Shown: positions 1 through 64,000 of the stretch, one piece after another
Position numbering within the stretch: the stretch's first letter is position 1
How the letters are laid out: the number at the start of each line of letters is the position of its first letter
Source: a virus
Strand: one strand, 5' to 3'
Length of the DNA stretch: 64,000 nucleotides
Virus record (IMG/VR): IMGVR_UViG_3300033981_002321
Span: 1-64,000 of that record
Translations under genes and position numbers: made by a program
Notes under the pieces: generated by a model
The model's database searches: none
Told to the model about the DNA's origin: nothing
Seen by the model: only the letters and a program-made list of their open reading frames with translations

Positions 1-596
1 TGAGTAGTACCGCACTCGCTATGCCAGCTTTTCATCTGCAGGATTTGGGGGTGATCCAATACATGGCTGGCAACCGCACGCAGACGTTGCTGGGCATCTG
101 CAGCAATTGGCAACCCGTTGGCGCCGTTCAGAATGGCGCCGTTCAGAATGGCGCCGTGCAGAATGGCGCCGCGCAGAATGGCGTAGCTCAGATTGGCGCC
201 GCGCAGATTGGCGCCGTTCAGAATGGCGTGGCTCAGATTGGCGCCGCTCAGATTGGCGCCGCGCAGAATGGCGTAGCTCAGATTGGCGCCGCGCAGATTG
301 GCGCCGTTCAGAATGGCGTGGCTCAGATTGGCGCCGCTCAGATTGGCGCCGCGCAGAATGGCGTAGCTCAGATTGGCGCCGCTCAGAATGGCGCCGTTCA
401 GAATGGCGCCGCGCAGATTAGCGCCGCGCAGATTGGCGCCGTTCAGATTAGCGCCGTGCAGATTGGCGCCGTGCAGATTGGCGCCGCGCAGATTGGCGTA
501 GCTCAGATTGGCGCGGACGCCAGCAGGATCGCCGGCAAGCCATAGCGTGTGCAGGCGAAGCGTCTCGCTGATGTTGACTGTTTGGCTGTCAGTCAT
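1..596 (-). CDS. Pentapeptide-repeat protein (3' end runs off the window)
   Basis: Reverse complement reads [43 protein letters not shown]..., i.e. canonical A(N/I)Lxx repeats, then ...[12 protein letters not shown]. Its ATG overlaps the upstream stop (ATGA). Absent from the ORF track because there is no stop in the window. Confidence 0.9.
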
Positions 597-820
597 GGAC
601 GTGTCTCTGTGGTGAGTGGGTCCTGAGATTCGTTCCAGAGATTGACACCTGGCTGGTCCACCGCGCCGTTGTTGCGGATGTCGGCCCAGCTCCAGGATTC
701 GGCGCCATCGACGTGCAGCTGAAACTGGATCTCGCCGGTTGGTAGCTCAGGATGCTCGGTGTCGCGCAGGATGCGCTGAACAGCGTCAGCGATTTCGCGT
801 TTTTGGCGGACTGAAAACAT
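593..820 (-). CDS. Hypothetical phage protein ([15 protein letters not shown]...)
   Basis: C-terminal part of ORF 593..1003; ATG at 820 preceded by GGAG; coupled to the pentapeptide gene. Confidence 0.7.
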
Positions 821-848
821 GGTGTCTCCGTAATGATGTGGTGAGTGA

Positions 849-948
849 TCAAGCGGCCAACAACCGCCGAACCGTGGTGCGCGAACACCCCAGTCGATCA
901 GCGATGCGCTGCTGTGTCCAGCCGTTGCGGCGCCACCGCCGCGCCCTG
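849..948 (-). pseudogene. Headless small HTH gene fragment
   Basis: Alternative frame reads RARRWRRNGWTQQRIADRLGCSRTTVRRLLAA* (clear HTH pattern) with an upstream in-frame TAG and no start codon. Confidence 0.6.
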
Positions 949-995
949 CATAGAGAGGATGCGGCAGACTATTGATGGCTTCCATGTCCAGTAAA

Positions 996-1211
996 TCAGC
1001 CACGGTCGTAGTCTTCCTGCTTAATAGGCAAAGTCAGATAACGCAGAAAAGGAATTGATCCAGCCCAAGCAGAATCAAAATCCCTCAACACTTTGTTTGT
1101 AATCCAGTGATTTCCGCCCCATCCATCACAACCAGTTCCGCCGGTATTCCCCCAGAACCATCGCCCAAGGAAGCCACCTTCACTGGTTATGCGGAAGAAG
1201 TGATTGCTCAT
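996..1211 (-). CDS. Hypothetical protein (MSNHFFRIT...)
   Basis: ORF track; ATG 1211 lies just downstream of promoter 1235-1263. Confidence 0.55.
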   Translation of the reverse strand: MSNHFFRITSEGGFLGRWFWGNTGGTGCDGWGGNHWITNKVLRDFDSAWAGSIPFLRYLTLPIKQEDYDRG

Positions 1212-1234
1212 GCCGCCCCCTGAAGTACCTGCCA

Positions 1235-1263
1235 ACTGTAGCACCGTTGGGCCCAAGCGGCAA
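1235..1263 (-). promoter_or_regulatory. Sigma70-type promoter, GGTGC-spacer class
   Basis: TTGCCG-cttgggcccaacggtgc-TACAGT, 17-bp spacer. Confidence 0.6.
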
Positions 1264-1312
1264 GACACAGAACAGGGAGAGTATGGAGATGGGGCGAGGA
1301 GTAACAGCTCGG

Positions 1313-2218
1313 TTAAACCAATAGACCAGCAATAAAACTTCTGTCAGCCTCCAGACTTTGCTGATTTCTCAGCACGGTGCCCTTAAAACCATCCATGAGC
1401 CAAATATTATGCCCTTTGTCCCATACCTCTTTCAGCCCAGAAACATTAGAAAGTAATGGCCAGGAGTGATCTGTGTCAAAAATAATGGGTTTGCCAACTT
1501 TGTCGAATTGCCCATTCCTTAAAGCAGTGAACGTGGGACCATACCAGTCAGCCCCGGTTGTTTTCATCCAAACCAGTTCGTTCCGCCCCTTTGTGGCCCT
1601 GATACCACTGGCATAAGAAACCCCAATAGGTTTATCGGACCACTTCTTGACCCACTTGACAACCGCAGGCTGAAACCATTTCACGGAGTCAGCGGGCAGC
1701 TCATTGCCTACCTCGTAAATCACGTTGCCATAGCTTTCAAGTGTTTTTACCACTTGCTTTACGTGTGCTCGCTGATATTGGTTCCACTTTCCCTTGGTAT
1801 GCACTTGATCGTAAGACTTGGGCCCCATACCATTAAATGGATGCCTTTCCCACGCCCCCTCAAATATCCTTTCAATCGAGTTCTCGAACAAGGTAACACC
1901 TACTATAATATCTTTCTTTTTTGCTTTCTCGACGAACGCTTCAAGATTTCTGTAAAACGATCTGTTCGACAGGCCATTTTTTTTCCATGGCCCATCTTGT
2001 ATTTTTGCGACACCAGGAGTATTGCTGCCCCACTGCGACTGAGAGAAAATTGCCCCACCCGTTTCTACGGTCCAGGCTCTTGTAAAGTTACCCGTGATCC
2101 TGTCAATTCCTATTTTTTCGCCCCCGATCCTCTGAATCGTGTTCCAGGTGTGATTACCTGCAAGCCTGATTCTCTTACCATTTTTGTAAAAATTTTTGCC
2201 CTTAATGGTGATAGTCAC
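1313..2218 (-). CDS. Glycoside hydrolase clan A-like TIM-barrel protein
   Basis: NVIYEVGNE acid/base-type motif, F..NGK...L.G N-terminus, 301 aa; lower GC than flanks. Confidence 0.55.
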   Translation of the reverse strand: MTITIKGKNFYKNGKRIRLAGNHTWNTIQRIGGEKIGIDRITGNFTRAWTVETGGAIFSQSQWGSNTPGVAKIQDGPWKKNGLSNRSFYRNLEAFVEKAKKKDIIVGVTLFENSIERIFEGAWERHPFNGMGPKSYDQVHTKGKWNQYQRAHVKQVVKTLESYGNVIYEVGNELPADSVKWFQPAVVKWVKKWSDKPIGVSYASGIRATKGRNELVWMKTTGADWYGPTFTALRNGQFDKVGKPIIFDTDHSWPLLSNVSGLKEVWDKGHNIWLMDGFKGTVLRNQQSLEADRSFIAGLLV

Positions 2219-2248
2219 GGTGGCATGGATGTAGACAGTTTCACAAGT

Positions 2249-2276
2249 ATTGTATCTTGACTTGTCGAGTTGACAA
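2249..2276 (-). promoter_or_regulatory. Putative promoter for the GH-like gene
   Basis: TTGTCA-16 bp-TACAAT on the minus strand, overlapping inverted repeat CTTGTC-N5-GACAAG. Confidence 0.45.
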
Positions 2277-2290
2277 GCTGCATTAAATAC

Positions 2291-2614
2291 TCAGTCTTGC
2301 ATCCTCAGGAAGCGAATTTGTTTCGCGACTGCCAGATTCCCCTCTCTCTTGAATTTGTAAACACACTCCCCCTCAGCAGCAAGAAGCTCAAAGAATCTTC
2401 CACTAAAACGCATACCATGAATTAAATAAGTGTCAGTTAGTATGTCGTAATGATTTTGCCTTGTTAGCGCCCAGCCAAGCATTTGAACTGGAAACAAAAT
2501 AAATCTAATACATCGAGCCCACCAGGGAAGAATCATCCCCTCTGGCAAAGAAAAGAAATCACAGATTTGATGAAAGGCTTTTACTCTGAACCTGAAGAAA
2601 AAATCTTTTTTCAT
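2291..2614 (-). CDS. Hypothetical protein
   Basis: ORF track; overlapping start/stop with neighbour. Confidence 0.6.
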   Translation of the reverse strand: MKKDFFFRFRVKAFHQICDFFSLPEGMILPWWARCIRFILFPVQMLGWALTRQNHYDILTDTYLIHGMRFSGRFFELLAAEGECVYKFKREGNLAVAKQIRFLRMQD

Positions 2615-2829
2615 TTGAAATTACTAGAGTCTGAGTAACCATCAAAAAGCACAGGCGGTTTTTCAGCCAAAAGCGTGGCACATTGATTTTGCAAAAGCCT
2701 AATCTCATGCAAAAGAACGTGGACTGTTGCAAGCTGGTCAAGACCAGCTCGAACACAACGATTGGCAAGGGGCGAGGTTGAGTAAAACTCTCCAGCGTCT
2801 TCTGCTGTAAAACGAGGTGAATTTTTCAT
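2611..2829 (-). CDS. Hypothetical protein
   Basis: ORF track; ATGA-type coupling on both sides. Confidence 0.6.
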   Translation of the reverse strand: MKNSPRFTAEDAGEFYSTSPLANRCVRAGLDQLATVHVLLHEIRLLQNQCATLLAEKPPVLFDGYSDSSNFK

Positions 2830-3059
2830 CTGTCGAATAAAGCTGATTTAATAACTGACAGACACTCGGGACAGGGAACCAATCGACCTTGGTCCTCTGT
2901 CGAGTAAGCAGCGTGATCTATGTCTTGAAAGCACCAATCGAAGCTGGATAGCCTTTGCCCACACCAGGAGGTTTTCTGCCTATCGGCGTGCGTGTGCTGA
3001 ATGCACTTGATGTACTCAGGCCTGTTATTCATGGCTTTGAAAGCGCTTGATGTCTTCAA
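2826..3059 (-). CDS. Small Cys/His-rich (Zn-finger-like) protein
   Basis: SWCG ... PCPEC motifs; true start may be the internal MNNRPE. Confidence 0.6.
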   Translation of the reverse strand: MKTSSAFKAMNNRPEYIKCIQHTHADRQKTSWCGQRLSSFDWCFQDIDHAAYSTEDQGRLVPCPECLSVIKSALFDR

Positions 3060-3378
3060 TGGCTGTGAACTCGGTTTGACTCATCCGCCCCTGCAGCATG
3101 TCGGATGCCAAGTAAACCATTTCGTTCCACTCACAAAAACGTTTATCGATGTTATTTTCTTTCATCCAGTGCGTAAAAGCCCAGACGTGACCGAAATAGG
3201 GCTTTCCCTCGCCTGAGGACATCTCTATCTCATCAAGAGTTGGTTTGTATTTTTCGATGAATTGTTTTGACAGTAGCTCTCGCCTTGCCCTCCGCAGTTC
3301 GTCAGCCACAATCTGATAGCCATTGATCTGATTGATAGCAGACTTGATCTCGGCGTCAATCCTTTCAAGTTCACTCAT
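3025..3378 (-). CDS. Hypothetical protein (MSELERID...)
   Basis: Internal ATG 3378 of the track ORF abuts the upstream stop. Confidence 0.65.
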   Translation of the reverse strand: MSELERIDAEIKSAINQINGYQIVADELRRARRELLSKQFIEKYKPTLDEIEMSSGEGKPYFGHVWAFTHWMKENNIDKRFCEWNEMVYLASDMLQGRMSQTEFTAIEDIKRFQSHE

Positions 3379-3623
3379 TACTTCGCCCAGGCGAATGGAA
3401 TATCGTCCTTGGGTGTATTTTGAGAATCCTCCTCCTGAGTTGGAAGATCCTGCCATTCCGCACCGCGTTCACCGTATCCTTCCGTCCACGTAAAAAGCCC
3501 CTGCAATACATATTCACTCTCGCCCCCTTCGTATTTTCTGTGAATTAGGCGATAGGCGGAAGGAACATTTGATCCGATACGTGGCTGGGCCAAGGTAGCA
3601 AAAATAAATTGCGGTTCGCTCAT
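3378..3623 (-). CDS. Hypothetical protein ending DDIPFAWAK
   Basis: ORF track; coupled to neighbours; acidic DDIPF tail resembles SSB-like C-termini. Confidence 0.6.
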   Translation of the reverse strand: MSEPQFIFATLAQPRIGSNVPSAYRLIHRKYEGGESEYVLQGLFTWTEGYGERGAEWQDLPTQEEDSQNTPKDDIPFAWAK

Positions 3624-3902
3624 TTTACTGCCTCCACGCAGTAAGCGCCATTGCTCCAGGCAATAGCAGAAATTCGCTTGACATGGATCTCTGCATCTTC
3701 GCCAGGCCTTGGTGGCATACTAGATCCCTCGTTGTGCCACCATTCTTCAAACAATTCCATAACTTCTTTTTGTGTTTTCAATGGTTTCATTTGTGCATGA
3801 CTCCCGTAAGAAAGGCCGCTAGCAGAAATCCAGTAACAAAGCCCAGCATCATTCCAGTTGCAGTGGTTTGAACTGATTGACAAACAGCAAATGCCTGAGT
3901 GA

Positions 3903-4250
3903 TCATCTCTTTGCCTCGTGAAACATTTCCATCAAATGTAAAAGATTTCTTTTTTGGATCTCGGTGAGGATACTTTCGTAAATGGGATAAACATCAGAGA
4001 CATCTGATTCCTGCAACGCCAGCCAGTCCTGATCAGCAAGCCAGTCAGCGATTTCACCAATAAAGCCAGGGGGCGGAGAAGTATCAAGAAGATCCCTGTG
4101 CTTTTTCCTGAGAAAAGCTTCAACGTTGAGAAGATGAAAGTCGCCCATTCTTGAGATTGGAATCGATCGCCCATCTTTGGTTTTCCAGACGGGTTCTTCG
4201 ATTGCGGTTTTTGTTAAGCTTTCCATGTGATGGCATAAAACGAAAATCAA
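3903..4250 (-). CDS. Hypothetical phage protein (WKTKDGRSIPISRMGDFHLLN motif)
   Basis: W.T.DG..I.I..M...HL.N pattern common in phage small proteins. Confidence 0.65.
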   Translation of the reverse strand: MIFVLCHHMESLTKTAIEEPVWKTKDGRSIPISRMGDFHLLNVEAFLRKKHRDLLDTSPPPGFIGEIADWLADQDWLALQESDVSDVYPIYESILTEIQKRNLLHLMEMFHEAKR

Positions 4251-4273
4251 AGTCGATCAGAGTGCATTTCACG

Positions 4274-4549
4274 TCAGCGATACTGCAGAAACTCGGGCTC
4301 AATCATTCCATCTCGCTGATTGATATACTGCCACGCCTCATTCCACGTAGAGCAGGGGCGAACGCAGGACTGCCACCATTTACGTGCCAGAGAACGACGC
4401 CCTGAACGAAGCATCTTGCTCCAGTCAAGCTGCAAAAAACGCAGGCGATTGATCAGTGAATCAATTGGGGACGTGGAAGACGTGATGATTTTTGTTCTGC
4501 GAATGTTGGTGGCTCCGGTGTACGTTTTGCCAGAAGGAAGAACCGTCAT
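4274..4549 (-). CDS. Hypothetical protein
   Basis: ORF track, same-strand operon. Confidence 0.5.
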   Translation of the reverse strand: MTVLPSGKTYTGATNIRRTKIITSSTSPIDSLINRLRFLQLDWSKMLRSGRRSLARKWWQSCVRPCSTWNEAWQYINQRDGMIEPEFLQYR

Positions 4550-4605
4550 AAAAGAAGGGCGATGAAACGATGTGCCGGATAGGCTCCGGCGGGCCGTGAA
4601 ACAGA

Positions 4606-5019
4606 TCAGACAGCCTCAAGAGCGGCCAGTTGCAGCTTCAGCTGATCAAGCGAAGCCGACTGCAAACCTTCTTGCTCCTTGGCTTCAATCGCCTCCATGA
4701 TCTTCTGCCGCTTGGTGGCACGCTCAGCAGCGTCAGAGGCCTTCTGGGCTTCCTCCTGGCGCACGGCGATCACGGTCTTCAGCAGCTCCAGTATGGCCCT
4801 CAGCGTGTCCCTCCGGGGGTTCCTGGAGGTCTCCACGAAGCTCTCCTCCTCCAGGGACTTCAGCTCGCGGTTCACTTCGATGGCGATGTTGTTGACACTA
4901 AAACCGCTGCGAGAAGTGAGAGGAATGTCCCAAAGCTGTTCAATGGTCAGTTCGCCTCGCTCAGAGGGGAAGCGAAACTTTTTGCGAGAGGCGAGAAGAA
5001 ACAGATTGACTTCGGACAT
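4606..5019 (-). CDS. Conserved phage coiled-coil protein (partner of the 673-aa gene)
   Basis: LF..ASRKKFRFPS.RG.L..EQLWD.PL motif followed by a helical C-terminus. Confidence 0.8.
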   Translation of the reverse strand: MSEVNLFLLASRKKFRFPSERGELTIEQLWDIPLTSRSGFSVNNIAIEVNRELKSLEEESFVETSRNPRRDTLRAILELLKTVIAVRQEEAQKASDAAERATKRQKIMEAIEAKEQEGLQSASLDQLKLQLAALEAV

Positions 5020-5054
5020 GGTGCGTAAAAGTGATGTGTGTTTGAGAATGATGG

Positions 5055-7076
5055 TCAGAACTTGATTGTAAACGGTCGCCCATCCGCAATCACGTTCACG
5101 GAGTCAGAACGAGTAGAAGAAAAGCCAACACCAGAGAGTTGATTGTTACTCGGCTGGCACTTGGTTTTGTTGCCAAGCACCTCGAACACTCTGCGATGCC
5201 GCTCAAGTGAACTCATTAGAAATTCATTGAAAATCCCCCTTGCAGGCTCTGGATTAAGGCACTTGTCGAGAATGAAGAAGTAGTGCCGGTTGCCCGTCTT
5301 GCTTGAATTCTCCCAGTGATTGGGGGAGAGCATCAGGACATTGACCTTCGTTGGCGTGTTAGTTTTCACGCCCCACTTCTCCCGTGCAATTGCTGCACTT
5401 CCACTAAGTTTACCATGGGTCTTGATTTCTGCAAGCTCCCCGTCCTCAACGATAAGTGTCAGGCAGTGAACCCCAGGATGCCCCTGACCAGGCATGGGCG
5501 AGGCGTCGCAAGAGAATTCATGGATGCTGCCAGCAAATTCAACCTGAAGCTGAAAACCTGGATCAGCGGTTTCACGGCGACAGAAGTTGTTGACGTAAAT
5601 CTTGTATTCGCCATCAGTAATCTGAATCCAGCTCAGATTTTCGACAGGTTCCCGTGAACGACCAAAGCCAGCGTTCATGTCAACATCAAGAATACCTCTT
5701 GTAGCGCCGTAGTAAATATGGGTTCCGCGAGGATCAATGCAATGAATGTCAAGATCGTCGTAGTTGAACCACGCTAGGGAGCAGCGAAACAGTGCATTGA
5801 TGTTGCCACCAGCAGTTTTCACGCGCTCTTTAATCGAGTCAGCGACATCACCGTCATAAGACCAACCAAAAGCGTTGTCCCACTTAAACAGTGAGGGCGA
5901 GTCAGGAATAGCCGGGGCAGTAATACTTGCAAAGTTATTTAGGTGACGGTTTTCAAGAACTAGCTCGATGCGCTTGCTACGCATTGCGATGAACTGCTCA
6001 ATCCCAATCTCCTCGCCCTTGCGTGTAGAAGCGGTGGGACGCACCTCTTCCATCAAGAGATCGGTCAGGCCGCCCTTTGCCTTGCCCCGCACATCGTTGT
6101 CGATGAAGATAATGTCATTGACACTGATGTCTTCAATCGAAGCGAAGCGACGGCTGATTGAATCCTCCAGGTCAAGGCGCTTGAGTGTTGCAACAGCATC
6201 TTCGATCATGCGGGGCGTGATCAAAGCTTTGGGGCGCTTGTAGTTTGCTGGGGCAACCTTACTTTCAAAGCTTTTGATAGCTTTCTCTTGTTCCACCCCC
6301 TCAGAAAGGTCAACAGCAAGTGTGCCGATCACCGTGTTCTTGAAGCGAGCAGCGGGGTTGCCAACATGCTCCCAGGCGTAAAGCTCTTTGTTTTCCGCCC
6401 TTTCGTGACCTCGCTTAAGGGAACGGAACTCGGCGACGGACTTGCGATGCTCTTCGCCCCGATAGATTTGGTTGTCATCGATCAGAGTGATAATCTCATC
6501 GAGATCAGAAGACTTGATGATTTCAAGCCCCCGCTTAAATACATCGTAAACCGAGTTGATCTTGCCAATATCCTCGCCCGGCGAACGAGAGATGCAGCGA
6601 CTGGGAGTATTGCCGTAGAAGTGATACCAAGTAATCGCAGCATGAGAATCAAAGTTTTTCTCGTGCCCGAAGTTTATTTCTTTGGTACGGAAAACAGAAA
6701 GAATAGGGCTGCTTCGCACAATGCGATCCACCTCCTCTGCAACAGTGGCGTAGGTGTCGGAGATACCAGTCAGCCCCTGCCAGACCGTGTAGATCTGACC
6801 GTCCTTGATTGCGATGATCGCCCCTAGATTGCGAATGAACTGCTTGCAACACTGGCAGTCGTGTTCACTGCGCTCGCGAAAGATAGGGTTAGTGCCCTCG
6901 GGGAAAGCGTTCAGATAGTAATCAAAGATTTCGGGGCAATCAACTTTATAGAACTCGGCAAAGCTGCCCTTGAGTTGTTGGAGCCGCTGGTTGACGGCAA
7001 TGGCAAACTCTCGGAAGCCACCAGCAACGGGCATGGCGGAAACAGAAGACGTGGGGCGGTCGATGGAGACTGTCAT
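5055..7076 (-). CDS. Large conserved phage protein with an N-terminal Cys cluster and a YfaP/DUF2135-like domain
   Basis: 673 aa; EHDCQCCKQFI; LAWFNYDDLDIHC..P.G...LDVDMNAG...PVENL.W. Confidence 0.8.
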   Translation of the reverse strand: MTVSIDRPTSSVSAMPVAGGFREFAIAVNQRLQQLKGSFAEFYKVDCPEIFDYYLNAFPEGTNPIFRERSEHDCQCCKQFIRNLGAIIAIKDGQIYTVWQGLTGISDTYATVAEEVDRIVRSSPILSVFRTKEINFGHEKNFDSHAAITWYHFYGNTPSRCISRSPGEDIGKINSVYDVFKRGLEIIKSSDLDEIITLIDDNQIYRGEEHRKSVAEFRSLKRGHERAENKELYAWEHVGNPAARFKNTVIGTLAVDLSEGVEQEKAIKSFESKVAPANYKRPKALITPRMIEDAVATLKRLDLEDSISRRFASIEDISVNDIIFIDNDVRGKAKGGLTDLLMEEVRPTASTRKGEEIGIEQFIAMRSKRIELVLENRHLNNFASITAPAIPDSPSLFKWDNAFGWSYDGDVADSIKERVKTAGGNINALFRCSLAWFNYDDLDIHCIDPRGTHIYYGATRGILDVDMNAGFGRSREPVENLSWIQITDGEYKIYVNNFCRRETADPGFQLQVEFAGSIHEFSCDASPMPGQGHPGVHCLTLIVEDGELAEIKTHGKLSGSAAIAREKWGVKTNTPTKVNVLMLSPNHWENSSKTGNRHYFFILDKCLNPEPARGIFNEFLMSSLERHRRVFEVLGNKTKCQPSNNQLSGVGFSSTRSDSVNVIADGRPFTIKF

Positions 7077-7112
7077 TTGATTGGTTGATTCGTGTGACTG
7101 GTTTGAATGGAA

Positions 7113-8126
7113 TTAAGCGAATGACCAGTCGATGAAAACAGCATCGTGAATGCTTTCATCAACAATTGCAGTAGCGATTGACACGGGCGTAGGGGATGGA
7201 ATCTTTTCAATGAAAGAAGCTATCTCGGAAATCAGCTGATTTCTCTTCTCTTGACGAGCACGAGCATCGGCTTCCTCTTTCTCAATTCGCTCCCACTCAA
7301 GCCGAGCTTGCTCCTCCTCGCGAGCTTTCTCTTCTTGTTCTTTCTGCTGTAAAAGCAACTTAGCTTTTTCCGCCTCCTCTTCGGCCATTTGCTGTGCAAT
7401 CAGGGCAGCCTGAGTGCGCTCTCGCTCTTTTGCCGCAAGTTCCTCAGCTTCAAGGCGTCGCCGAGCCGCTTCGACTTCACGAGCTTTGCGATCAGCCTCA
7501 ATAGCCTCTTGCTTGATTCGCTCAAGCCGATCCGCTTCGTCACGAGCAGCTTTTTCAGCGCGAAGCTTTTCAAGCTCAGCTTGTTGCTCTTCTTGAATCA
7601 GCAGCATGTCAAAAGCCGCTTGCAGCTTCTCCAGGGCCTCCTGCTTACGATTGGTGCCAGCAGTGGAGAACTCCTCCAGACTGGAGGTATCAATGGCCTC
7701 CAGTTCTTTGATTCGAGCCTGCGCCTCCTGAGAAGTGGAGACGCCCTCGGCAAGAGTTGCAATCCTGCCAAGCACGGCCTTGTGGATGCTGATGCGAGCT
7801 TCTTCTTCTGCCTCCAGGGCTTTAATCTCCTGCTCGTGAGGCTCAATCAGTCCTTGAACAGAAGCTTCAAGCAGTTTGGCTGTTTCGTCTACAGCCTTGC
7901 CTCGTTGAATGTGAACTGCCTTGGCGTCTTTGCGAGCACGTTCAATGTCGCCCTTGAGCTTACGCAGGCTGGCAACCCAGCTACGAGCTTCTTTGTTTTG
8001 CTTTTTGTCTCGGTAGTCAAAGATTTTTTCTTGAGACTCTTCTGTTGCGATAGCGATGTTTGCAGCAATAGCGTCCCATTTGCTTAAAGCTGTTACTTCT
8101 GTATCTGCTAATACAATTTGACTCAT
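7113..8126 (-). CDS. Long coiled-coil phage protein
   Basis: E/A/R/K-rich helical sequence; ATG 8126 downstream of promoter 8178-8206. Confidence 0.8.
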   Translation of the reverse strand: MSQIVLADTEVTALSKWDAIAANIAIATEESQEKIFDYRDKKQNKEARSWVASLRKLKGDIERARKDAKAVHIQRGKAVDETAKLLEASVQGLIEPHEQEIKALEAEEEARISIHKAVLGRIATLAEGVSTSQEAQARIKELEAIDTSSLEEFSTAGTNRKQEALEKLQAAFDMLLIQEEQQAELEKLRAEKAARDEADRLERIKQEAIEADRKAREVEAARRRLEAEELAAKERERTQAALIAQQMAEEEAEKAKLLLQQKEQEEKAREEEQARLEWERIEKEEADARARQEKRNQLISEIASFIEKIPSPTPVSIATAIVDESIHDAVFIDWSFA

Positions 8127-8177
8127 TGAGGGGTGTCTGCGAAGGAAGGGGGCCACTGGTGGCCTGACCTGTCTGCG

Positions 8178-8206
8178 ACACTAGCACCGATAGTGCCATA
8201 GCGCAA
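8178..8206 (-). promoter_or_regulatory. Sigma70-type promoter, GGTGC-spacer class
   Basis: TTGCGC-tatggcactatcggtgc-TAGTGT; spacer palindrome GCACTATCGGTGC. Confidence 0.6.
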
Positions 8207-8211
8207 TCCCA

Positions 8212-8502
8212 ATGTCAGAAAATCTTCAAACTGTTGCAAGCAGTCGGCAACCTGATAGACTGCGAGGACTTGAGCGACTTCTCATGAAGCTGCGGCCTCA
8301 CGCGAACAAGTTTCTTTTTATTGTCGTGAATGTATTCAAAGCAGTTTGCATGGTTGCTGCAATATTTGCAGTTCTCTGTTTTATTGTTATTGGAATAGGC
8401 GGTCTGTTGCTTGCAAGCTATGGATTGGGGGGCTTGGCGGGGGTTGTTTTTACAGTTCTTGCTCTGCTTGGGCTGCTTTTTCTTGGCCAATCGGGGCGAT
8501 GA
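8212..8502 (+). CDS. Small membrane protein (2 TM)
   Basis: Long hydrophobic, Gly-rich C-terminal half; stop overlaps the next ATG. Confidence 0.6.
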   Translation: MSENLQTVASSRQPDRLRGLERLLMKLRPHANKFLFIVVNVFKAVCMVAAIFAVLCFIVIGIGGLLLASYGLGGLAGVVFTVLALLGLLFLGQSGR

Positions 8503-9089
8503 GCAACAAAAGGATCTACGCGGGGATAGGTTCAAGAGAAACGCCCCCTGCAACACTTGTGATCATCAAGAAGCTGGCGGGCCTGCTGGAGCGAGAGGGG
8601 TGGCTGCTGCGGAGTGGGGGCGCAGATGGCGCCGACACCACCTTTGAGCAGGGCGTGAGGGACCCCAGGCATCGAGCCATCTTCCTCCCCGGAGACTGGT
8701 TCAACGAGCGCAGGGCGGGCACTGGCGGCTTTTACGACAGCACCAAGCTCCCAGGCTGGGAGAAGGCCCTGAAGACGGTAGATCGCTTTCACCCCGCCCC
8801 CGACAATCTCAGTCCGTTTGGGCGCAAATTGATGGCGAGGAACGCCATGCAGATACTTGGGCCAAACCTTGATCGCCCCACTGATTTGGTTATCGCATGG
8901 ACGAAGAGCGGTCTAATGTCTGGCGGAACATCGCAGGCACTAAGAATCGCGGAAGAATATAAAGTGCCGGTCATAAATCTCGGCTCTCCGTTTTACGGCC
9001 ATTTGATTGATGGTGTGCAGTCTGGAATCAATGCAGAGCATGTCGTGATACAAAAAGTGATGGAGCAGTGCTGGCAGCTAGAGTCTTAG
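8499..9089 (+). CDS. SLOG-superfamily (DprA/Smf-like Rossmannoid) protein
   Basis: YAGIGSRETP, LRSGGADGAD, RN..QILG, SGGT.QALRIA motifs; start moved to MSNKR (8499). Confidence 0.8.
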   Translation: MSNKRIYAGIGSRETPPATLVIIKKLAGLLEREGWLLRSGGADGADTTFEQGVRDPRHRAIFLPGDWFNERRAGTGGFYDSTKLPGWEKALKTVDRFHPAPDNLSPFGRKLMARNAMQILGPNLDRPTDLVIAWTKSGLMSGGTSQALRIAEEYKVPVINLGSPFYGHLIDGVQSGINAEHVVIQKVMEQCWQLES

Positions 9090-9151
9090 CAGACGCAACT
9101 GGATAAAGCCTGTCCTGCCGTTCATGGCTTGATAGAGCCCACATTTTCGCC

Positions 9152-9778
9152 ATGATTTACCCCGCAACTCTCAATATTACGATTCTGCAGAACTCGACCT
9201 TTGAGTTGAGTCTTCGTGCATTGCAGAATCAGAAAGCTATCACTGGTTTTGCCGTTGCCAACAGTAATCCAATTTTTGTTGTGCCATGCCATCGCTTCAC
9301 TGCTGGCAGCAAGGTAGTAATAGTGCCTCAAGGGCAAAGCAGTGCATCGCTGCCTGCCGCAACACCAGAAACATACGATGTTCCCTGCGGGCTAGAATTA
9401 AACAAAGTGTATTTTGTAGTTGACGCTGGGTTGGCGACCAACACATTTACTATTTCGGAAACCGATGGCGGTAGTCCAATTACGGTTGCTGATACCCCCC
9501 TGGGTTCTCTAATGGTTGCAGAACCTGTTGATCTAACGGACTACACCGCCGATGCTGACCTGATAGACATTACCACCAAGGAAGAGGTGGCAACATTTAC
9601 CTGCACGCTGCCAGCCGCTGCTGATGGACTGGTCCAAATCACGATGGAACCAGAAATCACTGTTGACCTGACAGAGGGGCTCAGTAACTGGGATTTGTCA
9701 CTAACAAGTGATACCGGCGCCCGATATTACTGGCTGCAAGGCACTGCAACTGTGACAAAAACCAGTTCGAGGAGCTGA
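9152..9778 (+). CDS. Virion protein with BppU-like N/C segments
   Basis: PATLNITI.QNSTF ... PVDLTDYTA ... WDL.LT..G.RYYWLQG..TV pattern. Confidence 0.6.
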   Translation: MIYPATLNITILQNSTFELSLRALQNQKAITGFAVANSNPIFVVPCHRFTAGSKVVIVPQGQSSASLPAATPETYDVPCGLELNKVYFVVDAGLATNTFTISETDGGSPITVADTPLGSLMVAEPVDLTDYTADADLIDITTKEEVATFTCTLPAAADGLVQITMEPEITVDLTEGLSNWDLSLTSDTGARYYWLQGTATVTKTSSRS

Positions 9779-9780
9779 TT

Positions 9781-10185
9781 ATGACAGCAATTGATACTGT
9801 TGTCGTCGCTCAAGTATCTTCAAGCAATACCGGAGAGAGTGCATATGTAGTCACTGCCAACTCCATCGACAGGATAAAAGTTTCTACGGCTGAGCAGCCA
9901 GAAAGTGCAATATTTGCAAATCAACCAGCTGCGGTCATGGTCGCTGTCGTTGATTCTGTATCAGGGCCGACCCCCATTCCGCCATCTCCAATATCAGAAT
10001 CAGGATTGGCGAGTTTTAATCCAACAGCAAGCCTTAATTTCGTTGTTCCATTTGCTGTTCTCCAGGCAACCGGTGCTGGTGGAAATGTTGCTCTACCTCC
10101 GGAGGGCACGCTGCAATTCAGCAATCCAACGCCTAGTGTCAATTTTGCAGTGTCGCCCGTTGAAATTAGCTTGTCCGTTCCCTGA
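9781..10185 (+). CDS. Putative virion protein
   Basis: V/S/A/P-rich beta-type composition; in operon. Confidence 0.55.
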   Translation: MTAIDTVVVAQVSSSNTGESAYVVTANSIDRIKVSTAEQPESAIFANQPAAVMVAVVDSVSGPTPIPPSPISESGLASFNPTASLNFVVPFAVLQATGAGGNVALPPEGTLQFSNPTPSVNFAVSPVEISLSVP

Positions 10186-10326
10186 CTCGTGATCCCTAGC
10201 CTGACCCTAAACCCGTCAGCGCTATGGCATCTCTGATCTTCAACTCCTTCCACGAGGATCTGGCCAAGGTTGTATCAATAACTTGCAATATCACTAACAG
10301 GCAGGCCACGCAAGGATGAAATTTCA

Positions 10327-10467
10327 ATGAAAGGCCTCCTGCTGGTTATCGCTTCAATCATTTTGATCCCGGCCATTCCCCTGCCGCTCGCTGCTTCTCT
10401 GGCGTTAACCCTGCCATTGGTGGCAGCCATGGCCGACATAATACAGCCATCCGACATTGAGGAATAA
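10327..10467 (+). CDS. 46-aa hydrophobic microprotein
   Basis: MKGLLLVIASIILIPAIPLPLAASLALTLPLVAAMADIIQPSDIEE*; below the ORF-track cutoff. Confidence 0.45.
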   Translation: MKGLLLVIASIILIPAIPLPLAASLALTLPLVAAMADIIQPSDIEE

Positions 10468-10527
10468 GATCGCTGACCTCGGCTAGCGTGGCATCAACTA
10501 AAATAGGCCTAAAGCCGCAGTTTCGCC

Positions 10528-11532
10528 ATGCCCGCCACTAAGGAAACCTACTCAGCAGCTGCCCCATGGCTTGCATCAACTGCAGCGCAGTTGTTAGAGG
10601 ATGCGTTCATTGATGCCGGCTTGATGACAAGCTGGTATGACTCATTCCTGAGCGGCAGCGTTGAAAACAGAATCTTGCAGGTGGTATATGACGGCACCAA
10701 GACTTACGGCACCTGTTATTACTGGTTCGTCATCTCGACCAGCACAATTGGTGTCAGCGTGGCAACCGGGTGGAACGCCACAACACATGTGCCCACCGGG
10801 ACGCAATACAGCGATTATTTCAGTACGGAAACCAACACCACGGCCAGACATTCCCCACTGGCTGGCACGTTGTCAAGCAGCACAGAGATTAACGTCGTTC
10901 GCTACACCAGCACCGACAACCCGGATTATTCGTGGTTTGTGATCAGGAATGGTGCAACGCCCTTTCCGTTTATGATTACGCCAGATTCCGCGCCGCTGGT
11001 GCCGTGGCTGGATCTGAATCAGGTGTTTTTCCATCATGTTGTGAATATGCTGATGGAAGTGACAAGCACTACAGGCAACACAAGTGTAGGGCGAGCCCAC
11101 TTCCAAGATATTTACAGATTGCGCAGAAGCTATGCACAGAGCCAGGGATTGAGATCAGAAATCAGTGCAACTGATGGATACACCGATTCTCGACGACTGT
11201 TTGGTTACAGCAGCGTTGGCGCTTCGACTAGTACATCTCCCTCTTCCGATATTTTCGCCAACGTCATTTCCGTGCCCTACCGCCTCCAGCGCTCCGGCCT
11301 GCCGTTTGCCTCTAATTACACCCCCGTCCTATTCGGCTGCTCCTATTCGTTCTATGTGAACGAACCACTGCCGGATGATTTCGCCGTCTACTTCCCCTAT
11401 ACTAACACCAGCTTCAGCTTTGGTGACAGCATCGTGATCACGGCTGGCGTTGAAGAATGGGAAGTGCTGAACTTTGCTAACAACAGCTCAGCAGATGCTG
11501 CCAGTCCGCTGTTCCTGGCGCGGCTAGTCTGA
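10528..11532 (+). CDS. Virion/fibre-like protein, paralog A
   Basis: T/S/Y-rich; shares DAFIDAGLMT.WYDSFLSGS.ENRIL and P.FLAR.V* with 12274..13269. Confidence 0.75.
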   Translation: MPATKETYSAAAPWLASTAAQLLEDAFIDAGLMTSWYDSFLSGSVENRILQVVYDGTKTYGTCYYWFVISTSTIGVSVATGWNATTHVPTGTQYSDYFSTETNTTARHSPLAGTLSSSTEINVVRYTSTDNPDYSWFVIRNGATPFPFMITPDSAPLVPWLDLNQVFFHHVVNMLMEVTSTTGNTSVGRAHFQDIYRLRRSYAQSQGLRSEISATDGYTDSRRLFGYSSVGASTSTSPSSDIFANVISVPYRLQRSGLPFASNYTPVLFGCSYSFYVNEPLPDDFAVYFPYTNTSFSFGDSIVITAGVEEWEVLNFANNSSADAASPLFLARLV

Positions 11533-11550
11533 TCTTAGCTGAAGTTGCAA

Positions 11551-12231
11551 ATGGCCAGCATTTCTGTTCCGCCAAAAGATAGTCAAGCGGGTATTGCCGC
11601 CGAAGCCGCTTCGCAGATGACAGTTTCAACATCAAGCAGTGAATCCACCACACTGACAGCTTCGACGCCCTCTCGCATGACAATCGTGGCGATGAGGGGA
11701 CTCGCAGGCACTGGCGGGGGCGGGGGCGGAGTAAAGAATCTCTCAGAGCTTGAAGATGTAAACGTTACAACAAATCCTCCATCTGATAACCAGCCACTTG
11801 TTTACAATGAGTACCTAGAAAAGTGGGTTCCAGGCGATAAACCTATTAGTCTTGACTACATTGAACACACCACCGAGAGCTTGCTGCCTGGCGACGTGGA
11901 AGACGTTTCGCTAAGCTCTCCGCTAATTTTCAACATACTGGCAATATATTCAACCAACCCAGCATGGGTTCGTGTCTATGGAACAAGTGATGCAAGAACG
12001 GCTGATACGCGAACCAGCCCAGGTGGAATACCACCAGCAGCTGGAACTGACTTCTACGCAGAGGTCGTAACCACGGAATCTCCACAGCTTATCAGGTTCT
12101 CCCCCATCCCGATGGTACTCACATCTTTTGGAGAGGTATTTATTCGGGTCGTTAACATGGACACTGTAAACAGAGAGCTATATCTCAATTTCGGGATTCT
12201 TGCTTACGGGGTTTATACAGTAGGCGGTTGA
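11551..12231 (+). CDS. Virion/fibre-associated protein
   Basis: GGGGG linker, L.EL.DV....P.DNQ.LVYN....KWVPG fibre-type repeat. Confidence 0.65.
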   Translation: MASISVPPKDSQAGIAAEAASQMTVSTSSSESTTLTASTPSRMTIVAMRGLAGTGGGGGGVKNLSELEDVNVTTNPPSDNQPLVYNEYLEKWVPGDKPISLDYIEHTTESLLPGDVEDVSLSSPLIFNILAIYSTNPAWVRVYGTSDARTADTRTSPGGIPPAAGTDFYAEVVTTESPQLIRFSPIPMVLTSFGEVFIRVVNMDTVNRELYLNFGILAYGVYTVGG

Positions 12232-12273
12232 CGCCTGATCCTTGCTTTCTTCACTTTATTCCTTTCTTGAATC

Positions 12274-13269
12274 ATGGCCTGCACTAAAGAAACCTACACC
12301 GCTACAGCAACGTGGACCGCCAGCCAGCTGGCCACGCTGTTCCGTGATGCCTTCATCGACGCTGGGTTGATGACGGACTGGTACGACTCATTTCTGAGCG
12401 GCAGTATTGAGAATCGGATTCTGGAAGTCACCTACGCCGGGACCAAAGCATACGGCAAAACTTACTACTGGTTCATGTTCTCGACTACTGGCGTGTGGTT
12501 GCATGTGGCAACGGGATGGAATACTGCGACGGATCAGCCAACTGGCACGCAGTATCTGGACTTCTTTGCCACCACAACGAACGCAACAACCAACCACTGG
12601 CAGATGTTCGCTGCTGCCACATCAAATACTGTGGAGCTGGTGCGTTACACCTCTGGCGTGGATGCGGATCAAAGTTGGTTCACGATCAAGCGCAGCGGTG
12701 GTGTTGATCGGACGTTTACGATTATCAACGATGCGCTTACGGTGCAGTCGTGGCTAGATTTGAGCAAGGGGTTTTTCAATGGGTTTGTGCATGTGGCACC
12801 TTTGATTGATAGCAACTCTGGAGTTGTCCAGTTTGATCGTGGGCCTGCCCTTAGGCGGGAAATTGCAGTGGGGACCTATCTAATTGGTGATACGGCCTCA
12901 ACGAATTATACTAATAACATTGTCACTAGAACCCTTTGTTCGTATGGAGTAACCGGAAGGGCCAATGCTAATGGTGCTGGCAACTACGGCACAACGGGAT
13001 TCATCCCCCTCCCCACCGCCTCAGCCACCGCCAACCCTGCCTACACCGCCGACAGCAATCCCGTATTCCACAGCCTGCCATTCCACCCTTACGTTGCCGA
13101 ACCGCTGCCGTCTGACTTCGGCATGAGCTTCCATTTCGCCAGCAATGCCTTCGACCCTGGCGACACGCTGGTGGTCACTGCAGGCGCTGAAGAATGGCAA
13201 GTGCTGGCTGAAACCGCAGGCACTGCCGGGACCGTTGCCACCCCCATGTTCCTCGCCCGCATGGTCTGA
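12274..13269 (+). CDS. Virion/fibre-like protein, paralog B
   Basis: Paralog of 10528..11532. Confidence 0.75.
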   Translation: MACTKETYTATATWTASQLATLFRDAFIDAGLMTDWYDSFLSGSIENRILEVTYAGTKAYGKTYYWFMFSTTGVWLHVATGWNTATDQPTGTQYLDFFATTTNATTNHWQMFAAATSNTVELVRYTSGVDADQSWFTIKRSGGVDRTFTIINDALTVQSWLDLSKGFFNGFVHVAPLIDSNSGVVQFDRGPALRREIAVGTYLIGDTASTNYTNNIVTRTLCSYGVTGRANANGAGNYGTTGFIPLPTASATANPAYTADSNPVFHSLPFHPYVAEPLPSDFGMSFHFASNAFDPGDTLVVTAGAEEWQVLAETAGTAGTVATPMFLARMV

Positions 13270-13274
13270 GTCTG

Positions 13275-13508
13275 ATGGCTGTCATCAATCAGAGCCCCTT
13301 AGGTCAAACCAGCATCGCCATCTCGGGCATCAGCTTCGCCAGCCTGGTGGTCGGCAGCGGCGATCCATTCCGTGAGCCCGCCTCGCGTGTACATGATGGT
13401 GGGGCAAGCGTGGCGATCTCGTTTGGCGGCACTCCCGAACCCCCCGGCCCAACCATCCCCACCACCGGGCAAATCTGGCCCTTGGGCATTCCGATTACTG
13501 GCACATAA
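13275..13508 (+). CDS. Small virion-associated protein
   Basis: ORF track; PTTGQIWP motif; follows paralog B. Confidence 0.55.
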   Translation: MAVINQSPLGQTSIAISGISFASLVVGSGDPFREPASRVHDGGASVAISFGGTPEPPGPTIPTTGQIWPLGIPITGT

Positions 13509-13603
13509 AATGAAATAACTGCAATCAATTCACGCCACGAGATTTTTAAGTCGCAGCAAGAGTATGTCCCAGCCATTAGAGTGCTAGCAGTCGATATTAA
13601 GCA

Positions 13604-13879
13604 GTGGCCGTTAAAACAAGCATTCTAAAAAGACTCGTAACTCAGCTAAGACGGAACGGAATGTCAGAGGCTGCGGCAAATGCAGCAGCCAGAAGTAGAT
13701 TGCAAAAAGCTGGGATACTCAAGAAGGGAAGTGATGAACTAACGGAATATGGCAAGAAAAGACAGGCAATGGGGGCGGCTGGCAGAGCCAAAGATCGAGC
13801 AGCAAAGGCAAGTGGCAGAAAACCGAGTGAATATAAATATAACGCTAAAACCAATAGAGCGACGCTGAAGAAAAAATAA
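13604..13879 (+). CDS. Small very basic protein
   Basis: K/R/A-rich, 91 aa. Confidence 0.7.
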   Translation: MAVKTSILKRLVTQLRRNGMSEAAANAAARSRLQKAGILKKGSDELTEYGKKRQAMGAAGRAKDRAAKASGRKPSEYKYNAKTNRATLKKK

Positions 13880-13896
13880 ACGGATCATGGCGCGAC

Positions 13897-13925
13897 TTGA
13901 CAAAGAAAAGACTGCGTGATAGAAT
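13897..13925 (+). promoter_or_regulatory. Strong sigma70 promoter
   Basis: TTGACA-17 bp-TAGAAT with extended TG. Confidence 0.8.
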
Positions 13926-13955
13926 TAGGAGGTCAAGTTTCTTAACTTCTCAAAC

Positions 13956-14204
13956 ATGAAAGGATCTTTGCATTTTACCGGCAGTCAAGACAGCGAAACA
14001 TTTATTGGAAAGCTTGTAAATGTGGTAGTTTCCATTAAAAACAAAGGGGAATCGAAAAGAGTTATTTGGCATCAGCCAGTTCGAGATCAGCTCTGGTGGT
14101 TTGGCTTTCAGCCCGAGAAAGGATGCTTTGGGCGCATTCGCTGGTTCAACTCGGACCAAGACGAGGGCTCATGGGGCAGGGTCTTTCTTTCACGCAATCC
14201 GTGA
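13956..14204 (+). CDS. Hypothetical Trp-rich small protein
   Basis: ORF track, directly after the promoter. Confidence 0.55.
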   Translation: MKGSLHFTGSQDSETFIGKLVNVVVSIKNKGESKRVIWHQPVRDQLWWFGFQPEKGCFGRIRWFNSDQDEGSWGRVFLSRNP

Positions 14205-14210
14205 TAGAAT
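14200..14210 (+). promoter_or_regulatory. Extended -10 promoter for the putative ncRNA
   Basis: CGTGATAGAAT, identical to the 11-mer in promoter 13897-13925. Confidence 0.6.
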
Positions 14211-14215
14211 CCCTG

Positions 14216-14605
14216 AGCGACTCAAAGCCCCTACCGGGCCGTAGGCCGCAACAAAGACCTTGCTTCGGCGGCAAGGCGGTTTCCGGGGAGTTTGCCAGCG
14301 TTGCAGCCGGAAAACCTAGTAAATACTGGAAATGGAGACGGATGTTCGCCCGGTGAATTCAAAGTTTGTCATTAGCCATGGCATTTGTTCACCAACTTCG
14401 AGCTACCCGTCTTCGACACAACTCTCTCTTCGGCTCTGACCCCGTGCTAGACGCGGCAGTAGGAATCCCTGGGTTGTGGCTGCCGCTCTGCTACCAAGGA
14501 CGCTTGGTGAAGCATCGGGCATAAGTCCTGCTTCGGCAGGCCAGGGGGCTGATCACCCCTGCCAATCACGGAAAGACCCGAAGCTTCGGCCCTCGGGTCT
14601 TTCTT
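14216..14605 (+). ncRNA. Unclassified large structured non-coding RNA (~350-390 nt)
   Basis: No credible ORF; many nested helices with G-U pairs and UUCG loops; bounded by a -10 element and an intrinsic terminator. Confidence 0.7.
14571..14605 (+). terminator. Intrinsic terminator between the ncRNA and the convergent NTase gene
   Basis: GAAAGACCCGA...(GC-TTCG-GC)...TCGGGTCTTTCTT. Confidence 0.8.
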
Positions 14606-14615
14606 GTGTTTGCAG

Positions 14616-15404
14616 TTATCTAGCTTTTACAGTTTTGCACAGCAATCGATCGATAGGCTCAATTGTTCTTTTTTGCCCCGGACTGAAACCGTGAGCAGTG
14701 GTTTCAAAGTATGCAATTTTCTCATCAAGGAAATCATTGATTACTTGAATTCTCATCCCTCTGCCAAGCTCCTTCTGACTTTTCTTTCTTTCGAGCAAGA
14801 CCAAGATCTCTTTCAGTGCCGCTTCTGGCACATCGCATTCGTGCAGCAATTGCGCAAACAGCATAGGCGGGGATTTATGGTACTTCTCGATCCACATACA
14901 AGCAAGCACGGGGCGGAGAACGTAAAAGTATTTCTTCGTTCTGACCAAATCACTCTTCAGGTACTCCTTGAAGTTCTTTTTGGCCATGTGAATATAATGA
15001 TACACAGATGCTATCTCTGAAAAGCAAGACTTACTTAGTTTGTACAGCTCTTGATAGAAATCAAGATTAACCTTGTAGATCATTGGGGATCTAAGCCATT
15101 CCATGAGCACTGGATTGCCTTTATTTAGCAAAAACAGAGCTTTTCTAACATCCCAGCCAGAGTAGTCAAATTCATCTACGATCGGATATTCGATAACATC
15201 TCTGTCTGGTATGACCTTTAGATACCATTCCTCTTTGTGTCTGTAGATAAACCGCACATCGTAATCCGAGTCGGGGGATTCAAAACCCCAGGCCCTTGAA
15301 CCAGACTCTGCTGCGTAGAGAATCTCAACAGAATGTTCTTGCTCTATTTCAGATAATCGCGTGATTATCTTAGTGCAGTAATCGGAAGTGTCAGTTTGAA
15401 ACAT
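14616..15404 (-). CDS. Pol-beta superfamily nucleotidyltransferase, RlaP/YcgL (Nuc-transf) type
   Basis: ILYAAESGSRAWGFESPDSDYDVRFIY, D.SGWD.RKAL, NP..MEWL.SP, KKYFYVLRP; start moved to MFQTD. Confidence 0.9.
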   Translation of the reverse strand: MFQTDTSDYCTKIITRLSEIEQEHSVEILYAAESGSRAWGFESPDSDYDVRFIYRHKEEWYLKVIPDRDVIEYPIVDEFDYSGWDVRKALFLLNKGNPVLMEWLRSPMIYKVNLDFYQELYKLSKSCFSEIASVYHYIHMAKKNFKEYLKSDLVRTKKYFYVLRPVLACMWIEKYHKSPPMLFAQLLHECDVPEAALKEILVLLERKKSQKELGRGMRIQVINDFLDEKIAYFETTAHGFSPGQKRTIEPIDRLLCKTVKAR

Positions 15405-15794
15405 TTTCAAATACTGTCTAATAAACGGGAGGCAGGGGATCGCAGCATCGACGCACTTTCCAGTATTCAAATCTGTTAAGTGCAACACGCTCGTAAACGT
15501 GCTGAAGCTCTCCAAAGCGACTAAACTCGGGGACGCAGATCCAGTGTGACGGCGTTACTTTCATGGAAAGACCATCGTACGGGCCACCGATGAGTGAAAC
15601 TTCAGCGAACAAATCAGCCTGAGGCATTGTCAAGCAGTGCAGAGATTGCATATACCGGCCAGATGAATGGCCGCAAGAAAGCCAGTGCGATAGCCTGAGT
15701 GGTCAGCTTATCGAGTACCGAGAACAGCATCCACATAGCGAGGCAGCTGCTTCCGTAAAAGTAAACGTTCATTGAATTCCTTAAAGTGTTAGGG

Positions 15795-16022
15795 CTAATT
15801 TTCTGAAATATCCCATCGCCTGCGACTCCACTCCGCTGTGCTGATCACCTCTATCGCACCATCTCGAAAACGCGATGCGTATGGATCATAAACACTGCGA
15901 GAAGCTGGCTCAAGTGTTTGAGGGTCAACGGCAAAGCACATTTTGTCAGGGCTAATTACTTTGATTAGACCCGAATAATCGCCAGCAAACCGTGTCGTTT
16001 GCAATTCTCTTGGATCGGTCAT
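15795..16022 (-). CDS. Hypothetical protein
   Basis: ORF track, minus-strand operon. Confidence 0.55.
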   Translation of the reverse strand: MTDPRELQTTRFAGDYSGLIKVISPDKMCFAVDPQTLEPASRSVYDPYASRFRDGAIEVISTAEWSRRRWDISEN

Positions 16023-16034
16023 GTTTATTTTGCC

Positions 16035-16457
16035 TTAGTGGTTAGCGTCTGGCATAATTAAGCGAGGGTGCTCGTGATCATGCCCAGGCACGTTCACCAA
16101 GATGATAAATTCTTTGCCCGCCCCCTCAATCAGCCCAGGCAGATTCCCGCTGTCCCTCCTTTTAATCACATCATCCCAAATCTGGAGAAGAGACACACTT
16201 TTGTGAACTCTGAACTCACCCTTGTCATAAAACTTGCCACTCTGTTTGAAGTAGGTGAGCTTTACAACTAAAGATTCGTCTACACTTTCTCGCCCCCACT
16301 CAAAACCACGATTAGCCGCTTTGTCAATCAACCACGATTCTCGACCGGCGCCCCCATCTCTATACCGAGGCGCTTCCTCTCGCCACTTTGCTTTCAGTTC
16401 TTCGGATACGATCAGTTGCTCTGTGTTCATTTGTTTGGTTGCTGAAAAACATAGCAA
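16035..16457 (-). CDS. Hypothetical protein (KLTYFKQSGKFY motif)
   Basis: ORF track; TYFK.SGK.Y ... HP.LI pattern. Confidence 0.65.
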   Translation of the reverse strand: MLCFSATKQMNTEQLIVSEELKAKWREEAPRYRDGGAGRESWLIDKAANRGFEWGRESVDESLVVKLTYFKQSGKFYDKGEFRVHKSVSLLQIWDDVIKRRDSGNLPGLIEGAGKEFIILVNVPGHDHEHPRLIMPDANH

Positions 16458-16460
16458 AAA

Positions 16461-17045
16461 CTATGGTCTAAAAAGCTTATGTGGTGTCACATCAGAAGAA
16501 ACTGGAAGCCAGTGAGTGTCTTCGTCATAAGGGCAATCCTGCAAACCGAACTCCCAGGCATCTTCTTCTTTGTTCCAGAAACCATAAAGACAGCGCCCGC
16601 GTGCGTCCACGTCATCCGGCCCAGGCTTTTCTTCTGAAAGTGAAACTGGTTTCTTGATTTGAAAAGCAGCAATGCCAAAAGCATCTGTCATCCGTTGCTC
16701 CAGCGTAACGATTCCGCCCTCTGGAACACCACGCCCACTCTCGGGAATAGCGCCATCAGATGCCAATCCCTCTAATGCCTCCAGCCGCTTAACTAGAGCA
16801 GCAACGATTACAGATTGAGCGCTAATGTGTTTTGCTACTTTCCGCTCCAGCGCAGCGATGCGATCAGCTTGTTGCGGATTCCAGTAACGAGTATGCCGCC
16901 AAAGCTGACTGGGATCAACCTGTGACCAGTGATAGGTGGCAGCAACATCAAAGTAGGGAGATACTTTCACTTGTATGTCCCCGTGAAGATCAGCATCGTC
17001 CTGCGTGGGGGCGCGACCAGTGATCCATTCGTTAGTTCCGCTCAT
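16461..17045 (-). CDS. Modular hypothetical protein
   Basis: WIT.R.PT..DAD..G.I and PVSLSE..PGP.D.D..GRC...THWLP modules. Confidence 0.65.
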   Translation of the reverse strand: MSGTNEWITGRAPTQDDADLHGDIQVKVSPYFDVAATYHWSQVDPSQLWRHTRYWNPQQADRIAALERKVAKHISAQSVIVAALVKRLEALEGLASDGAIPESGRGVPEGGIVTLEQRMTDAFGIAAFQIKKPVSLSEEKPGPDDVDARGRCLYGFWNKEEDAWEFGLQDCPYDEDTHWLPVSSDVTPHKLFRP

Positions 17046-17251
17046 CGATCAGCCTCCACGCGCAGCTCGACCCACAAAGCATCCCAAGTAGTGGCCCTAG
17101 GCCCAGTGGTGAAGCGATTGAAAGCCGCAGCTTCTTGTGAGGCCTGGAGCCAAAGAATTGGAGAAACAATTGCAAAAACAAGAGCTACCATGCCAGCGGA
17201 TACTCCAGCATAAGGCAGTATCTCTTGAAGCATTTCTTTGAACTTGCTCAT
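17042..17251 (-). CDS. Small membrane protein
   Basis: MSKFKEML... one TM segment, then EAAAFNRFT; internal start of the track ORF. Confidence 0.55.
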   Translation of the reverse strand: MSKFKEMLQEILPYAGVSAGMVALVFAIVSPILWLQASQEAAAFNRFTTGPRATTWDALWVELRVEADR

Positions 17252-17303
17252 AAAACACAAACGGAACGTGAGCTGCTCATGAACACTAGCACCATTGGTG
17301 CCG

Positions 17304-17837
17304 TTACGCAAGAGGCTTGAGTTGGGGGCGTGGCAAGGCCCACCATGGGGCGAAGTGAGTAAACCAAGTATGGTTAGTTTCGCTTGGTGGCTCACCTAGC
17401 ACCCACTTCGAGCCACCAATTTCAGATATTAACCAGCATCTTCCAAACTCATCCAACTCTTCGGGCTCCGGTCCCCTCTCAGAAAGTGGAATAGGCCTGA
17501 AAAGTGCATCACTAGAAACTCGCGGGTCTTTTGAGACCTGCACCTCCCAATTGATGATGTCGTTTAGAGCTTTCTTTGGATCGTTTTCATTTTCCTTGTT
17601 CAAGAGAAATCTGCAAACCAGAGCATCGTCGATGACTGCACGCCATGGATTGCCTGATTTGTTTTCCAACTCGACCTGAAAAGCAGCAATTGCGGAACTC
17701 AGTTCACTGCTTTTCCAGCCATGCCCAGGCGGTCCTTCGTCACAGGCTACATCCAGTGCCTCGGACAATACCTGCCATTGCTTCGAGGTAAGCGTGACAA
17801 CTTGAAACTGTTGATCAATAGTCATAAAATTCATCAA
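17304..17837 (-). CDS. Modular hypothetical protein
   Basis: PIPLSER.PEPEE.DEFGRCW...TH..PWWALP module related to 16461..17045. Confidence 0.65.
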   Translation of the reverse strand: MMNFMTIDQQFQVVTLTSKQWQVLSEALDVACDEGPPGHGWKSSELSSAIAAFQVELENKSGNPWRAVIDDALVCRFLLNKENENDPKKALNDIINWEVQVSKDPRVSSDALFRPIPLSERGPEPEELDEFGRCWLISEIGGSKWVLGEPPSETNHTWFTHFAPWWALPRPQLKPLA

Positions 17838-18072
17838 TTACTTGACCATCCTTGTCATACACGGCGCCTGTATAGGGATAAATGAAGCGCACGCTTTCCT
17901 CCTTGTCGGGTCCAACCTTGTATTTGTAGATATGATCGCTACTTCCACCGTATCCAATAGAGATTGTGCTTCCATCAGGCAAGGTGCCAGCATAAGTGAA
18001 AGTGTACTTATAGTAACTTGAAAACTTTACTTTTGCATCGCCGTATTTTTCAATAAATTCTTCTCGTGTCAT
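17815..18072 (-). CDS. Hypothetical protein (VKFSSYYKYTFTY)
   Basis: ORF track; coupled. Confidence 0.7.
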   Translation of the reverse strand: MTREEFIEKYGDAKVKFSSYYKYTFTYAGTLPDGSTISIGYGGSSDHIYKYKVGPDKEESVRFIYPYTGAVYDKDGQVIDEFYDY

Positions 18073-18431
18073 TGACTTGACCTCGCTTCAAGTTCGGAGA
18101 TCGCTTCGAGGGTCCGTGCCCCCCAGCGGCGCAAAGCAGCACGGACGAGAAGGCCGACATCCCCACCCTTGACCCAGAGGCCACAGGGGTGCTCTGCATG
18201 GCCCTGGATGAAGCCGTCGCGGTCTGCCCAGGCCTCTACCTCCTCGTCGCCAGGAATGTCGGTCTCCGGCCCCTGGAGCCATGCCTGAGCAAGCTCGCGA
18301 ATCCCCTGCCGCCACTCATCCTCAAGCGGCTCCCCTGCTGCGGCGTGCAGCAAGCGAATGTAGGCTGCGTCTGCGTGCATACACGCCAACATATCATCAA
18401 TCAAATGATGCGCAGTGTAAATTGCAGTCAT
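18069..18431 (-). CDS. Hypothetical protein
   Basis: ORF track; ATGA coupling. Confidence 0.65.
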   Translation of the reverse strand: MTAIYTAHHLIDDMLACMHADAAYIRLLHAAAGEPLEDEWRQGIRELAQAWLQGPETDIPGDEEVEAWADRDGFIQGHAEHPCGLWVKGGDVGLLVRAALRRWGARTLEAISELEARSSQ

Positions 18432-18655
18432 TGCTGAGCCTCCAGTTCGCGGGCAGAGAATTGGGCGACAACTGCAGCACCACGGCCGCTTGCATGATTA
18501 ACACAAACTTGACGCGCTTGCCTAATACTTATGTTGGTGTTGACGACATTACATTGCCACCAAAACGGAGACCACCACGGGCGAAACTGCGCCTCGTAGC
18601 CGAGATAAGAATCTCGCACCACGCGGTAACAGGTCGGGGAGAATCTGAGTTTCAT
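18428..18655 (-). CDS. Hypothetical protein (MKLRFSP...ELEAQQ)
   Basis: Internal ATG overlapping the upstream stop. Confidence 0.6.
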   Translation of the reverse strand: MKLRFSPTCYRVVRDSYLGYEAQFRPWWSPFWWQCNVVNTNISIRQARQVCVNHASGRGAAVVAQFSARELEAQQ

Positions 18656-19014
18656 TGCTGGGCCTCCCCAGTGCCGTTGCACCGCTCGCACTCCCGGTAG
18701 CTGGTGCCTTTGTGGCGGCACCAACCAGCCCACGTTTTGCCGGTGCCTCTGCAGTTCCAGCACTTGCCGGTTTCCGCTTCGTAGGCGACGGCCATTGTCT
18801 CAAGTTCGACCTTGGAGATGATTACTCGTTTTCCCGTCCCCGTGAACCGAGGCTCACCTTTGCGCGGCCCTTTGCTGTAGACACCATCGGGGACGCTACC
18901 GGTAACGATTGAATCGCCATCGCAGTTCTCCCACTTGTAGGCCTTCCATCCTTCAATGCCTGCTTTGACTTCTGCGGCTTCCATTGCGTCTTTGATGCTG
19001 AACTTGTAGTTCAT
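18652..19014 (-). CDS. Protein with a DnaJ-type CxxCxGxG zinc finger
   Basis: CWNCRGTG ... CERCNGTG. Confidence 0.7.
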   Translation of the reverse strand: MNYKFSIKDAMEAAEVKAGIEGWKAYKWENCDGDSIVTGSVPDGVYSKGPRKGEPRFTGTGKRVIISKVELETMAVAYEAETGKCWNCRGTGKTWAGWCRHKGTSYRECERCNGTGEAQQ

Positions 19015-19466
19015 TGCTGGGCCTCCAGTTCGGCGAGATGGGTGAGGGCGGCGCGGATAACAGAGAGCTGCGGTGTGGTTATAGCTGTGAAGTCGTATTT
19101 ACCGGCGTCTTCAGGCAGTGATGCCAGCGCCTGCTCCGCCAGCGACGGAGGCCTGGGACGCATGGCGGTGCGAAGATGGTCAACAAGGTGCTCCCGAAGC
19201 TTCGTTTCGTCAATAAAGAGACGACCTACTCCATCAATAATTTCAAAACAGCAGGCATCCAACATGTGATCCGCACGCTCCTGTATCTCAGGCTCGCGCT
19301 GGTCCCAGCCCCATTGAGCTGCGGAATTAAGAGCATCGCGCCACGAATCGACAAGAAGCTCATCATTTCTTGTGTTGAACTTTCGCCAAAGTTCTTGAGC
19401 AAACTCCTGCGGCACTTGAATAGCGTGTGATTTTGACATGGATCTTGAATCAATGGTGTTGGTCAT
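19011..19466 (-). CDS. Modular hypothetical protein
   Basis: AAQWGWDQ...LDACC...AMRPRPPSLAEQAL pattern. Confidence 0.65.
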   Translation of the reverse strand: MTNTIDSRSMSKSHAIQVPQEFAQELWRKFNTRNDELLVDSWRDALNSAAQWGWDQREPEIQERADHMLDACCFEIIDGVGRLFIDETKLREHLVDHLRTAMRPRPPSLAEQALASLPEDAGKYDFTAITTPQLSVIRAALTHLAELEAQQ

Positions 19467-19764
19467 TTGATTTTTGGTTTTGTTTTAGCCAGTTATGCCT
19501 GGCCAGTCGAGAACCGTGGCACTGGCCGCGACCACATATTCTCTTGCCTTCCGGCGTAATAACAGACCCGGACGGATCAACGTAGACCCGCCCATCGCCC
19601 AGCAGCGCACCATTGACTGTAATTGTGCGCGGCCCCAACACATGAAAGCCTCGCGCAACAAGAAAGGCGTCTATCGCAACCGCGATTTCCTCCCCCTCAA
19701 GCTCAATAGCAACTCCAGGACCGTATTCAGTTGTGCCGCCCCCGTAACCGATTCTCATAGCCAA
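19450..19764 (-). CDS. Hypothetical protein (GTTEYGPGV...RVYVDPSG)
   Basis: ORF track. Confidence 0.65.
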   Translation of the reverse strand: MAMRIGYGGGTTEYGPGVAIELEGEEIAVAIDAFLVARGFHVLGPRTITVNGALLGDGRVYVDPSGSVITPEGKRICGRGQCHGSRLARHNWLKQNQKSNDQHH

Positions 19765-19795
19765 AAAGAGAGTTTTGGTTTAGTGACAAATTGCA

Positions 19796-20008
19796 TCATT
19801 TGATCTCGGTTTCAGAGGGAAGATTAAGCTTAACAGATGTAACAATTTTCTCCCAACAAGCATCGTCTTTAATCCATTTGGGGCGCTGCATATAAAATAG
19901 TGGGGCGGTGATACTGCCATCTCGCCCCCATACGCCCCAAGACTTGCAAAGCCCGCTAACTGGGCCAGAAACCTCGTAGTGGCTTGGCTTAAAAACAAAC
20001 TCTGTCAT
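19796..20008 (-). CDS. Hypothetical protein
   Basis: ORF track. Confidence 0.55.
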   Translation of the reverse strand: MTEFVFKPSHYEVSGPVSGLCKSWGVWGRDGSITAPLFYMQRPKWIKDDACWEKIVTSVKLNLPSETEIK

Positions 20009-20011
20009 AGC

Positions 20012-20380
20012 TCAGTCAGGATCATTGCGAATAAAATCTCTGCACTCAAAAAGATCCCCCGCCTTCCCATCGTGCTCCAAATAAACTCTGAACAAGCTGT
20101 AGTTACAGTCATATTCTTCATAGTCATAGGAGCTAAGCACTTCACTCCAGGCAACCCAGTAATCTTCATGCTCTGGCCCAGCGCGGCAAATGTTCCAATC
20201 TGCCTGAGGCACGTTATCTATCTTTTCTCGCCCCCGACAAAAAACCTGGGGGACGCAATCCCCATGAGAACCGCTAACAATTAGGGTTTTTTCATTGGGG
20301 TCTCGATCATCGAGCCAGTATTCTGGTGGATCAAGAGGGCGCGGGTCAGTGATGGTGTCAAGCTGTGCGTTGTAGCTCAT
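20012..20380 (-). CDS. Acidic hypothetical protein, paralog of 30333..30677
   Basis: Shared G..VPQVFC....D.V.Q.DW.IC..GP.HE.YW..W. Confidence 0.7.
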   Translation of the reverse strand: MSYNAQLDTITDPRPLDPPEYWLDDRDPNEKTLIVSGSHGDCVPQVFCRGREKIDNVPQADWNICRAGPEHEDYWVAWSEVLSSYDYEEYDCNYSLFRVYLEHDGKAGDLFECRDFIRNDPD

Positions 20381-20595
20381 TGTTCTTCCTGCTTGTTACT
20401 TTTTGCAGAACCCTTACTTCTCTCCCATTCATTCAAGGCATTTTCGTAAAAATTCAAAGCATCTCGAACTGTTTCCGCTTGTGTTTTGCCAACACGAGAA
20501 GCAAGATCGTTCAACGCCTTAAGAAAGGACGAGTCACAGGTGACTTCAAATTTAATCTGATCGGACACGAGAAACAGGATGACGCAGGCTGTCAA
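20377..20595 (-). CDS. Ribbon-helix-helix (CopG-like) regulator
   Basis: KFEVTCD...KALNDLA...GKTQAETVRDAL; probable start at the internal GTG (VSDQ). Confidence 0.6.
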   Translation of the reverse strand: MTACVILFLVSDQIKFEVTCDSSFLKALNDLASRVGKTQAETVRDALNFYENALNEWERSKGSAKSNKQEEQ

Positions 20596-20600
20596 CCTTT

Positions 20601-20629
20601 AGGGTAGCACCGTTGGTGCCTGGCGTCAA
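20601..20629 (-). promoter_or_regulatory. Sigma70-type promoter with a perfect GCACC-N3-GGTGC operator
   Basis: TTGACG-ccaggcaccaacggtgc-TACCCT. Confidence 0.65.
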
Positions 20630-20642
20630 CAGAGCAAAGCTG

Positions 20643-21011
20643 TCAGGCATCTGTCTCGGGCATTTCCAGAAGCATTCTGTCAGCAACACGCAGGCCCATC
20701 TCGGAGTCCTCAATCTGACCTTTAAGTATCAGGAGCCTTCGTTTTTGTCTGGCGATGTACGAAATCAACGCCTCTCGCTTTGTTGGATAAGCAAATCGCT
20801 TTCTTGCATCCTTCAGCACAAACTTTTTGCCCATGCAATATGGCTGGCATAGCCAAACACCTTTAGGTGTGTGTCTGATAACTCGATACTCAAAGCAATC
20901 GAGCCTAATGTCATAACCACAAGACTCGCTCCAACTGCTTTCGCGGAATGCAACATAGCGATACCAGTATTCGCCATCGGTGCCAACCGAACGCCACAAA
21001 TCAGATGACAT
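20643..21011 (-). CDS. Hypothetical phage protein
   Basis: VIRHTPKGVWL...KRFAYPTKREALISY motif. Confidence 0.7.
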   Translation of the reverse strand: MSSDLWRSVGTDGEYWYRYVAFRESSWSESCGYDIRLDCFEYRVIRHTPKGVWLCQPYCMGKKFVLKDARKRFAYPTKREALISYIARQKRRLLILKGQIEDSEMGLRVADRMLLEMPETDA

Positions 21012-21206
21012 TACTGGCTCCCCTTTGATGATGAAACACTTTTAGCCAGGACAAACGGTGTCAGCCATTCGATTACACCCTCTTCGCAGAGGGCCTTGAA
21101 AAAGTCTGGGTGCAGGATTTCCCTGGGCAAGTTTTACGCAGGCAGTGTGTCCATTGTCCTGCAATCCAAGAAGAGACATGCAACGAAAGATTGTGTAACA
21201 GTCAAA

Positions 21207-21235
21207 ACCATAGCACCATTGGCCCCAGCTGTCAA
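21207..21235 (-). promoter_or_regulatory. Sigma70-type promoter, GGTGC-spacer class
   Basis: TTGACA-gctggggccaatggtgc-TATGGT. Confidence 0.65.
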
Positions 21236-22689
21236 GCGCTCTTAGGCAGTCCAGGGGGCGGGGAACTGCAAAGTATAGAGCTATCCAGCAATCGTTTCAA
21301 CGGGTTTTCAATGAAACAATCAAATTCATCGAGATAAATGAAAGCTTCATAGAATTTTGAAGCAATTTTTTTACAGTTATATCGATTCGAGGGCGCCATT
21401 GACTTTCTGTACTGGTGCCTGCCTGGGTTGACACCGTTACTAAGGGGGGTGTGGGCCAGGAGAGAAACCCAGTATTCCCAGTGCTTCTCAAGGGTTCTGC
21501 GGCTGATCTTGGCTGCTTTGGCAAGTTCCCTCTTGCTCAGCCCTGCTGCTTTCTTGCAGTTCCTCCAAACAACTTTAAGCTTCTCTCGACTTTCTTTGAA
21601 AAGCCTCTCATTGCGATGCTTATCACCACCAAGCTTCTCTGCTGGTACAGCTTTCAAGTTGCCGAAATCCTTTTTAAGTGAACACCTTGCCAGTCTCTCG
21701 CCCCACCCACCACGAATTGCCGTCAAGTCTTTTTTAGTTTTATCAGATGCGTGTTCATCGAAGCCTTCTGTCTCAAGTGCATTATCTCTGATAATTTCTC
21801 CAAGCTGCACTGGGCAAGTGATGTGAGGGTTTTTAATTCTTGCAAGTGTTGTGATGCGCAGAAGTAGTTTCTCGCTTTGACCGCTTTCAGTCCACTTGAT
21901 GCCAGATTCCTTGCTGTTAAAGTTATTCGCTTTTTTCTTCGCCCCCAATGCGCCCCAGGCAGTTCTCTTCTTGAGCTGCTTTGCCGCTTCAATCAATTTT
22001 CGCCATTCATGGCAGTCTTTAGCCTCCTCCAAATCATTGTTGAGCTGGCTGTAAATTAAATCGCAGTCTTCAACGTATGACTCGTTGACGATCAGAGCGC
22101 TGCCCTGCTGTCCGGGGAGGCGGAATCCCTGGCTCTGGACCCGCCCCAGCGAGAGATCTTCCCGGAAGTCCATCCGTGAGGGGAACAGCTCTGCCTGGCC
22201 TTGCTGAGCCTCGATCCCGGCCCTCCTGAACAGCTCCATGCCGATCCAGTGGGCCAGCCAGCAGGGGGCGGCTTCGGGCAGAGAGATGTAGCAGTGCAGC
22301 CCACCAGACTCACTGCTGCGAATGAAAGATACAGAGCAGCCAGCTTTATTTGCTTCTTGTTCGAGTTGTATTAGTTCTTTGCTGCGAGCGAATTTGTGCC
22401 AGTATTTACTGCTGTAGTCTTCTTTGTGATCAAAGTCGCAGGTTATTGACCTTACAAATCCTTCGGGGCGGATACCAGCAATGTTTCTCTCGCTGCTGGT
22501 TAAGTTGCAGATCGCCTCTCTTCTGTAGGGCTTGGGCAGAGAAACCCATTCACCGCCGGGTTTCTTGGCGATGGCAAAGTGCCATTCACTGGGATGAGCA
22601 ACCGAGAGCCATTGCTCTTGGGGGGTGGGTTGCTGCTTGGGGCTTGGGTGCATTAGAATGCGCTTGTTCGACTTTGACAGTGAACACAT
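21232..22689 (-). CDS. AEP-superfamily primase/Rep protein with a C-terminal HTH
   Basis: CDFD (motif I), RSSESGGLHCY (motif II), ELFP...FRLP (motif III); LSKRELAKAAKISRRTL HTH. Confidence 0.8.
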   Translation of the reverse strand: MCSLSKSNKRILMHPSPKQQPTPQEQWLSVAHPSEWHFAIAKKPGGEWVSLPKPYRREAICNLTSSERNIAGIRPEGFVRSITCDFDHKEDYSSKYWHKFARSKELIQLEQEANKAGCSVSFIRSSESGGLHCYISLPEAAPCWLAHWIGMELFRRAGIEAQQGQAELFPSRMDFREDLSLGRVQSQGFRLPGQQGSALIVNESYVEDCDLIYSQLNNDLEEAKDCHEWRKLIEAAKQLKKRTAWGALGAKKKANNFNSKESGIKWTESGQSEKLLLRITTLARIKNPHITCPVQLGEIIRDNALETEGFDEHASDKTKKDLTAIRGGWGERLARCSLKKDFGNLKAVPAEKLGGDKHRNERLFKESREKLKVVWRNCKKAAGLSKRELAKAAKISRRTLEKHWEYWVSLLAHTPLSNGVNPGRHQYRKSMAPSNRYNCKKIASKFYEAFIYLDEFDCFIENPLKRLLDSSILCSSPPPGLPKSA

Positions 22690-22909
22690 AGCGGAGTCTG
22701 GTCAAGACTTCTTTATCCGCTATTGAGGCCCTGGGAGTTTCCGCTCCTGGGGCCTCACCCTTTTCAGGGGTCGTGCTTTGGTCAGTGTAGCCCGAGAGAC
22801 AAGACCCGAGCCTGGGATGTTTGGTGCCGGTCCAGATTATTCACAAGCCAAAGCCAAGTCTTGCTTTCTGGCTTTTTCCGTCTAGCCTGAGGCAACCTCT
22901 ACTTTCGCC

Positions 22910-23209
22910 ATGCTTTCCACGAAGACTAGGCTGCGCGTTGAGTTTATCTGCAGGAGAATTGAAAGTTGCGCCCCCGTCGAATTATCTGATATGACTTGGG
23001 TGCAGAAGTGGGCGGTATCAAATAGAACGGTTCACGACATGCTGCAAAATGCTCGTCGTCGCGCAGTGAGCAATGACAAGCAAGACTGGGACCTATGCGA
23101 TGAGATGAATCTCGGGGACCCCGATCCGTCAAGTCACGTTACGAAAGATAGCACCGTTGACGACCTTGCCAATTTCTTCAAAGCACCGGACTGGATGCGA
23201 AGAGATTGA
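22910..23209 (+). CDS. Conserved cyanophage-type hypothetical protein
   Basis: MLST..RLR.EFIC.RI....V.LSDM.W..K.A pattern. Confidence 0.7.
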   Translation: MLSTKTRLRVEFICRRIESCAPVELSDMTWVQKWAVSNRTVHDMLQNARRRAVSNDKQDWDLCDEMNLGDPDPSSHVTKDSTVDDLANFFKAPDWMRRD

Positions 23210-23561
23210 AAGTCGAAGGGGCGGGCCAGCTTGCAGGCTGAGCGGTGTCGTTTTTATCTGTAGTGTACTAATGACACTCTTGCAACTGTCACATATCTCT
23301 TTCGCTTCCGGTCTTGCAAGTCTCTCTGAGTCTACCTCTGCCAAATGCCCTCGATCACGGTCTGATACTTCTTGGGCAGAAGCTGCAGATCTTTCCTGTG
23401 AGTGCTGACGTGGCCTTTGCGTAGTAATTCCGCATGGTACATGAATTCCCCGAAAGCCTTGCGACTCTCGGGGATATTTTCTCTGGCGTAGCGTTCAATT
23501 GCTGATGCAGCTTTTTTGACTTTGCCGTCGCCTTGCATGTGTCTGTTGAGTCTTCTTCAGT

Positions 23562-23996
23562 TTACTGGCCAGCTATCAGCCTGAAGAGGTATTTGAATAT
23601 GTTGTCCCTGCTTGGGCCATCCTGCCTGCTGTATTCCACAATCCGCCCTTTCTCGACTCCGATTACGCTCTTTCTCCAGCGCATGTCTTCTGTAGCTAGC
23701 TCCCTGGCTTGTTTTTCGAGAGCCTCTCTCTCTATGCGATTATTTCGTATTTTTTGCATGATTTCTTTTTTGATCAGCAATAGATAAGCCTCTCTTTCTT
23801 CCTTGTCAAATGAAAATCCCTTGATTTCACGTCGGGCTGATTCCGCCTCCACGAGTTCCATCTCCTTTTCAGAGAGATGCAAGCTTTGCAGTTGCCGGTC
23901 GCTATCGAAATACCGACACTTTGTACATCGGTATTTGTCAAAAACTTCTTGACTGAAGCAAGTTCTGCAGGTGTAATGAAAAATGTACTTTGCCAT
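23562..23996 (-). CDS. Zn-ribbon + coiled-coil protein
   Basis: CRTC...CTKC followed by an E/K/R-rich helix. Confidence 0.6.
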   Translation of the reverse strand: MAKYIFHYTCRTCFSQEVFDKYRCTKCRYFDSDRQLQSLHLSEKEMELVEAESARREIKGFSFDKEEREAYLLLIKKEIMQKIRNNRIEREALEKQARELATEDMRWRKSVIGVEKGRIVEYSRQDGPSRDNIFKYLFRLIAGQ

Positions 23997-24015
23997 GATT
24001 TGTTAATAAATGAAA

Positions 24016-24258
24016 CTAGAAGGGGCAGTCTTTGCGATAGGAGATGTGAACGTATTCGTATTCCGAGTCGTCCATACTTTTTGGCTTCGGACTCGACGAA
24101 GCAGTAGGTTTCTGCTTTGGTTTTTCCATGTCGATCCGGAGAGAGGCTCCGTCAATTCTGCCTCTGTACGCATCAAACCAATGCTTGAGTGTGTAGTATT
24201 CGGTTTCATTTTCGGCTAAAACCGTAAGTGTTCCGTCTTTGCTGATAGCTGCTTTCAT
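24016..24258 (-). CDS. Hypothetical protein
   Basis: ORF track. Confidence 0.55.
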   Translation of the reverse strand: MKAAISKDGTLTVLAENETEYYTLKHWFDAYRGRIDGASLRIDMEKPKQKPTASSSPKPKSMDDSEYEYVHISYRKDCPF

Positions 24259-24310
24259 TGAGACTTTGCGCGGGGGCGGAAGTTTGCAGGTCTGGCAAAC
24301 AGCTTACATC

Positions 24311-25309
24311 TTACACCCCCGTGACGAAAACAGGCTTATACCACTGGACTTTTCTTTCAGATTTTCTTGGCCCGCACAGAACTGTGTGCCAATGCCCACG
24401 CCTCCAATGCGCCCTGACGGCCTTCTTCTCTTCCGTGCTCTCTTGTGATCGCTTGGCCTTCTTTCTCTCGTACTTGAAATTCTTGCCAATCCAGGTGGGG
24501 GCGAGAGGTTGCTTGCCACTATTCCCACCAAAGCCCATGCCTTTTGTGATGGGGCGAGAGTCTGTAGAGATCAGCTCTGGCTCATATAGGTGTACGAGCA
24601 GTGAGTTGATGGCAATTCGCAGTATCTTTTCAGTGCTCTCGTTTTGATAGCCAGAGTTCTCTGCGTACTTTATGTTTTCCTCGTGCCAGCTCTTGGCGTT
24701 CTCGTCAACGAACTCTTGCCAGAAGTTGCTGCCCCCTGGTGTGATCGTCCCCACCTGTATTCCGCTCGCCCCCAAAAAAGCATCGGGGCTGAGCTTTTCG
24801 TTTGGAAAAAATTGCTTACATATTTCTTTACCTCTTTTCATCTCATCGCTTTCGATCTCTGGGTATAGCTCGCCGGTTCTGATAATCAAAGATACAACTT
24901 CATCCCCCTGGTGATCGTATATGAATTTGCGGGGCAAAAACAGATGAATGTATGGCAGCACTTCTAAAATGTCTTTTGTTAGTGATGGAGTCGGCGTATT
25001 GATAAACGCTTCGCACATTTCCCTGGTGATAAACCTTGCTGGGGCAGAATTAAGAAGAGCGTCTCTGCTCAATTCGCCAACCTTGACCGCGAGAACATCG
25101 CTATGCTCGTATCCGGTGAGGATCACACGCACACTCCCCGCTGCAAAGCATACCTTCAGGTGTGTGTTCCAGTCGATGTAGTTGGGCGGAGATCGATATA
25201 GAGATTCTTGCTTGAAGACTGCGTCTGTGTACTCTTTATTCGCCTCAAGCATTGAGGCAAGCTTTTGCATTGAGTTTTTTGCAAAGTTGTCGAGCGAAAG
25301 CTTTGTCAT
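24311..25309 (-). CDS. Phage protein with a C-terminal HWRRGHW motif
   Basis: VRAHWRRGHWHTVLCG....RKVQWYKPVFV. Confidence 0.8.
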   Translation of the reverse strand: MTKLSLDNFAKNSMQKLASMLEANKEYTDAVFKQESLYRSPPNYIDWNTHLKVCFAAGSVRVILTGYEHSDVLAVKVGELSRDALLNSAPARFITREMCEAFINTPTPSLTKDILEVLPYIHLFLPRKFIYDHQGDEVVSLIIRTGELYPEIESDEMKRGKEICKQFFPNEKLSPDAFLGASGIQVGTITPGGSNFWQEFVDENAKSWHEENIKYAENSGYQNESTEKILRIAINSLLVHLYEPELISTDSRPITKGMGFGGNSGKQPLAPTWIGKNFKYERKKAKRSQESTEEKKAVRAHWRRGHWHTVLCGPRKSERKVQWYKPVFVTGV

Positions 25310-25472
25310 TGCTCTTCAGTGTCAATTGATTTGGACTTTTGTTTTTTCTTGTCGGTCTCAAGATGCCTAAAAAGATCAGGGTGATCCAAGGGCCACGAAG
25401 AAATCACCCCATTGCGCCCTGCGTAACGCGAACGTAAATTGTTGATCCACTGCTTGTATTCTTTGCTTGCTC

Positions 25473-25784
25473 TCACGACGGCTCAATTCCGCCAAGAATG
25501 CAAGCAATCATATCGGCCGCAGATTTGTTTTCTTTGCTCATTTCAATGCGCAGTGATATTTCTCGCCCAATCCACCACCATTGATTCGTAGCCTGCCCCT
25601 GCCAGGTTTCCGCAATTTTGGAAACTTCTACGAAAAACTGAGCCTGCTCTTCGTGATCAAGACCGCAAAACCATGCTGCAACCTCTTCGACTTCGGCAGA
25701 GATCAGTGCTGGCATTTTTGTGCCAGTCCCATCCGTTGACGGAATTTTCGTATAATCAGTTTGATCCGAGTCTCTGGTGTTCAT
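25473..25784 (-). CDS. Hypothetical protein
   Basis: ORF track; coupled. Confidence 0.6.
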   Translation of the reverse strand: MNTRDSDQTDYTKIPSTDGTGTKMPALISAEVEEVAAWFCGLDHEEQAQFFVEVSKIAETWQGQATNQWWWIGREISLRIEMSKENKSAADMIACILGGIEPS

Positions 25785-26161
25785 TTCTTTTTAAGGCTGG
25801 GATGAGGGCAGACAAGATTCTTGATCCTGTCTTGTTCTTTCTCGATAGTCTTCTGCTGCTCGGCATACAATGCAAGATGCCTTTCCAGTGCATTTAGCTC
25901 GGGGGCCTTGCTGCCAACAGCATGACGCTTGAAGTAGTCTCGCAGCTCTTCCAGTACACCGAATTCGTACTCACTTCTTTCTGGACCCCATTTGCCATAG
26001 ACCTTATGCAGTTGGAATAACTGATACCATTCCTTGTCGTCAAGATACCTTCTCTTTGCTGCCCACATCAAATCACTGTACTTGAGCTTGTCATTTCGCT
26101 TTTGCTCTCGTTCGAGCTTTTTGTTTTCCTGGGCTTCGCGACGAGAAATGAAAGTTGCCAT
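25781..26161 (-). CDS. Hypothetical protein
   Basis: ORF track. Confidence 0.65.
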   Translation of the reverse strand: MATFISRREAQENKKLEREQKRNDKLKYSDLMWAAKRRYLDDKEWYQLFQLHKVYGKWGPERSEYEFGVLEELRDYFKRHAVGSKAPELNALERHLALYAEQQKTIEKEQDRIKNLVCPHPSLKKK

Positions 26162-26187
26162 TTGCTGTGTAAATGATGTTTTGGGTT

Positions 26188-26325
26188 TTACCTGTCAAGA
26201 GCCCAAGCAACGAACGATGACAGCAGCCAGATGGTCGTCATGAACCTGGCGAATCCCTTGTCTCCGGCATTTGCTTGTGCGCCCCAGACAATGGCTGCCA
26301 TCAAGCAGAACTGATAGAATGGCAT
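26188..26325 (-). CDS. 45-aa two-helix membrane microprotein, copy 2
   Basis: MPFYQFCLMAAIVWGAQANAGDKGFARFMTTIWLLSSFVAWALDR*. Confidence 0.75.
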   Translation of the reverse strand: MPFYQFCLMAAIVWGAQANAGDKGFARFMTTIWLLSSFVAWALDR

Positions 26326-26356
26326 CTGCTGCTATGAATAGTGTTTACGTTTTGCT

Positions 26357-26494
26357 TTATCTCTCAAGGCACCAGACCACGACCGATGCCAGGAGGTAGA
26401 CGAATGACATGATCTTTGCAAAGTCTTTGTCTCCGGCATTTGCTTGTGCGTGCCAAAAGATAGATGCAGCTAAGAAAATTTGAGAAAATTGCAT
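26357..26494 (-). CDS. 45-aa two-helix membrane microprotein, copy 1
   Basis: MQFSQIFLAASIFWHAQANAGDKDFAKIMSFVYLLASVVVWCLER*. Confidence 0.75.
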   Translation of the reverse strand: MQFSQIFLAASIFWHAQANAGDKDFAKIMSFVYLLASVVVWCLER

Positions 26495-26534
26495 TTGCCG
26501 TTTAAGTGGTATTTACAATAAAAGGAGGCGATGA

Positions 26535-27035
26535 TCACCAAAGCCCCCGACAGATCGGGAAGATCGAGCTTTTTGCAATCTGCCAAATGGAGATATAGTC
26601 TTCTTTTTTCACGCCCCCATTGGTAACGACTCGCCGGGCCAGCTCGGAGTCAGGGGCGGCGGAAATGCCGTAAACATTGGCGCTTGAGGCGGCTTCGCAA
26701 AAGCCAAGAAATTCGGGAGTTTTCGTCTGTGCAAAGGCTGTTCCAGAAAAAAGCATTGCAGCGAAAACAGAAAAACCTGCCAGCCTGGAGAATGGTTTCT
26801 TTGCTACATGGATTGCTGGGACGGTCCACATCTCAGCCCCCGCCACGGATTCTGGGACGGCCTTGAGACGGCAGACGAGGCTCGGGAAGGCCTGGGTCTT
26901 GACCGTGCGATTGCTGGGCAGTTGGACGGTCACCAGGGGCTGCTCAGCGCTTCGCCCCACGAACTCGAACCCTTGATCCTCAAAGCCCTTCACGTAAATG
27001 GTGTCGCCTGGCTTGATTGAAGAGAAGTGATTCAT
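26535..27035 (-). CDS. Hypothetical protein with an internal signal-peptide-like segment
   Basis: MNHFSSIKPGD start lies downstream of promoter 27061-27089. Confidence 0.6.
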   Translation of the reverse strand: MNHFSSIKPGDTIYVKGFEDQGFEFVGRSAEQPLVTVQLPSNRTVKTQAFPSLVCRLKAVPESVAGAEMWTVPAIHVAKKPFSRLAGFSVFAAMLFSGTAFAQTKTPEFLGFCEAASSANVYGISAAPDSELARRVVTNGGVKKEDYISIWQIAKSSIFPICRGLW

Positions 27036-27060
27036 GGATGTAAATGATTGATCGCTTCTA

Positions 27061-27089
27061 ATGATACATGACAGATTGGCGGCTGTCAA
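27061..27089 (-). promoter_or_regulatory. Strong sigma70 promoter
   Basis: TTGACA-gccgccaatctgtcatg-TATCAT. Confidence 0.75.
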
Positions 27090-27096
27090 CCCCTTT

Positions 27097-27369
27097 TCAA
27101 GATATTTCCTGTTTTTCCGTCTCTACTTCTCTTTCTCGCCCCCGCAGCTTGCATCTTTGCACGCGAATCCTGAACATTGAAGAACAGATGCTGGTGGTAT
27201 GTTCTTCAAGTTTGCTCTGAAGCTCTTTAGAGATAGAACAGTATTCGGACTCAAGTGTTTCAAGCAGGCCATTGACTTCTTGAGAGGCTGCTCGAAGTTT
27301 TTCCTCAGAAAGTTGCAACTGCTTCAAGACTGTCTGCTTTTCTGCTTCTGAAATCGCAAAGTTGATCAT
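27097..27369 (-). CDS. Coiled-coil hypothetical protein
   Basis: ORF track. Confidence 0.55.
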   Translation of the reverse strand: MINFAISEAEKQTVLKQLQLSEEKLRAASQEVNGLLETLESEYCSISKELQSKLEEHTTSICSSMFRIRVQRCKLRGREREVETEKQEIS

Positions 27370-27566
27370 AGACTTCTTTTTTGATTTTTTTAACAGTTAC
27401 CTGTTCGTAGTCGTGGGCATCGAGGGTGTCCAGGGCTTCTTTCAGGGAGGCGCAGGATTCTGGCAGGGTTCCAACTTCGGACTCCCCTGATGGCAAAATG
27501 GCTTCGTAGACGAAAACAGACATGGTGAAAGCATTTTGTTTGCGAAACTGATTCAATTTTACAACC

Positions 27567-28088
27567 ATGCCAAGAAAGCGCAACTCAAAAGCCCCCTTTG
27601 CTTACGAAATCACCATCCACGACCGAGGGGCCTACGAGGTCGAGCGGAGGAGAAGGAGGGCGATGAAGAGTGGGCAGATTCACGAGTCAGACCGCTGGCG
27701 TGCGATTAGACACGAGGATGCGATCATGTTTTTTACATTTCAGGTCTTGAGGTTAAAACAGCAAATAAGACGCCCTTGGTACTGTTACTACAAAGTCACG
27801 GGGTATGGGGCGCCGGGGCGCAAGGAGTTTCTTTGTCCATTTACTTTTATGAAGGCCACTACAATTCAAGAGTCACAAGCCAAAATGTATCGGCAGTGGT
27901 ACGCTCGCTGCATTGAGAAGTCTCGAATGATTCTTGAGTGGTTGATTCATTTGCCACCAACTGAATATACTCAGGACTTGCACCACTACCTGCTTAGGCT
28001 TTTAGTTTTCCCTCGCCCCACTACTTTCCAGGTTGATGCCTACAAGCAAAAAAGAGAATCAAAGATTTCACGGGCGTTATTCGGATGA
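27567..28088 (+). CDS. Basic hypothetical protein
   Basis: ORF track; first gene of the plus-strand block. Confidence 0.6.
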   Translation: MPRKRNSKAPFAYEITIHDRGAYEVERRRRRAMKSGQIHESDRWRAIRHEDAIMFFTFQVLRLKQQIRRPWYCYYKVTGYGAPGRKEFLCPFTFMKATTIQESQAKMYRQWYARCIEKSRMILEWLIHLPPTEYTQDLHHYLLRLLVFPRPTTFQVDAYKQKRESKISRALFG

Positions 28089-28590
28089 TGGGCATTTTTA
28101 TTTTTCACGTACCCAGACAGATAATAGGTTTGCTCTTTGCAAAGAGTCGCTGGCCTACAAGCGAGGGGTGAAGATAAGACTGAGAAGGATTTATGGTTCG
28201 ATAAAAGATATTGAGAAGTGCTCGATAGCAGAATGCTCTTCAGTTCATCAACTGCATAAAAGATATGTTGATTTAGCCTTGCTAGCAGATGGGGGAGAGT
28301 ATTGCAAGTATGAGCAAGAGTGCTGCCCAGAGGGAGCCTTGTTTCCTTTTGTGAGAACAACTGGTTCTAGTCTCGCCCCTATCGACACGGGTTGCATTTG
28401 GTTGGGCACGAGGTTTGATTATCCACTCATTTTTGTAGATAACGAAGTCGCAAAATGGATCAGCCCATATTCTCAGGGGGGATTTCCAAGAGTTGATCCC
28501 TTTCGTCCATATTTTGAAGTCATGGATCTTTTGCCAAAGCTGATGAATAAAGCTCGCTACCCTGATCTTGACGTAGAAGGTCTGATCTAA
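28033..28590 (+). CDS. Hypothetical protein
   Basis: ORF track; start uncertain. Confidence 0.55.
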   Translation: MMPTSKKENQRFHGRYSDDGHFYFSRTQTDNRFALCKESLAYKRGVKIRLRRIYGSIKDIEKCSIAECSSVHQLHKRYVDLALLADGGEYCKYEQECCPEGALFPFVRTTGSSLAPIDTGCIWLGTRFDYPLIFVDNEVAKWISPYSQGGFPRVDPFRPYFEVMDLLPKLMNKARYPDLDVEGLI

Positions 28591-28614
28591 GCTATGGGTA
28601 CAAGCTCTTTGTGC

Positions 28615-28643
28615 TTGACAGCTGGCACTAATAGTGCTATATT
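28615..28643 (+). promoter_or_regulatory. Early promoter 1 (TTTGTGC-TTGACA core with a GTGC palindromic spacer)
   Basis: TTGACA-gctggcactaatagtgc-TATATT. Confidence 0.8.
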
Positions 28644-28669
28644 ATAGATGTCCAGGACACCATCCCTTC

Positions 28670-29170
28670 ATGTCCATTGTTCATCTTAATCTCGTTTCAC
28701 ATCAAGAAGCAGTTAAAACTGCTCCCGAGCCTGGAGACAAACAAACGCTGCATGAACGCATGTGTTTTATCGCAGACAGGATTGTTCGATACAATCTTTC
28801 TGATGTTGCTGTTCACGATGCTCGTAAGCTCAGGAAAATGCGATGCGGCGAATATCGCCTGTGGATCGTGACCGAGTTCGGTTCTCAATTTCTGCCACTC
28901 TCTTGCAAGTTGTCAGAGTGGAAGAACATGGAGCTGAATGACTATCGACTCTCTGCCGTTCATGTTACAATCGCAAAGCTTCTAACAACTCATGGATGGC
29001 AGCAAGCACAGAACCGTGTTTTATTCAACTCTGCAGAGTTTTATCTCGTGGGTAAAGGTTCTGATAGTTTCTCTGGCACTATTGAGCCTATGTCTTTTCC
29101 TGACGTTGTTCGTTTTGTTTTCTTTAATGAATTTGTAGAGATCCCCGAGTCTCTTAGCCACCTGTTCTGA
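28670..29170 (+). CDS. Hypothetical early protein
   Basis: ATG 28670 after the promoter. Confidence 0.7.
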   Translation: MSIVHLNLVSHQEAVKTAPEPGDKQTLHERMCFIADRIVRYNLSDVAVHDARKLRKMRCGEYRLWIVTEFGSQFLPLSCKLSEWKNMELNDYRLSAVHVTIAKLLTTHGWQQAQNRVLFNSAEFYLVGKGSDSFSGTIEPMSFPDVVRFVFFNEFVEIPESLSHLF

Positions 29171-29194
29171 CTATCAATCCATTGCATCGCTCAA

Positions 29195-29503
29195 ATGAAA
29201 ACACCCGAGCTTTACGTAGGTGACATTCTTGTTGCCCTTGAAGCAATTGATTTCGCTGCTCATTCTCTTACGCAGGGCTATTTGGCGAAATCGAAAGCTA
29301 TTAAGCGCAAGTCTTTTTTCAGGCCATGGAATAAACTTGCTCTTTCGAGAGAGCTTCTTGCCGACGCAAGCTTTGCACTTGGAAGACTTGGGCATCTTCA
29401 ATCCATCAGAGAGAAGCTGCTGCAGAGCACTGGCCTAGATGAAGACATGCGCCCCATCACCCTCGAAGAAATCCTCAAGAAAAATGCAACAAGAACTAAT
29501 TGA
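29195..29503 (+). CDS. Hypothetical early protein
   Basis: ORF track. Confidence 0.65.
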   Translation: MKTPELYVGDILVALEAIDFAAHSLTQGYLAKSKAIKRKSFFRPWNKLALSRELLADASFALGRLGHLQSIREKLLQSTGLDEDMRPITLEEILKKNATRTN

Positions 29504-29801
29504 TGAGATCGCTAAGTTCATTCTCTATCTTGAGAATGTTGATGGCGAATCGTGGAACTCTCTGATGAAAGAACTGTCCGCGACTTACGAGGCAGGTCAA
29601 GGGCTTATGTTTTTTGGGCTTAGTATTGAAAAATGCTACGCTTTTGCAGATAGATGGTTTGGGCAGTATTGGTACAGTTTCTGCCCCCAGGAAATCAGGT
29701 ACGATTTCAGGCGACACCAAACCTCTGTTAGTCTTTTCGCTGCTGCCGAGATTCTTTCGGGGGCGGAGAAAGAGTTCAAGCTTGGTAACTTTTTTCATTG
29801 A
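29484..29801 (+). CDS. Hypothetical early protein
   Basis: Internal ATG (MQQELIDE). Confidence 0.6.
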   Translation: MQQELIDEIAKFILYLENVDGESWNSLMKELSATYEAGQGLMFFGLSIEKCYAFADRWFGQYWYSFCPQEIRYDFRRHQTSVSLFAAAEILSGAEKEFKLGNFFH

Positions 29802-29806
29802 TTAAC

Positions 29807-30232
29807 ATGACAACAGCTCAAATGACAACTATCAAAAACCCCACAGCACTTGCTCTTGTTGAGGCAATGCTTCAAACATCTACTGATGATTTTGACACGC
29901 CCCTTTCCGAAATCTATTCTCCAGCAGAGGTTCTTCCCGAGTCAGTTAAGAGAATCTACCTGGAGTTTCAGCGGTTCATTGAAATGGTTGAGCCGGAAAT
30001 TGACAAAGTTGACGAAAGAGAGTGGAACAGTCTTGATGAGTTCTACCTTGATTCCCGCCCCGACAATCCCACTGAGCTGTACTTTGTTTATACCAGGAAC
30101 TACGAAGGCGAAGGCTTTTGGAACAAGGACAAATGGGATGAATCTGTATCCAATATCTTGACCAGGGCTGCTCATTCTTTTCCTGAGATTGTGGCTTCTC
30201 TCGATGACAATGGGAGAATTTACTTCCATTGA
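29807..30232 (+). CDS. Acidic early protein (TRN..G.GFW family)
   Basis: YTRNYEGEGFW ... DDNGRIY. Confidence 0.7.
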   Translation: MTTAQMTTIKNPTALALVEAMLQTSTDDFDTPLSEIYSPAEVLPESVKRIYLEFQRFIEMVEPEIDKVDEREWNSLDEFYLDSRPDNPTELYFVYTRNYEGEGFWNKDKWDESVSNILTRAAHSFPEIVASLDDNGRIYFH

Positions 30233-30245
30233 GTTCCTGAAGCGG

Positions 30246-30314
30246 TTTATTTGTGCTTGACAAACAGCCGTCAAGATGGTATCATTGAATCAGTGAGGGC
30301 GCAGTGTCCTTACT
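30246..30314 (+). promoter_or_regulatory. Early promoter 2 + 5' hairpin
   Basis: TTTATTTGTGC-TTGACA-17-TATCAT, then AGTGAGGGC-gcagt-GTCCTTACT. Confidence 0.8.
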
Positions 30315-30332
30315 TCCCATCGCTTTATTTAC

Positions 30333-30677
30333 GTGTCAACTTCAACTGTTTCCAGATTAGATGATTGCTGGCAGCCTCATGAAATTGAGGGCGAAGACGA
30401 ATCACTTTTTGGTTCTGTTCTAATCATTGGCGATCATCGCGGGATCTACGTTCCGCAGGTCTTCTGCCAGCGCTACAAAAAGACCGATAAGGTATCTCAG
30501 GAAGACTGGGATATTTGTCTTTCCGGCCCAGACCACGAATACTACTGGGACTCGTGGGAAATCATTCTGAATGAATGGGGCGTGGAAGAAACAGATCAGT
30601 CTGGCAACAGGTATCAGATAGGCATCTATCAAGATGGCGATCTATTTCAAACTCGACGACTTATCGAAACTACATGA
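30333..30677 (+). CDS. Acidic early protein, paralog of 20012..20380
   Basis: GDHRGIYVPQVFC...GPDHEYYWDSW...YQDGDLF. Confidence 0.75.
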   Translation: MSTSTVSRLDDCWQPHEIEGEDESLFGSVLIIGDHRGIYVPQVFCQRYKKTDKVSQEDWDICLSGPDHEYYWDSWEIILNEWGVEETDQSGNRYQIGIYQDGDLFQTRRLIETT

Positions 30678-31144
30678 AAACCGTACAGGACGAACGCTGG
30701 CTTAACGAACCTGAGTTCGAGGATAAGCGAGAGCTTTTCTTTCGCTCTCGCTATCTCGACAAAGAGATCGCATTGCAAGATATTCTTTCAATGCACATAG
30801 ACGATCTCAAGAAGTTGTGGCTTGAGGTTGAAGCTCAACATGCCTTGCAGGGGTTTCACTCTGATGTCAACTCTCAGATTGAGCGCATAGACCCTTCTCA
30901 CAATTGGAAGGAGGCTCATAGGCGCTTTGCCTTCAAGCGTTTTGTTCTTGTATTTTTCAGCAAAGCTGTTTCAAGGGAAATTAATTTTCGTGTTGGGGCG
31001 CTTAAGCAAAAACGAGAGTTCCTAGTTCAAAAGGAGATTGCTTCCTTGGCCAAGGAGGCTCTCGGTGGTGAAAAGTTTGCGAGGATTCTCTCGCAAGCCA
31101 ACATAACAGCTGATCAAAAACTTCTTTCTCTTTCTTCGACATGA
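30674..31144 (+). CDS. Hypothetical early protein
   Basis: ATGA-coupled start MKTVQD. Confidence 0.65.
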   Translation: MKTVQDERWLNEPEFEDKRELFFRSRYLDKEIALQDILSMHIDDLKKLWLEVEAQHALQGFHSDVNSQIERIDPSHNWKEAHRRFAFKRFVLVFFSKAVSREINFRVGALKQKREFLVQKEIASLAKEALGGEKFARILSQANITADQKLLSLSST

Positions 31145-31482
31145 CAAATTATCACCGACAGGCAATTGATTGGGTTACGCGAGAGCTTGACTGGAAAGCT
31201 GTTGCGCTTGAGATGGCAAAAGTGCAGCCCAAGCTATTTGTTGCTTGTGCAAAACGAGTTTCTCCATCGCATGTTCTCGATGATCGAGTTGCAAATCTTG
31301 CAGTCAGCGAGATCGAGAAGCAGGTTGTTCACCACGTTCTTCATGGTGGTGGTTATCCAGCCGCAAAGATCAAGGCGATTAAGTTTCATCGAGAGTTGAC
31401 TGGTGTTGGGCTGGGAGAGTCCAGGCAGTTCATCGAGGAACTTTTTTCTCGCTCCAACGTTTTTTCTGTTGCAAACCAATGA
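31141..31482 (+). CDS. Protein with a ribosomal bL12 (L7/L12) C-terminal-domain-like motif
   Basis: KIKAIKFHRELTGVGLGESRQFIE matches KI.AIK..R..TG.GL.EAK..VE. Confidence 0.7.
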   Translation: MTNYHRQAIDWVTRELDWKAVALEMAKVQPKLFVACAKRVSPSHVLDDRVANLAVSEIEKQVVHHVLHGGGYPAAKIKAIKFHRELTGVGLGESRQFIEELFSRSNVFSVANQ

Positions 31483-31796
31483 GCACCTACATAAGGCCAG
31501 CCCGCATCAAAGATTGTTCTGTTCAATTCGTTGTCCCTGACGGCGAAGCTCTTTGGCCGAGGGAGAAGGCTCTCCTGCTTGTCAAAGAGCTGGAGCGACT
31601 TCTTGAGCAAGACGAAAAGCGGCGCACCCAAGATCGATACTTGTCGGACTTTGCAAGCACGATTGAAGAATTTGTGGCCGATGTTCAAGACATTGTTGAT
31701 TACGATCCAACGGGCGAAATTGATGGCGAGCCTCCATTGAGTGTAAAGGAAATGGCGAACATTTCTTTTCAGCAAAAACTTGCTCTTAAAAAATGA
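31479..31796 (+). CDS. Hypothetical early protein
   Basis: ORF track; coupled. Confidence 0.65.
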   Translation: MSTYIRPARIKDCSVQFVVPDGEALWPREKALLLVKELERLLEQDEKRRTQDRYLSDFASTIEEFVADVQDIVDYDPTGEIDGEPPLSVKEMANISFQQKLALKK

Positions 31797-32044
31797 CTTG
31801 CATTTCTCTTCCTTCTTTCTTATTTTCCCCTAAGATTTTCGCACTGCTTTATGTCTTGCTTTCAGCCTGTGCGATGCCTGCGGTTTGTTCGTTTTATGCC
31901 AGCAAGCAAGACCGCTGGCTTTGCCAAATCAATCTATGGGAGAGGTTTGGCTGTTCAATAGCTGCAGCGTTCTGGCCAGTTTTGATTGTAATCAGGATTT
32001 TTCTCCTTGGCGTTCGGTTTTTTGTCTGGGTGCTTCCGTACTGA
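31793..32044 (+). CDS. Small membrane protein
   Basis: Two hydrophobic segments, FWP motif. Confidence 0.6.
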   Translation: MTCISLPSFLFSPKIFALLYVLLSACAMPAVCSFYASKQDRWLCQINLWERFGCSIAAAFWPVLIVIRIFLLGVRFFVWVLPY

Positions 32045-32099
32045 TTCAAGCTGGTAGCAAGATCCGCTGATTACAAACTTTCTTCATTTCAGATTTATC

Positions 32100-32759
32100 A
32101 TGTCCAAAAAACAGCTATTTCTTTGCGTTCTCCCCTTTTCTGGTTTCTACAATAGCTCTCACGACGAGGCTATCGACAATCAAGAAGAGCAGATGTTCAG
32201 CTTTGATGATGGAAAAGTACACGATTCTCTTTACGAGCACTACTGGAAACACATGGACCACGGAGAGCTTTACGAGAAGTATGCAGAGTCCTACGTTGAA
32301 GCTATTTCGGAGTTGACGGAACTTGATCTTGAGTTTGATGGGCTGAGTTCCCCCAGGGAATACAACTTCACGACAGACAGAATCTTTGCGTCCATCTCTC
32401 GCAAGTCACTCGCAGAAGTCATTCGAGCCGTGAGGGGGGGGCGATTAAAGAAGATGGCGAAAGAGATGTTTACCAGTCGCTCTGGATTCATCAGTTACTA
32501 TTCGCCCGATGTCTCCGAGTGGGGGCGGGTAGAGGATTGGGACCACAATCAGATACTGTGTGCCCTTGAGGCGTACTTCCAGCATCTGAATCATGGGAGC
32601 AGTATGCTTCTGGAGGATCAAGCACTGGATCGCATCTGTGAGGGCGGTGCCCTGGATGAGCTGATTTACAATTCCGCCCCCGTCGAATCTAGGCGTGCCC
32701 TGGATGTTTTCGGTTATCTCAGAATGAGGCAGGAGAGAAGGCTCTATGTCGCTAACTAA
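32100..32759 (+). CDS. Conserved phage early protein
   Basis: PFSGFYNS ... SPREYNFTTDRIF ... FTSRSGFISYY. Confidence 0.8.
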   Translation: MSKKQLFLCVLPFSGFYNSSHDEAIDNQEEQMFSFDDGKVHDSLYEHYWKHMDHGELYEKYAESYVEAISELTELDLEFDGLSSPREYNFTTDRIFASISRKSLAEVIRAVRGGRLKKMAKEMFTSRSGFISYYSPDVSEWGRVEDWDHNQILCALEAYFQHLNHGSSMLLEDQALDRICEGGALDELIYNSAPVESRRALDVFGYLRMRQERRLYVAN

Positions 32760-32982
32760 ACGCCAGCGTCAGATCATCTTAATGAGTCTGACCTTCTTTT
32801 ACAATTATGGGCCAAGGTTCGTATCACTTATCAAAGAGAGATACCCTGGGCACAAAGAAGATAACTTGCTGGCGTGGGACAAGTTGCAAGATGAGATCGC
32901 TGAACTCAGAACTGAGTTGACGATTAAGTTTCACGCTTCCCCGCCCCGAGACGGTTCCTCCCCGCCCCCCAAGGGTCTCTGA
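32746..32982 (+). CDS. Hypothetical protein
   Basis: ORF track. Confidence 0.5.
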   Translation: MSLTKRQRQIILMSLTFFYNYGPRFVSLIKERYPGHKEDNLLAWDKLQDEIAELRTELTIKFHASPPRDGSSPPPKGL

Positions 32983-33105
32983 GCCCAGTCAGGATCGCCC
33001 CTGAGCCCTTTGTTTCCCCTCGCCCGAGTCTTTCCCCGATTCGGGCTTTTGCCGCCCACGGGGGGATTTTGAGAGGGGCGAGAATCGATAGTCCAATCCA
33101 AAAAC

Positions 33106-33366
33106 ATGACAACCAAAAGCACGTCTTTGCGAATTGCACGAATTACAAAAAAGTTTTATGAGTTAAATCCTTGCAAAGGCAGAAGCAGGTATCTCTCTAC
33201 AAAGGGAGGATTTACGGTCTGCGCTCGATGCTGTTGCATGAATCAGAGAAAGTTTGCGTTGAACGATCATTGGGAAGTTGTTGAAGACATGAACAATGTC
33301 TCGTCTCCCTATCTTTTCTGCGATAATTGTGGGGATAGCATCCCTCGACTCAAAAGCCCGCCATGA
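33106..33366 (+). CDS. Zn-finger small protein
   Basis: CARC ... CDNCG. Confidence 0.65.
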   Translation: MTTKSTSLRIARITKKFYELNPCKGRSRYLSTKGGFTVCARCCCMNQRKFALNDHWEVVEDMNNVSSPYLFCDNCGDSIPRLKSPP

Positions 33367-33965
33367 AAGTGCTAGTCGCCTGCGAGTTTTCCGGCAGAGT
33401 CAGAGAAGCTTTTGCAAGAAGGGGGCACTACGCTGTTTCTTGCGATTTGATCAAGACAGAGTTACCTGTTTCGGAAAACTCCAAACATTTTGTGGGCGAT
33501 GTAAGAAAAATGCTTGACAGAGACTGGGACATGATTATTGCCTTTCCCCCTTGCACCTATTTAGCGAGGGTCAGTGTTCGCTGGCTGAAAATACAGGAGG
33601 GGCGATGGGAAAAGATGCTGGACGCTGTAGAGTTTTTTAACTTGTTTCTGTCCTCCCCTTGCCCAAAGGTCTGTATCGAGAATCCAATAATGCACGGAGA
33701 AGCGAGGTCTCGCTTGCTTGTCCAGGATTATACGCAGAAGGTTCAGCCATATTCTTTTGGGCATCCAGAGCAGAAGGCTACTTGCTTTTGGCTTAAGGGG
33801 CTTTCAAAGTTGAAGGCCACAGAGGATGTTCAGCACATTATGCGAGGAATGCACCCGAATCAAATACAAAGAAGTAATAATGAGCCGGATACAAAAGATC
33901 GGCAAAAGAATCGTAGTAGGACTTACTTGGGGATTGCAGAGGCGATGGCTGAGCAATGGGGTTAA
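33363..33965 (+). CDS. Short phage DNA cytosine-C5 methyltransferase-like protein
   Basis: MKVLVACEFSG.VR.AF, FPPCTY, IENP, QPY.FGH, KATC.WL.GL, RSRTY.GIAEAMAEQWG. Confidence 0.85.
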   Translation: MKVLVACEFSGRVREAFARRGHYAVSCDLIKTELPVSENSKHFVGDVRKMLDRDWDMIIAFPPCTYLARVSVRWLKIQEGRWEKMLDAVEFFNLFLSSPCPKVCIENPIMHGEARSRLLVQDYTQKVQPYSFGHPEQKATCFWLKGLSKLKATEDVQHIMRGMHPNQIQRSNNEPDTKDRQKNRSRTYLGIAEAMAEQWG

Positions 33966-33977
33966 GTTTGCAGTTGT

Positions 33978-34050
33978 TTTTATTTGTGCTTGACACCACC
34001 CCCCTGGTGTGTTACAATTAAGGAGTGACGGGCAAGCCCTGTCACGTTTT
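33978..34050 (+). promoter_or_regulatory. Early promoter 3 + 5' hairpin
   Basis: TTGACA(33990)-17-TACAAT(34013); GTGACGGG-caagc-CCTGTCAC. Confidence 0.85.
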
Positions 34051-34064
34051 ACCGCTGCAAACTT

Positions 34065-34340
34065 ATGAGTTTTTCGGCTTTTCAGTTAACTCGCAAGGAG
34101 GTTAGTTACGACGATTTTTTCTTGTCGGATATTGCAGTGCAAAACTGCATAGACGAAGAATGGTGGAGCATAGATCACAGGCCAGAAAGTTTTTTGATTT
34201 ACGAAAATCATTTTTGGATTGCTTGTTTTGTGTATCCCAGTGTTTACTACCACACTCACATTGAATCTCGGTCGTATTCCTCTTTCTCTTTGCTAGAGCT
34301 TGAGAAGCTCTTGTTTCAGTTTTCTTGTATTGAATGTTGA
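34065..34340 (+). CDS. Hypothetical early protein
   Basis: ORF track. Confidence 0.65.
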   Translation: MSFSAFQLTRKEVSYDDFFLSDIAVQNCIDEEWWSIDHRPESFLIYENHFWIACFVYPSVYYHTHIESRSYSSFSLLELEKLLFQFSCIEC

Positions 34341-34354
34341 ATTCATTTTAGATC

Positions 34355-34516
34355 ATGACTCCAAATTATTTTGCTGCCATCTGCTCCTCGTTTGACGTAG
34401 ATCCTTCAATTGCGCTTGAAGACGATGAGGTTTGCGACCTATTGGCCAGTGATCTCATGGACCCGTTGGCTCAGAATCAGGCTCGTCTTGAACAGATCCT
34501 TTGTGAAAACTTTTGA
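34355..34516 (+). CDS. 53-aa acidic microprotein
   Basis: MTPNYFAAICSSFDVDPSIALEDDEV...CENF*, preceded by TTTTAGATC. Confidence 0.65.
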   Translation: MTPNYFAAICSSFDVDPSIALEDDEVCDLLASDLMDPLAQNQARLEQILCENF

Positions 34517-34520
34517 TCTC

Positions 34521-34826
34521 ATGAACATTTCCTCTGTCAGCAGCTTTACCGTGCAAACAGAAAAGCGTGTTACGGAAACCCGTCGAGACGCTTTTTCTGT
34601 TGATGGCCTTCACTGGCGTTACATTCGCAGAGATCGCCAGGGCAAGATTCTTCACTCTTTCTCGATTCTTGAGTCAACTGCACAAATTGCTTTACAGAAA
34701 GCATTGCAGTTGCAGCACGACAGGCCTGATCTTGTTCGTGTTGAAGTTCAGAAGTTCTCTTACACGAGAGAGTTTCAAGAAAAGTTGCGACTCATTGCAC
34801 CCTCCTCTCCGTACACCAACCACTGA
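34521..34826 (+). CDS. Hypothetical early protein
   Basis: Internal ATG of the track ORF. Confidence 0.6.
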   Translation: MNISSVSSFTVQTEKRVTETRRDAFSVDGLHWRYIRRDRQGKILHSFSILESTAQIALQKALQLQHDRPDLVRVEVQKFSYTREFQEKLRLIAPSSPYTNH

Positions 34827-34832
34827 TTTGTC

Positions 34833-35192
34833 ATGGCTATTGCACAACTGGACATCAATCTCGACAACGATGTATTTGATGGCCGCTCAAATCGCTCGCA
34901 GGAGCTTGCTCGAATCTATCGAGAGCTTGCTTCTCGCATTGAAGAATCTCAGCCCTCTGTTGGTGATTCTTTTGTTGTTCGAGACTTCAACGGCAACTCT
35001 GTTGGTCTTTTCGAGATCGGTGAAGAAACTCCGTGTAAGACTGTTGACAAGTTTGAGCTTGTCGAGAACATGCGCAAGTATGGCGGCAATTTTGTTAGCA
35101 AGCTCGCTGATGCTCTGATTGCTGCAGATCCTCAAAATGCAAAGAGGATCATGGAAGCTTTTCCTGACGTTGTTGAGAAGTATTCCGAATGA
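34833..35192 (+). CDS. Two-module early protein
   Basis: RD.NGN.VG module plus M.KYGG.FV..LA.A...AD..N..RI..AFP module. Confidence 0.7.
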   Translation: MAIAQLDINLDNDVFDGRSNRSQELARIYRELASRIEESQPSVGDSFVVRDFNGNSVGLFEIGEETPCKTVDKFELVENMRKYGGNFVSKLADALIAADPQNAKRIMEAFPDVVEKYSE

Positions 35193-35401
35193 GCAAGCTT
35201 TGCATTGACTGCAAGTGGCATGAGCCCTTCACGATGTCTTCTTGTCGCATCGAGAGTCTTGATCGCTGCCTAAGGCCGCAGAGTGGGCCAGTTAGCCCAA
35301 TCTCTGGCCAGCAAGAGAAAAGATTCTGCTCGGTGGAAAGAGCTTACACGCATAGCAAAATGTGCGGCCCTTGCGGTCGCTTCTGGGAACCAGGACGCTG
35401 A
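35189..35401 (+). CDS. Cys-rich small protein
   Basis: C.DCKW...C..ER...CGP.GRFWEP. Confidence 0.65.
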   Translation: MSKLCIDCKWHEPFTMSSCRIESLDRCLRPQSGPVSPISGQQEKRFCSVERAYTHSKMCGPCGRFWEPGR

Positions 35402-35453
35402 AGCGCAGGCATCTCGGCTAATTCACTTCTTTGTTTTATTTTCACTTAGATCA

Positions 35454-36230
35454 ATGACTGTTTTTACTTTCGACCACGCCCAGGAGATTCTAGCTGCGCA
35501 AGAAAAGCGTGGCTTTGACAAGAAAAAACTCGCCAACAACACTTACCTCACCAAGAAGGACGATGCTTTTGTCATTCGTCTTCACGATACTGACATTGTG
35601 AAGATCAAAGAAGAGAGCAGTCAAACCTTCTTTACTGTCAACACTGACGGCTGGATGACTTCTGCAACAAAAGAACGCATCAATTCTTTCACGCCCCTGC
35701 GAATCTTTCAGAAGCGTGGCGTTTGGTACGTCCATCAGCAAGTTGATGGACGAGAAGAGGTTGTGCAGTTCTTTGATGGAATGACTGTTGATCAGTCGGG
35801 GCGAGTGGTTAATTCTGCCGAGGCTTCTCTTGATAGAATTGAGGTGGGGCGGAAGCTGGATCAGATGATCACGGACTACATCAAGAAGTTCTGTGATCAA
35901 TCAATCAAAGAGGGATTGCCGCTACCCAATGCTGGAGATTGCTGGCTTTGCAAGATTTACTCACAAGCCAAAAGTGAACAGAGAAATCTGGATGGCATGG
36001 ATCATGTTTACTCTCACCTAGAGGAAACCTATATCCATGGCAGCTTTCTTGTTTATGCTGCCACCGTTGCAGGCTATAGCAATCCGGGTTTCATCTTTGC
36101 GCTCATCCAGCAAGACTGCCAGCGTGGCGACGTGACAATGCTCAAGCGGGTTTTCAGAAGCTTCTTCAAGAAAGTGCGGCAGAAGTTGCTGAAGTTTGCT
36201 GAGCAAGAAATTGAGTTGGGGGCGGAATAA
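35454..36230 (+). CDS. Conserved phage early protein
   Basis: KLANNTYL...IRLH.TDIV...TDGW.T..TKERIN; TAGATCAATG start. Confidence 0.8.
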   Translation: MTVFTFDHAQEILAAQEKRGFDKKKLANNTYLTKKDDAFVIRLHDTDIVKIKEESSQTFFTVNTDGWMTSATKERINSFTPLRIFQKRGVWYVHQQVDGREEVVQFFDGMTVDQSGRVVNSAEASLDRIEVGRKLDQMITDYIKKFCDQSIKEGLPLPNAGDCWLCKIYSQAKSEQRNLDGMDHVYSHLEETYIHGSFLVYAATVAGYSNPGFIFALIQQDCQRGDVTMLKRVFRSFFKKVRQKLLKFAEQEIELGAE

Positions 36231-36320
36231 AACAAAGTTGGTTTTATCTGTGCTTGACACGGCACTGTCCATGTGGTACAATTAAAGAGTGATGGGCAAG
36301 TTCTATCACTCTTTGTTCAC
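36218..36320 (+). promoter_or_regulatory. Early promoter 4 with an upstream GGGGGCG box + 5' hairpin
   Basis: TTGACA(36254)-17-TACAAT(36277); AAAGAGTGATGG...CTATCACTCTTT. Confidence 0.85.
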
Positions 36321-36336
36321 TTCTTTCTTTTAGATT

Positions 36337-36834
36337 GTGGCTTATTTCTCTCGCTTGCAGATTTTGCAGAATCAGGTCGATTGCCGCAATCGGCTCAATG
36401 CGGAATCCGAAAAGTTCCGCGCCCAGCTCCAGGAAGTCTTCAGTCGGTTTGTCGGCAAGAAGATTTACAAGTTTACAGGTGGCTCTTTGTCCGCTTCCGT
36501 TCTTAAAGCAGTGGAGCCGATAATGGAAGAAGCAAGGGGCAAGGGGTTTCATTGCTGGTTCGAGTCTTTTCCGTTCGGCCCTGTTTACTTCAGTGTCCAA
36601 AGCTCCTACAGAACTTCTGACGTTTCAGTTAATTACTGCAAGGCGCAATTCTTTGTTGCGTGTTTCGACCGCGACACCGGCTTGATGACAGAGGAAACTC
36701 GCGAGTTCATCAAACATCGCTGTGACTACACATTGGAGGAAATCACCGCTGCTCGCAACAAGATTTCTGAGCTGGAAGAGCAGATTAGCTCTCTGAGGTC
36801 GAGTATTGCTGAGTTCAGCTTTGACTACTGTTGA
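36337..36834 (+). CDS. Hypothetical early protein
   Basis: ORF track. Confidence 0.7.
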   Translation: MAYFSRLQILQNQVDCRNRLNAESEKFRAQLQEVFSRFVGKKIYKFTGGSLSASVLKAVEPIMEEARGKGFHCWFESFPFGPVYFSVQSSYRTSDVSVNYCKAQFFVACFDRDTGLMTEETREFIKHRCDYTLEEITAARNKISELEEQISSLRSSIAEFSFDYC

Positions 36835-36855
36835 TCTTTTTCTTTCTTCAAAATC

Positions 36856-37035
36856 ATGAGCATCTACGACGATCAGCGCGACGCAGACTATCTCGATTCA
36901 ATGGCTGAACTTGAGCCGGAAGAGGCCGACGAAGACAGTGATTGGGGATGGGGCGGGGTTGAAGAAATCTCGAACGAAGAAAGACATGCCTGCGATCTTT
37001 ACAACGAGAGGTATGTCATGCCCTACTACGATTGA
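36856..37035 (+). CDS. 59-aa highly acidic microprotein
   Basis: MSIYDDQRDADYLDSMAELEPEEADEDSDW...YYD*. Confidence 0.7.
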   Translation: MSIYDDQRDADYLDSMAELEPEEADEDSDWGWGGVEEISNEERHACDLYNERYVMPYYD

Positions 37036-37082
37036 TTCTTCTTTCTCTTTTTTCTTGCACACACTTCTTTTGATTTTCCATC

Positions 37083-37262
37083 ATGTCTGTCGATCTTGAA
37101 CAGCTCGCTCAAGAGTCTGCTTTGTTTCCCTGGTTAGATAGTGACTGCATGGCGGATCATGCGGTAGATTCAATATTTGTTGATCCCGGTTTCTGCAGCG
37201 AGGACTTCCTCGATGAAATCAGCAGCCTGAGAGATTCGGAGGATTTTGGAGACTTCGAGTAA
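37083..37262 (+). CDS. 59-aa highly acidic microprotein
   Basis: MSVDLEQLAQESALFPWLDSD...EDFGDFE*. Confidence 0.65.
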   Translation: MSVDLEQLAQESALFPWLDSDCMADHAVDSIFVDPGFCSEDFLDEISSLRDSEDFGDFE

Positions 37263-37313
37263 ACTGTAATCTTTCTCGCCCCTAGCTTGATTTTCACTTC
37301 ATCCTTCTCTACC

Positions 37314-37577
37314 ATGGCAATCGACTATCGACAATTTGTTGACGACCGAGTTATTGAAATTGTTCGCATTGGAGTGGGCGAACGAGATATTAGAGCAAGT
37401 CGCCACTCTGATTTCAATGACATTAATCCTAGGCAGTGGGATTTAATTGCCCCCGCCGTTTCAAGATATATCGCTCCCGTTGTCAAAGCAGCCGGTTTTC
37501 CACTGACAATCTCTTTGTTGATCGGTATTCAGAAAGAAGCTGCTCGTTTTATCAGAGCGGAGGGAGAGGCGAAATGA
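37314..37577 (+). CDS. Hypothetical early protein
   Basis: FNDI....WD motif; start MAIDY. Confidence 0.65.
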   Translation: MAIDYRQFVDDRVIEIVRIGVGERDIRASRHSDFNDINPRQWDLIAPAVSRYIAPVVKAAGFPLTISLLIGIQKEAARFIRAEGEAK

Positions 37578-37915
37578 ATGTTCGCGATGAATTTGCTGTC
37601 ACTCAAATACGAAAGGCAAACCTTGCTTACATCAAGAGCATTGATGATGCTGCTGCTTTGTTTCGAGAGGGCACGCTGGAACCTTTCTGCAAAGAGAATG
37701 AAATTGATTTCATCTCTGGGGCGGAGAAGTATTTCTTTCATCGCCCATCAGAAGATTTCTTCGTAGCAGGAGAGGGCGACATTCTCTCTCTCCCGCCAGA
37801 CTGGCTAGCGCTTGGAAATGAGCTGAGGGGCTTATTCTCCGTGCTTGATGAGGATCTTCTCAACGGTCGCCGATTTGGCAATCATGTGAGAAGTGTCATT
37901 GAGATTCCTTTCTGA
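37574..37915 (+). CDS. Hypothetical early protein, distant paralog of 45199..45585
   Basis: PFCK....F.SG shared motif. Confidence 0.6.
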   Translation: MNVRDEFAVTQIRKANLAYIKSIDDAAALFREGTLEPFCKENEIDFISGAEKYFFHRPSEDFFVAGEGDILSLPPDWLALGNELRGLFSVLDEDLLNGRRFGNHVRSVIEIPF

Positions 37916-37944
37916 TTTTTACTTCACTCAATTGCTTTAGATCA

Positions 37945-38340
37945 ATGTCTACTTGCTATTTCGGGGCGAAAATGAATCAAGCTCCCGAGCAAAAACTTAC
38001 CTGGACAAATCTTTCCCGTGGTTTCCAAGGGGGATTTCATACCAGTGACGAGATCACTGTGTTTCAGCTGGGGGCGGAAAGATCAACAATAACTTTCCTG
38101 GTGAAAGAGTTTGACGCTCACGAGTCGAACGAATCCTTCTTTGTTCTGCTTTGCACAATCAAAGATTTTCGCTTCGATGATTGTACTCTTGAGAGCAATT
38201 GGTGTTTGGGCGAGGATTTCTATCAGGCCCAGCACGCGATTGACTTCGCGGATCATGTGGTCGAGAGTTACAGAAAGTACGGGGATCTTTCGAGGTTGCC
38301 AATGAAGGACCTGGACCATTGGGCTTTTGACCGTCTTTGA
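37945..38340 (+). CDS. Hypothetical early protein
   Basis: TAGATCAATG start. Confidence 0.7.
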   Translation: MSTCYFGAKMNQAPEQKLTWTNLSRGFQGGFHTSDEITVFQLGAERSTITFLVKEFDAHESNESFFVLLCTIKDFRFDDCTLESNWCLGEDFYQAQHAIDFADHVVESYRKYGDLSRLPMKDLDHWAFDRL

Positions 38341-38553
38341 TTTCCATGAAAAAAGCTGATTTTGGTTTTTCTGTTGGTTCTGTTTTTGCTGATGGTAGCA
38401 ACAACCGGTGGAGAGTTGTTGAGACGAAATCCAATTGCGTTATTCTGCAGAGCTTGTATTTGAACAATCCCAAAACAATGAGGATAAAGCCTAGTCGTCT
38501 GCTCAAGTCGTTTACTCAACTGAACTAAGTTTTGCTAGCAAGTTCTTGCTTGC

Positions 38554-38630
38554 TTTTATTTGTGCTTGACACCGCACCCGTCATGTGTTACAATTAAAAC
38601 ATGGCGGGCAAGGTATGCTCGTCTTTGTTC
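38554..38630 (+). promoter_or_regulatory. Early promoter 5 + 5' hairpin
   Basis: TTGACA(38566)-17-TACAAT(38589); GGCGGGCA-aggta-TGCTCGTC. Confidence 0.85.
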
Positions 38631-38649
38631 ACTTTCTTTTTTCAGATCA

Positions 38650-38967
38650 ATGACAAAACAAGATTATGAATTGATCGACCTTGTGGTTGATCGAATCAAC
38701 TGGGACAAAATCCAGTCTATTTTTTCTTTTCTTGACTGGAAGTGGGCGATTGTTGGAACCAGCGAATACAGGGTTCCGCTTGTTGCAGACCTGAGAGAAC
38801 AAGCTTCTCGACTGTGCAGAGAGGCAATTTGGCAAAAGACAACTGTTTCCGCTGGTGGGCTCGAAGCTAAGTACAGCGAACTTGAGGACAGGCGTGTTTT
38901 GTCGCTTCGCTTGGTAGTCAACGAGGTTTCCGAGACTGATTACCTGCAGTCTTTTTACGACAGGTAA
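38650..38967 (+). CDS. Hypothetical early protein
   Basis: CAGATCAATG start; LDWKW...VP....LR..A..L....GG..A motif. Confidence 0.7.
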   Translation: MTKQDYELIDLVVDRINWDKIQSIFSFLDWKWAIVGTSEYRVPLVADLREQASRLCREAIWQKTTVSAGGLEAKYSELEDRRVLSLRLVVNEVSETDYLQSFYDR

Positions 38968-39209
38968 TCTCACAAGCCAAAATCAATCAATTCGTTTTCA
39001 CCATGCAAGCCATCAACAACTTTCTCGCCAGCAGCAAATTTCCCGTGGCCCTTGCGGTTCTTGCGGTTTTTCTTTTGATTCTCGGATCTTTCTGGGGTCA
39101 AGAGAAGCAACTGATGCAGCGTTGCGAGCAAAGAGACAATGTTGTTTCTTGCCGCCTTCAGATTGTGGGGCGCTGATCTTTTCACTTTTTTCATTTACTT
39201 CTTCTCGCC

Positions 39210-39746
39210 ATGACACTTCTTTCTGGAATCGACTACGGCCACAAAATGACGAACATCGACAGCGAAACAGGTATTCGCTATGGGGTGATTAATAGCAACA
39301 GATTGGCTTCTCACGCTTGGGATGAGATAACCGCCAGCGGTACAGATTTGGATTATCGAGATGCCATCGAGGGATTGACCCAAGATTTGACCAACAGCCT
39401 AAAATCTGTCTTGGCAGATTATGACTCTGGCTTTGACTGCAGGCAGGCCGCAGAAGGAATTGTGGAAGAGCTGGACCTGAATCTTGAGTCTACCGGCGAT
39501 TGCACCAGATACGAATACTCTGATGACGACGTAACTTTCACGGTCTGCTCTGACGGAGATATTTTCGTAACCAAGTCTAAGTTCTATGCGCTCCGTGGGT
39601 TTTGTTCGCCGTGTGCGCCGGGGGCGGGACATTTGGAAAGTGACGGCGAGGTTATGACGTATTGCTTGGGGCCTGATTGGTTTGACTCAGATAACCCAAT
39701 GCCGTACTCCTGCTTCAGTGTGGAAAATGACGCGGAGGTTGCCTAG
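39210..39746 (+). CDS. Conserved acidic phage early protein
   Basis: NID.ETGIRYGVI ... CSPCAPGAG.L ... YCLG..WF. Confidence 0.8.
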   Translation: MTLLSGIDYGHKMTNIDSETGIRYGVINSNRLASHAWDEITASGTDLDYRDAIEGLTQDLTNSLKSVLADYDSGFDCRQAAEGIVEELDLNLESTGDCTRYEYSDDDVTFTVCSDGDIFVTKSKFYALRGFCSPCAPGAGHLESDGEVMTYCLGPDWFDSDNPMPYSCFSVENDAEVA

Positions 39747-39748
39747 TC

Positions 39749-39958
39749 ATGATTGATTACGACCATCGCTTTCAGTTGAGATTTTTCTGCATTGAGGAAG
39801 ACGATTCTATAAATTATGTCTCGGAGGGCTTCTTTGAGACACTGGAGCAGGCTCTTGATCGTCTTGAAAATATAGGCTCTCGATGGATTTTCTATCCCCA
39901 TGCGGATATTGTTCATCAGGGCAAAGTCGTTGAAACCTTTATTTCCCCAGAGCAATGA
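39749..39958 (+). CDS. Hypothetical early protein (GSRWIFYP)
   Basis: ORF track. Confidence 0.65.
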   Translation: MIDYDHRFQLRFFCIEEDDSINYVSEGFFETLEQALDRLENIGSRWIFYPHADIVHQGKVVETFISPEQ

Positions 39959-40551
39959 TCGAATCCTTCAAGGTCAATCAGCTTACAGTCGAGATCCATC
40001 AAGACAGCGATCCCATGGACCCTAGAGAGTGGGATAATGTTGGCAAGATGGTTTGCTGGCATCGCAGGCATCTTCTCGGAGACGAACAGCCAAAGTGCTC
40101 GCCGTCCGAGTATTTGTTTCAATTGATGCGTGAAAGAGAGTTCGACAAATATCGAAAGTATCTGCCCGATGAAGAAGTCGTGGGCGAGGAAAACATCAGA
40201 AAGTACATCGAGAAGCATTTTTATGTTTTGCCGCTGTATCTTCACGATCACAGTGGAATCACGATGTCAACTTCTAGGCTTTCCTGCCCCTGGGATAGCG
40301 GGCAAGTTGGGTTTATTTACGCTCCGATGGAGTGTGACGAATATCCTGACATGGAGAAAGGATTAGTTGGAGAAGTCGAGATCTATGATAAGTATCTGCA
40401 AGGCGATTTTTATGTTTACGACATAAAGGATGAGCATGGCAACGTGCTCGATAGCTGTGGGGGTTACTGCGATTTTTCCGATTGCAAAGAGCAGGGCGGG
40501 ATTGAGGCTGAGTCTTTGTCTCAGAAGCTTTGCGTTGCTGCTGGTATCTAG
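39955..40551 (+). CDS. Conserved phage early protein
   Basis: DPREWDN, LPLYLHDHSGI, WDSGQVGFIY, DSCGGY motifs. Confidence 0.8.
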   Translation: MIESFKVNQLTVEIHQDSDPMDPREWDNVGKMVCWHRRHLLGDEQPKCSPSEYLFQLMREREFDKYRKYLPDEEVVGEENIRKYIEKHFYVLPLYLHDHSGITMSTSRLSCPWDSGQVGFIYAPMECDEYPDMEKGLVGEVEIYDKYLQGDFYVYDIKDEHGNVLDSCGGYCDFSDCKEQGGIEAESLSQKLCVAAGI

Positions 40552-40557
40552 TTTGTC

Positions 40558-40660
40558 GGGGGCGAAAAGTAAAAGTCTCTTTTATTTGTACTTGACATTC
40601 GCCCCTGCGTAAGGTACAATTAAGACATGGCAGGCAAGGTCTGTCATGTCTTGTTTCTTC
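40558..40660 (+). promoter_or_regulatory. Early promoter 6 with a GGGGGCG box + 5' hairpin
   Basis: TTGACA(40592)-17-TACAAT(40615); AAGACATGGCAG...CTGTCATGTCTT. Confidence 0.85.
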
Positions 40661-40669
40661 ATTTTTATC

Positions 40670-40825
40670 ATGAAAACAATTCATCTGACTGTTCAGCTTC
40701 GCATCAATGACAATGCTGATCCGTACGAAGTTGCGGAAAATCTTGATTACAGTTTTACGCACGAAGACATTCTCGACACCGAGATTGTGAATGTCTGCGA
40801 CGAAAACAACGTAGACATTTTCTAG
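40670..40825 (+). CDS. 51-aa acidic microprotein
   Basis: MKTIHLTVQLRINDNADPYEVAENLDYSFTHEDILDTEIV...DIF*. Confidence 0.7.
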   Translation: MKTIHLTVQLRINDNADPYEVAENLDYSFTHEDILDTEIVNVCDENNVDIF

Positions 40826-40856
40826 TTTCTGCTCTTGCTGTTTATTTTTTTCTGCT

Positions 40857-41288
40857 ATGGCAAACGATCTCTGGCCCCATGGTTTTCCTGGGGAAGATTT
40901 TGAGCAGTGGATCTCAAGCTGCCCAGTCGAATGGATAAGATTGGAGGTTGCTGAGGGCTCGGCAACTTACAAGTTTATCCTGCCCGAGCAGGAGGACGAC
41001 GACGAAGAAAAAGGTCCATTCGAGGCCTATCTTCTTGTGGAAGATTGCCGAACTGGGCAAGAGTGGGTTGTGGAGTTTGACGAAGATTCCACACTTGATC
41101 TCAGGGAGCAGGTTGAAGCATGGGCCGAAGAAGAGTTCTGCGGAGAGTTGAGGATCGCTGGTGAATTAACGCCAGCCCTCCAAGGCGATTATTACGCCCA
41201 AATCAAAACAGATTGGAGCCCGAAAAGCTCTGTTGTTTGCTGGGAGTCTGGGGGATTTTACCTCAGGGAATCTCAGCCTCCTTTCTAG
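40857..41288 (+). CDS. Highly acidic early protein
   Basis: ORF track; D/E-rich. Confidence 0.7.
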   Translation: MANDLWPHGFPGEDFEQWISSCPVEWIRLEVAEGSATYKFILPEQEDDDEEKGPFEAYLLVEDCRTGQEWVVEFDEDSTLDLREQVEAWAEEEFCGELRIAGELTPALQGDYYAQIKTDWSPKSSVVCWESGGFYLRESQPPF

Positions 41289-41309
41289 TTCCTTTCTATT
41301 GGTTTTAAC

Positions 41310-41552
41310 ATGTCTACTTACGAGCAACAAGATCCTTTTGGTATTTCAGTCCTGGAAAAAGCAAGCAAGACCTTTCCGGGTTTCGCAATTACAATTTCTC
41401 ATTTACCTGTCAAGGTCAATGACGAAGTTTGTGAGTATCAGTGGTTCGGCACCGTTTACAATGTTCAGATGGAGGTGGTTTTCGAGGTCTCCCACTGCGA
41501 CTGTCTTGAGGAGGTTTTGTTTGAATTGTCTCGCCAGATGGCTTATTATTAA
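41310..41552 (+). CDS. Hypothetical early protein
   Basis: ORF track. Confidence 0.6.
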   Translation: MSTYEQQDPFGISVLEKASKTFPGFAITISHLPVKVNDEVCEYQWFGTVYNVQMEVVFEVSHCDCLEEVLFELSRQMAYY

Positions 41553-41630
41553 CGCAATTCTTGACCTCTAGTTGCAGAATCCTAGCCCTCTTTCTAGTTT
41601 TTAACTCTTTTCATTTTTACCCATTTTACA

Positions 41631-41975
41631 ATGGCTCTCATCACTTTTGACTACAAAATTTCTTGGGACAACTTCCAGGATCTTTGCTGCACCGCTGGTT
41701 TCGGCGGTATCGACGGGTGGGCCCACAAGTGGCACCTGAACAAAGAAAACAGAATGTTTACGATTGTGGACGAAGAGTTAGTACATCACTATGTTTCTCA
41801 GGCAAAGGTTGAGCAGGTTGTTGCCGATCTCTATAATCGCAAGAAGCCTTGCCCAGAGACAACCTGGAAGTCTATTGAGTGGGCAGTTCTCGAAGATGAG
41901 TACGGGGAGATTGATGCAGGCGATGTTGACATCATCTTTCAGTATGCTTGCTTTGGGGAGATTGTTTATGGTTGA
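41631..41975 (+). CDS. Conserved phage early protein
   Basis: IDA.D.DII.QYA.FGEIVYG C-terminus. Confidence 0.8.
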   Translation: MALITFDYKISWDNFQDLCCTAGFGGIDGWAHKWHLNKENRMFTIVDEELVHHYVSQAKVEQVVADLYNRKKPCPETTWKSIEWAVLEDEYGEIDAGDVDIIFQYACFGEIVYG

Positions 41976-41982
41976 GTTTGTT

Positions 41983-42100
41983 GGGGGCGGATAAAACAAA
42001 GTACGATTTATTTGTACTTGACACCGCCCCTTGCATGTGTTACAATTAAGGAGTGACGGGGCAAGGTCTGTCACTCTTTTGTTGTTTTTTTCTTTTTTCA
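41983..42100 (+). promoter_or_regulatory. Early promoter 7 with a GGGGGCG box + 5' hairpin + U-tract
   Basis: TTGACA(42018)-17-TACAAT(42041); AAGGAGTGACGG...CTGTCACTCTTT. Confidence 0.85.
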
Positions 42101-42112
42101 TTTTTTCAAGCC

Positions 42113-42544
42113 ATGAGTTCTGTGGTTTTTTCTTCGGCTTCGGCCACCTGTTCTATTCCGCCCTCTCTTGCAAGTGTCAACGAAATTGCGCTATCCGTCT
42201 ACGATTACTTGGTAAATCATCCAGAAGAAATCAATGACGACCTCAATGATCTTGGCGATGACTCGGATGAGTTTGTCGAAAACATCAGCAGCTACTTAAG
42301 TCTTGATCGAGGCGTTCTTCAGATTGGCTATTCGACCGACGAGTCATTTAATGACAACTCGGCTGTTTTTGATTTTCTCTCGCATCATTTTTCCTGTTTG
42401 CAAACCTCTCTTTTTATGAAGGTTGTCTGGATTGTCGCAGACACTAAATCCTATTCTGCGGGGACGGATTACTACGACAGATCGGGGCAGAGGATTAACG
42501 TGGATTTTATACTAGCCGGTGTTCTTGGTAGCATCACATACTGA
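42113..42544 (+). CDS. Acidic early protein
   Basis: Internal ATG after the promoter leader. Confidence 0.7.
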   Translation: MSSVVFSSASATCSIPPSLASVNEIALSVYDYLVNHPEEINDDLNDLGDDSDEFVENISSYLSLDRGVLQIGYSTDESFNDNSAVFDFLSHHFSCLQTSLFMKVVWIVADTKSYSAGTDYYDRSGQRINVDFILAGVLGSITY

Positions 42545-42571
42545 TTCTTTCCCACTTGTTTCTCAAGACTC

Positions 42572-43258
42572 ATGAAGACCTACAAGCTTCAAATCAGAGA
42601 GCATTTCGAGTTTGGCGGAAACGGGATCGTCTTTGTTGGCGGTCTCGGTGGCCGGGATTATTTTGAGCCTGGTCTGAGCGGCGAGCAGATTGCTCACGAC
42701 ATTCTTGAGCATCCGGCAGCCCCACACCCAAATGGAATCATCGACGAATTACTGGCTTTAGGGGGTTTTCTTGCTGGAAGAATCCAACATGGTTATATGA
42801 ATCCGGGCGGGAGAGAATTGTCAATGGATGATCTTGGATCGGATATTTCCTTTATGGCAAAGAGCTGCCTTGATAATTCCGTGCCTTTCTGTGCCAAGCC
42901 TTGCAATAGTTTTCTCAGAGATTCCGAGACGATGGAGGCTATCAGGAAGTCCGTCGTGGGCGGACTCAGAGAAGCGTGGCAGGAATATTGCGACAACAAA
43001 ATGCTGGAAAACAACAACATTGAAGATCTCTTCGATGTAGATTCCACGGTTGGCTGGATCTGCAAGGGAGTTCAGGTGTTCAGGAAGAGATTTTCTTCCG
43101 TGAGCATTTTTGATTTATCAAATTACTTGTTTCCCGCCATTGCAAAAGAGTGCGACAAGTGGCTGCAGGGCGATGTTCAAGTTGGCGATGAGGCAAAGTT
43201 GATTGTTGATATTTCTGGAATGAGAGCGGAGCTAATTGAAGAGCGCGACTATTATTGA
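42572..43258 (+). CDS. Early protein (AHDILEH...DEL.ALG motif, possibly metal-binding)
   Basis: ORF track. Confidence 0.7.
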   Translation: MKTYKLQIREHFEFGGNGIVFVGGLGGRDYFEPGLSGEQIAHDILEHPAAPHPNGIIDELLALGGFLAGRIQHGYMNPGGRELSMDDLGSDISFMAKSCLDNSVPFCAKPCNSFLRDSETMEAIRKSVVGGLREAWQEYCDNKMLENNNIEDLFDVDSTVGWICKGVQVFRKRFSSVSIFDLSNYLFPAIAKECDKWLQGDVQVGDEAKLIVDISGMRAELIEERDYY

Positions 43259-43264
43259 TTGTGT

Positions 43265-43370
43265 GGGGGCGGGAAAATGAAAGTATGATTTGTTTGTACT
43301 TGACAGCGCCCTCTGCATAGTGTATAATTAAGACAGGTGGGCCGAGGTCTGCCTATTTTCTGTTCATTTC
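43265..43370 (+). promoter_or_regulatory. Early promoter 8 with a GGGGGCG box + 5' hairpin
   Basis: TTGACA(43300)-17-TATAAT(43323); AGGTGGGC-cgag-GTCTGCCT. Confidence 0.85.
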
Positions 43371-43379
43371 TTTTTTCTC

Positions 43380-43742
43380 ATGTCAGTCAAGACTTTCGAC
43401 CAGCAACTTTTTTCCCGCACTCTGGGAAATTGCGAGATTGAGTTCTGGGCCGATCCCTTCACGCGAGGTGAGTTCAACGAGGCTGCTGATAAGTGGCTGG
43501 AAATACTCAATGAGTGCCAGCTGAGGGGGACCTGGCAAATAAACGGGCTTCGATTTATGGGCGAAGTCTGCGAGACGATTTCTGACACCAGGGGAATTGT
43601 CTTTGAGGTCAAGAAAGATGAGGGGCGGTGGAAGTTTGAAGCCTCCTGGAATGGTCAATTATTGTCATTTGACTTTGGGGCGTATGATTTTGCCCCACGC
43701 CCAGCGATTGTCGCTTCCGTCAGGGCTTTCTTTTCCTGCTGA
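43380..43742 (+). CDS. Hypothetical early protein
   Basis: ORF track. Confidence 0.7.
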   Translation: MSVKTFDQQLFSRTLGNCEIEFWADPFTRGEFNEAADKWLEILNECQLRGTWQINGLRFMGEVCETISDTRGIVFEVKKDEGRWKFEASWNGQLLSFDFGAYDFAPRPAIVASVRAFFSC

Positions 43743-43798
43743 TTCTTCACAAGCCAAATTGCCTTCAGCGGAGATAGGCACCGCACATTTTTAGATCA

Positions 43799-44050
43799 AT
43801 GACGCAAACTATCTGGGTTACAGAGCTGGAGCTTCAGGGATCCAGTGGCTGGGATTGGCGTTACAGCAAAGAAGAGGCTTTGGATGTTGCGAGAAATGAT
43901 TTCAAGGTATGCGCCGATGCCCCCGATTTCTTGGGCTTCGCTTTTCATCGGATGGAAGTTGCGGAGGGGTTGGATCGTGATCAAATTCAAGCATACCTTG
44001 AGGACGCAGGGCTGATCTTTGATCGCACTGATATTCAAATAAACAACTGA
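43799..44050 (+). CDS. Hypothetical early protein
   Basis: TAGATCAATG start. Confidence 0.7.
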   Translation: MTQTIWVTELELQGSSGWDWRYSKEEALDVARNDFKVCADAPDFLGFAFHRMEVAEGLDRDQIQAYLEDAGLIFDRTDIQINN

Positions 44051-44085
44051 ACCTTCCTCCATCCTTACTCATTTCTTTTAGATCA

Positions 44086-44613
44086 ATGACTGCTCAGCCA
44101 TCTTTTCATTGCATCGCCAACATCGGTGATGCCACCCCACTTGTTTATGGCGGGGCTTTTGTTCTTGTCGATCTTCGGGGCTGCTACGATCCCGAGCTTT
44201 TGATTCTTGAGCCAGAAGGAAGTGATCGCTATGGCGATCCTACAAGTTGGGAGCGTTACGCGATCATCTGTGATCGACTGACGGCCATCAAGAATAAGAC
44301 GGGCGAATATGTAGCGCTATCCGACAATCCATTCCATGTGGATCATCCTGCATGGTTTGGAACAGAAGAAGATTTGCAATCTCTTGCAAGTTTTGCTGGC
44401 ATGTCTGTTCACGAACTTGTACTTGAAGCCACTTCTTCAAATCCCGTGCATCGGGCAAGTTTTTATCGAAGACTGCTCGACTGTCATGGCCCTGTCAATT
44501 TTGAAGCGGAGCCAGAAGAGATGAGCAGGAAAGAAGCCAAGGCACTTTGCTTAGCCATGGCGGGGCAAATTGTAGAAGCCAGGTCGTGGCACGATGGTTG
44601 GATAATTGAATAG
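44086..44613 (+). CDS. Conserved phage early protein
   Basis: ANIGD..PL.YGG.FV; TAGATCAATG start. Confidence 0.75.
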   Translation: MTAQPSFHCIANIGDATPLVYGGAFVLVDLRGCYDPELLILEPEGSDRYGDPTSWERYAIICDRLTAIKNKTGEYVALSDNPFHVDHPAWFGTEEDLQSLASFAGMSVHELVLEATSSNPVHRASFYRRLLDCHGPVNFEAEPEEMSRKEAKALCLAMAGQIVEARSWHDGWIIE

Positions 44614-44648
44614 CATTTGAACTTGTATTTTCTCGCCCCCTCTCCACA

Positions 44649-44855
44649 ATGTTCAGCTTAGTTCAAGCCTTTCGTGTCAACGGACTAAAAGTTGAGATCA
44701 TGATGGATCTCGACAACGAAGAGAGTCTTCCTGGGCAGCTTGGAAGTTACTGCTACTTTGTTGATCTACAGGAAGCGGCTTCCGAGTGTTGCTTCGGCTT
44801 CGACTCATTTCTTGAGTGCATAGCAGAAGCAATAAGAGTTGCTGAATCGTTTTAG
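44649..44855 (+). CDS. Small acidic protein
   Basis: ORF track. Confidence 0.6.
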   Translation: MFSLVQAFRVNGLKVEIMMDLDNEESLPGQLGSYCYFVDLQEAASECCFGFDSFLECIAEAIRVAESF

Positions 44856-44894
44856 TTTTCTTTTCTCGCCCCCCATCATTTCTTTTGCCCCCCC

Positions 44895-45164
44895 ATGGAA
44901 AGTCTCACCATGCTTGAGCTATCTAGAAAGATTGCTCACTTCGAGAAGTTGCTGCAGCGCTATAGAAGACTGAAGGACTGGTACAAAGTTGATAGAGTCG
45001 CCGATCAACTGGAAAGACTCCAGGAGAGACATGACGCAGAACAGAGAAGGCTGCAGCACGAACAAGATATGAAGGAGCTTAGCGACTGGTACGATGATGA
45101 AAAGAACAGAGATGCCTATACTTCAAGAATCATAGACGAGCAGTTTTCTGATATGGTTGTTTAG
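44895..45164 (+). CDS. Coiled-coil small protein
   Basis: ORF track. Confidence 0.6.
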   Translation: MESLTMLELSRKIAHFEKLLQRYRRLKDWYKVDRVADQLERLQERHDAEQRRLQHEQDMKELSDWYDDEKNRDAYTSRIIDEQFSDMVV

Positions 45165-45198
45165 CTTACAGCTTCTTGCCCCTCTATCAATCCTCATC

Positions 45199-45585
45199 AT
45201 GGACTCTGATAAGATACAGAAAAAGATTGAAAAAATAGAAGAGAAGGCCAATCAGCAGGTTGACAATCTAGCAAGAGAATACTTTGATCAGGTAGTTGTT
45301 CCTTTTTGCAAGAAGTATAGCTTGACGTTTACAAGTGGCATGGGCCTGCTTGCATTTAGCTTCGATGAATATGATTTGATGTTTCACGCGGCCAGCGACA
45401 TTCCCGATGCTGAAGACATCGCGGAAATTCACGAAGAAGACCTGTGCGGATACGAAAAGTTTGCCTTAAAGTTTCCGGGGGCGAAAAAAGAGATGGAGGA
45501 AATTTACAAGGTTGTCTACTTAGTAGTCTTTGAGTTTGAGCTTGGTTTTAGTATGCCGTGCTATAATCCCCGAGTGATCATTTAG
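45199..45585 (+). CDS. Hypothetical protein
   Basis: Internal ATG MDSDK. Confidence 0.65.
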   Translation: MDSDKIQKKIEKIEEKANQQVDNLAREYFDQVVVPFCKKYSLTFTSGMGLLAFSFDEYDLMFHAASDIPDAEDIAEIHEEDLCGYEKFALKFPGAKKEMEEIYKVVYLVVFEFELGFSMPCYNPRVII

Positions 45586-45623
45586 TTTACATTTTCTCGC
45601 CCCCCCATCACTTCCTTCCCATC

Positions 45624-45986
45624 ATGTCTACTTTATTTGATCTCGCCCCCAACAACCAAATACGCGCAATTACTTTGCGCCTAGCCCTGATAAAGCATCG
45701 GGGCGACATTGAGGCTCAGCAACGAGAGTTCAAGCCATGGGGCGAAACAGAATATCAGCAAAAGATAGAAGAGATTGATGGATTCTTGTTTTACATAGAT
45801 CAAGCGGTGAGGGACGAAAGGTCTATCAGTGCGGAGATTGTTTATCCGCTGCCAGAGGTTGGCAAGGTTTATGGGCAGTGGAAAGTGCTCAAGCTGCAAA
45901 ACGGTCTTGTTGTCGCCACCAGTTCTATTGACGAGGCGACTGAGTGGGTTATGAGCATCGCTGAGTTTTGGAGGAAAGCAAAGTAG
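45624..45986 (+). CDS. Hypothetical protein
   Basis: ORF track. Confidence 0.65.
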   Translation: MSTLFDLAPNNQIRAITLRLALIKHRGDIEAQQREFKPWGETEYQQKIEEIDGFLFYIDQAVRDERSISAEIVYPLPEVGKVYGQWKVLKLQNGLVVATSSIDEATEWVMSIAEFWRKAK

Positions 45987-46357
45987 TTTCTTTCTTTCTT
46001 AAATAGTGTGTGTCTGCGCTGTGCTCGTAAGAGCATGGCGCATTTTTCTTGGCTTTCTGCAACTTAAATCAGCAAACACTTTGTCCCCGCCCCCCTCATC
46101 TCTTCAATCCCCGCCCCCATCGAGAATCGCCTGCAAGGCTGTTTGCCCCCTTGGCAAGGTGTTTCCCCGTCAAAGAGGTTAGAGGGCTGTTCCTGAGGCT
46201 CCTGGGCGTCGATCCGAGAGATTGCCAGCAGCAGAAGAAAGCGTCGGGGGCGAGAAAGAGATTCTCCATCAAAGATTGCAACTTCTTTGTCTTTGAAGTA
46301 GATTCTCGAAGTAATTGCAGGGAGCGAGTGAGCTACAAAATTAACAGTGCTTTGCGA

Positions 46358-46810
46358 ATGACAAACGCTGAGGTTTATAGAAGACTGAGATCAGTCAAGA
46401 GAATGCTGCTAAATAAAAATCAAGTATTAGTTTACGATAAAGAGATATTCAGTCTGCCCCTACAAGCTCAAGACGAAGCTTCTTTTTACACTGCTCTTGA
46501 TCACAACAAAAGACTGTTTAGAAAGGATGTGTTTTTAAGTGAAATATTAGACCGCCCCCAACTGTTCAACCGCAGCAACTTTTCTTTAATGTCTGTGCAG
46601 CAATATGTGCAAGATAACAGTGAATCTATCTGCAAGAGCTTCTCTGTAACAGCAATGCTGTTCACAAAGTATCGCAAACAAAAGGATGTTGTAAAACATG
46701 TCATTGTTTGCCTAGGTAGTATTTACCACGCCCCCCGAGTCTTCTATCGAGACGAATCATCAGGTAGAGTTGTTTATCAGAAGTCTACAGAATATATGGA
46801 TCTATACTGA
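46358..46810 (+). CDS. Hypothetical basic protein (start uncertain)
   Basis: 3' part of track ORF 46049..46810. Confidence 0.45.
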   Translation: MTNAEVYRRLRSVKRMLLNKNQVLVYDKEIFSLPLQAQDEASFYTALDHNKRLFRKDVFLSEILDRPQLFNRSNFSLMSVQQYVQDNSESICKSFSVTAMLFTKYRKQKDVVKHVIVCLGSIYHAPRVFYRDESSGRVVYQKSTEYMDLY

Positions 46811-46847
46811 GTTTACAGTTTCCCGCCCCCACCACTTCTTTTTTCTC

Positions 46848-47603
46848 ATGACTAACAACTTTGCAAACCTTGATGATTCTGATGAAGTGCAAGCAACTGA
46901 TCGAATCATAGATGTTGAAAGTAATTCACAAATGAAAAGTTTCCCGCCCCACGATGTTGATTCTGTAATTGATGAAAATGATGCAGATGATGAACTGTTT
47001 GATGATGATGAGAATAGTTTCTCGCGTAATGAAGAAGATTTGGCTGATGAGGATATTTCTAGCTCTTTACAGGATCCATATTCCGCTACTAACAAACTAC
47101 AGTCATGGGATTACAGGTCACGGTTAGCCCCGAGAGAGGGAGAGAAAGATTTTGCGATGTTCTGCTTGTATCGTGATTCGGGGAGTGGAAGATCAACAAA
47201 ATACATATCTTTAATCTACAATTTATCAGAAACCAGAGTGCTCAAGATAGCTGCAAGGGACAACTGGGGCAAAAGAGTTGCAGATTATGATAAGTATCAA
47301 CTACAGCTACTGATGAAAGAAGAGAGTAATCAGAGGGCGCTGGAGCATAAAAAGAAGTTGGAGGAATATAGATTACAGCAAGAGTTTCTTGGGCGCAGTT
47401 TAACTGCAGATGCTGCCAAGCTGGCTGCAATTGTAAGTAGAAGCTTGGATAAGTTTATTGCTGCTGACGGTGATATAGATATAAAAGATGTGCCCGGCAT
47501 TCTAGCCGCTGCGTCGAAGGCGGGAGACATCGGCAGGAATCTCCAGGCAAGCAGTCTTGGGGTGGATCAGTTGTTAGCTGCGTTGGAAGAAGTGGAAGAT
47601 TAA
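46848..47603 (+). CDS. Putative terminase small subunit
   Basis: E..KDFAMFCLYRD.GSGRS......NW..R...YD pattern typical of a TerS-like family; acidic N-terminus; lies upstream of terL. Confidence 0.6.
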   Translation: MTNNFANLDDSDEVQATDRIIDVESNSQMKSFPPHDVDSVIDENDADDELFDDDENSFSRNEEDLADEDISSSLQDPYSATNKLQSWDYRSRLAPREGEKDFAMFCLYRDSGSGRSTKYISLIYNLSETRVLKIAARDNWGKRVADYDKYQLQLLMKEESNQRALEHKKKLEEYRLQQEFLGRSLTADAAKLAAIVSRSLDKFIAADGDIDIKDVPGILAAASKAGDIGRNLQASSLGVDQLLAALEEVED

Positions 47604-47832
47604 AGTTATTGCTGCAGTGTTCACAAGCTAAAAGTTTGTTGCGTGGCTGAGTCTCGCTGGGGGGTTCTTGGTTGCTTCCGTTTCCCCCATACCCTAAAGG
47701 ACAAAATTCGACACCCCTTGAGACTCATTCCGTTGGAAGGGATTTACGAACTGTAGTAATCACGTTTGCGTTGTGCTTTTTATGATGAGCACTGGGTTTC
47801 TTTGCTCGCCCACAGAAAAACGGTGGTAAAAT

Positions 47833-48324
47833 TTGCATAGTCCTGAGACAAGCTTTGGGACAAATGAGACACGACTTTCGAGGCTTTCTGTTGTGGGCAG
47901 AAAAGAATTTCAGGGGCTTTTACTTTCATCTGAAATCTCAAAAACAGAACTTACTATTGTCATGTATCTGCTGGATATGTGCAATGAATGGGGTTTTACT
48001 ACTGAATCGGCGAGTACGATTGCAGGGTTCTTTGGGGCTGACACTTCTAACACCTATGCAAGAATCAGGAAACTTAAAAAGCTTGAGGTGATAAAAGAGG
48101 TTGAATACAATGGGCGCAAAGGCTTAATGGTTAGTCCTATTTATTGCTACGCTGGTAGTTTGAAGCTGAGAAGATTCAGGTCCAGGCTTTGGTCAAGTGA
48201 AACACTTTACACAAAAGTATTCCCTAATTCTTTCTATGGCCCTCCCGTCTTAGATCGCAAAACACTTGTTTATCATTCAGCGGATAAAGTTGGGGCGAAG
48301 AAATATATTGTCGATAGAAGCTGA
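47833..48324 (+). CDS. Winged-HTH DNA-binding protein (RepL-like)
   Basis: IA..FG.D.SN.Y..IRKLK...VI....MVSP.Y...G. Confidence 0.6.
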   Translation: MHSPETSFGTNETRLSRLSVVGRKEFQGLLLSSEISKTELTIVMYLLDMCNEWGFTTESASTIAGFFGADTSNTYARIRKLKKLEVIKEVEYNGRKGLMVSPIYCYAGSLKLRRFRSRLWSSETLYTKVFPNSFYGPPVLDRKTLVYHSADKVGAKKYIVDRS

Positions 48325-48590
48325 TTCATTCATTCATTCACATTCACTTTCTCGCCCCCCGACTTTGCAACTGAGCGCAGTCACCATTCACTTTCAACAT
48401 TCACATTCACATTCACTTTCTCGCCCCCAACTTTCTTTATTGGCCGCGGCCACCATTCACATTCATTTATTCACAGCTGCATTCATTCATTCACAGCCAT
48501 TCATTCATTCATTCATTCACAGTCACCATTCATAAGACATTCACAGTCACCATTCACCATTCACATTCACAGTCACCATTCACAGTCACA
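48325..48590. repeat. (CATT/CACATT/CAGTCAC) low-complexity tract
   Basis: Runs of ATTC and CATTCACAGTCAC; G-poor on the plus strand. Confidence 0.9.
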
Positions 48591-48631
48591 AAAGACAGAC
48601 ACTAAGGGCAGACACTAAGGACAGACACAAA

Positions 48632-48813
48632 AGACAAAAGACAAAAGACAAAAGCCGAGAGACAAAAGACAAAAGCCGAGAGACAAAAGACAAAAGCCGA
48701 GAGACAAAAGACAAAAGCCGAGAGACAAAAGACAAAAGCCGAGAGGCGAGAGACAAAAGCCGAGAGGCGAGAGACAAAAGCCGAGAGGCGAGAGGCGAGA
48801 GCCGAGAGGCGAA
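48632..48813. repeat. 26 x 7-nt tandem array (AGACAAA/AGCCGAG/AGGCGAG)
   Basis: Exact 7-nt register over 182 bp with no T on the plus strand. Confidence 0.95.
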
Positions 48814-49001
48814 AGGTTACAGCTAAAGGTTTGAGCAAGCTGGAGCAAGCTGGAGCAAGTTACAGGCGAAAGGTTACAGCTAAAGGTTTGAGCAAGCTGG
48901 AGCAAGCTGGAGCAAGTTACAGGCGAAAGGTTACAGCTAAAGGTTTGAGCAAGCTGGAGCAAGCTGGAGCAAGTTACAGGCGAAAGGTTACAGCTAAAGG
49001 T
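48807..49001. repeat. 57-bp tandem repeat x3.4
   Basis: Identical units start at 48807, 48864, 48921 and 48978. Confidence 0.95.
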
Positions 49002-49152
49002 CAGGGTGAAACCTATAAAGTCTGCTGCAGCGGTTCGGATTAAGAACTTAATTCTCGCGATTCTCGCCGGTAGGCTAGGTGTGTCTGCCCGTTGGCACTC
49101 CAGCCAGAATCGACGCGGAAACCTTAAAAACCTGCCCGCTTGCCCCTATCGC

Positions 49153-49181
49153 TTGACGTGTGGCGCCGATGGTGCCATTAT
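49153..49181 (+). promoter_or_regulatory. Sigma70-type promoter, GGTGC-spacer class
   Basis: TTGACG-tgtggcgccgatggtgc-CATTAT. Confidence 0.65.
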
Positions 49182-49337
49182 GGACAGTGAACCTAGACAA
49201 CTAGCTAGCCTCAGTCAGTCCGACCCATTGGGTCGGGTATAGCCGCGCGCGCGCTCCACTGCGCGTCGCGATTGGGCGGATCGGATCCGCCGCGCGACCC
49301 TTGCCAGACACCGAGTCTGGCTTTCTTTAGATCAACC

Positions 49338-50150
49338 ATGGCACGCGCCAACCGCACCAGCACCAGCACCAGCCAGCACCAGCCCGAGCACCAGCCCGAG
49401 CACCAGCACCAGGGCCCCCGCACCGGCCCCTTAGGTGGCGACTGCGTCACCATCCAGCCGCCCACCGAACCCAGCACCGAGCCCGCAACCGATCCCACCA
49501 CGGCAACCGCCCCGCCGTCTTTGCTGGAAATCCTCCGCCAACTAACACCACCGCCAGCCCCTAAAGGCCCCAAGGCCCCCAAGACGACAAAGGGAGCAGA
49601 GCCCGCCGGTTTTGGTGTCAGCCTCTCACCGCCAGCCCTTGCCGCACTCCAGCAACAGCAAAGCTACGCCAGCCGTTGGAGTGAACGCAGCTGGCGAACC
49701 TATCGGGCTTCCAACGCAGACAAGCTCCACCCCGACCAACGTTTCTGGGAAATGCCCGCATATCGCGCCCAAGGTGAGCCCGTGCCCTCCCTTGTCGCCC
49801 CCTCCCCTGCGATCCACAAACCCGAGCCCACGGATCGAGTCGAGCAGCACAAATGGCAAGCAACCATAGCCGCCAACCTATGGGGGATCAGTGCAGCCGC
49901 TTTGCTAATTCGCAAAGGTCGCCTCTCAATCGGTGATGCCCTGTTACTCATGAAGGCCAACGGCGCCCTATTCAAGGACCAGGGAGCAGCCCTCACCGCC
50001 TGTCAGAAGGCGATCCCCGGTTACAGGCTCCGGTGGGCAGACAATGGCGCACTGGAAATCGATCCAGAGCACAAACTCACCGAGAACGACCTTACGCAAG
50101 CCCTTGCGGACAGGGCGACAGCTGACATCAAGGCCGCTCAGGTTCAATAA
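49338..50150 (+). CDS. Hypothetical protein with a Pro/Gln/Thr-rich disordered N-terminus
   Basis: TTTAGATCAACCATG start; own promoter and terminator. Confidence 0.7.
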   Translation: MARANRTSTSTSQHQPEHQPEHQHQGPRTGPLGGDCVTIQPPTEPSTEPATDPTTATAPPSLLEILRQLTPPPAPKGPKAPKTTKGAEPAGFGVSLSPPALAALQQQQSYASRWSERSWRTYRASNADKLHPDQRFWEMPAYRAQGEPVPSLVAPSPAIHKPEPTDRVEQHKWQATIAANLWGISAAALLIRKGRLSIGDALLLMKANGALFKDQGAALTACQKAIPGYRLRWADNGALEIDPEHKLTENDLTQALADRATADIKAAQVQ

Positions 50151-50171
50151 CAGCCAGCGCCTGGAACCACG

Positions 50172-50199
50172 GCCCGGTAGTTAATCCTGCCGGGCTTTA
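50172..50199 (+). terminator. Intrinsic terminator
   Basis: GCCCGGTAG-ttaatc-CTGCCGGGC-TTTA. Confidence 0.7.
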
Positions 50200-50300
50200 T
50201 CCTTCATTCTTTAATTAAACCGACCCGGTAAGGGTTGCCCTTGCTAGGTAACTAGATGGGGTAACCCTGCCAAGTAGGGGCAGACGCCATCCCCCCACCC

Positions 50301-50400
50301 CTAAATTTTTTTTACCTATTCCAACCAGCTCTCTTCAACCTATTCCCTCTCGCTAATTTTTTTTACCTATTCTCACCAAGTCTCTTCCACCTATTTCTCT
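50301..50400. repeat. 51-bp direct repeat x2 containing four ACCTATT boxes and T-tracts
   Basis: ACCTATT at 50314, 50338, 50365 and 50389. Confidence 0.8.
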
Positions 50401-50667
50401 AGCTACATCAACTCTCATTTATCTCAACAACGCAATTACTTTATACCCCCATCACTCTGAAAAAAATCGATTTTCGCAACTTTTTCAAGCCCATGTCTCG
50501 AAATTTTTTTTAGTGTCTATTTCACACAGACACTTATACTTATATTGAATCTGTAAAGTTTTCAGCCCGGCTGTTCCCCCATTGCATCAATTTTCTCTCG
50601 CCCCCACTGGATTTCTTCTTAGGCTGAGCTATGCTGCTTCTCGCCCCCGCTGCATTTGCTCGGCTTC

Positions 50668-51402
50668 ATGAAAACCGAAAAAATTGATCCGCTGTTCAGA
50701 GTTGCGCTAATTCGCAGAACTGAAGAGCCGCAGAGGTGCATTTACGCTGCGATGCACCAGGATTACTGTGAAGATTTTATTGCTGATCAAGAACTGCCCG
50801 AGGAGCGCAAGGCCGGGGCGATTGCAGTTAAAAGATTGCTGAGTGGCGATAGGGGGCATTTTGGTTGCACGGAGCATCCACAAATTACTTTGAATGTGGG
50901 GTGGTTTCCTCACTCTGCAATGCAGCAGGCGAGAACGCATCGGATTGGGGTTAGCTTTGACGTTCAGAGTGGGCGTTATACGGGGCAGAGGATTCTTGAT
51001 GCTGCAAGTGGCAAGCGAACTGTTGAAGAAGTATTTTACCTTCGCCCCCCTCAGAGATATAGAGACCGCGACGGGGCGGATTACGAATACACAGAGGAAG
51101 ATAGAAAGATTGATCTAGCTAGGTGTTATGACGCTGCATGTCACTACGCCCATCAAATCAGACAGGGCAAGGCTGAAGAGCAGGCCCGAGAGCTTATACC
51201 TTATGCAATTCGCCAGCATTTTGTGGTGAGCTTTAGCATGAGGGCGCTGATGCACTTTCTCGACCTCAGGGCTAAGCTTGACGCCCAGCAGGAGATACGC
51301 TGGCTCTGCGATCTGATGTGGCCTCACTTTGTTGATTGGGCGCCTGAGATTGCACAGTGGTACGAAGAGAAGCGCCTGCACAAAGCAAAACTAGCCCCTT
51401 AG
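50668..51402 (+). CDS. thyX: FAD-dependent thymidylate synthase
   Basis: GH.G..EH and RTHRIGVSFDVQSGRY signature, LDLR...AQ.EIR. Confidence 0.95.
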   Translation: MKTEKIDPLFRVALIRRTEEPQRCIYAAMHQDYCEDFIADQELPEERKAGAIAVKRLLSGDRGHFGCTEHPQITLNVGWFPHSAMQQARTHRIGVSFDVQSGRYTGQRILDAASGKRTVEEVFYLRPPQRYRDRDGADYEYTEEDRKIDLARCYDAACHYAHQIRQGKAEEQARELIPYAIRQHFVVSFSMRALMHFLDLRAKLDAQQEIRWLCDLMWPHFVDWAPEIAQWYEEKRLHKAKLAP

Positions 51403-51421
51403 TCAACAGGCCAGCGACAAC

Positions 51422-52825
51422 ATGCCAGCAAAAGCCCGCAGCGCAAGATATGCAGACAGAGCAGCTCTGCAATCGCTCGGGCTTTTTCATGATACGTCGA
51501 TGCTCAAGGCATTAAAAAGAAAAAACAACAATGCTCTGAGCGTAGACGAGATCGAAGATCGAATTGTTGCAGATCTTCTCCCACATCAAAAAGATTTTGT
51601 TTGCAATTTCGATACAAGGTATATCCTTTACGTGGGTGGATTGGGTTCAGGAAAGTCTTATAGCAGTGTCGCCAAGGCAATACTTTTAGCTTTTAGGAGT
51701 CAGGGGCATACTCACATTTATCTTGAGCCCACCTACGTGATGTTGAACGACATCGCGATTCCGACGTGGAACTCATTTCTTCATAAATACGATATTCCTT
51801 TCACGCACCGAGTTTCCCCTCAGCCCAGCTACACCTTGCATCTGCCCGAGGGGGACACCACAATCCTTCTCCGCCCCCTCATGAACGTGGAGCGCCTGGT
51901 GGGCATCAACGCTGCCTCCCTGGTGATTGACGAGGCGGATACGGTCAAGCAGGAGGTCGCCGAGGCGGCCCTGGTCAAGTTGCAGGGGCGGGTTCGTGTA
52001 GGGAGTTGTCCGCAGATTTGCTTTGTGTCTACGCCGGAGGGGCGGAAGTTTATTTGGGGGTTCTTTGAGAAAAATAAAAGCGATGACAAACAGCTTTACA
52101 GAGCGGATACTAGAGACAATCCTTACCTTGATCAAAATTACGTCAAGGACTTGCTGGAGAAGTATCCTGCAAACTTGGTTGATGCCTATGTGAAGGGCGA
52201 GTTTGTTAATCTTGAGACGACGACCGTGTTTAGTGAGTTTGAGAGAGACAGGCACTTTACAAATATCTTTTGCCCCGAGGCCAACGAGCCAATCCTCATC
52301 GGGTGCGACTTCAACGTGGGCAAGGTTTCAAGTGTCTATGCCGTTATGCGCCCCCTGCCTTCTGGGGGCCAGGCTTTACACATATTTGACGAGAACATCT
52401 CTAGGGACACTTTCTCGCTCGCGGAGCATATCAAGCGGAAATACGCTGCTCACGTTGCAAGAAATATGGTGATGATCTATCCTGATAGCTCGGGGTCACA
52501 TGCTAGCACGTCGTCCACCATGAGTGATCACGACATTCTGAGAGAGACGGGGGCAAAAGTTATAGCTGAGCGCCGAAATCCCCCAATTGCGGAAACTGTG
52601 GGGCACGCAAATAATTGCTTTAACAAGGGGCAGATTTTTATCAACTGTTCCTCGTGCCATGAATCTGTAGAAATGCTTGAAAACTGGGGTTACGATAGTT
52701 CCCTGAAGCCAGCAAAGGGTGGAAAATTGGACTATTCTCACTTTGGCGACGCCTTAAGGTATCTCGTCTGGCAAACAATGCCAAGGCCTTCGATTGGGCT
52801 TGGGCGAGGGCAGCGTTGGAGATAG
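51422..52825 (+). CDS. terL: Terminase large subunit
   Basis: Walker A GGLGSGKS, Walker B LVIDEA, STPEG, nuclease GCDFN and H.GDALRY. Confidence 0.95.
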   Translation: MPAKARSARYADRAALQSLGLFHDTSMLKALKRKNNNALSVDEIEDRIVADLLPHQKDFVCNFDTRYILYVGGLGSGKSYSSVAKAILLAFRSQGHTHIYLEPTYVMLNDIAIPTWNSFLHKYDIPFTHRVSPQPSYTLHLPEGDTTILLRPLMNVERLVGINAASLVIDEADTVKQEVAEAALVKLQGRVRVGSCPQICFVSTPEGRKFIWGFFEKNKSDDKQLYRADTRDNPYLDQNYVKDLLEKYPANLVDAYVKGEFVNLETTTVFSEFERDRHFTNIFCPEANEPILIGCDFNVGKVSSVYAVMRPLPSGGQALHIFDENISRDTFSLAEHIKRKYAAHVARNMVMIYPDSSGSHASTSSTMSDHDILRETGAKVIAERRNPPIAETVGHANNCFNKGQIFINCSSCHESVEMLENWGYDSSLKPAKGGKLDYSHFGDALRYLVWQTMPRPSIGLGRGQRWR

Positions 52826-52919
52826 TTTACATTTTCCCGCCCCCCTTGATTTCCCCCTTGCGCCCCCAACTGCGAAGCTTTTTCTGCTGTTAGAGTGTGA
52901 ATAGTGCTGCGAAGAAACA

Positions 52920-54644
52920 GTGGTCATCGTTGGTAACTCTCTGATCCCAAATGCTGATGACGCCCTGGGGTTAAACCCGTTTGACCGGCGGCACCCAGAG
53001 CTGGAAGCGAATGTTGAGGGGGTTACGGGCGTTGCTGAATACTCGATCGAGCAGGCTCAGCAGCTGGAAAGGCTGTCTCCGATCAAGTTTTGCACCCTGC
53101 CCGAGTTCTTCCTGTACGAAGCGACTAGCGAATATATCCCCAAGGATCACCTTGAAGAGCCAGAGTCCTATGACGTTCGCAAAACTAGAGCACAGAGCAG
53201 CTTTGAGCCATTCTATTCGCATCTTCGCAACCTTACAATTGGTACAGCCCTTCGCAAAGGCGTTGTAATTCCTGAGGATGTTGATGGGTCGTGGGGCAAT
53301 TTTTTTGAAGATTGCGATCTTGAGGGGCATTCTTTAACTTCTTACACCAAAGAGCTTTTTACAGCAGCTGTTGATGCGGGTGTTGCGGGTATTTGGGTCG
53401 AATATCCGAAGCTTCCTACCGACCTGAGCGCGGAAGAGGAGAAAATTCTTAACCCTCGCCCCTATTTCGTCTTGATCAAGTGCGACCAAGTGCTTGAATG
53501 CAGGCACGATATTTTCAGTGCGGAGATCCTGGGGCAGTCACTTTTTGGTTCTTTTCCCACATATTTGCGTATTAAGGGGGAAATTCGCCGAAAAAGTGCT
53601 ACAAATGAGTTCTTTGAGGAGGTTTTGCCCGCTGTTTTCGTTTATGACATTGTAGAAATTGGGGAAGATGGCTTTTCCGAGGTAAATGACACGCTTCGCC
53701 CTGTTTCTCCTGGCCGCAGAGTTCGCTGCAGGACGTATGTAAAGCAAAATGTACCCGGAAATACCGATAGGTATCTTCAAGAGGGGGAGGAAAGGTATCT
53801 TTCTATCCCGTTTATCCCGTTTGTGCCTGTCCTTGGGGGTGAAAAAGAAGCATTTTTCCGTGCTCGCCCCCTTCTTCTTGATATTGCGCGGCTAAATCTG
53901 CATCACTGGGCAGTTTCCGCTGATCTTGCGGAGTCAATTCACCTTACAGCCTCGCCCCTTTTGACAATGACGGGCGTGCGTGCCGACGATGAAGTAAAAG
54001 CGGGGTCTGGGCGAACGCTTTCTTCTCAAAATTCCGATGCAAGATTTGGGATGATTAGTGCAAGTATGGAGGGGGCGGAAGTTACGCTTAAAAATCTCGA
54101 CAGAATCGAGAAATCAATGGAGCGATTGGCCGCAGTTGCAATGACAACGGGCAAAACGCAGGCCGAATCCGGTTTTGCGAAGCTTCTTGACCGTTCTCAA
54201 AGCGATTCTCAGCTTGCAGTTCTTGTTCAGTCGCTTGAAGACGCTCTGAATAGGGCGCTTATGTATGCTGCGGCTTACAGAAACTACTCTGCAGTTAAGA
54301 TCGCAATTAGCAAGAACTTCATTCCGGTTAAACTGCACTCGCAACAGGTAATGGCTTATAGCTCTCTGTTCAAGGATGGGGTGATAACCATTGAGCTGTT
54401 CATGCGTATGCTTGAAAGCGGGGAGCTTTTTGAGGGCATTCCTGGTTTCAGCGTGTCAGATATTATCGAAAAAATGGGACTCAAGGGGACTGAAACTATC
54501 AGGGAGCTGATGGGGGCTGGCGAGGGGACCCCTGCCGATGGGCGATCTTCTCGTCTCCGCGTTGAAGTAGACAACACGGCCCCAACGAGCGAGGGCGCCG
54601 ATAGAGAAGTCTTGGAGCCGGGGTTTGAACCAAGCGAAGCTTGA
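52920..54644 (+). CDS. Portal protein (DUF4055-like)
   Basis: Follows terL; Y.PK...E....Y..R, G..G..V.YP, RPY, PLL..A.LN..H patterns. Confidence 0.85.
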   Translation: MVIVGNSLIPNADDALGLNPFDRRHPELEANVEGVTGVAEYSIEQAQQLERLSPIKFCTLPEFFLYEATSEYIPKDHLEEPESYDVRKTRAQSSFEPFYSHLRNLTIGTALRKGVVIPEDVDGSWGNFFEDCDLEGHSLTSYTKELFTAAVDAGVAGIWVEYPKLPTDLSAEEEKILNPRPYFVLIKCDQVLECRHDIFSAEILGQSLFGSFPTYLRIKGEIRRKSATNEFFEEVLPAVFVYDIVEIGEDGFSEVNDTLRPVSPGRRVRCRTYVKQNVPGNTDRYLQEGEERYLSIPFIPFVPVLGGEKEAFFRARPLLLDIARLNLHHWAVSADLAESIHLTASPLLTMTGVRADDEVKAGSGRTLSSQNSDARFGMISASMEGAEVTLKNLDRIEKSMERLAAVAMTTGKTQAESGFAKLLDRSQSDSQLAVLVQSLEDALNRALMYAAAYRNYSAVKIAISKNFIPVKLHSQQVMAYSSLFKDGVITIELFMRMLESGELFEGIPGFSVSDIIEKMGLKGTETIRELMGAGEGTPADGRSSRLRVEVDNTAPTSEGADREVLEPGFEPSEA

Positions 54645-54675
54645 GCTATAGTTCTTTCACCGACAACAATTCCGT

Positions 54676-55578
54676 ATGGCTTTTGAGACTCTTGACGAAG
54701 CAAACAGTGCTTTCAAGTCCCTTGAGGATCGGCTTAACGCCCTGGAGACCGAAAACACGAAGCTGAAGGCCACGAAGGAAGGCCTGCAGGGCGATCTCAG
54801 GAAGCGCAAGCAGATTGCCACCTTCCTGAAAGTGGCTGGCATCGAGCTGACGCCTGACATGAGCGACGAAGAGATTGCCGAGAAGGTGTTGGCCCTCAAG
54901 GCTGCGAATGCCTCCGAGGAAGGCGAGGAAGGCGACGGTGGCGGCGCTGGCGGGGGGCAGCCCCAAGGTGGACAACAGCAGCCTAAGGGGCAGCAGCAGC
55001 CTCAGGGGCAGCAGGCCTACACCAACCCCTCTGACGCCGTGGATACGGTTGTGAAAGCGGAGATGGCCTCCCTGAAGCGGCGACTGGAAGAGCAGAACAA
55101 GCGGATCATCCAGGCCGAGCAAGAGCGTGATCGCGAGCGTGAAAGCCGCCGTGCAACGCTGCTTGAGCAGAAGGTAATGGATGAGCTGGCTCGTGTTGAT
55201 TGCAGGAAGCCGGGGCATCTGTTCAAGCTCAAGAAGGAGGACTTCCGTTTGCTTGAAGATGAGGAAACGGTTGTTTATGGACCCCAGGACGATCCGGTGT
55301 CTCTCAAAGATGCCGTGAGCAAGCTTCGCGAGGATGACGACTACTCGATTTACTTTAATGGCTCGGGAGCTACCGGCTCTGGCATGGCTCCGTCTCGTAC
55401 TCCTGCTTATACTTCTGCGAACAACCCGTTTGCTGTTGGATCAGTGAATGCAACTCTTGTCGCAGAAATGGTCAACGGAGGACACAAGGAGAAAGCTGCG
55501 CGACTTTTCCGTGAAGCTCGCGCTGCTGGCAAGCTTGATCCGACTCTGGCAAGGGCGATGGGCAGCATGTTTGGTTGA
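54676..55578 (+). CDS. Head scaffolding protein
   Basis: Coiled coil, G.G.G motif, NPF near the C-terminus; lies between portal and capsid. Confidence 0.75.
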   Translation: MAFETLDEANSAFKSLEDRLNALETENTKLKATKEGLQGDLRKRKQIATFLKVAGIELTPDMSDEEIAEKVLALKAANASEEGEEGDGGGAGGGQPQGGQQQPKGQQQPQGQQAYTNPSDAVDTVVKAEMASLKRRLEEQNKRIIQAEQERDRERESRRATLLEQKVMDELARVDCRKPGHLFKLKKEDFRLLEDEETVVYGPQDDPVSLKDAVSKLREDDDYSIYFNGSGATGSGMAPSRTPAYTSANNPFAVGSVNATLVAEMVNGGHKEKAARLFREARAAGKLDPTLARAMGSMFG

Positions 55579-55869
55579 GTGAGAAACGAATTTCGCTACA
55601 ACAGGAGGTATGGGCGCAGAACTGTTGCAAAGTGGTCTCGCGGGGGTTACAGAAGCCGCCGCGCTGCCTCTTCTTCAACACGTTCTTATGCGAGAACCAG
55701 AGGCTATTCTTCTTCTCGTCCCACACCTTCTTCTGTTCAGCCAGTTTCCTCTCCCGTTCCTCGTGGAAGCGGAGCCTCCTATCGGCCTAGCAACGAGTCT
55801 TCTCCGCTAATTGGAATTTTTATTTTACTGTTGGCGGCTTTGCTGGGTCTATTGCTTTCTTTTTTTTGA
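55579..55869 (+). CDS. Arg/Ser-rich protein with a C-terminal TM anchor
   Basis: ORF track; R/S/Y-rich, then LIGIFILLLAALLGLLLSFF. Confidence 0.5.
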   Translation: MRNEFRYNRRYGRRTVAKWSRGGYRSRRAASSSTRSYARTRGYSSSRPTPSSVQPVSSPVPRGSGASYRPSNESSPLIGIFILLLAALLGLLLSFF

Positions 55870-55883
55870 GCCATCCTTTTGCC

Positions 55884-55912
55884 GCCCCCTCCTCTTCCCG
55901 GAGGGGGCTTTA
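55884..55912 (+). terminator. Intrinsic terminator
   Basis: GCCCCCTCC-N7-GGAGGGGGC-TTT. Confidence 0.7.
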
Positions 55913-55937
55913 TTGTATGGGTAGCTGACTTTCCTCA

Positions 55938-56084
55938 ATGCCTTTGAAGAAAGGGCGATCGGCCAAAACTATTTCTCAAAACATCAAAAAACTGAGAGAA
56001 GAGGGCTATAGTCAGTCTCAGGCTGCTGCTATAGCTTACAGTCAGGCTGGTAAGTCACGCAAAAAGAAACCCAAGAGGAAGTGA
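55938..56084 (+). CDS. 48-aa basic microprotein
   Basis: [48 protein letters not shown]. Confidence 0.75.
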
Positions 56085-56085
56085 C

Positions 56086-56238
56086 ATGGCCAAGCGCGGA
56101 CTGTATTCCAACATCAACGCAAAGCGAAAGCGTATTGCGGCTGGGGCGAAAGAGCGGAAGGCTCGCCCAGGGGAAAAGGATTATCCTGACAAGGGAGCTT
56201 TTAAGCGCTCTGCAAAAACCGCCAAGAAGAAAAAGTAA
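56086..56238 (+). CDS. 50-aa basic microprotein
   Basis: MAKRGLYSNINAKRKRIAAG...AFKRSAKTAKKKK*. Confidence 0.75.
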   Translation: MAKRGLYSNINAKRKRIAAGAKERKARPGEKDYPDKGAFKRSAKTAKKKK

Positions 56239-56571
56239 ATGGCTGTTCCAGAAAGAGTTAAAAACAAAATGAAAGAGCTTGGGCTCTCGGGGGTGAACAA
56301 GCCCAAGAAAACTCCTGGCCATAAAACAAAGTCTCATGTCGTAATGGCAAAGGAGGGTGATACCTATAAAGTAGTTCGCTTTGGGCAGCAAGGTGTTGAA
56401 GGCGCTGGGGGCAGTCCTGGGACGGAGGCTGAAAAAGCCAGGCGTCGAAGCTATTATGCAAGGCATAACGCGCAAGGCAAGCCAACAAGCAAGCTATCTG
56501 CTAAGTATTGGAGCCATAAAGTTAAATGGATTCTTCTTTTATCTCTCCTGCCTCTTAATCATTTCTTTTAA
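56239..56571 (+). CDS. Basic phage protein (VVRFGQQG...YYARH...YWSHKVKW)
   Basis: ORF track. Confidence 0.75.
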   Translation: MAVPERVKNKMKELGLSGVNKPKKTPGHKTKSHVVMAKEGDTYKVVRFGQQGVEGAGGSPGTEAEKARRRSYYARHNAQGKPTSKLSAKYWSHKVKWILLLSLLPLNHFF

Positions 56572-56730
56572 TTCAGTTACATGCTTTCTTAGCTCTCTTG
56601 TCTTCTCCAGGTGCCATATATTGTTTGTTTGAAAATACATCGTATTGTGAGTATCAATCGCTTTCAGTGCCTCTCTAATGAAGTCGTTCCACGGCTCTCT
56701 GCGAGCGGTGTTGTACTCTCTTCTCGACAT
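56539..56730 (-). CDS. Small conserved cyanophage-type protein
   Basis: RE.NT..REPWN..I...LKAID.H...WH...A..LR. Confidence 0.65.
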   Translation of the reverse strand: MSRREYNTARREPWNDFIREALKAIDTHNTMYFQTNNIWHLEKTRELRKHVTELKEMIKRQER

Positions 56731-56787
56731 GGCTGGGTCTCGGCTGTCATGGCTATTCTGATGTAGGGCACTCTACTCAGACGCACC

Positions 56788-57078
56788 ATGAGCTACAAAA
56801 CTGATCGCAATGTGATTGGAAGGCAAATCACTTCTGCTGTTGAAGAGGTGATTACGGCTCTTCGTATTGCCTATGACGCTGGCATGGCAAGTGGTAGCAT
56901 CTATGTGATTCCTGCCGCCTTTACAAGGGCCAATCTTGTTGAGCTTTTTGCTGGCCTTCCTACCGTAACCGGAACTCAGACCCTGGACATCAGTGGCACC
57001 ACTGGTAATGCCACTGTTTCTACTGGCGAGAAGGCTGTTGCCACCGGCAAAGGTTGGACCCTTGATGTGACTCCTTGA
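56788..57078 (+). CDS. Small virion-type protein
   Basis: LF..LPTV......DISG..G....KA.AT.KGWT. Confidence 0.7.
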   Translation: MSYKTDRNVIGRQITSAVEEVITALRIAYDAGMASGSIYVIPAAFTRANLVELFAGLPTVTGTQTLDISGTTGNATVSTGEKAVATGKGWTLDVTP

Positions 57079-57102
57079 CCACACCTACAGCTTCTCGCCT
57101 CC

Positions 57103-57124
57103 GCCCCCTTTTGGGGGCTTTTTA
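57103..57124 (+). terminator. Intrinsic terminator
   Basis: GCCCCC-tttt-GGGGGC-TTTTT. Confidence 0.75.
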
Positions 57125-57318
57125 TTGCTCGTGTGATTTCCTGCTATAGTGACGATGTAGGGCTTCTTCGTTGCAGTGCTTCGAGGATGCTGTCGCGGCA
57201 GTGCCGCAATCTTTTTTCTTGGTGTTGAGAGAGCGCTGGCGTTTGACGCCCCTCATCTCTGTCGGCTGTGCCGAGCCTCGAACCTGTTCAAGCAACTCTT
57301 CCTTTTGAGGCTAAAGCC

Positions 57319-58302
57319 ATGCTGCTCGCTGGTGTTCCTTTTATCCCACAGCTCTTCCTGGAATACCAGCAGGAAGAGGTTCAAGACCGTAATCAACTGG
57401 TCAATTCCGGCCTGATGGTGACGAATGACGCCATCCAGGCTGAGTTCGCCAAAGGCGGCAAAACCATTGACCTTCCCTTCTTCGGTGATCTCTCGGGAGA
57501 TTCCGAGATCCTGAACGACTCTGTTGGCCTGACCCCCTCGGTACTGGCTGGCGATCTGCAGACCGGCGTTCGCAACGTGCGTGGCCGTGCCTGGAGCGCT
57601 TCCGACCTGGCTGGTGAGCTGGCTGGCTCCGACCCCATGCAGGCCATTGCTCGTCGCACTGGTCAGTATTGGGTGCGGGACATGCAGAAGACCATGATCA
57701 GCATCCTGCGCGGCATGTTCGTTGCTGGGGGTCCCCTGGCCACCAGCCACGCCGTTGGTGGCACTTCCACCGCCCTGAGCCAGTCGGCCATGGTGAGCGG
57801 TATTGCCAAGCTGGGCGACGCCGGTCAGGAGCTGACGGGCATCCTGATGCGCTCTCCGGTGTATTACGCCCTCATGAACCTGGATCTGATCGTTCCTGCG
57901 AGCCAGACCAGTCAGCTGGATACCCGCCTCTCCCGCGAGCGTCTTGAGCTGGGCACCTACCTGGGCCGTCCCGTGTTCGTGGACGACACTCTCCCCTACG
58001 ACGCTGGTGCAGGCACTGGTGGCGCAGACGTTCATCACACCTACTTCTTCGGTCCTGGTGCTTTCGCTTATGCGACTGCCCCTGCCAAGACTCCGGTGGA
58101 AACTGATCGCGACACCCTGAAGGCCGTTGACTTCCTGATCAACCGTACTCACTATCTGGTGCATCCCAATGGCATCAGCTGGACTGGTAATGCTGTCGGC
58201 AACTCGCCCAGTAACACTGAGCTTGCTACTGGTGCCAACTGGTCCAAGGTGTTTACCGATGATCGGAACATTCGCCTGACTCAGCTTCGCTGCTACGTGT
58301 GA
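57319..58302 (+). CDS. Major capsid protein
   Basis: GGKTIDLPFFGDL.G, AW.ASDLA..LAGSDPM.AI, YLG..V.VDD..P, HP.G.SW; GAGG RBS; strong codon bias; start moved to MLLAG. Confidence 0.9.
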   Translation: MLLAGVPFIPQLFLEYQQEEVQDRNQLVNSGLMVTNDAIQAEFAKGGKTIDLPFFGDLSGDSEILNDSVGLTPSVLAGDLQTGVRNVRGRAWSASDLAGELAGSDPMQAIARRTGQYWVRDMQKTMISILRGMFVAGGPLATSHAVGGTSTALSQSAMVSGIAKLGDAGQELTGILMRSPVYYALMNLDLIVPASQTSQLDTRLSRERLELGTYLGRPVFVDDTLPYDAGAGTGGADVHHTYFFGPGAFAYATAPAKTPVETDRDTLKAVDFLINRTHYLVHPNGISWTGNAVGNSPSNTELATGANWSKVFTDDRNIRLTQLRCYV

Positions 58303-58323
58303 CCCCTGGTTGCACTACTGCTG

Positions 58324-58362
58324 GGCCCTGCTGGCATTTAATATGCTGGTGGGGCCTTTTTC
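58324..58362 (+). terminator. Intrinsic terminator after the capsid gene
   Basis: GGCCCTGCTGGCAT-ttaat-ATGCTGGTGGGGCC-TTTTT. Confidence 0.8.
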
Positions 58363-58384
58363 TTACTCAATCGCAAAACAAGCC

Positions 58385-58618
58385 ATGTCCATGATTACTT
58401 TCCGTCTTGCTCGTGAAGCGCAAGAGCGCAAAGCTCAAGAAGAGGTGCAGAGTGCTTCGCCTGTGGAGTCTCTGGCAGAAGAGGCTCCTGTTGCTGAATG
58501 CTCGATCAAGCCTCCGGTTGAATCGAAGCCCGCTGAGCCAAAGCCCGTGCAGGCGAAAGCCCCTGTCACTTCTGCGGCTAAGGTGAAAGCAGCCCCTGGT
58601 GTCACTTCGTCTAAGTGA
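58385..58618 (+). CDS. Small A/P/E/K-rich protein after the capsid gene
   Basis: MSMITFRLARE..., internal ATG of the track ORF. Confidence 0.6.
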   Translation: MSMITFRLAREAQERKAQEEVQSASPVESLAEEAPVAECSIKPPVESKPAEPKPVQAKAPVTSAAKVKAAPGVTSSK

Positions 58619-58626
58619 TTGCGTGA

Positions 58627-59289
58627 ATGGCCTTCGTTTCCACTCTTGGGGCGTCTAACGCCAATTCTTTTGTGAGTGCAGCGAGGGCCACTTCGCTTCT
58701 TTCTGACTTGCCGCAAAGCCCAGGTATTACTTCCTGGCTTGCTCTTGGCAGCCAACAAAAAGAGCAGACGCTTGTGGGGGCGACGATGGCAATCAACCCT
58801 CTCAAGTGGAAGGGGGCCTTGGTTGATCCTCAGCAGTCTCTCGCCTGGCCTCGATACATCAAGATCGATGGGCGAATTCTTCCGAGTGACGAGCTTCCAC
58901 TTGACTTTGAAATTGCTGTCTCCTACATGGCGGCCTTTCTTACTACAACCGGGGGTTATGCAGGCATTGGGGCTGATAACGATGGCGGTGTTTTGCTGAA
59001 AGAGAACGATCAGTACGATGAAGTGAATCTCGGCAGTGGGTCTCTTCAGGTTAAGTATCGAGACCGAGACACTGTGCAGTCGGGCTTTGAGTTTATTCCA
59101 CCATTTGTGATGGATATTCTTTCAAAGTATATCATTGATAGCAGTTTTCACCAGTCTCATCTTACGAAAGGCAGTTCCGCCAGGATTGACAAGTATTACG
59201 CTGCCGGGGCTTTTAGGGGGCGACGTGTAACCTTTGCGGGCGGCATGGTTTATCCGGTTTCTGGGGGTTGGTATAGCAATCCTCTTTGA
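58627..59289 (+). CDS. Head-tail adaptor (DnaT-like family)
   Basis: GASNANSFVS...A, W.G......Q.LAWPR. Confidence 0.8.
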   Translation: MAFVSTLGASNANSFVSAARATSLLSDLPQSPGITSWLALGSQQKEQTLVGATMAINPLKWKGALVDPQQSLAWPRYIKIDGRILPSDELPLDFEIAVSYMAAFLTTTGGYAGIGADNDGGVLLKENDQYDEVNLGSGSLQVKYRDRDTVQSGFEFIPPFVMDILSKYIIDSSFHQSHLTKGSSARIDKYYAAGAFRGRRVTFAGGMVYPVSGGWYSNPL

Positions 59290-59295
59290 TTTCTT

Positions 59296-59673
59296 ATGTC
59301 TCTTGCTGATCGCGTATTTGGGAAGATTCCGGGGCCGCTGATTGCTCAGTGGGGAATTTCTGGCACTTATATTAAGTCATCTCAGAATCAGCAGTATGAC
59401 CCATATACCGGGACGGTAATGGGGTGTGACTCGGAGGTTCCTATCAAGCTTCTTCCGACTCAACTCAGGCCGGAAGAGGTGCAGGGGCTTTATCAGATGA
59501 CAGATGTGAAGATTCTGATCTCGGCTTCGTCACTCGGAGAGTATTATCCGAGAACTACTGATTCTGTGCGATATTTGCAAGATGGGGCGCAGAGAACAGC
59601 AAAGATTGTTGGCATTATGTCCTATCGAGGGGATAATCCTATACTGCATGTAGTTGTTGGGAGGTTGAGCTGA
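59296..59673 (+). CDS. Head closure/stopper protein
   Basis: YDP.TG, D.KILI; synteny. Confidence 0.7.
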   Translation: MSLADRVFGKIPGPLIAQWGISGTYIKSSQNQQYDPYTGTVMGCDSEVPIKLLPTQLRPEEVQGLYQMTDVKILISASSLGEYYPRTTDSVRYLQDGAQRTAKIVGIMSYRGDNPILHVVVGRLS

Positions 59674-60308
59674 TGCCCAGAAGAATGAGGGGCGCAACAC
59701 CAAGGCAGGTTGCTTCTTATCGGGCTAGAAACCTGAGAAGAAACGCAGAGGAGCAGGAAAAAATTCTTACAAGGCTCATAGCTCGATCTATCCAGGAAGT
59801 TGCAGTTCGCTCCATGAATGGCCTGGCCGAGGCTGGTCCTGCATGGAGCGGTGAATTTGCTGCTTCCTGGGGTTTTTCTCCTGCTGGACAAAGGCCACAG
59901 ATTGCCGATGGAGGATCTACTGGCCCCGAGGGGGTTAAAAAGTACACGAAAAACGATGCGCCGGTTAGGCGCATTGAGCGCTACCTGGCAAATGGCGTAT
60001 CAAGATTTAATATTGTCAACGTATCTGATCACGCAGAAAAGGCCGTTGATGGTAAAAGGGGAAAGTTTGTCCGCCCAAATAATGCACCCATAAAGGAAAA
60101 AGCTTTAGAGCTTGGCACAGCCAGAGATAATCCAAGCTTTCGTCATGAGATTGGAGATTCTTTCAATGGTCAGTTGCGGGATGCTCCTGCCGCCAGGACG
60201 GCTGAACAGGATTGGCTCGATAACTACGCCAAGGGCGGGCCCTTGCAAAAAGATCTTGCCGATGGCGTCTCATTTGCCTTTAGCGATGTAGATATGTTTT
60301 CTCCGTGA
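59673..60308 (+). CDS. Neck/tail-completion protein
   Basis: GPAWSGEF..SW; synteny. Confidence 0.65.
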   Translation: MPRRMRGATPRQVASYRARNLRRNAEEQEKILTRLIARSIQEVAVRSMNGLAEAGPAWSGEFAASWGFSPAGQRPQIADGGSTGPEGVKKYTKNDAPVRRIERYLANGVSRFNIVNVSDHAEKAVDGKRGKFVRPNNAPIKEKALELGTARDNPSFRHEIGDSFNGQLRDAPAARTAEQDWLDNYAKGGPLQKDLADGVSFAFSDVDMFSP

Positions 60309-60808
60309 CGGTCATGCCAGATCAAATACTTAATGGCTTAACCGAATACCAGCGTATCAGAGCCGCTATTGAAGCGCCTCTGTTGACTGCTTTTAATTCT
60401 CAGGTTCCACCTGTGCCGGTCTATTTTGACAATATCACTGCTGTTCCGCCTGACCCTCCGAAGGAGTATGTTCGCATCAATCTTACTTTTGGGTTGATGA
60501 ACGAGTCAGGCATATCTCAAACGGTGAAAAACGCGAGAGGGGCTCTTATTGTTCGCTGTTTCGCTCCTCTTGGGGGTGGGCCTGCGAGATGCCAGGAGCT
60601 TATTGGCATTGCAGCAAAAGTCATTACTCAGCTTGGGGCGACAAAAAAGAATGTCGATCAAGTGTTTGTAAGGACTGGGCCAATTACTGGGCCTGACTTT
60701 ATTAGGGAGAGAGCGGAATCAATTGAGCCATCTCTTTCATCCTATTCGCCTCACTTTATGGGCAAGATCTCTGCTGGTTGGCAGGCTATGGTGCCCTGCT
60801 CTGAGTGA
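60305..60808 (+). CDS. Tail terminator-like protein
   Basis: VYFDN, G.L.VR.F.P.G.G; synteny. Confidence 0.65.
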   Translation: MTVMPDQILNGLTEYQRIRAAIEAPLLTAFNSQVPPVPVYFDNITAVPPDPPKEYVRINLTFGLMNESGISQTVKNARGALIVRCFAPLGGGPARCQELIGIAAKVITQLGATKKNVDQVFVRTGPITGPDFIRERAESIEPSLSSYSPHFMGKISAGWQAMVPCSE

Positions 60809-60872
60809 TCGGCCACGGCTATTCTGAATGTAACCGGGCAGTGCCCGTACTGCTGTTCTGTGTAAAGCAATC

Positions 60873-61625
60873 ATGACTTGCGACACTACGGTGCTTACCG
60901 GCACTTCCGGGGCTTTTTACTACAAGCCCGCCAACACTGAAGCCTGTCTTCTCGCCACCGCCTTTCCCGCCACCGGCTCCAACATCACCGTTGGCGTCTT
61001 TCTTGGTTTTCGAGTGAATGATCCCATCACTCTTAGCTATCCGGTGGGTTCGACCACTACCAACGCAATTGCTGCTGGCGACTATTTCGTCAAAACCTAC
61101 GATCCCACTACGGGCGTGATGACGATTAGCACCACCGCTGGTGGCACTGCTGCAACTGCGACTGCTCAACCTTCTGGTTTTGGGGCGGCCAAGGCGAAGA
61201 TTGTCTACAAGGGCTTCAGTGTTGTTGGGCAGGTTCGTGATTGGAGTTTTGAGATCACTCGCTCCGAGATCGACGTGACCACCATTGGTCAGGGCACCGG
61301 GCAGTATGCACCGTTCCGTAAGTACGTCACTGGCTTTGCAGATGGTAGTGGCACGGCCACTATCTATACCACCGACGAAGAGGAGTCCATCGCCAACCGC
61401 ATGATTGAGGATGTAATTCAGCGTCGTCAAACTGGTGCTGCGGTGAAGCTGTATATCGATCAGGTGTTCTCTGGTGGCACTCTTAGCGACTCGCTGAGTC
61501 GTTCGATTGAGAGCAAGATCGTTTTGACTTCTGCAAGTCTGAACGTCAACCCCGATGATGCTCAGTCGATTTCGATCAACTTCCGTCCGAGCGAAGCTCC
61601 TACTTTTGACCTGACGAAATCCTGA
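60873..61625 (+). CDS. Tail tube (major tail) protein
   Basis: VGQVRDWSFEITRSEIDVTTIG...GFADGSG; followed by a terminator. Confidence 0.85.
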   Translation: MTCDTTVLTGTSGAFYYKPANTEACLLATAFPATGSNITVGVFLGFRVNDPITLSYPVGSTTTNAIAAGDYFVKTYDPTTGVMTISTTAGGTAATATAQPSGFGAAKAKIVYKGFSVVGQVRDWSFEITRSEIDVTTIGQGTGQYAPFRKYVTGFADGSGTATIYTTDEEESIANRMIEDVIQRRQTGAAVKLYIDQVFSGGTLSDSLSRSIESKIVLTSASLNVNPDDAQSISINFRPSEAPTFDLTKS

Positions 61626-61646
61626 ATATCTCAGGCATTGATCTGC

Positions 61647-61675
61647 GGCCCCTCCTCCGGGAGGGGTTTTTCTTT
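61647..61675 (+). terminator. Intrinsic terminator
   Basis: GGCCCCTCC-tccg-GGAGGGGTT-TTTCTTT. Confidence 0.8.
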
Positions 61676-61717
61676 GTCTGGGCCTGGGACTGGCTAGATT
61701 GACTGTGTAGCAGCCGA

Positions 61718-62401
61718 GTGAGCATGTCTGCAGGGGCTTTTCTGATTGGTAGAGGGCCTGACGGGAATGATCTTCCGGTCACTGTTACCGATGAAGGTTT
61801 TTTGAAAGTTGATATTCAAGGTGCAACACTCAGCCTGGATGCTGCTGGTGTTGAGATTGCGAATGATACTGGCAATCCAATTCCTGTTAGTGATGCTGGC
61901 AGCAGCCTGACTGTTGACGGAAAGACTTACCACGCTGCGGTGACGATCACTCGCCCGAGCAACACCACTGCGTATGCCGCTGGTGACGTGGTGGGTGACA
62001 CCGGCGGCAGCGCCATTCTGACCCTGCCCAGCATCGGGCCCAGTGGCGGCTCTGTGCTGATTCAGAGCGTATCGCTGGTGTTCAGCGATGCAGCGGTAAT
62101 CAGCAGCATGGGAGCATTCCGGTTGCATTTCTACCAGTCAAGTCCGACTGCTATTGCAGATAACGCCGCCTTTGATCTGGTGAGTGGTGAACGCGCAAGC
62201 TACATGGGCTATGTTGACATCCCTGCGCCGCTGGATTTTGGCAGCAGCCTATATGCCCAGGCGGACTACCCCGGTCGGTTGATCAAACTGGCATCGGCCA
62301 GCACGACGCTCTACGCCGAGCTTGAAACGCGAGGGGCATACACACCGGCATCGGCCAGCACGATCTCGGTGCGTGTGGCGGCAATGGAGACTGGTCTGTG
62401 A
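61718..62401 (+). CDS. Virion (head/tail fibre-associated) protein
   Basis: EIAND.GNPIPVS; TRP.NTTAY.AGDVVG motif. Confidence 0.75.
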   Translation: MSMSAGAFLIGRGPDGNDLPVTVTDEGFLKVDIQGATLSLDAAGVEIANDTGNPIPVSDAGSSLTVDGKTYHAAVTITRPSNTTAYAAGDVVGDTGGSAILTLPSIGPSGGSVLIQSVSLVFSDAAVISSMGAFRLHFYQSSPTAIADNAAFDLVSGERASYMGYVDIPAPLDFGSSLYAQADYPGRLIKLASASTTLYAELETRGAYTPASASTISVRVAAMETGL

Positions 62402-64000
62402 CGCTGGCGCTGCCATCTAGGCGTGCTGCACTGCTGCCTGGCCGGTGGGTCAGCAACGACCTCTGGCGCCGCGCCCGTGCTGTGCCATCACTGTCCCTGC
62501 AGTTCGCCGCAACCCGCTCGATGGTCGATGTGATCTCTGGGCGGAACTTGATCACGCACACCAGGCTGAGTGGTGCCACGACCATCAACGAGCTGGGGCG
62601 GGTTGCGCCTGCGGTGACGAATCTGCTGCTGCAGTCCGAAGATTTTACAACGACATGGCTGACGGGTAATTATGTCGTTACACCTAATGCGGCAATAGCG
62701 CCATCGGGCTTGCTAACGGCTGACAAGCTCGTCAGAGACACAGTTGTTACGGCAACGAGCGCATCGCAAAGCGTCGCATGTCTCGCAAATACGACATCCA
62801 CTCTCAGCTGTTTTGTCAAGGCAGCTGAATGGTCAAAGTTCGGACTCAGGGAAGGGTTCGCTACGGGAAACTATGTAACTTTTGACCTTGTTACTGCGTC
62901 AGTCATATCCTCTAGCGGAGCCACCGGGACCATCACGGCCTTCCCAGATGGGTGGTATCGCGTGGCAATGCAAATGACAACCCAGGTGGGGCAGACAACC
63001 TTTGGAGCCAGGATCAACCCACTCCCTAATTCCTATGTAAGCGGCACGCCTTTGTATGGTTTCGCGGGTGATAACACCTCCGGCCTATTCGTCTGGGGCG
63101 CCCAACTAGAGCAATCCGCCACCATGGGCGAATACGTCCCCACTGGTGCAAGCATCAACAGCGCACCCAGGATCACCCACGACCCGGTGACGCTGGAGTG
63201 CTTGGGGTTCCTGCCGGAGGAGCAGAAGGCGAATCTGACACCTAGAAGTGAAGAGTTTAATGATGCAACGTGGGTAAAAGCTAGGGCTTCAATTACGGCC
63301 AATGCCGCCGCGTCCCCCAGCGGAGCGATTACGGCAGACAAATTAGTAGAAGACAATACCGCTAATAATACGCACGTTGCCGTCCAAGTCTTTACGTTTG
63401 CTGCAACAACGTATACGCTATCTATTTTTGCAAAAGCTGCTGAACGTTCATGGGTGCGCCTATTTGCATTTGACGGAGTAACGAACTTTGGCTGTTACTT
63501 CAATCTTTCGGCAGGCACCGTAGGAACCGCAGTCGCCTCTACGGGCTTCATTAGCCCACTCGCAAATGGTTGGTTCCGATGCGTAATGACGTTTACAGCC
63601 GCAGCGGGAACAGGGACTTATGCGGCTCGCCTGGCGACAGGAGACGGGGCGGACGTTTATACCGGCGACGGCACTTCCGGCCTATTCGTCTGGGGCGCCC
63701 AACTAGAGGTCGGCGGCCTGACCAGCTACATCCCAACAGCCGGAAGCTCTGTCGTGCGTGCCGCTGATGCGGTGTCAATCACGGGGGCGAACTTCAGTAG
63801 CTGGTATCGGCAGGATGAGGGGACGATCTATGTAGATGGCCGCAGGAGTGACCTAAACCACACCGCATCTGCATGGTTCCTGGCAATGTCAACAGGGGTT
63901 GCAACGACAAGGCTACAGCTTGGCTTTGATTTCCCCGCAAACGGAAATTATGCCATCGTGTCCTCAGGCACTCTTCAAGGTGATGTCTATCCTTTGGTAA
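62398..64000 (+). CDS. Fibre/spike protein with two CBM-like repeats (runs off the window)
   Basis: GTG overlapping the upstream stop; open to the window end; repeated TNLL..SE.F...W...TADKL...GW.R...SGLFVWGAQLE; SYIPT...RAAD. Confidence 0.85.
   Translation, partial: MTLALPSRRAALLPGRWVSNDLWRRARAVPSLSLQFAATRSMVDVISGRNLITHTRLSGATTINELGRVAPAVTNLLLQSEDFTTTWLTGNYVVTPNAAIAPSGLLTADKLVRDTVVTATSASQSVACLANTTSTLSCFVKAAEWSKFGLREGFATGNYVTFDLVTASVISSSGATGTITAFPDGWYRVAMQMTTQVGQTTFGARINPLPNSYVSGTPLYGFAGDNTSGLFVWGAQLEQSATMGEYVPTGASINSAPRITHDPVTLECLGFLPEEQKANLTPRSEEFNDATWVKARASITANAAASPSGAITADKLVEDNTANNTHVAVQVFTFAATTYTLSIFAKAAERSWVRLFAFDGVTNFGCYFNLSAGTVGTAVASTGFISPLANGWFRCVMTFTAAAGTGTYAARLATGDGADVYTGDGTSGLFVWGAQLEVGGLTSYIPTAGSSVVRAADAVSITGANFSSWYRQDEGTIYVDGRRSDLNHTASAWFLAMSTGVATTRLQLGFDFPANGNYAIVSSGTLQGDVYPLV

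What the first reader, a model, noticed from the sequence alone, without database searches (positions are those of the whole stretch)
14200..14605. Candidate novel ~390-nt structured phage ncRNA with its own promoter and terminator
Seen: after an extended -10 (CGTGATAGAAT, a copy of the 11-mer in the strong promoter at 13897) comes a stretch with no credible ORF that is densely paired. Helices by eye: AGCCCCT 14226-32/GGGGGCT 14544-50 (long-range closing stem); CCTTGC 14258-63/GCAAGG 14271-76; GGTTTCCGG 14278-86/CCGGAAAACC 14307-16; GGAGACGG 14334-41/CCGTCTTC 14407-14 enclosing GGTGAA/TTCACC and TGTCAT/ATGGCA; CACAACT 14417-23/GGTTGTG 14472-78; ACCAAG-gacg-CTTGGT 14493-508; CCTGC-UUCG-GCAGG 14527-40; then a terminator at 14571-605. 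G-U pairs and UUCG loops point to RNA-level structure on the plus strand. I could not match it to tmRNA, RNase P, 6S, SRP or group I/II intron signatures. Inference: a large multi-domain phage RNA of an unrecognised class (ribozyme, decoy or scaffold).
Basis: partly seen in the sequence, partly recalled or inferred. Interest (0 to 1): 0.9.

Follow-up and report, generated by a model that had tools for sequence, protein, structure and literature searches.

The report
Modular hairpin-chain RNA gene of lake phages
This lake-water phage carries a real gene for a folded, non-coding RNA of about 390 bases that matches no known RNA family and recurs in at least 17 phage contigs; what it does is unknown, and the best guess is a decoy that binds a host protein.

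Summary
Window 14217-~14608 (+) has no conserved reading frame, folds better than shuffles on the + strand only, and follows a conserved extended -10 box. It ends in a conserved terminator.

I found homologues in 16 other contigs, six variant types at 71-89% identity. Ten of 74 scored base pairs keep pairing through changes on both sides. Fifty G-U cells against five A-C cells fix the strand as +.

No Rfam 15 family matches, and ARAGORN finds no tRNA or tmRNA.

There is no long-range closing stem. The RNA is a chain of local hairpin modules around a conserved core (14254-14562). The 5' module, an apical hairpin, a 47-nt 3' module and a duplicated hairpin are swapped or lost between phages.

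The RlaP neighbour and the "CCA tail" are not conserved. An 82-aa gene lies upstream in 4 of 6 types.

One sister type sits between two tRNA-like elements and carries a toxin-less, sub-threshold abiF-antitoxin-like hairpin. The window copy lacks it.

This scan has already noted sister copies of this family on other DNA.

Function is inferred only; the most likely reading is a protein-binding decoy or anti-defence RNA. No expression data exist.

The parts
13897..13925 (+). Strong upstream promoter (TTGACA, 17 nt, TG-n-TAGAAT). It drives the 82-aa gene, and with no terminator in between it can read through into the RNA.
   Evidence: 11 of 12 matches, TG present; sequence.
13956..14204 (+). 82-aa gene of unknown family, usually linked to the RNA. 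Its TGA stop lies inside the RNA's extended -10 box.
   Evidence: It lies directly upstream of the RNA in 4 of 6 variant types, at 56-85% amino-acid identity. It is absent upstream in the L002 and L157 types. No Pfam or PHROG family matches.
14202..14210 (+). Extended -10 promoter box TGATAGAAT with no recognisable -35.
   Evidence: Exact copy of the box in the 13897 promoter. TGnTAnnnT is kept in all variants (TGATACGCT in L154, TGCTATAGT in L157), 5-6 nt before GCGAC. In L002, homology to the window begins at 14197.
14217..14608 (+). Predicted RNA of about 390 nt. The start is inferred at the conserved GCGAC and the end in the U-tract after the terminator.
   Evidence: No transcript data exist.
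14217..14249 (+). 5' hairpin module (GCG...GCCC-loop-GGGC...CGC). It is replaced by an unrelated hairpin in the L157 type.
   Evidence: RNAalifold. The L154 version keeps the stem with a 4-nt insertion and has a longer closing stem. The L157 type has GCGACAG...CUGUCGC instead.
14258..14276 (+). Hairpin with a 7-bp stem and 5-nt loop.
   Evidence: Two pairs change on both sides.
14277..14333 (+). Most conserved segment, with near-invariant blocks. It contains the covarying helix 14295-14304/14319-14329.
   Evidence: Invariant blocks in A6. Pair 45-73 alternates G-C with A-U and pair 46-72 alternates C-G with U-A.
14334..14414 (+). Long irregular hairpin made of helices 14334-41/14407-14, 14344-48/14399-403 and 14352-56/14389-93. 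Its apical hairpin 14367-72/14378-83 is dispensable.
   Evidence: Five pairs change on both sides and 100% of cells are paired. A 25-nt apical stretch (about 14364-14388) containing the 14367-83 hairpin is deleted in the L154 and L157 types, leaving a 7-nt UUUCAAA loop.
14417..14478 (+). Nested hairpin made of helices 14417-24/14471-78, 14432-37/14462-67 and 14443-46/14452-55.
   Evidence: There are one-sided C-G/U-G and A-U/G-U changes and no double changes. Sequence is strongly conserved; the 21-mer pattern from this region recovered all variant types.
14482..14519 (+). Hairpin with a conserved internal loop (CCG-CUC-UGC...GCA-U-CGG) and a variable tip at 14493-14508.
   Evidence: The tip is replaced by different hairpins in the other variants. 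The whole unit is duplicated in tandem with tetraloops in the L157 type.
14527..14540 (+). Hairpin CCUGC-UUCG-GCAGG.
   Evidence: Stem is kept with U-A/U-G and C-G/U-G changes. The loop varies between UUCG and (A/G)UUU.
14542..14561 (+). Last core hairpin. The stem covaries and the loop keeps the palindrome UGAUCA.
   Evidence: Three pairs change on both sides among four variants. Stems differ in all six types, while the loop keeps UGAUCA (UGAUCG in L157).
14572..14612 (+). Intrinsic terminator with a 10-bp stem (14572-81/14593-602) and a U-rich tail. It is shared with the convergent minus-strand operon.
   Evidence: There is a compensatory A-U to G-C change in L004. The terminator is 93% identical in L154 although the body is 71% identical. 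The simple scanner missed it because the loop is 11 nt.

Best explanation
Window 14217-~14608 (+) is an independently transcribed gene for a structured non-coding RNA of about 390 nt.

Shown:
- It is non-coding.
- It folds on the + strand into a chain of about eight local hairpin modules.
- It has a conserved promoter box and a conserved terminator.
- It belongs to a small, unclassified family found in at least 17 lake-phage contigs.
- Within the family a conserved core (14254-14562) is combined with swappable 5' and 3' modules and moves between otherwise unrelated genomic contexts.

Inferred:
- The RNA acts in trans as a protein-binding decoy or sponge, presenting conserved loops and junctions on stable hairpins. 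These include the near-invariant 14277-14333 block, the UUCAAA apex and the UGAUCA loop.
- The most likely target is a host RNA-recognising defence or RNA-processing protein. One sister type adds a toxin-less abiF-antitoxin-like hairpin to the same core and sits among tRNA-like elements.
- The window copy carries only the core, so its direct target is unknown.
For: Non-coding: 2-6 stops in all six frames of every variant, frame-breaking indels and no codon periodicity.

Structure:
- z = -3.64 on + against -1.01 on -.
- On 7 distinct sequences, 97.8% of 499 cells pair (0 of 500 shuffles reach this).
- Ten pairs change on both sides, against 0-2 in the slid controls. The covariation score is 0.201, against 0.05-0.08 when slid.
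- With the four closest variants alone, 7 pairs change on both sides, against 0-3 when slid.

Strand: 50 G-U cells against 5 A-C cells. Pairing is 97.8% read on + and 88.8% read on -.

Own gene:
- The TGnTAnnnT box lies 5-6 nt before the conserved GCGAC in all types.
- The terminator is conserved and covaries.
- Mosaic breakpoints fall at 14197 and 14564.
- The RNA is the only constant across five different contexts.

Modularity:
- The 5' module is replaced.
- The apical hairpin is deleted.
- A 47-nt module is present or absent.
- One hairpin is duplicated.
- Metagenome contigs join the modules differently.

Unclassified: no Rfam hit at gathering score, and nothing meaningful at E<=10 in the window or in homologues.

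Decoy lead:
- L157:6980-7000 matches abiF RF03085 with an identical 11-nt loop (25.8 bits, E 0.034).
- A tRNA-like element follows it.
- No Abi_2 toxin gene is present in five of these phage records.
Against: - No transcript data exist, so the start, the end and expression itself are all inferred.
- The window copy has no abiF-like hairpin (no hit at E<=10).
- The abiF match in the sister copy is below the family's gathering score (25.8 against 37 bits) and covers 21 of 37 model positions.
- Only six variant types are known. Several helices (14417-78, 14482-519) show one-sided changes only, and the fold of 14277-14333 is not settled.
- Overall divergence of the RNA (11-15%) is no lower than third-codon-position divergence in the neighbouring RlaP gene (8-22%). 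The case for selection therefore rests on the pattern of changes, not on their rate.
- The host is unknown, so mimicry of a host RNA could not be tested.
- The RNA is absent from 47 of 48 capsid-related phage records, including 4 complete ones. It is therefore dispensable.
Confidence: 0.5

Rival explanations
1. The RNA is the partner of the 82-aa protein encoded just upstream. The two would form a phage ribonucleoprotein or a protein/RNA regulatory pair.
For: The 82-aa gene abuts the RNA in 4 of 6 variant types. It is conserved as a protein at 56-85% identity, with a nearly invariant C-terminal half, and its stop codon lies inside the RNA's promoter box. In L004 and L008 the only DNA shared with the window is the block 13605-14564, which holds two small genes plus the RNA.
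Against: The L002 and L157 types carry the RNA without this gene in the DNA held. The protein matches no family and no RNA-binding signature in Pfam, PHROGs or a PDB profile search. Its predicted model is unusable, at pLDDT 45.
Confidence: 0.15
2. The RNA is a substrate or cofactor of the convergent RlaP nucleotidyltransferase. This would be an RNA-repair or Y-RNA-like pair acting on a CCA-tailed 3' minihelix.
For: RlaP (PF10127, E 5e-88) lies across the shared terminator in the window, L002 and L003. RlaP adds 1-2 nucleotides to RNA 3' ends (PMC12776372). In the window the last hairpin is followed by GCCA.
Against: L004, L008, L154 and the L157 types have the RNA without an adjacent RlaP, and the 81%-complete L004 record has no RlaP at all. 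CCA follows the hairpin in only 3 of 6 types; L003 has CAC, L154 has AAC and L157 has CGG. The genome has no Ro60/TROVE and no RtcB, and there is no Y-RNA hit.
Confidence: 0.05
3. The RNA self-assembles, as a dimer or higher-order particle held by kissing loops, or is catalytic. Its function would then lie in its own architecture, as is suspected for the large phage-associated RNAs ROOL and GOLLD.
For: The last core hairpin keeps a self-complementary UGAUCA loop (UGAUCG, still self-pairing with wobble, in L157) while its stem changes in every variant. The optional 47-nt module adds a second hairpin with a UGAUCC loop. Blocks at 14277-14333 are near-invariant.
Against: TGATCA is over-represented 2.25-fold throughout this genome, so the word alone is weak evidence. 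There is no similarity to ROOL, GOLLD or any ribozyme family. A chain of freely swappable hairpins argues against one compact fold.
Confidence: 0.1
4. It is not a separate trans-acting RNA. It would be a structured 3' untranslated tail of the rightward operon, stabilising the upstream mRNA or insulating two convergent operons.
For: There is no terminator between the strong promoter at 13897 and the RNA. The RNA lies exactly at a convergent junction with a bidirectional terminator. The internal promoter has no -35 box.
Against: In L002 the RNA keeps its -10 box behind unrelated DNA. In L157 it stands between two tRNA-like elements with its own box and no upstream ORF in the transcript. About 300 nt of conserved sequence blocks with covarying stems is far more than a stabiliser needs.
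Confidence: 0.1

Closest known systems
abiF RNA motif (Rfam RF03085; RCd22 of C. difficile), the RNA antitoxin of AbiF/Abi_2 toxins (PMC12373285)
   Same: A sister copy of this family (L157:6980-7000) carries a hairpin whose 11-nt loop and flanks equal the abiF consensus. It has no toxin gene in the phage. Both are small structured RNAs presented on a stable hairpin.
   Different: The window copy has no such hairpin. The sister match is sub-threshold at 25.8 bits, against a gathering score of 37. The roughly 300-nt core shared by the family has no relation to abiF.
Pseudo-ToxI of phage PhiTE, where a phage RNA mimics a type III antitoxin (Blower et al. 2012; from my own knowledge, not read here)
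   Same: It is a phage-encoded non-coding RNA proposed to neutralise a host RNA-binding toxin by mimicry. This is the mechanism I infer.
   Different: Pseudo-ToxI is a tandem 36-nt repeat homologous to its target's antitoxin. Here no host counterpart of the core is known and there are no tandem repeats.
ROOL (RF03087) and GOLLD (RF01998), large phage-associated structured RNAs of unknown function
   Same: They are large, conserved, structured, phage-borne, lie outside coding genes and are sometimes near tRNA genes. Their function is unknown.
   Different: cmscan finds no similarity. This RNA is smaller (about 390 nt), narrowly distributed, and built as a chain of swappable local hairpins rather than one ornate fold.
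Bacterial Y RNAs (YrlA) with Rsr/Ro60 in RtcB-type RNA-repair operons
   Same: In both cases a structured RNA lies beside an RNA-repair enzyme gene (RlaP here), and sister loci contain tRNA-like elements.
   Different: There is no Ro60/TROVE, no RtcB and no Y-RNA match. The RlaP adjacency is not conserved.
Protein-sponge RNAs made of hairpin chains (CsrB/RsmZ type)
   Same: Both have a chain of hairpins, their own promoter and terminator, and a presumed trans action by protein binding.
   Different: This RNA has no repeated GGA-type loop motif. I counted seven GGA by eye in about 390 nt, which is close to chance. There is no Rfam match.

Membership tests
Any Rfam 15 family (4227 models) | Covariance-model score at or above the family's gathering score | tested here: not met
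   There were 0 hits in the whole window at gathering score. The best hit at E<=10 was psaA at 15.5 bits, against a gathering score of 50. There were 0 hits in homologue loci.
abiF RNA motif (RF03085) | Hairpin matching the abiF model, in its native setting upstream of an Abi_2 toxin gene | tested here: not met
   The window has no hit at E<=10. Sister copy L157 scores 25.8 bits against a gathering score of 37, over model positions 8-28 of 37. No Abi_2 gene is present in 5 phage records.
tmRNA / tRNA | tRNA-like domain with T-arm and acceptor stem; tag reading frame for tmRNA | tested here: not met
   ARAGORN finds no tRNA or tmRNA gene in the window or in 6 homologue loci. Rfam gives no hit in the window.
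Y RNA / YrlA-Rsr module | Ro60 (TROVE) gene in the genome and a Y-RNA stem plus tRNA-like domain | tested here: not met
   PF05731 is absent from the genome while the controls are positive. RtcB is absent. There is no Y-RNA hit.
RlaP-linked RNA (proposed RNA-enzyme pair) | Conserved co-occurrence of the RNA with RlaP and a conserved 3' NCCA minihelix | tested here: not met
   RlaP is adjacent in 3 of 6 types and absent from the L004 record. CCA is present in 3 of 6 types.
ROOL / GOLLD / OLE / raiA large RNAs | Match to the family covariance model | tested here: not met
   No hit at E<=10.
Unnamed modular hairpin-chain RNA family of lake phages (this scan) | Conserved core (window 14254-14562) with covarying stems, own TGnTAnnnT box before GCGAC, and variable end modules | tested here: met
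   Model R1 scores 177 bits on the window and 122 bits on the L154 and L157 types. Promoter spacing is shown.
Intrinsic (rho-independent) terminator | G+C-rich hairpin followed by a U-tract, at the 3' end of the unit | tested here: met
   A 10-bp stem at 14572-81/14593-602 is followed by a U-rich tail. It is conserved and carries a compensatory change.

The most novel reading that the evidence does not exclude
The family would be a new class of phage 'decoy-chassis' RNAs. A conserved structured core of about 300 nt, itself binding an unknown host factor or self-assembling through its palindromic UGAUCA loop, would serve as a stable carrier. Phages would plug interchangeable mimic modules onto it (abiF-antitoxin-like hairpin, tRNA-like elements, other hairpins of unknown target) to disarm RNA-targeting host defences. 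The window copy would be the bare chassis, implying that the core has an anti-defence or host-takeover activity of its own.
Probability: 0.2. Interest if true: 0.8.

Novelty: new variant of a known kind. Interest (0 to 1): 0.6.

Why it matters
Phage-encoded structured RNAs are far less explored than phage proteins, and very few have known roles. This is a comparatively well-supported new family: covariation, a defined strand, a defined promoter box and terminator, and 17 contigs.

Its modular make-up is unusual. The same core travels with different add-on hairpins, one of which resembles a bacterial antitoxin RNA. If the decoy reading is right, the family would show that phages assemble anti-defence RNAs from interchangeable parts, and it would give a handle for finding the host proteins they target.

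If the reading is wrong, the family is still an unclassified RNA worth adding to RNA family databases.

Tried and rejected
- Expression: the look-up of sequencing runs listed 24 lake-water DNA holders and no RNA holder, so expression could not be examined.
- The first metagenome pattern (two blocks) found nothing. The second found one more copy of the L154 type.
- Chance pattern matches were discarded:
  - L005, L007, L009, L011 and L012.
  - L122-L125, which lie in coding genes.
  - L136.
  - 19-21-nt matches in Tritonibacter, Sulfitobacter and Polaromonas genomes and in four metagenome contigs. About four are expected by chance.
- BLAST and covariance-model searches of 48 capsid-related phage records found the RNA only in the L004 contig.
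- tmRNA (including the permuted form), RNase P, 6S, SRP, Y RNA, riboswitches, ribozymes, ROOL and GOLLD gave no hits.
- The RlaP/CCA-minihelix idea was rejected for lack of conservation.
- A small conserved ORF inside the RNA was rejected: the open stretch at 14366-14524 changes frame and sequence between variants.
- Antisense targets of the two most conserved blocks elsewhere in the window: none beyond chance.
- The 11-nt direct repeat GGGTCTTTCTT at about 14179 and about 14593, considered as a target-site duplication, is not kept in the L004 or L154 types.
- The 82-aa protein gave nothing usable from several sources:
  - The ESM Atlas gave nothing usable.
  - The AlphaFold model had pLDDT 45 and was not searched further.
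  - The PDB profile search gave nothing significant.
  - By eye its C-terminus resembles the start of a cold-shock domain. That is from memory and no Pfam match backs it.
- The HIP1 octamer, tried as a cyanobacterial host hint, has 0 copies.
- The 47-nt module of L003, L004 and L154 is not an abiF match.

Full report
**What is there**

The window is part of a 75-kb IMG/VR phage record, estimated 94% complete. It encodes terminase, portal, scaffold and major head proteins. The nearest cultured capsids are only about 37% identical.

The flagged stretch lies at the junction of a rightward operon and a leftward operon. The rightward operon ends with an 82-aa gene at 13956-14204. The leftward operon begins with an RlaP nucleotidyltransferase gene at 14616-15515 (-), matching PF10127 at E 5e-88.

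**Check of the observation**

The 10-mer GTGATAGAAT occurs exactly twice in 64 kb, at 13916 and 14201. The first copy belongs to a near-consensus promoter. The second has no -35 box.

The 396 nt at 14210-14605 fold to -161.5 kcal/mol on the + strand (z = -3.64; 0 of 100 shuffles as good). The - strand gives z = -1.01.

Rfam 15 gives no hit at gathering score in the whole window. It gives only noise at E<=10 (best hit psaA, 15.5 bits against 50). ARAGORN finds no tRNA or tmRNA.

**Homologues**

Protein-anchored and pattern searches recovered the RNA in 16 further contigs. They fall into six variant types:

| Type | Loci | Identity to the window |
|---|---|---|
| window | own record | - |
| L002 | L002 | 89% |
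| L003 | L003 | 85% |
| L004 | L004, L008 | 86% |
| L154 | L154, L131, L128, L169 | about 71% |
| L157 | L157, L163 and L159, L160, L161, L162, L164 (near-identical cores) | about 72%, over 14254-14562 only |

L158 is a partial copy.

Covariance model R1 was built from the four close variants. It scores the distant types at 122 bits. It finds the RNA in only 1 of 48 capsid-related phage records and in none of the 4 complete ones. The RNA is therefore an accessory, mosaic gene.

**Not coding**

Every variant has 2-6 stops in each of the six frames. There are 1-nt and 4-nt indels. Substitutions show no 3-base periodicity (19/31/25). The longest open stretch changes frame and sequence between variants.

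**Structure and strand**

I scored a curated structure of 74 pairs on 7 distinct sequences:
- 97.8% of 499 cells pair, and 0 of 500 shuffles reach this.
- Ten pairs change on both sides, against 0-2 when the partners are slid.
- The covariation score is 0.201, against 0.05-0.08 when slid.

The four close variants alone give 7 pairs changing on both sides, against 0-3 when slid.

G-U cells outnumber A-C cells 50 to 5. Thirteen pairs alternate G-U with Watson-Crick pairs. Read on the - strand, pairing falls to 88.8%. The RNA is therefore on the + strand, in agreement with the promoter box and the terminator.

One caution applies. The RNA's overall divergence (11-15%) is no lower than third-codon-position divergence in the neighbouring RlaP gene (8-22%). 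The case for selection rests on the kind of changes, not on their number.

**Which helices hold**

Supported helices:
- 14258-64/14270-76, with two compensatory pairs.
- The long hairpin 14334-14414, with five compensatory pairs and 100% pairing.
- 14417-24/14471-78 with its two inner helices, showing one-sided changes only.
- 14482-14519, with a conserved internal loop and a variable tip.
- 14527-40.
- A local hairpin at 14542-14561.
- The terminator at 14572-14602.

These rest.

Not supported:
- The long-range closing stem 14226-32/14544-50. Each other variant breaks it, and the very same substitutions are compensated within the local 14542-61 hairpin.
- The helix 14278-86/14307-16. It is invariant except in L002, which breaks two pairs. 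It also crosses the covarying 14295-14329 helix. Only a short CCGG/CCGG pseudoknot would be sterically plausible, and that is my inference, not tested.

**Modularity**

Homology of L002 to the window starts at 14197, just before the -10 box. Homology of L004 and L008 covers only 13605-14564.

- L154 and L157 lack a 25-nt apical stretch (about 14364-14388) that contains the 14367-83 hairpin. They close the long hairpin with a 7-nt UUUCAAA loop.
- L003, L004 and L154 carry an extra 47-nt module before the terminator.
- The L157 type replaces the 5' hairpin with an unrelated one.
- The L157 type also duplicates the 14482-14519 unit in tandem.

These differences appear.

Metagenome contigs show still other joins, for example one skipping 14251-14409.

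All types keep TGnTAnnnT 5-6 nt before GCGAC. This places the start at about 14217. The start position is inferred.

**Neighbours**

The 82-aa gene is upstream in 4 of 6 types, at 56-85% identity. Its function could not be read.

RlaP is adjacent in 3 of 6 types and absent from the 81%-complete L004 record. CCA follows the last hairpin in 3 of 6 types. The proposal of an RNA-RlaP pair acting on a CCA-tailed minihelix, raised by earlier notes of this scan, is therefore not supported. The genome also lacks Ro60 and RtcB.

In the L157 type the RNA lies in a 650-nt non-coding island between two tRNA-like elements. ARAGORN does not call them. Rfam gives tRNA-Sec-like 24.7 bits and tRNA 15.2 bits, both below threshold.

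In that type the core is followed by a long hairpin whose 11-nt loop equals the abiF antitoxin consensus (25.8 bits, E 0.034, below the gathering score of 37). None of five phage records encodes an Abi_2 toxin.

This partly confirms earlier notes of this scan that sister copies carry a toxin-less abiF-like hairpin. The window copy does not.

**Mechanism**

Shown: a conserved, structured, modular, + strand non-coding RNA gene.

Inferred: it acts in trans by presenting conserved loops and junctions to a protein. The most likely role is a decoy against a host RNA-recognising defence or processing factor. Two precedents support this. One is the abiF-like and tRNA-like add-ons in sister copies. The other is the known case of a phage RNA mimicking a type III antitoxin (from my own knowledge).

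The self-complementary UGAUCA loop of the last hairpin is conserved while its stem changes in every variant. This allows loop-loop dimerisation. However, TGATCA is 2.25-fold over-represented in the whole genome, so this is only a lead.

Rivals are an RNP with the 82-aa protein, a self-assembling or catalytic RNA, a passive 3' tail of the upstream operon, and the RlaP pairing, which is largely refuted.

**Novelty**

The RNA is in no Rfam family. I found no paper describing such an RNA (searches were on related topics only).

The kind of element, a phage-borne structured RNA of unknown or decoy function, is known. This family and its module-swapping core are new.

Sister copies have already been noted by this scan on other DNA.

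Noticed in passing
L157:6480-7126 (also L160:3900-4500, minus strand): A 650-nt non-coding island holds two tRNA-like elements that ARAGORN does not call. The upstream one has the T-arm GGGGGTTCAAGTCCCTCC. The downstream one has a 7-bp acceptor stem, the T-arm GACGGTTCGATTCCGTC, an 11-nt 'anticodon' loop and no CCA. Two TGnTATAGT promoter boxes are also present, against 0.07 expected by chance.
   Followed up: partly
L157:6965-7010: A long hairpin of about 15 bp has a loop (CUCUCAACGAU) identical to the abiF antitoxin RNA consensus. The match is sub-threshold at 25.8 bits. No Abi_2 toxin gene is present in five phage records. A metagenome contig shows a variant of its stem.
   Followed up: partly
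window 13956-14204 and L154:7710-7958: The 82-aa protein of unknown family has a nearly invariant C-terminal half (EKGC-GRIRWFNSDQ-EG-WGRVF-SRNP). By eye this recalls the first strands of a cold-shock domain. No database supports the resemblance, and the predicted model is poor.
   Followed up: partly
window 13604-13879: A 91-aa Lys/Arg/Ala-rich basic protein travels with the 82-aa gene and the RNA as one block into the otherwise unrelated L004 and L008 phages.
   Followed up: no
whole window: Tetranucleotide palindrome bias is strong. GATC is 1.36-fold and TGATCA 2.25-fold over expectation. CTAG (0.34), GTAC (0.30), TATA (0.31) and ACGT (0.41) are avoided. This suggests restriction avoidance or a methylation-linked signal. 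There is no HIP1 octamer.
   Followed up: no
window 14251-14409, from read-laying run X22: A short, low-depth lake-metagenome contig joins the 5' module directly to 14410, skipping 159 nt that include the conserved block and most of the long hairpin. It may be another module combination or an assembly artefact.
   Followed up: no
L003:4900-5000, L004:2997-3047, L154:8297-8346: An optional 47-nt module lies before the terminator. It holds a hairpin with a UGAUCC loop whose stem covaries (CCAG/CUGG against ACUG/CAGU), followed by a GCGC...GCGC hairpin. It matches no Rfam family.
   Followed up: partly
window 14616-15515 (-): An RlaP-family RNA 3'-end nucleotidyltransferase stands alone in this phage, with no RtcB ligase or Ro60 in the genome. 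Its nearest homologues among cultured phages are about 40% identical, in jumbo Pseudomonas and Brevundimonas phages.
   Followed up: partly
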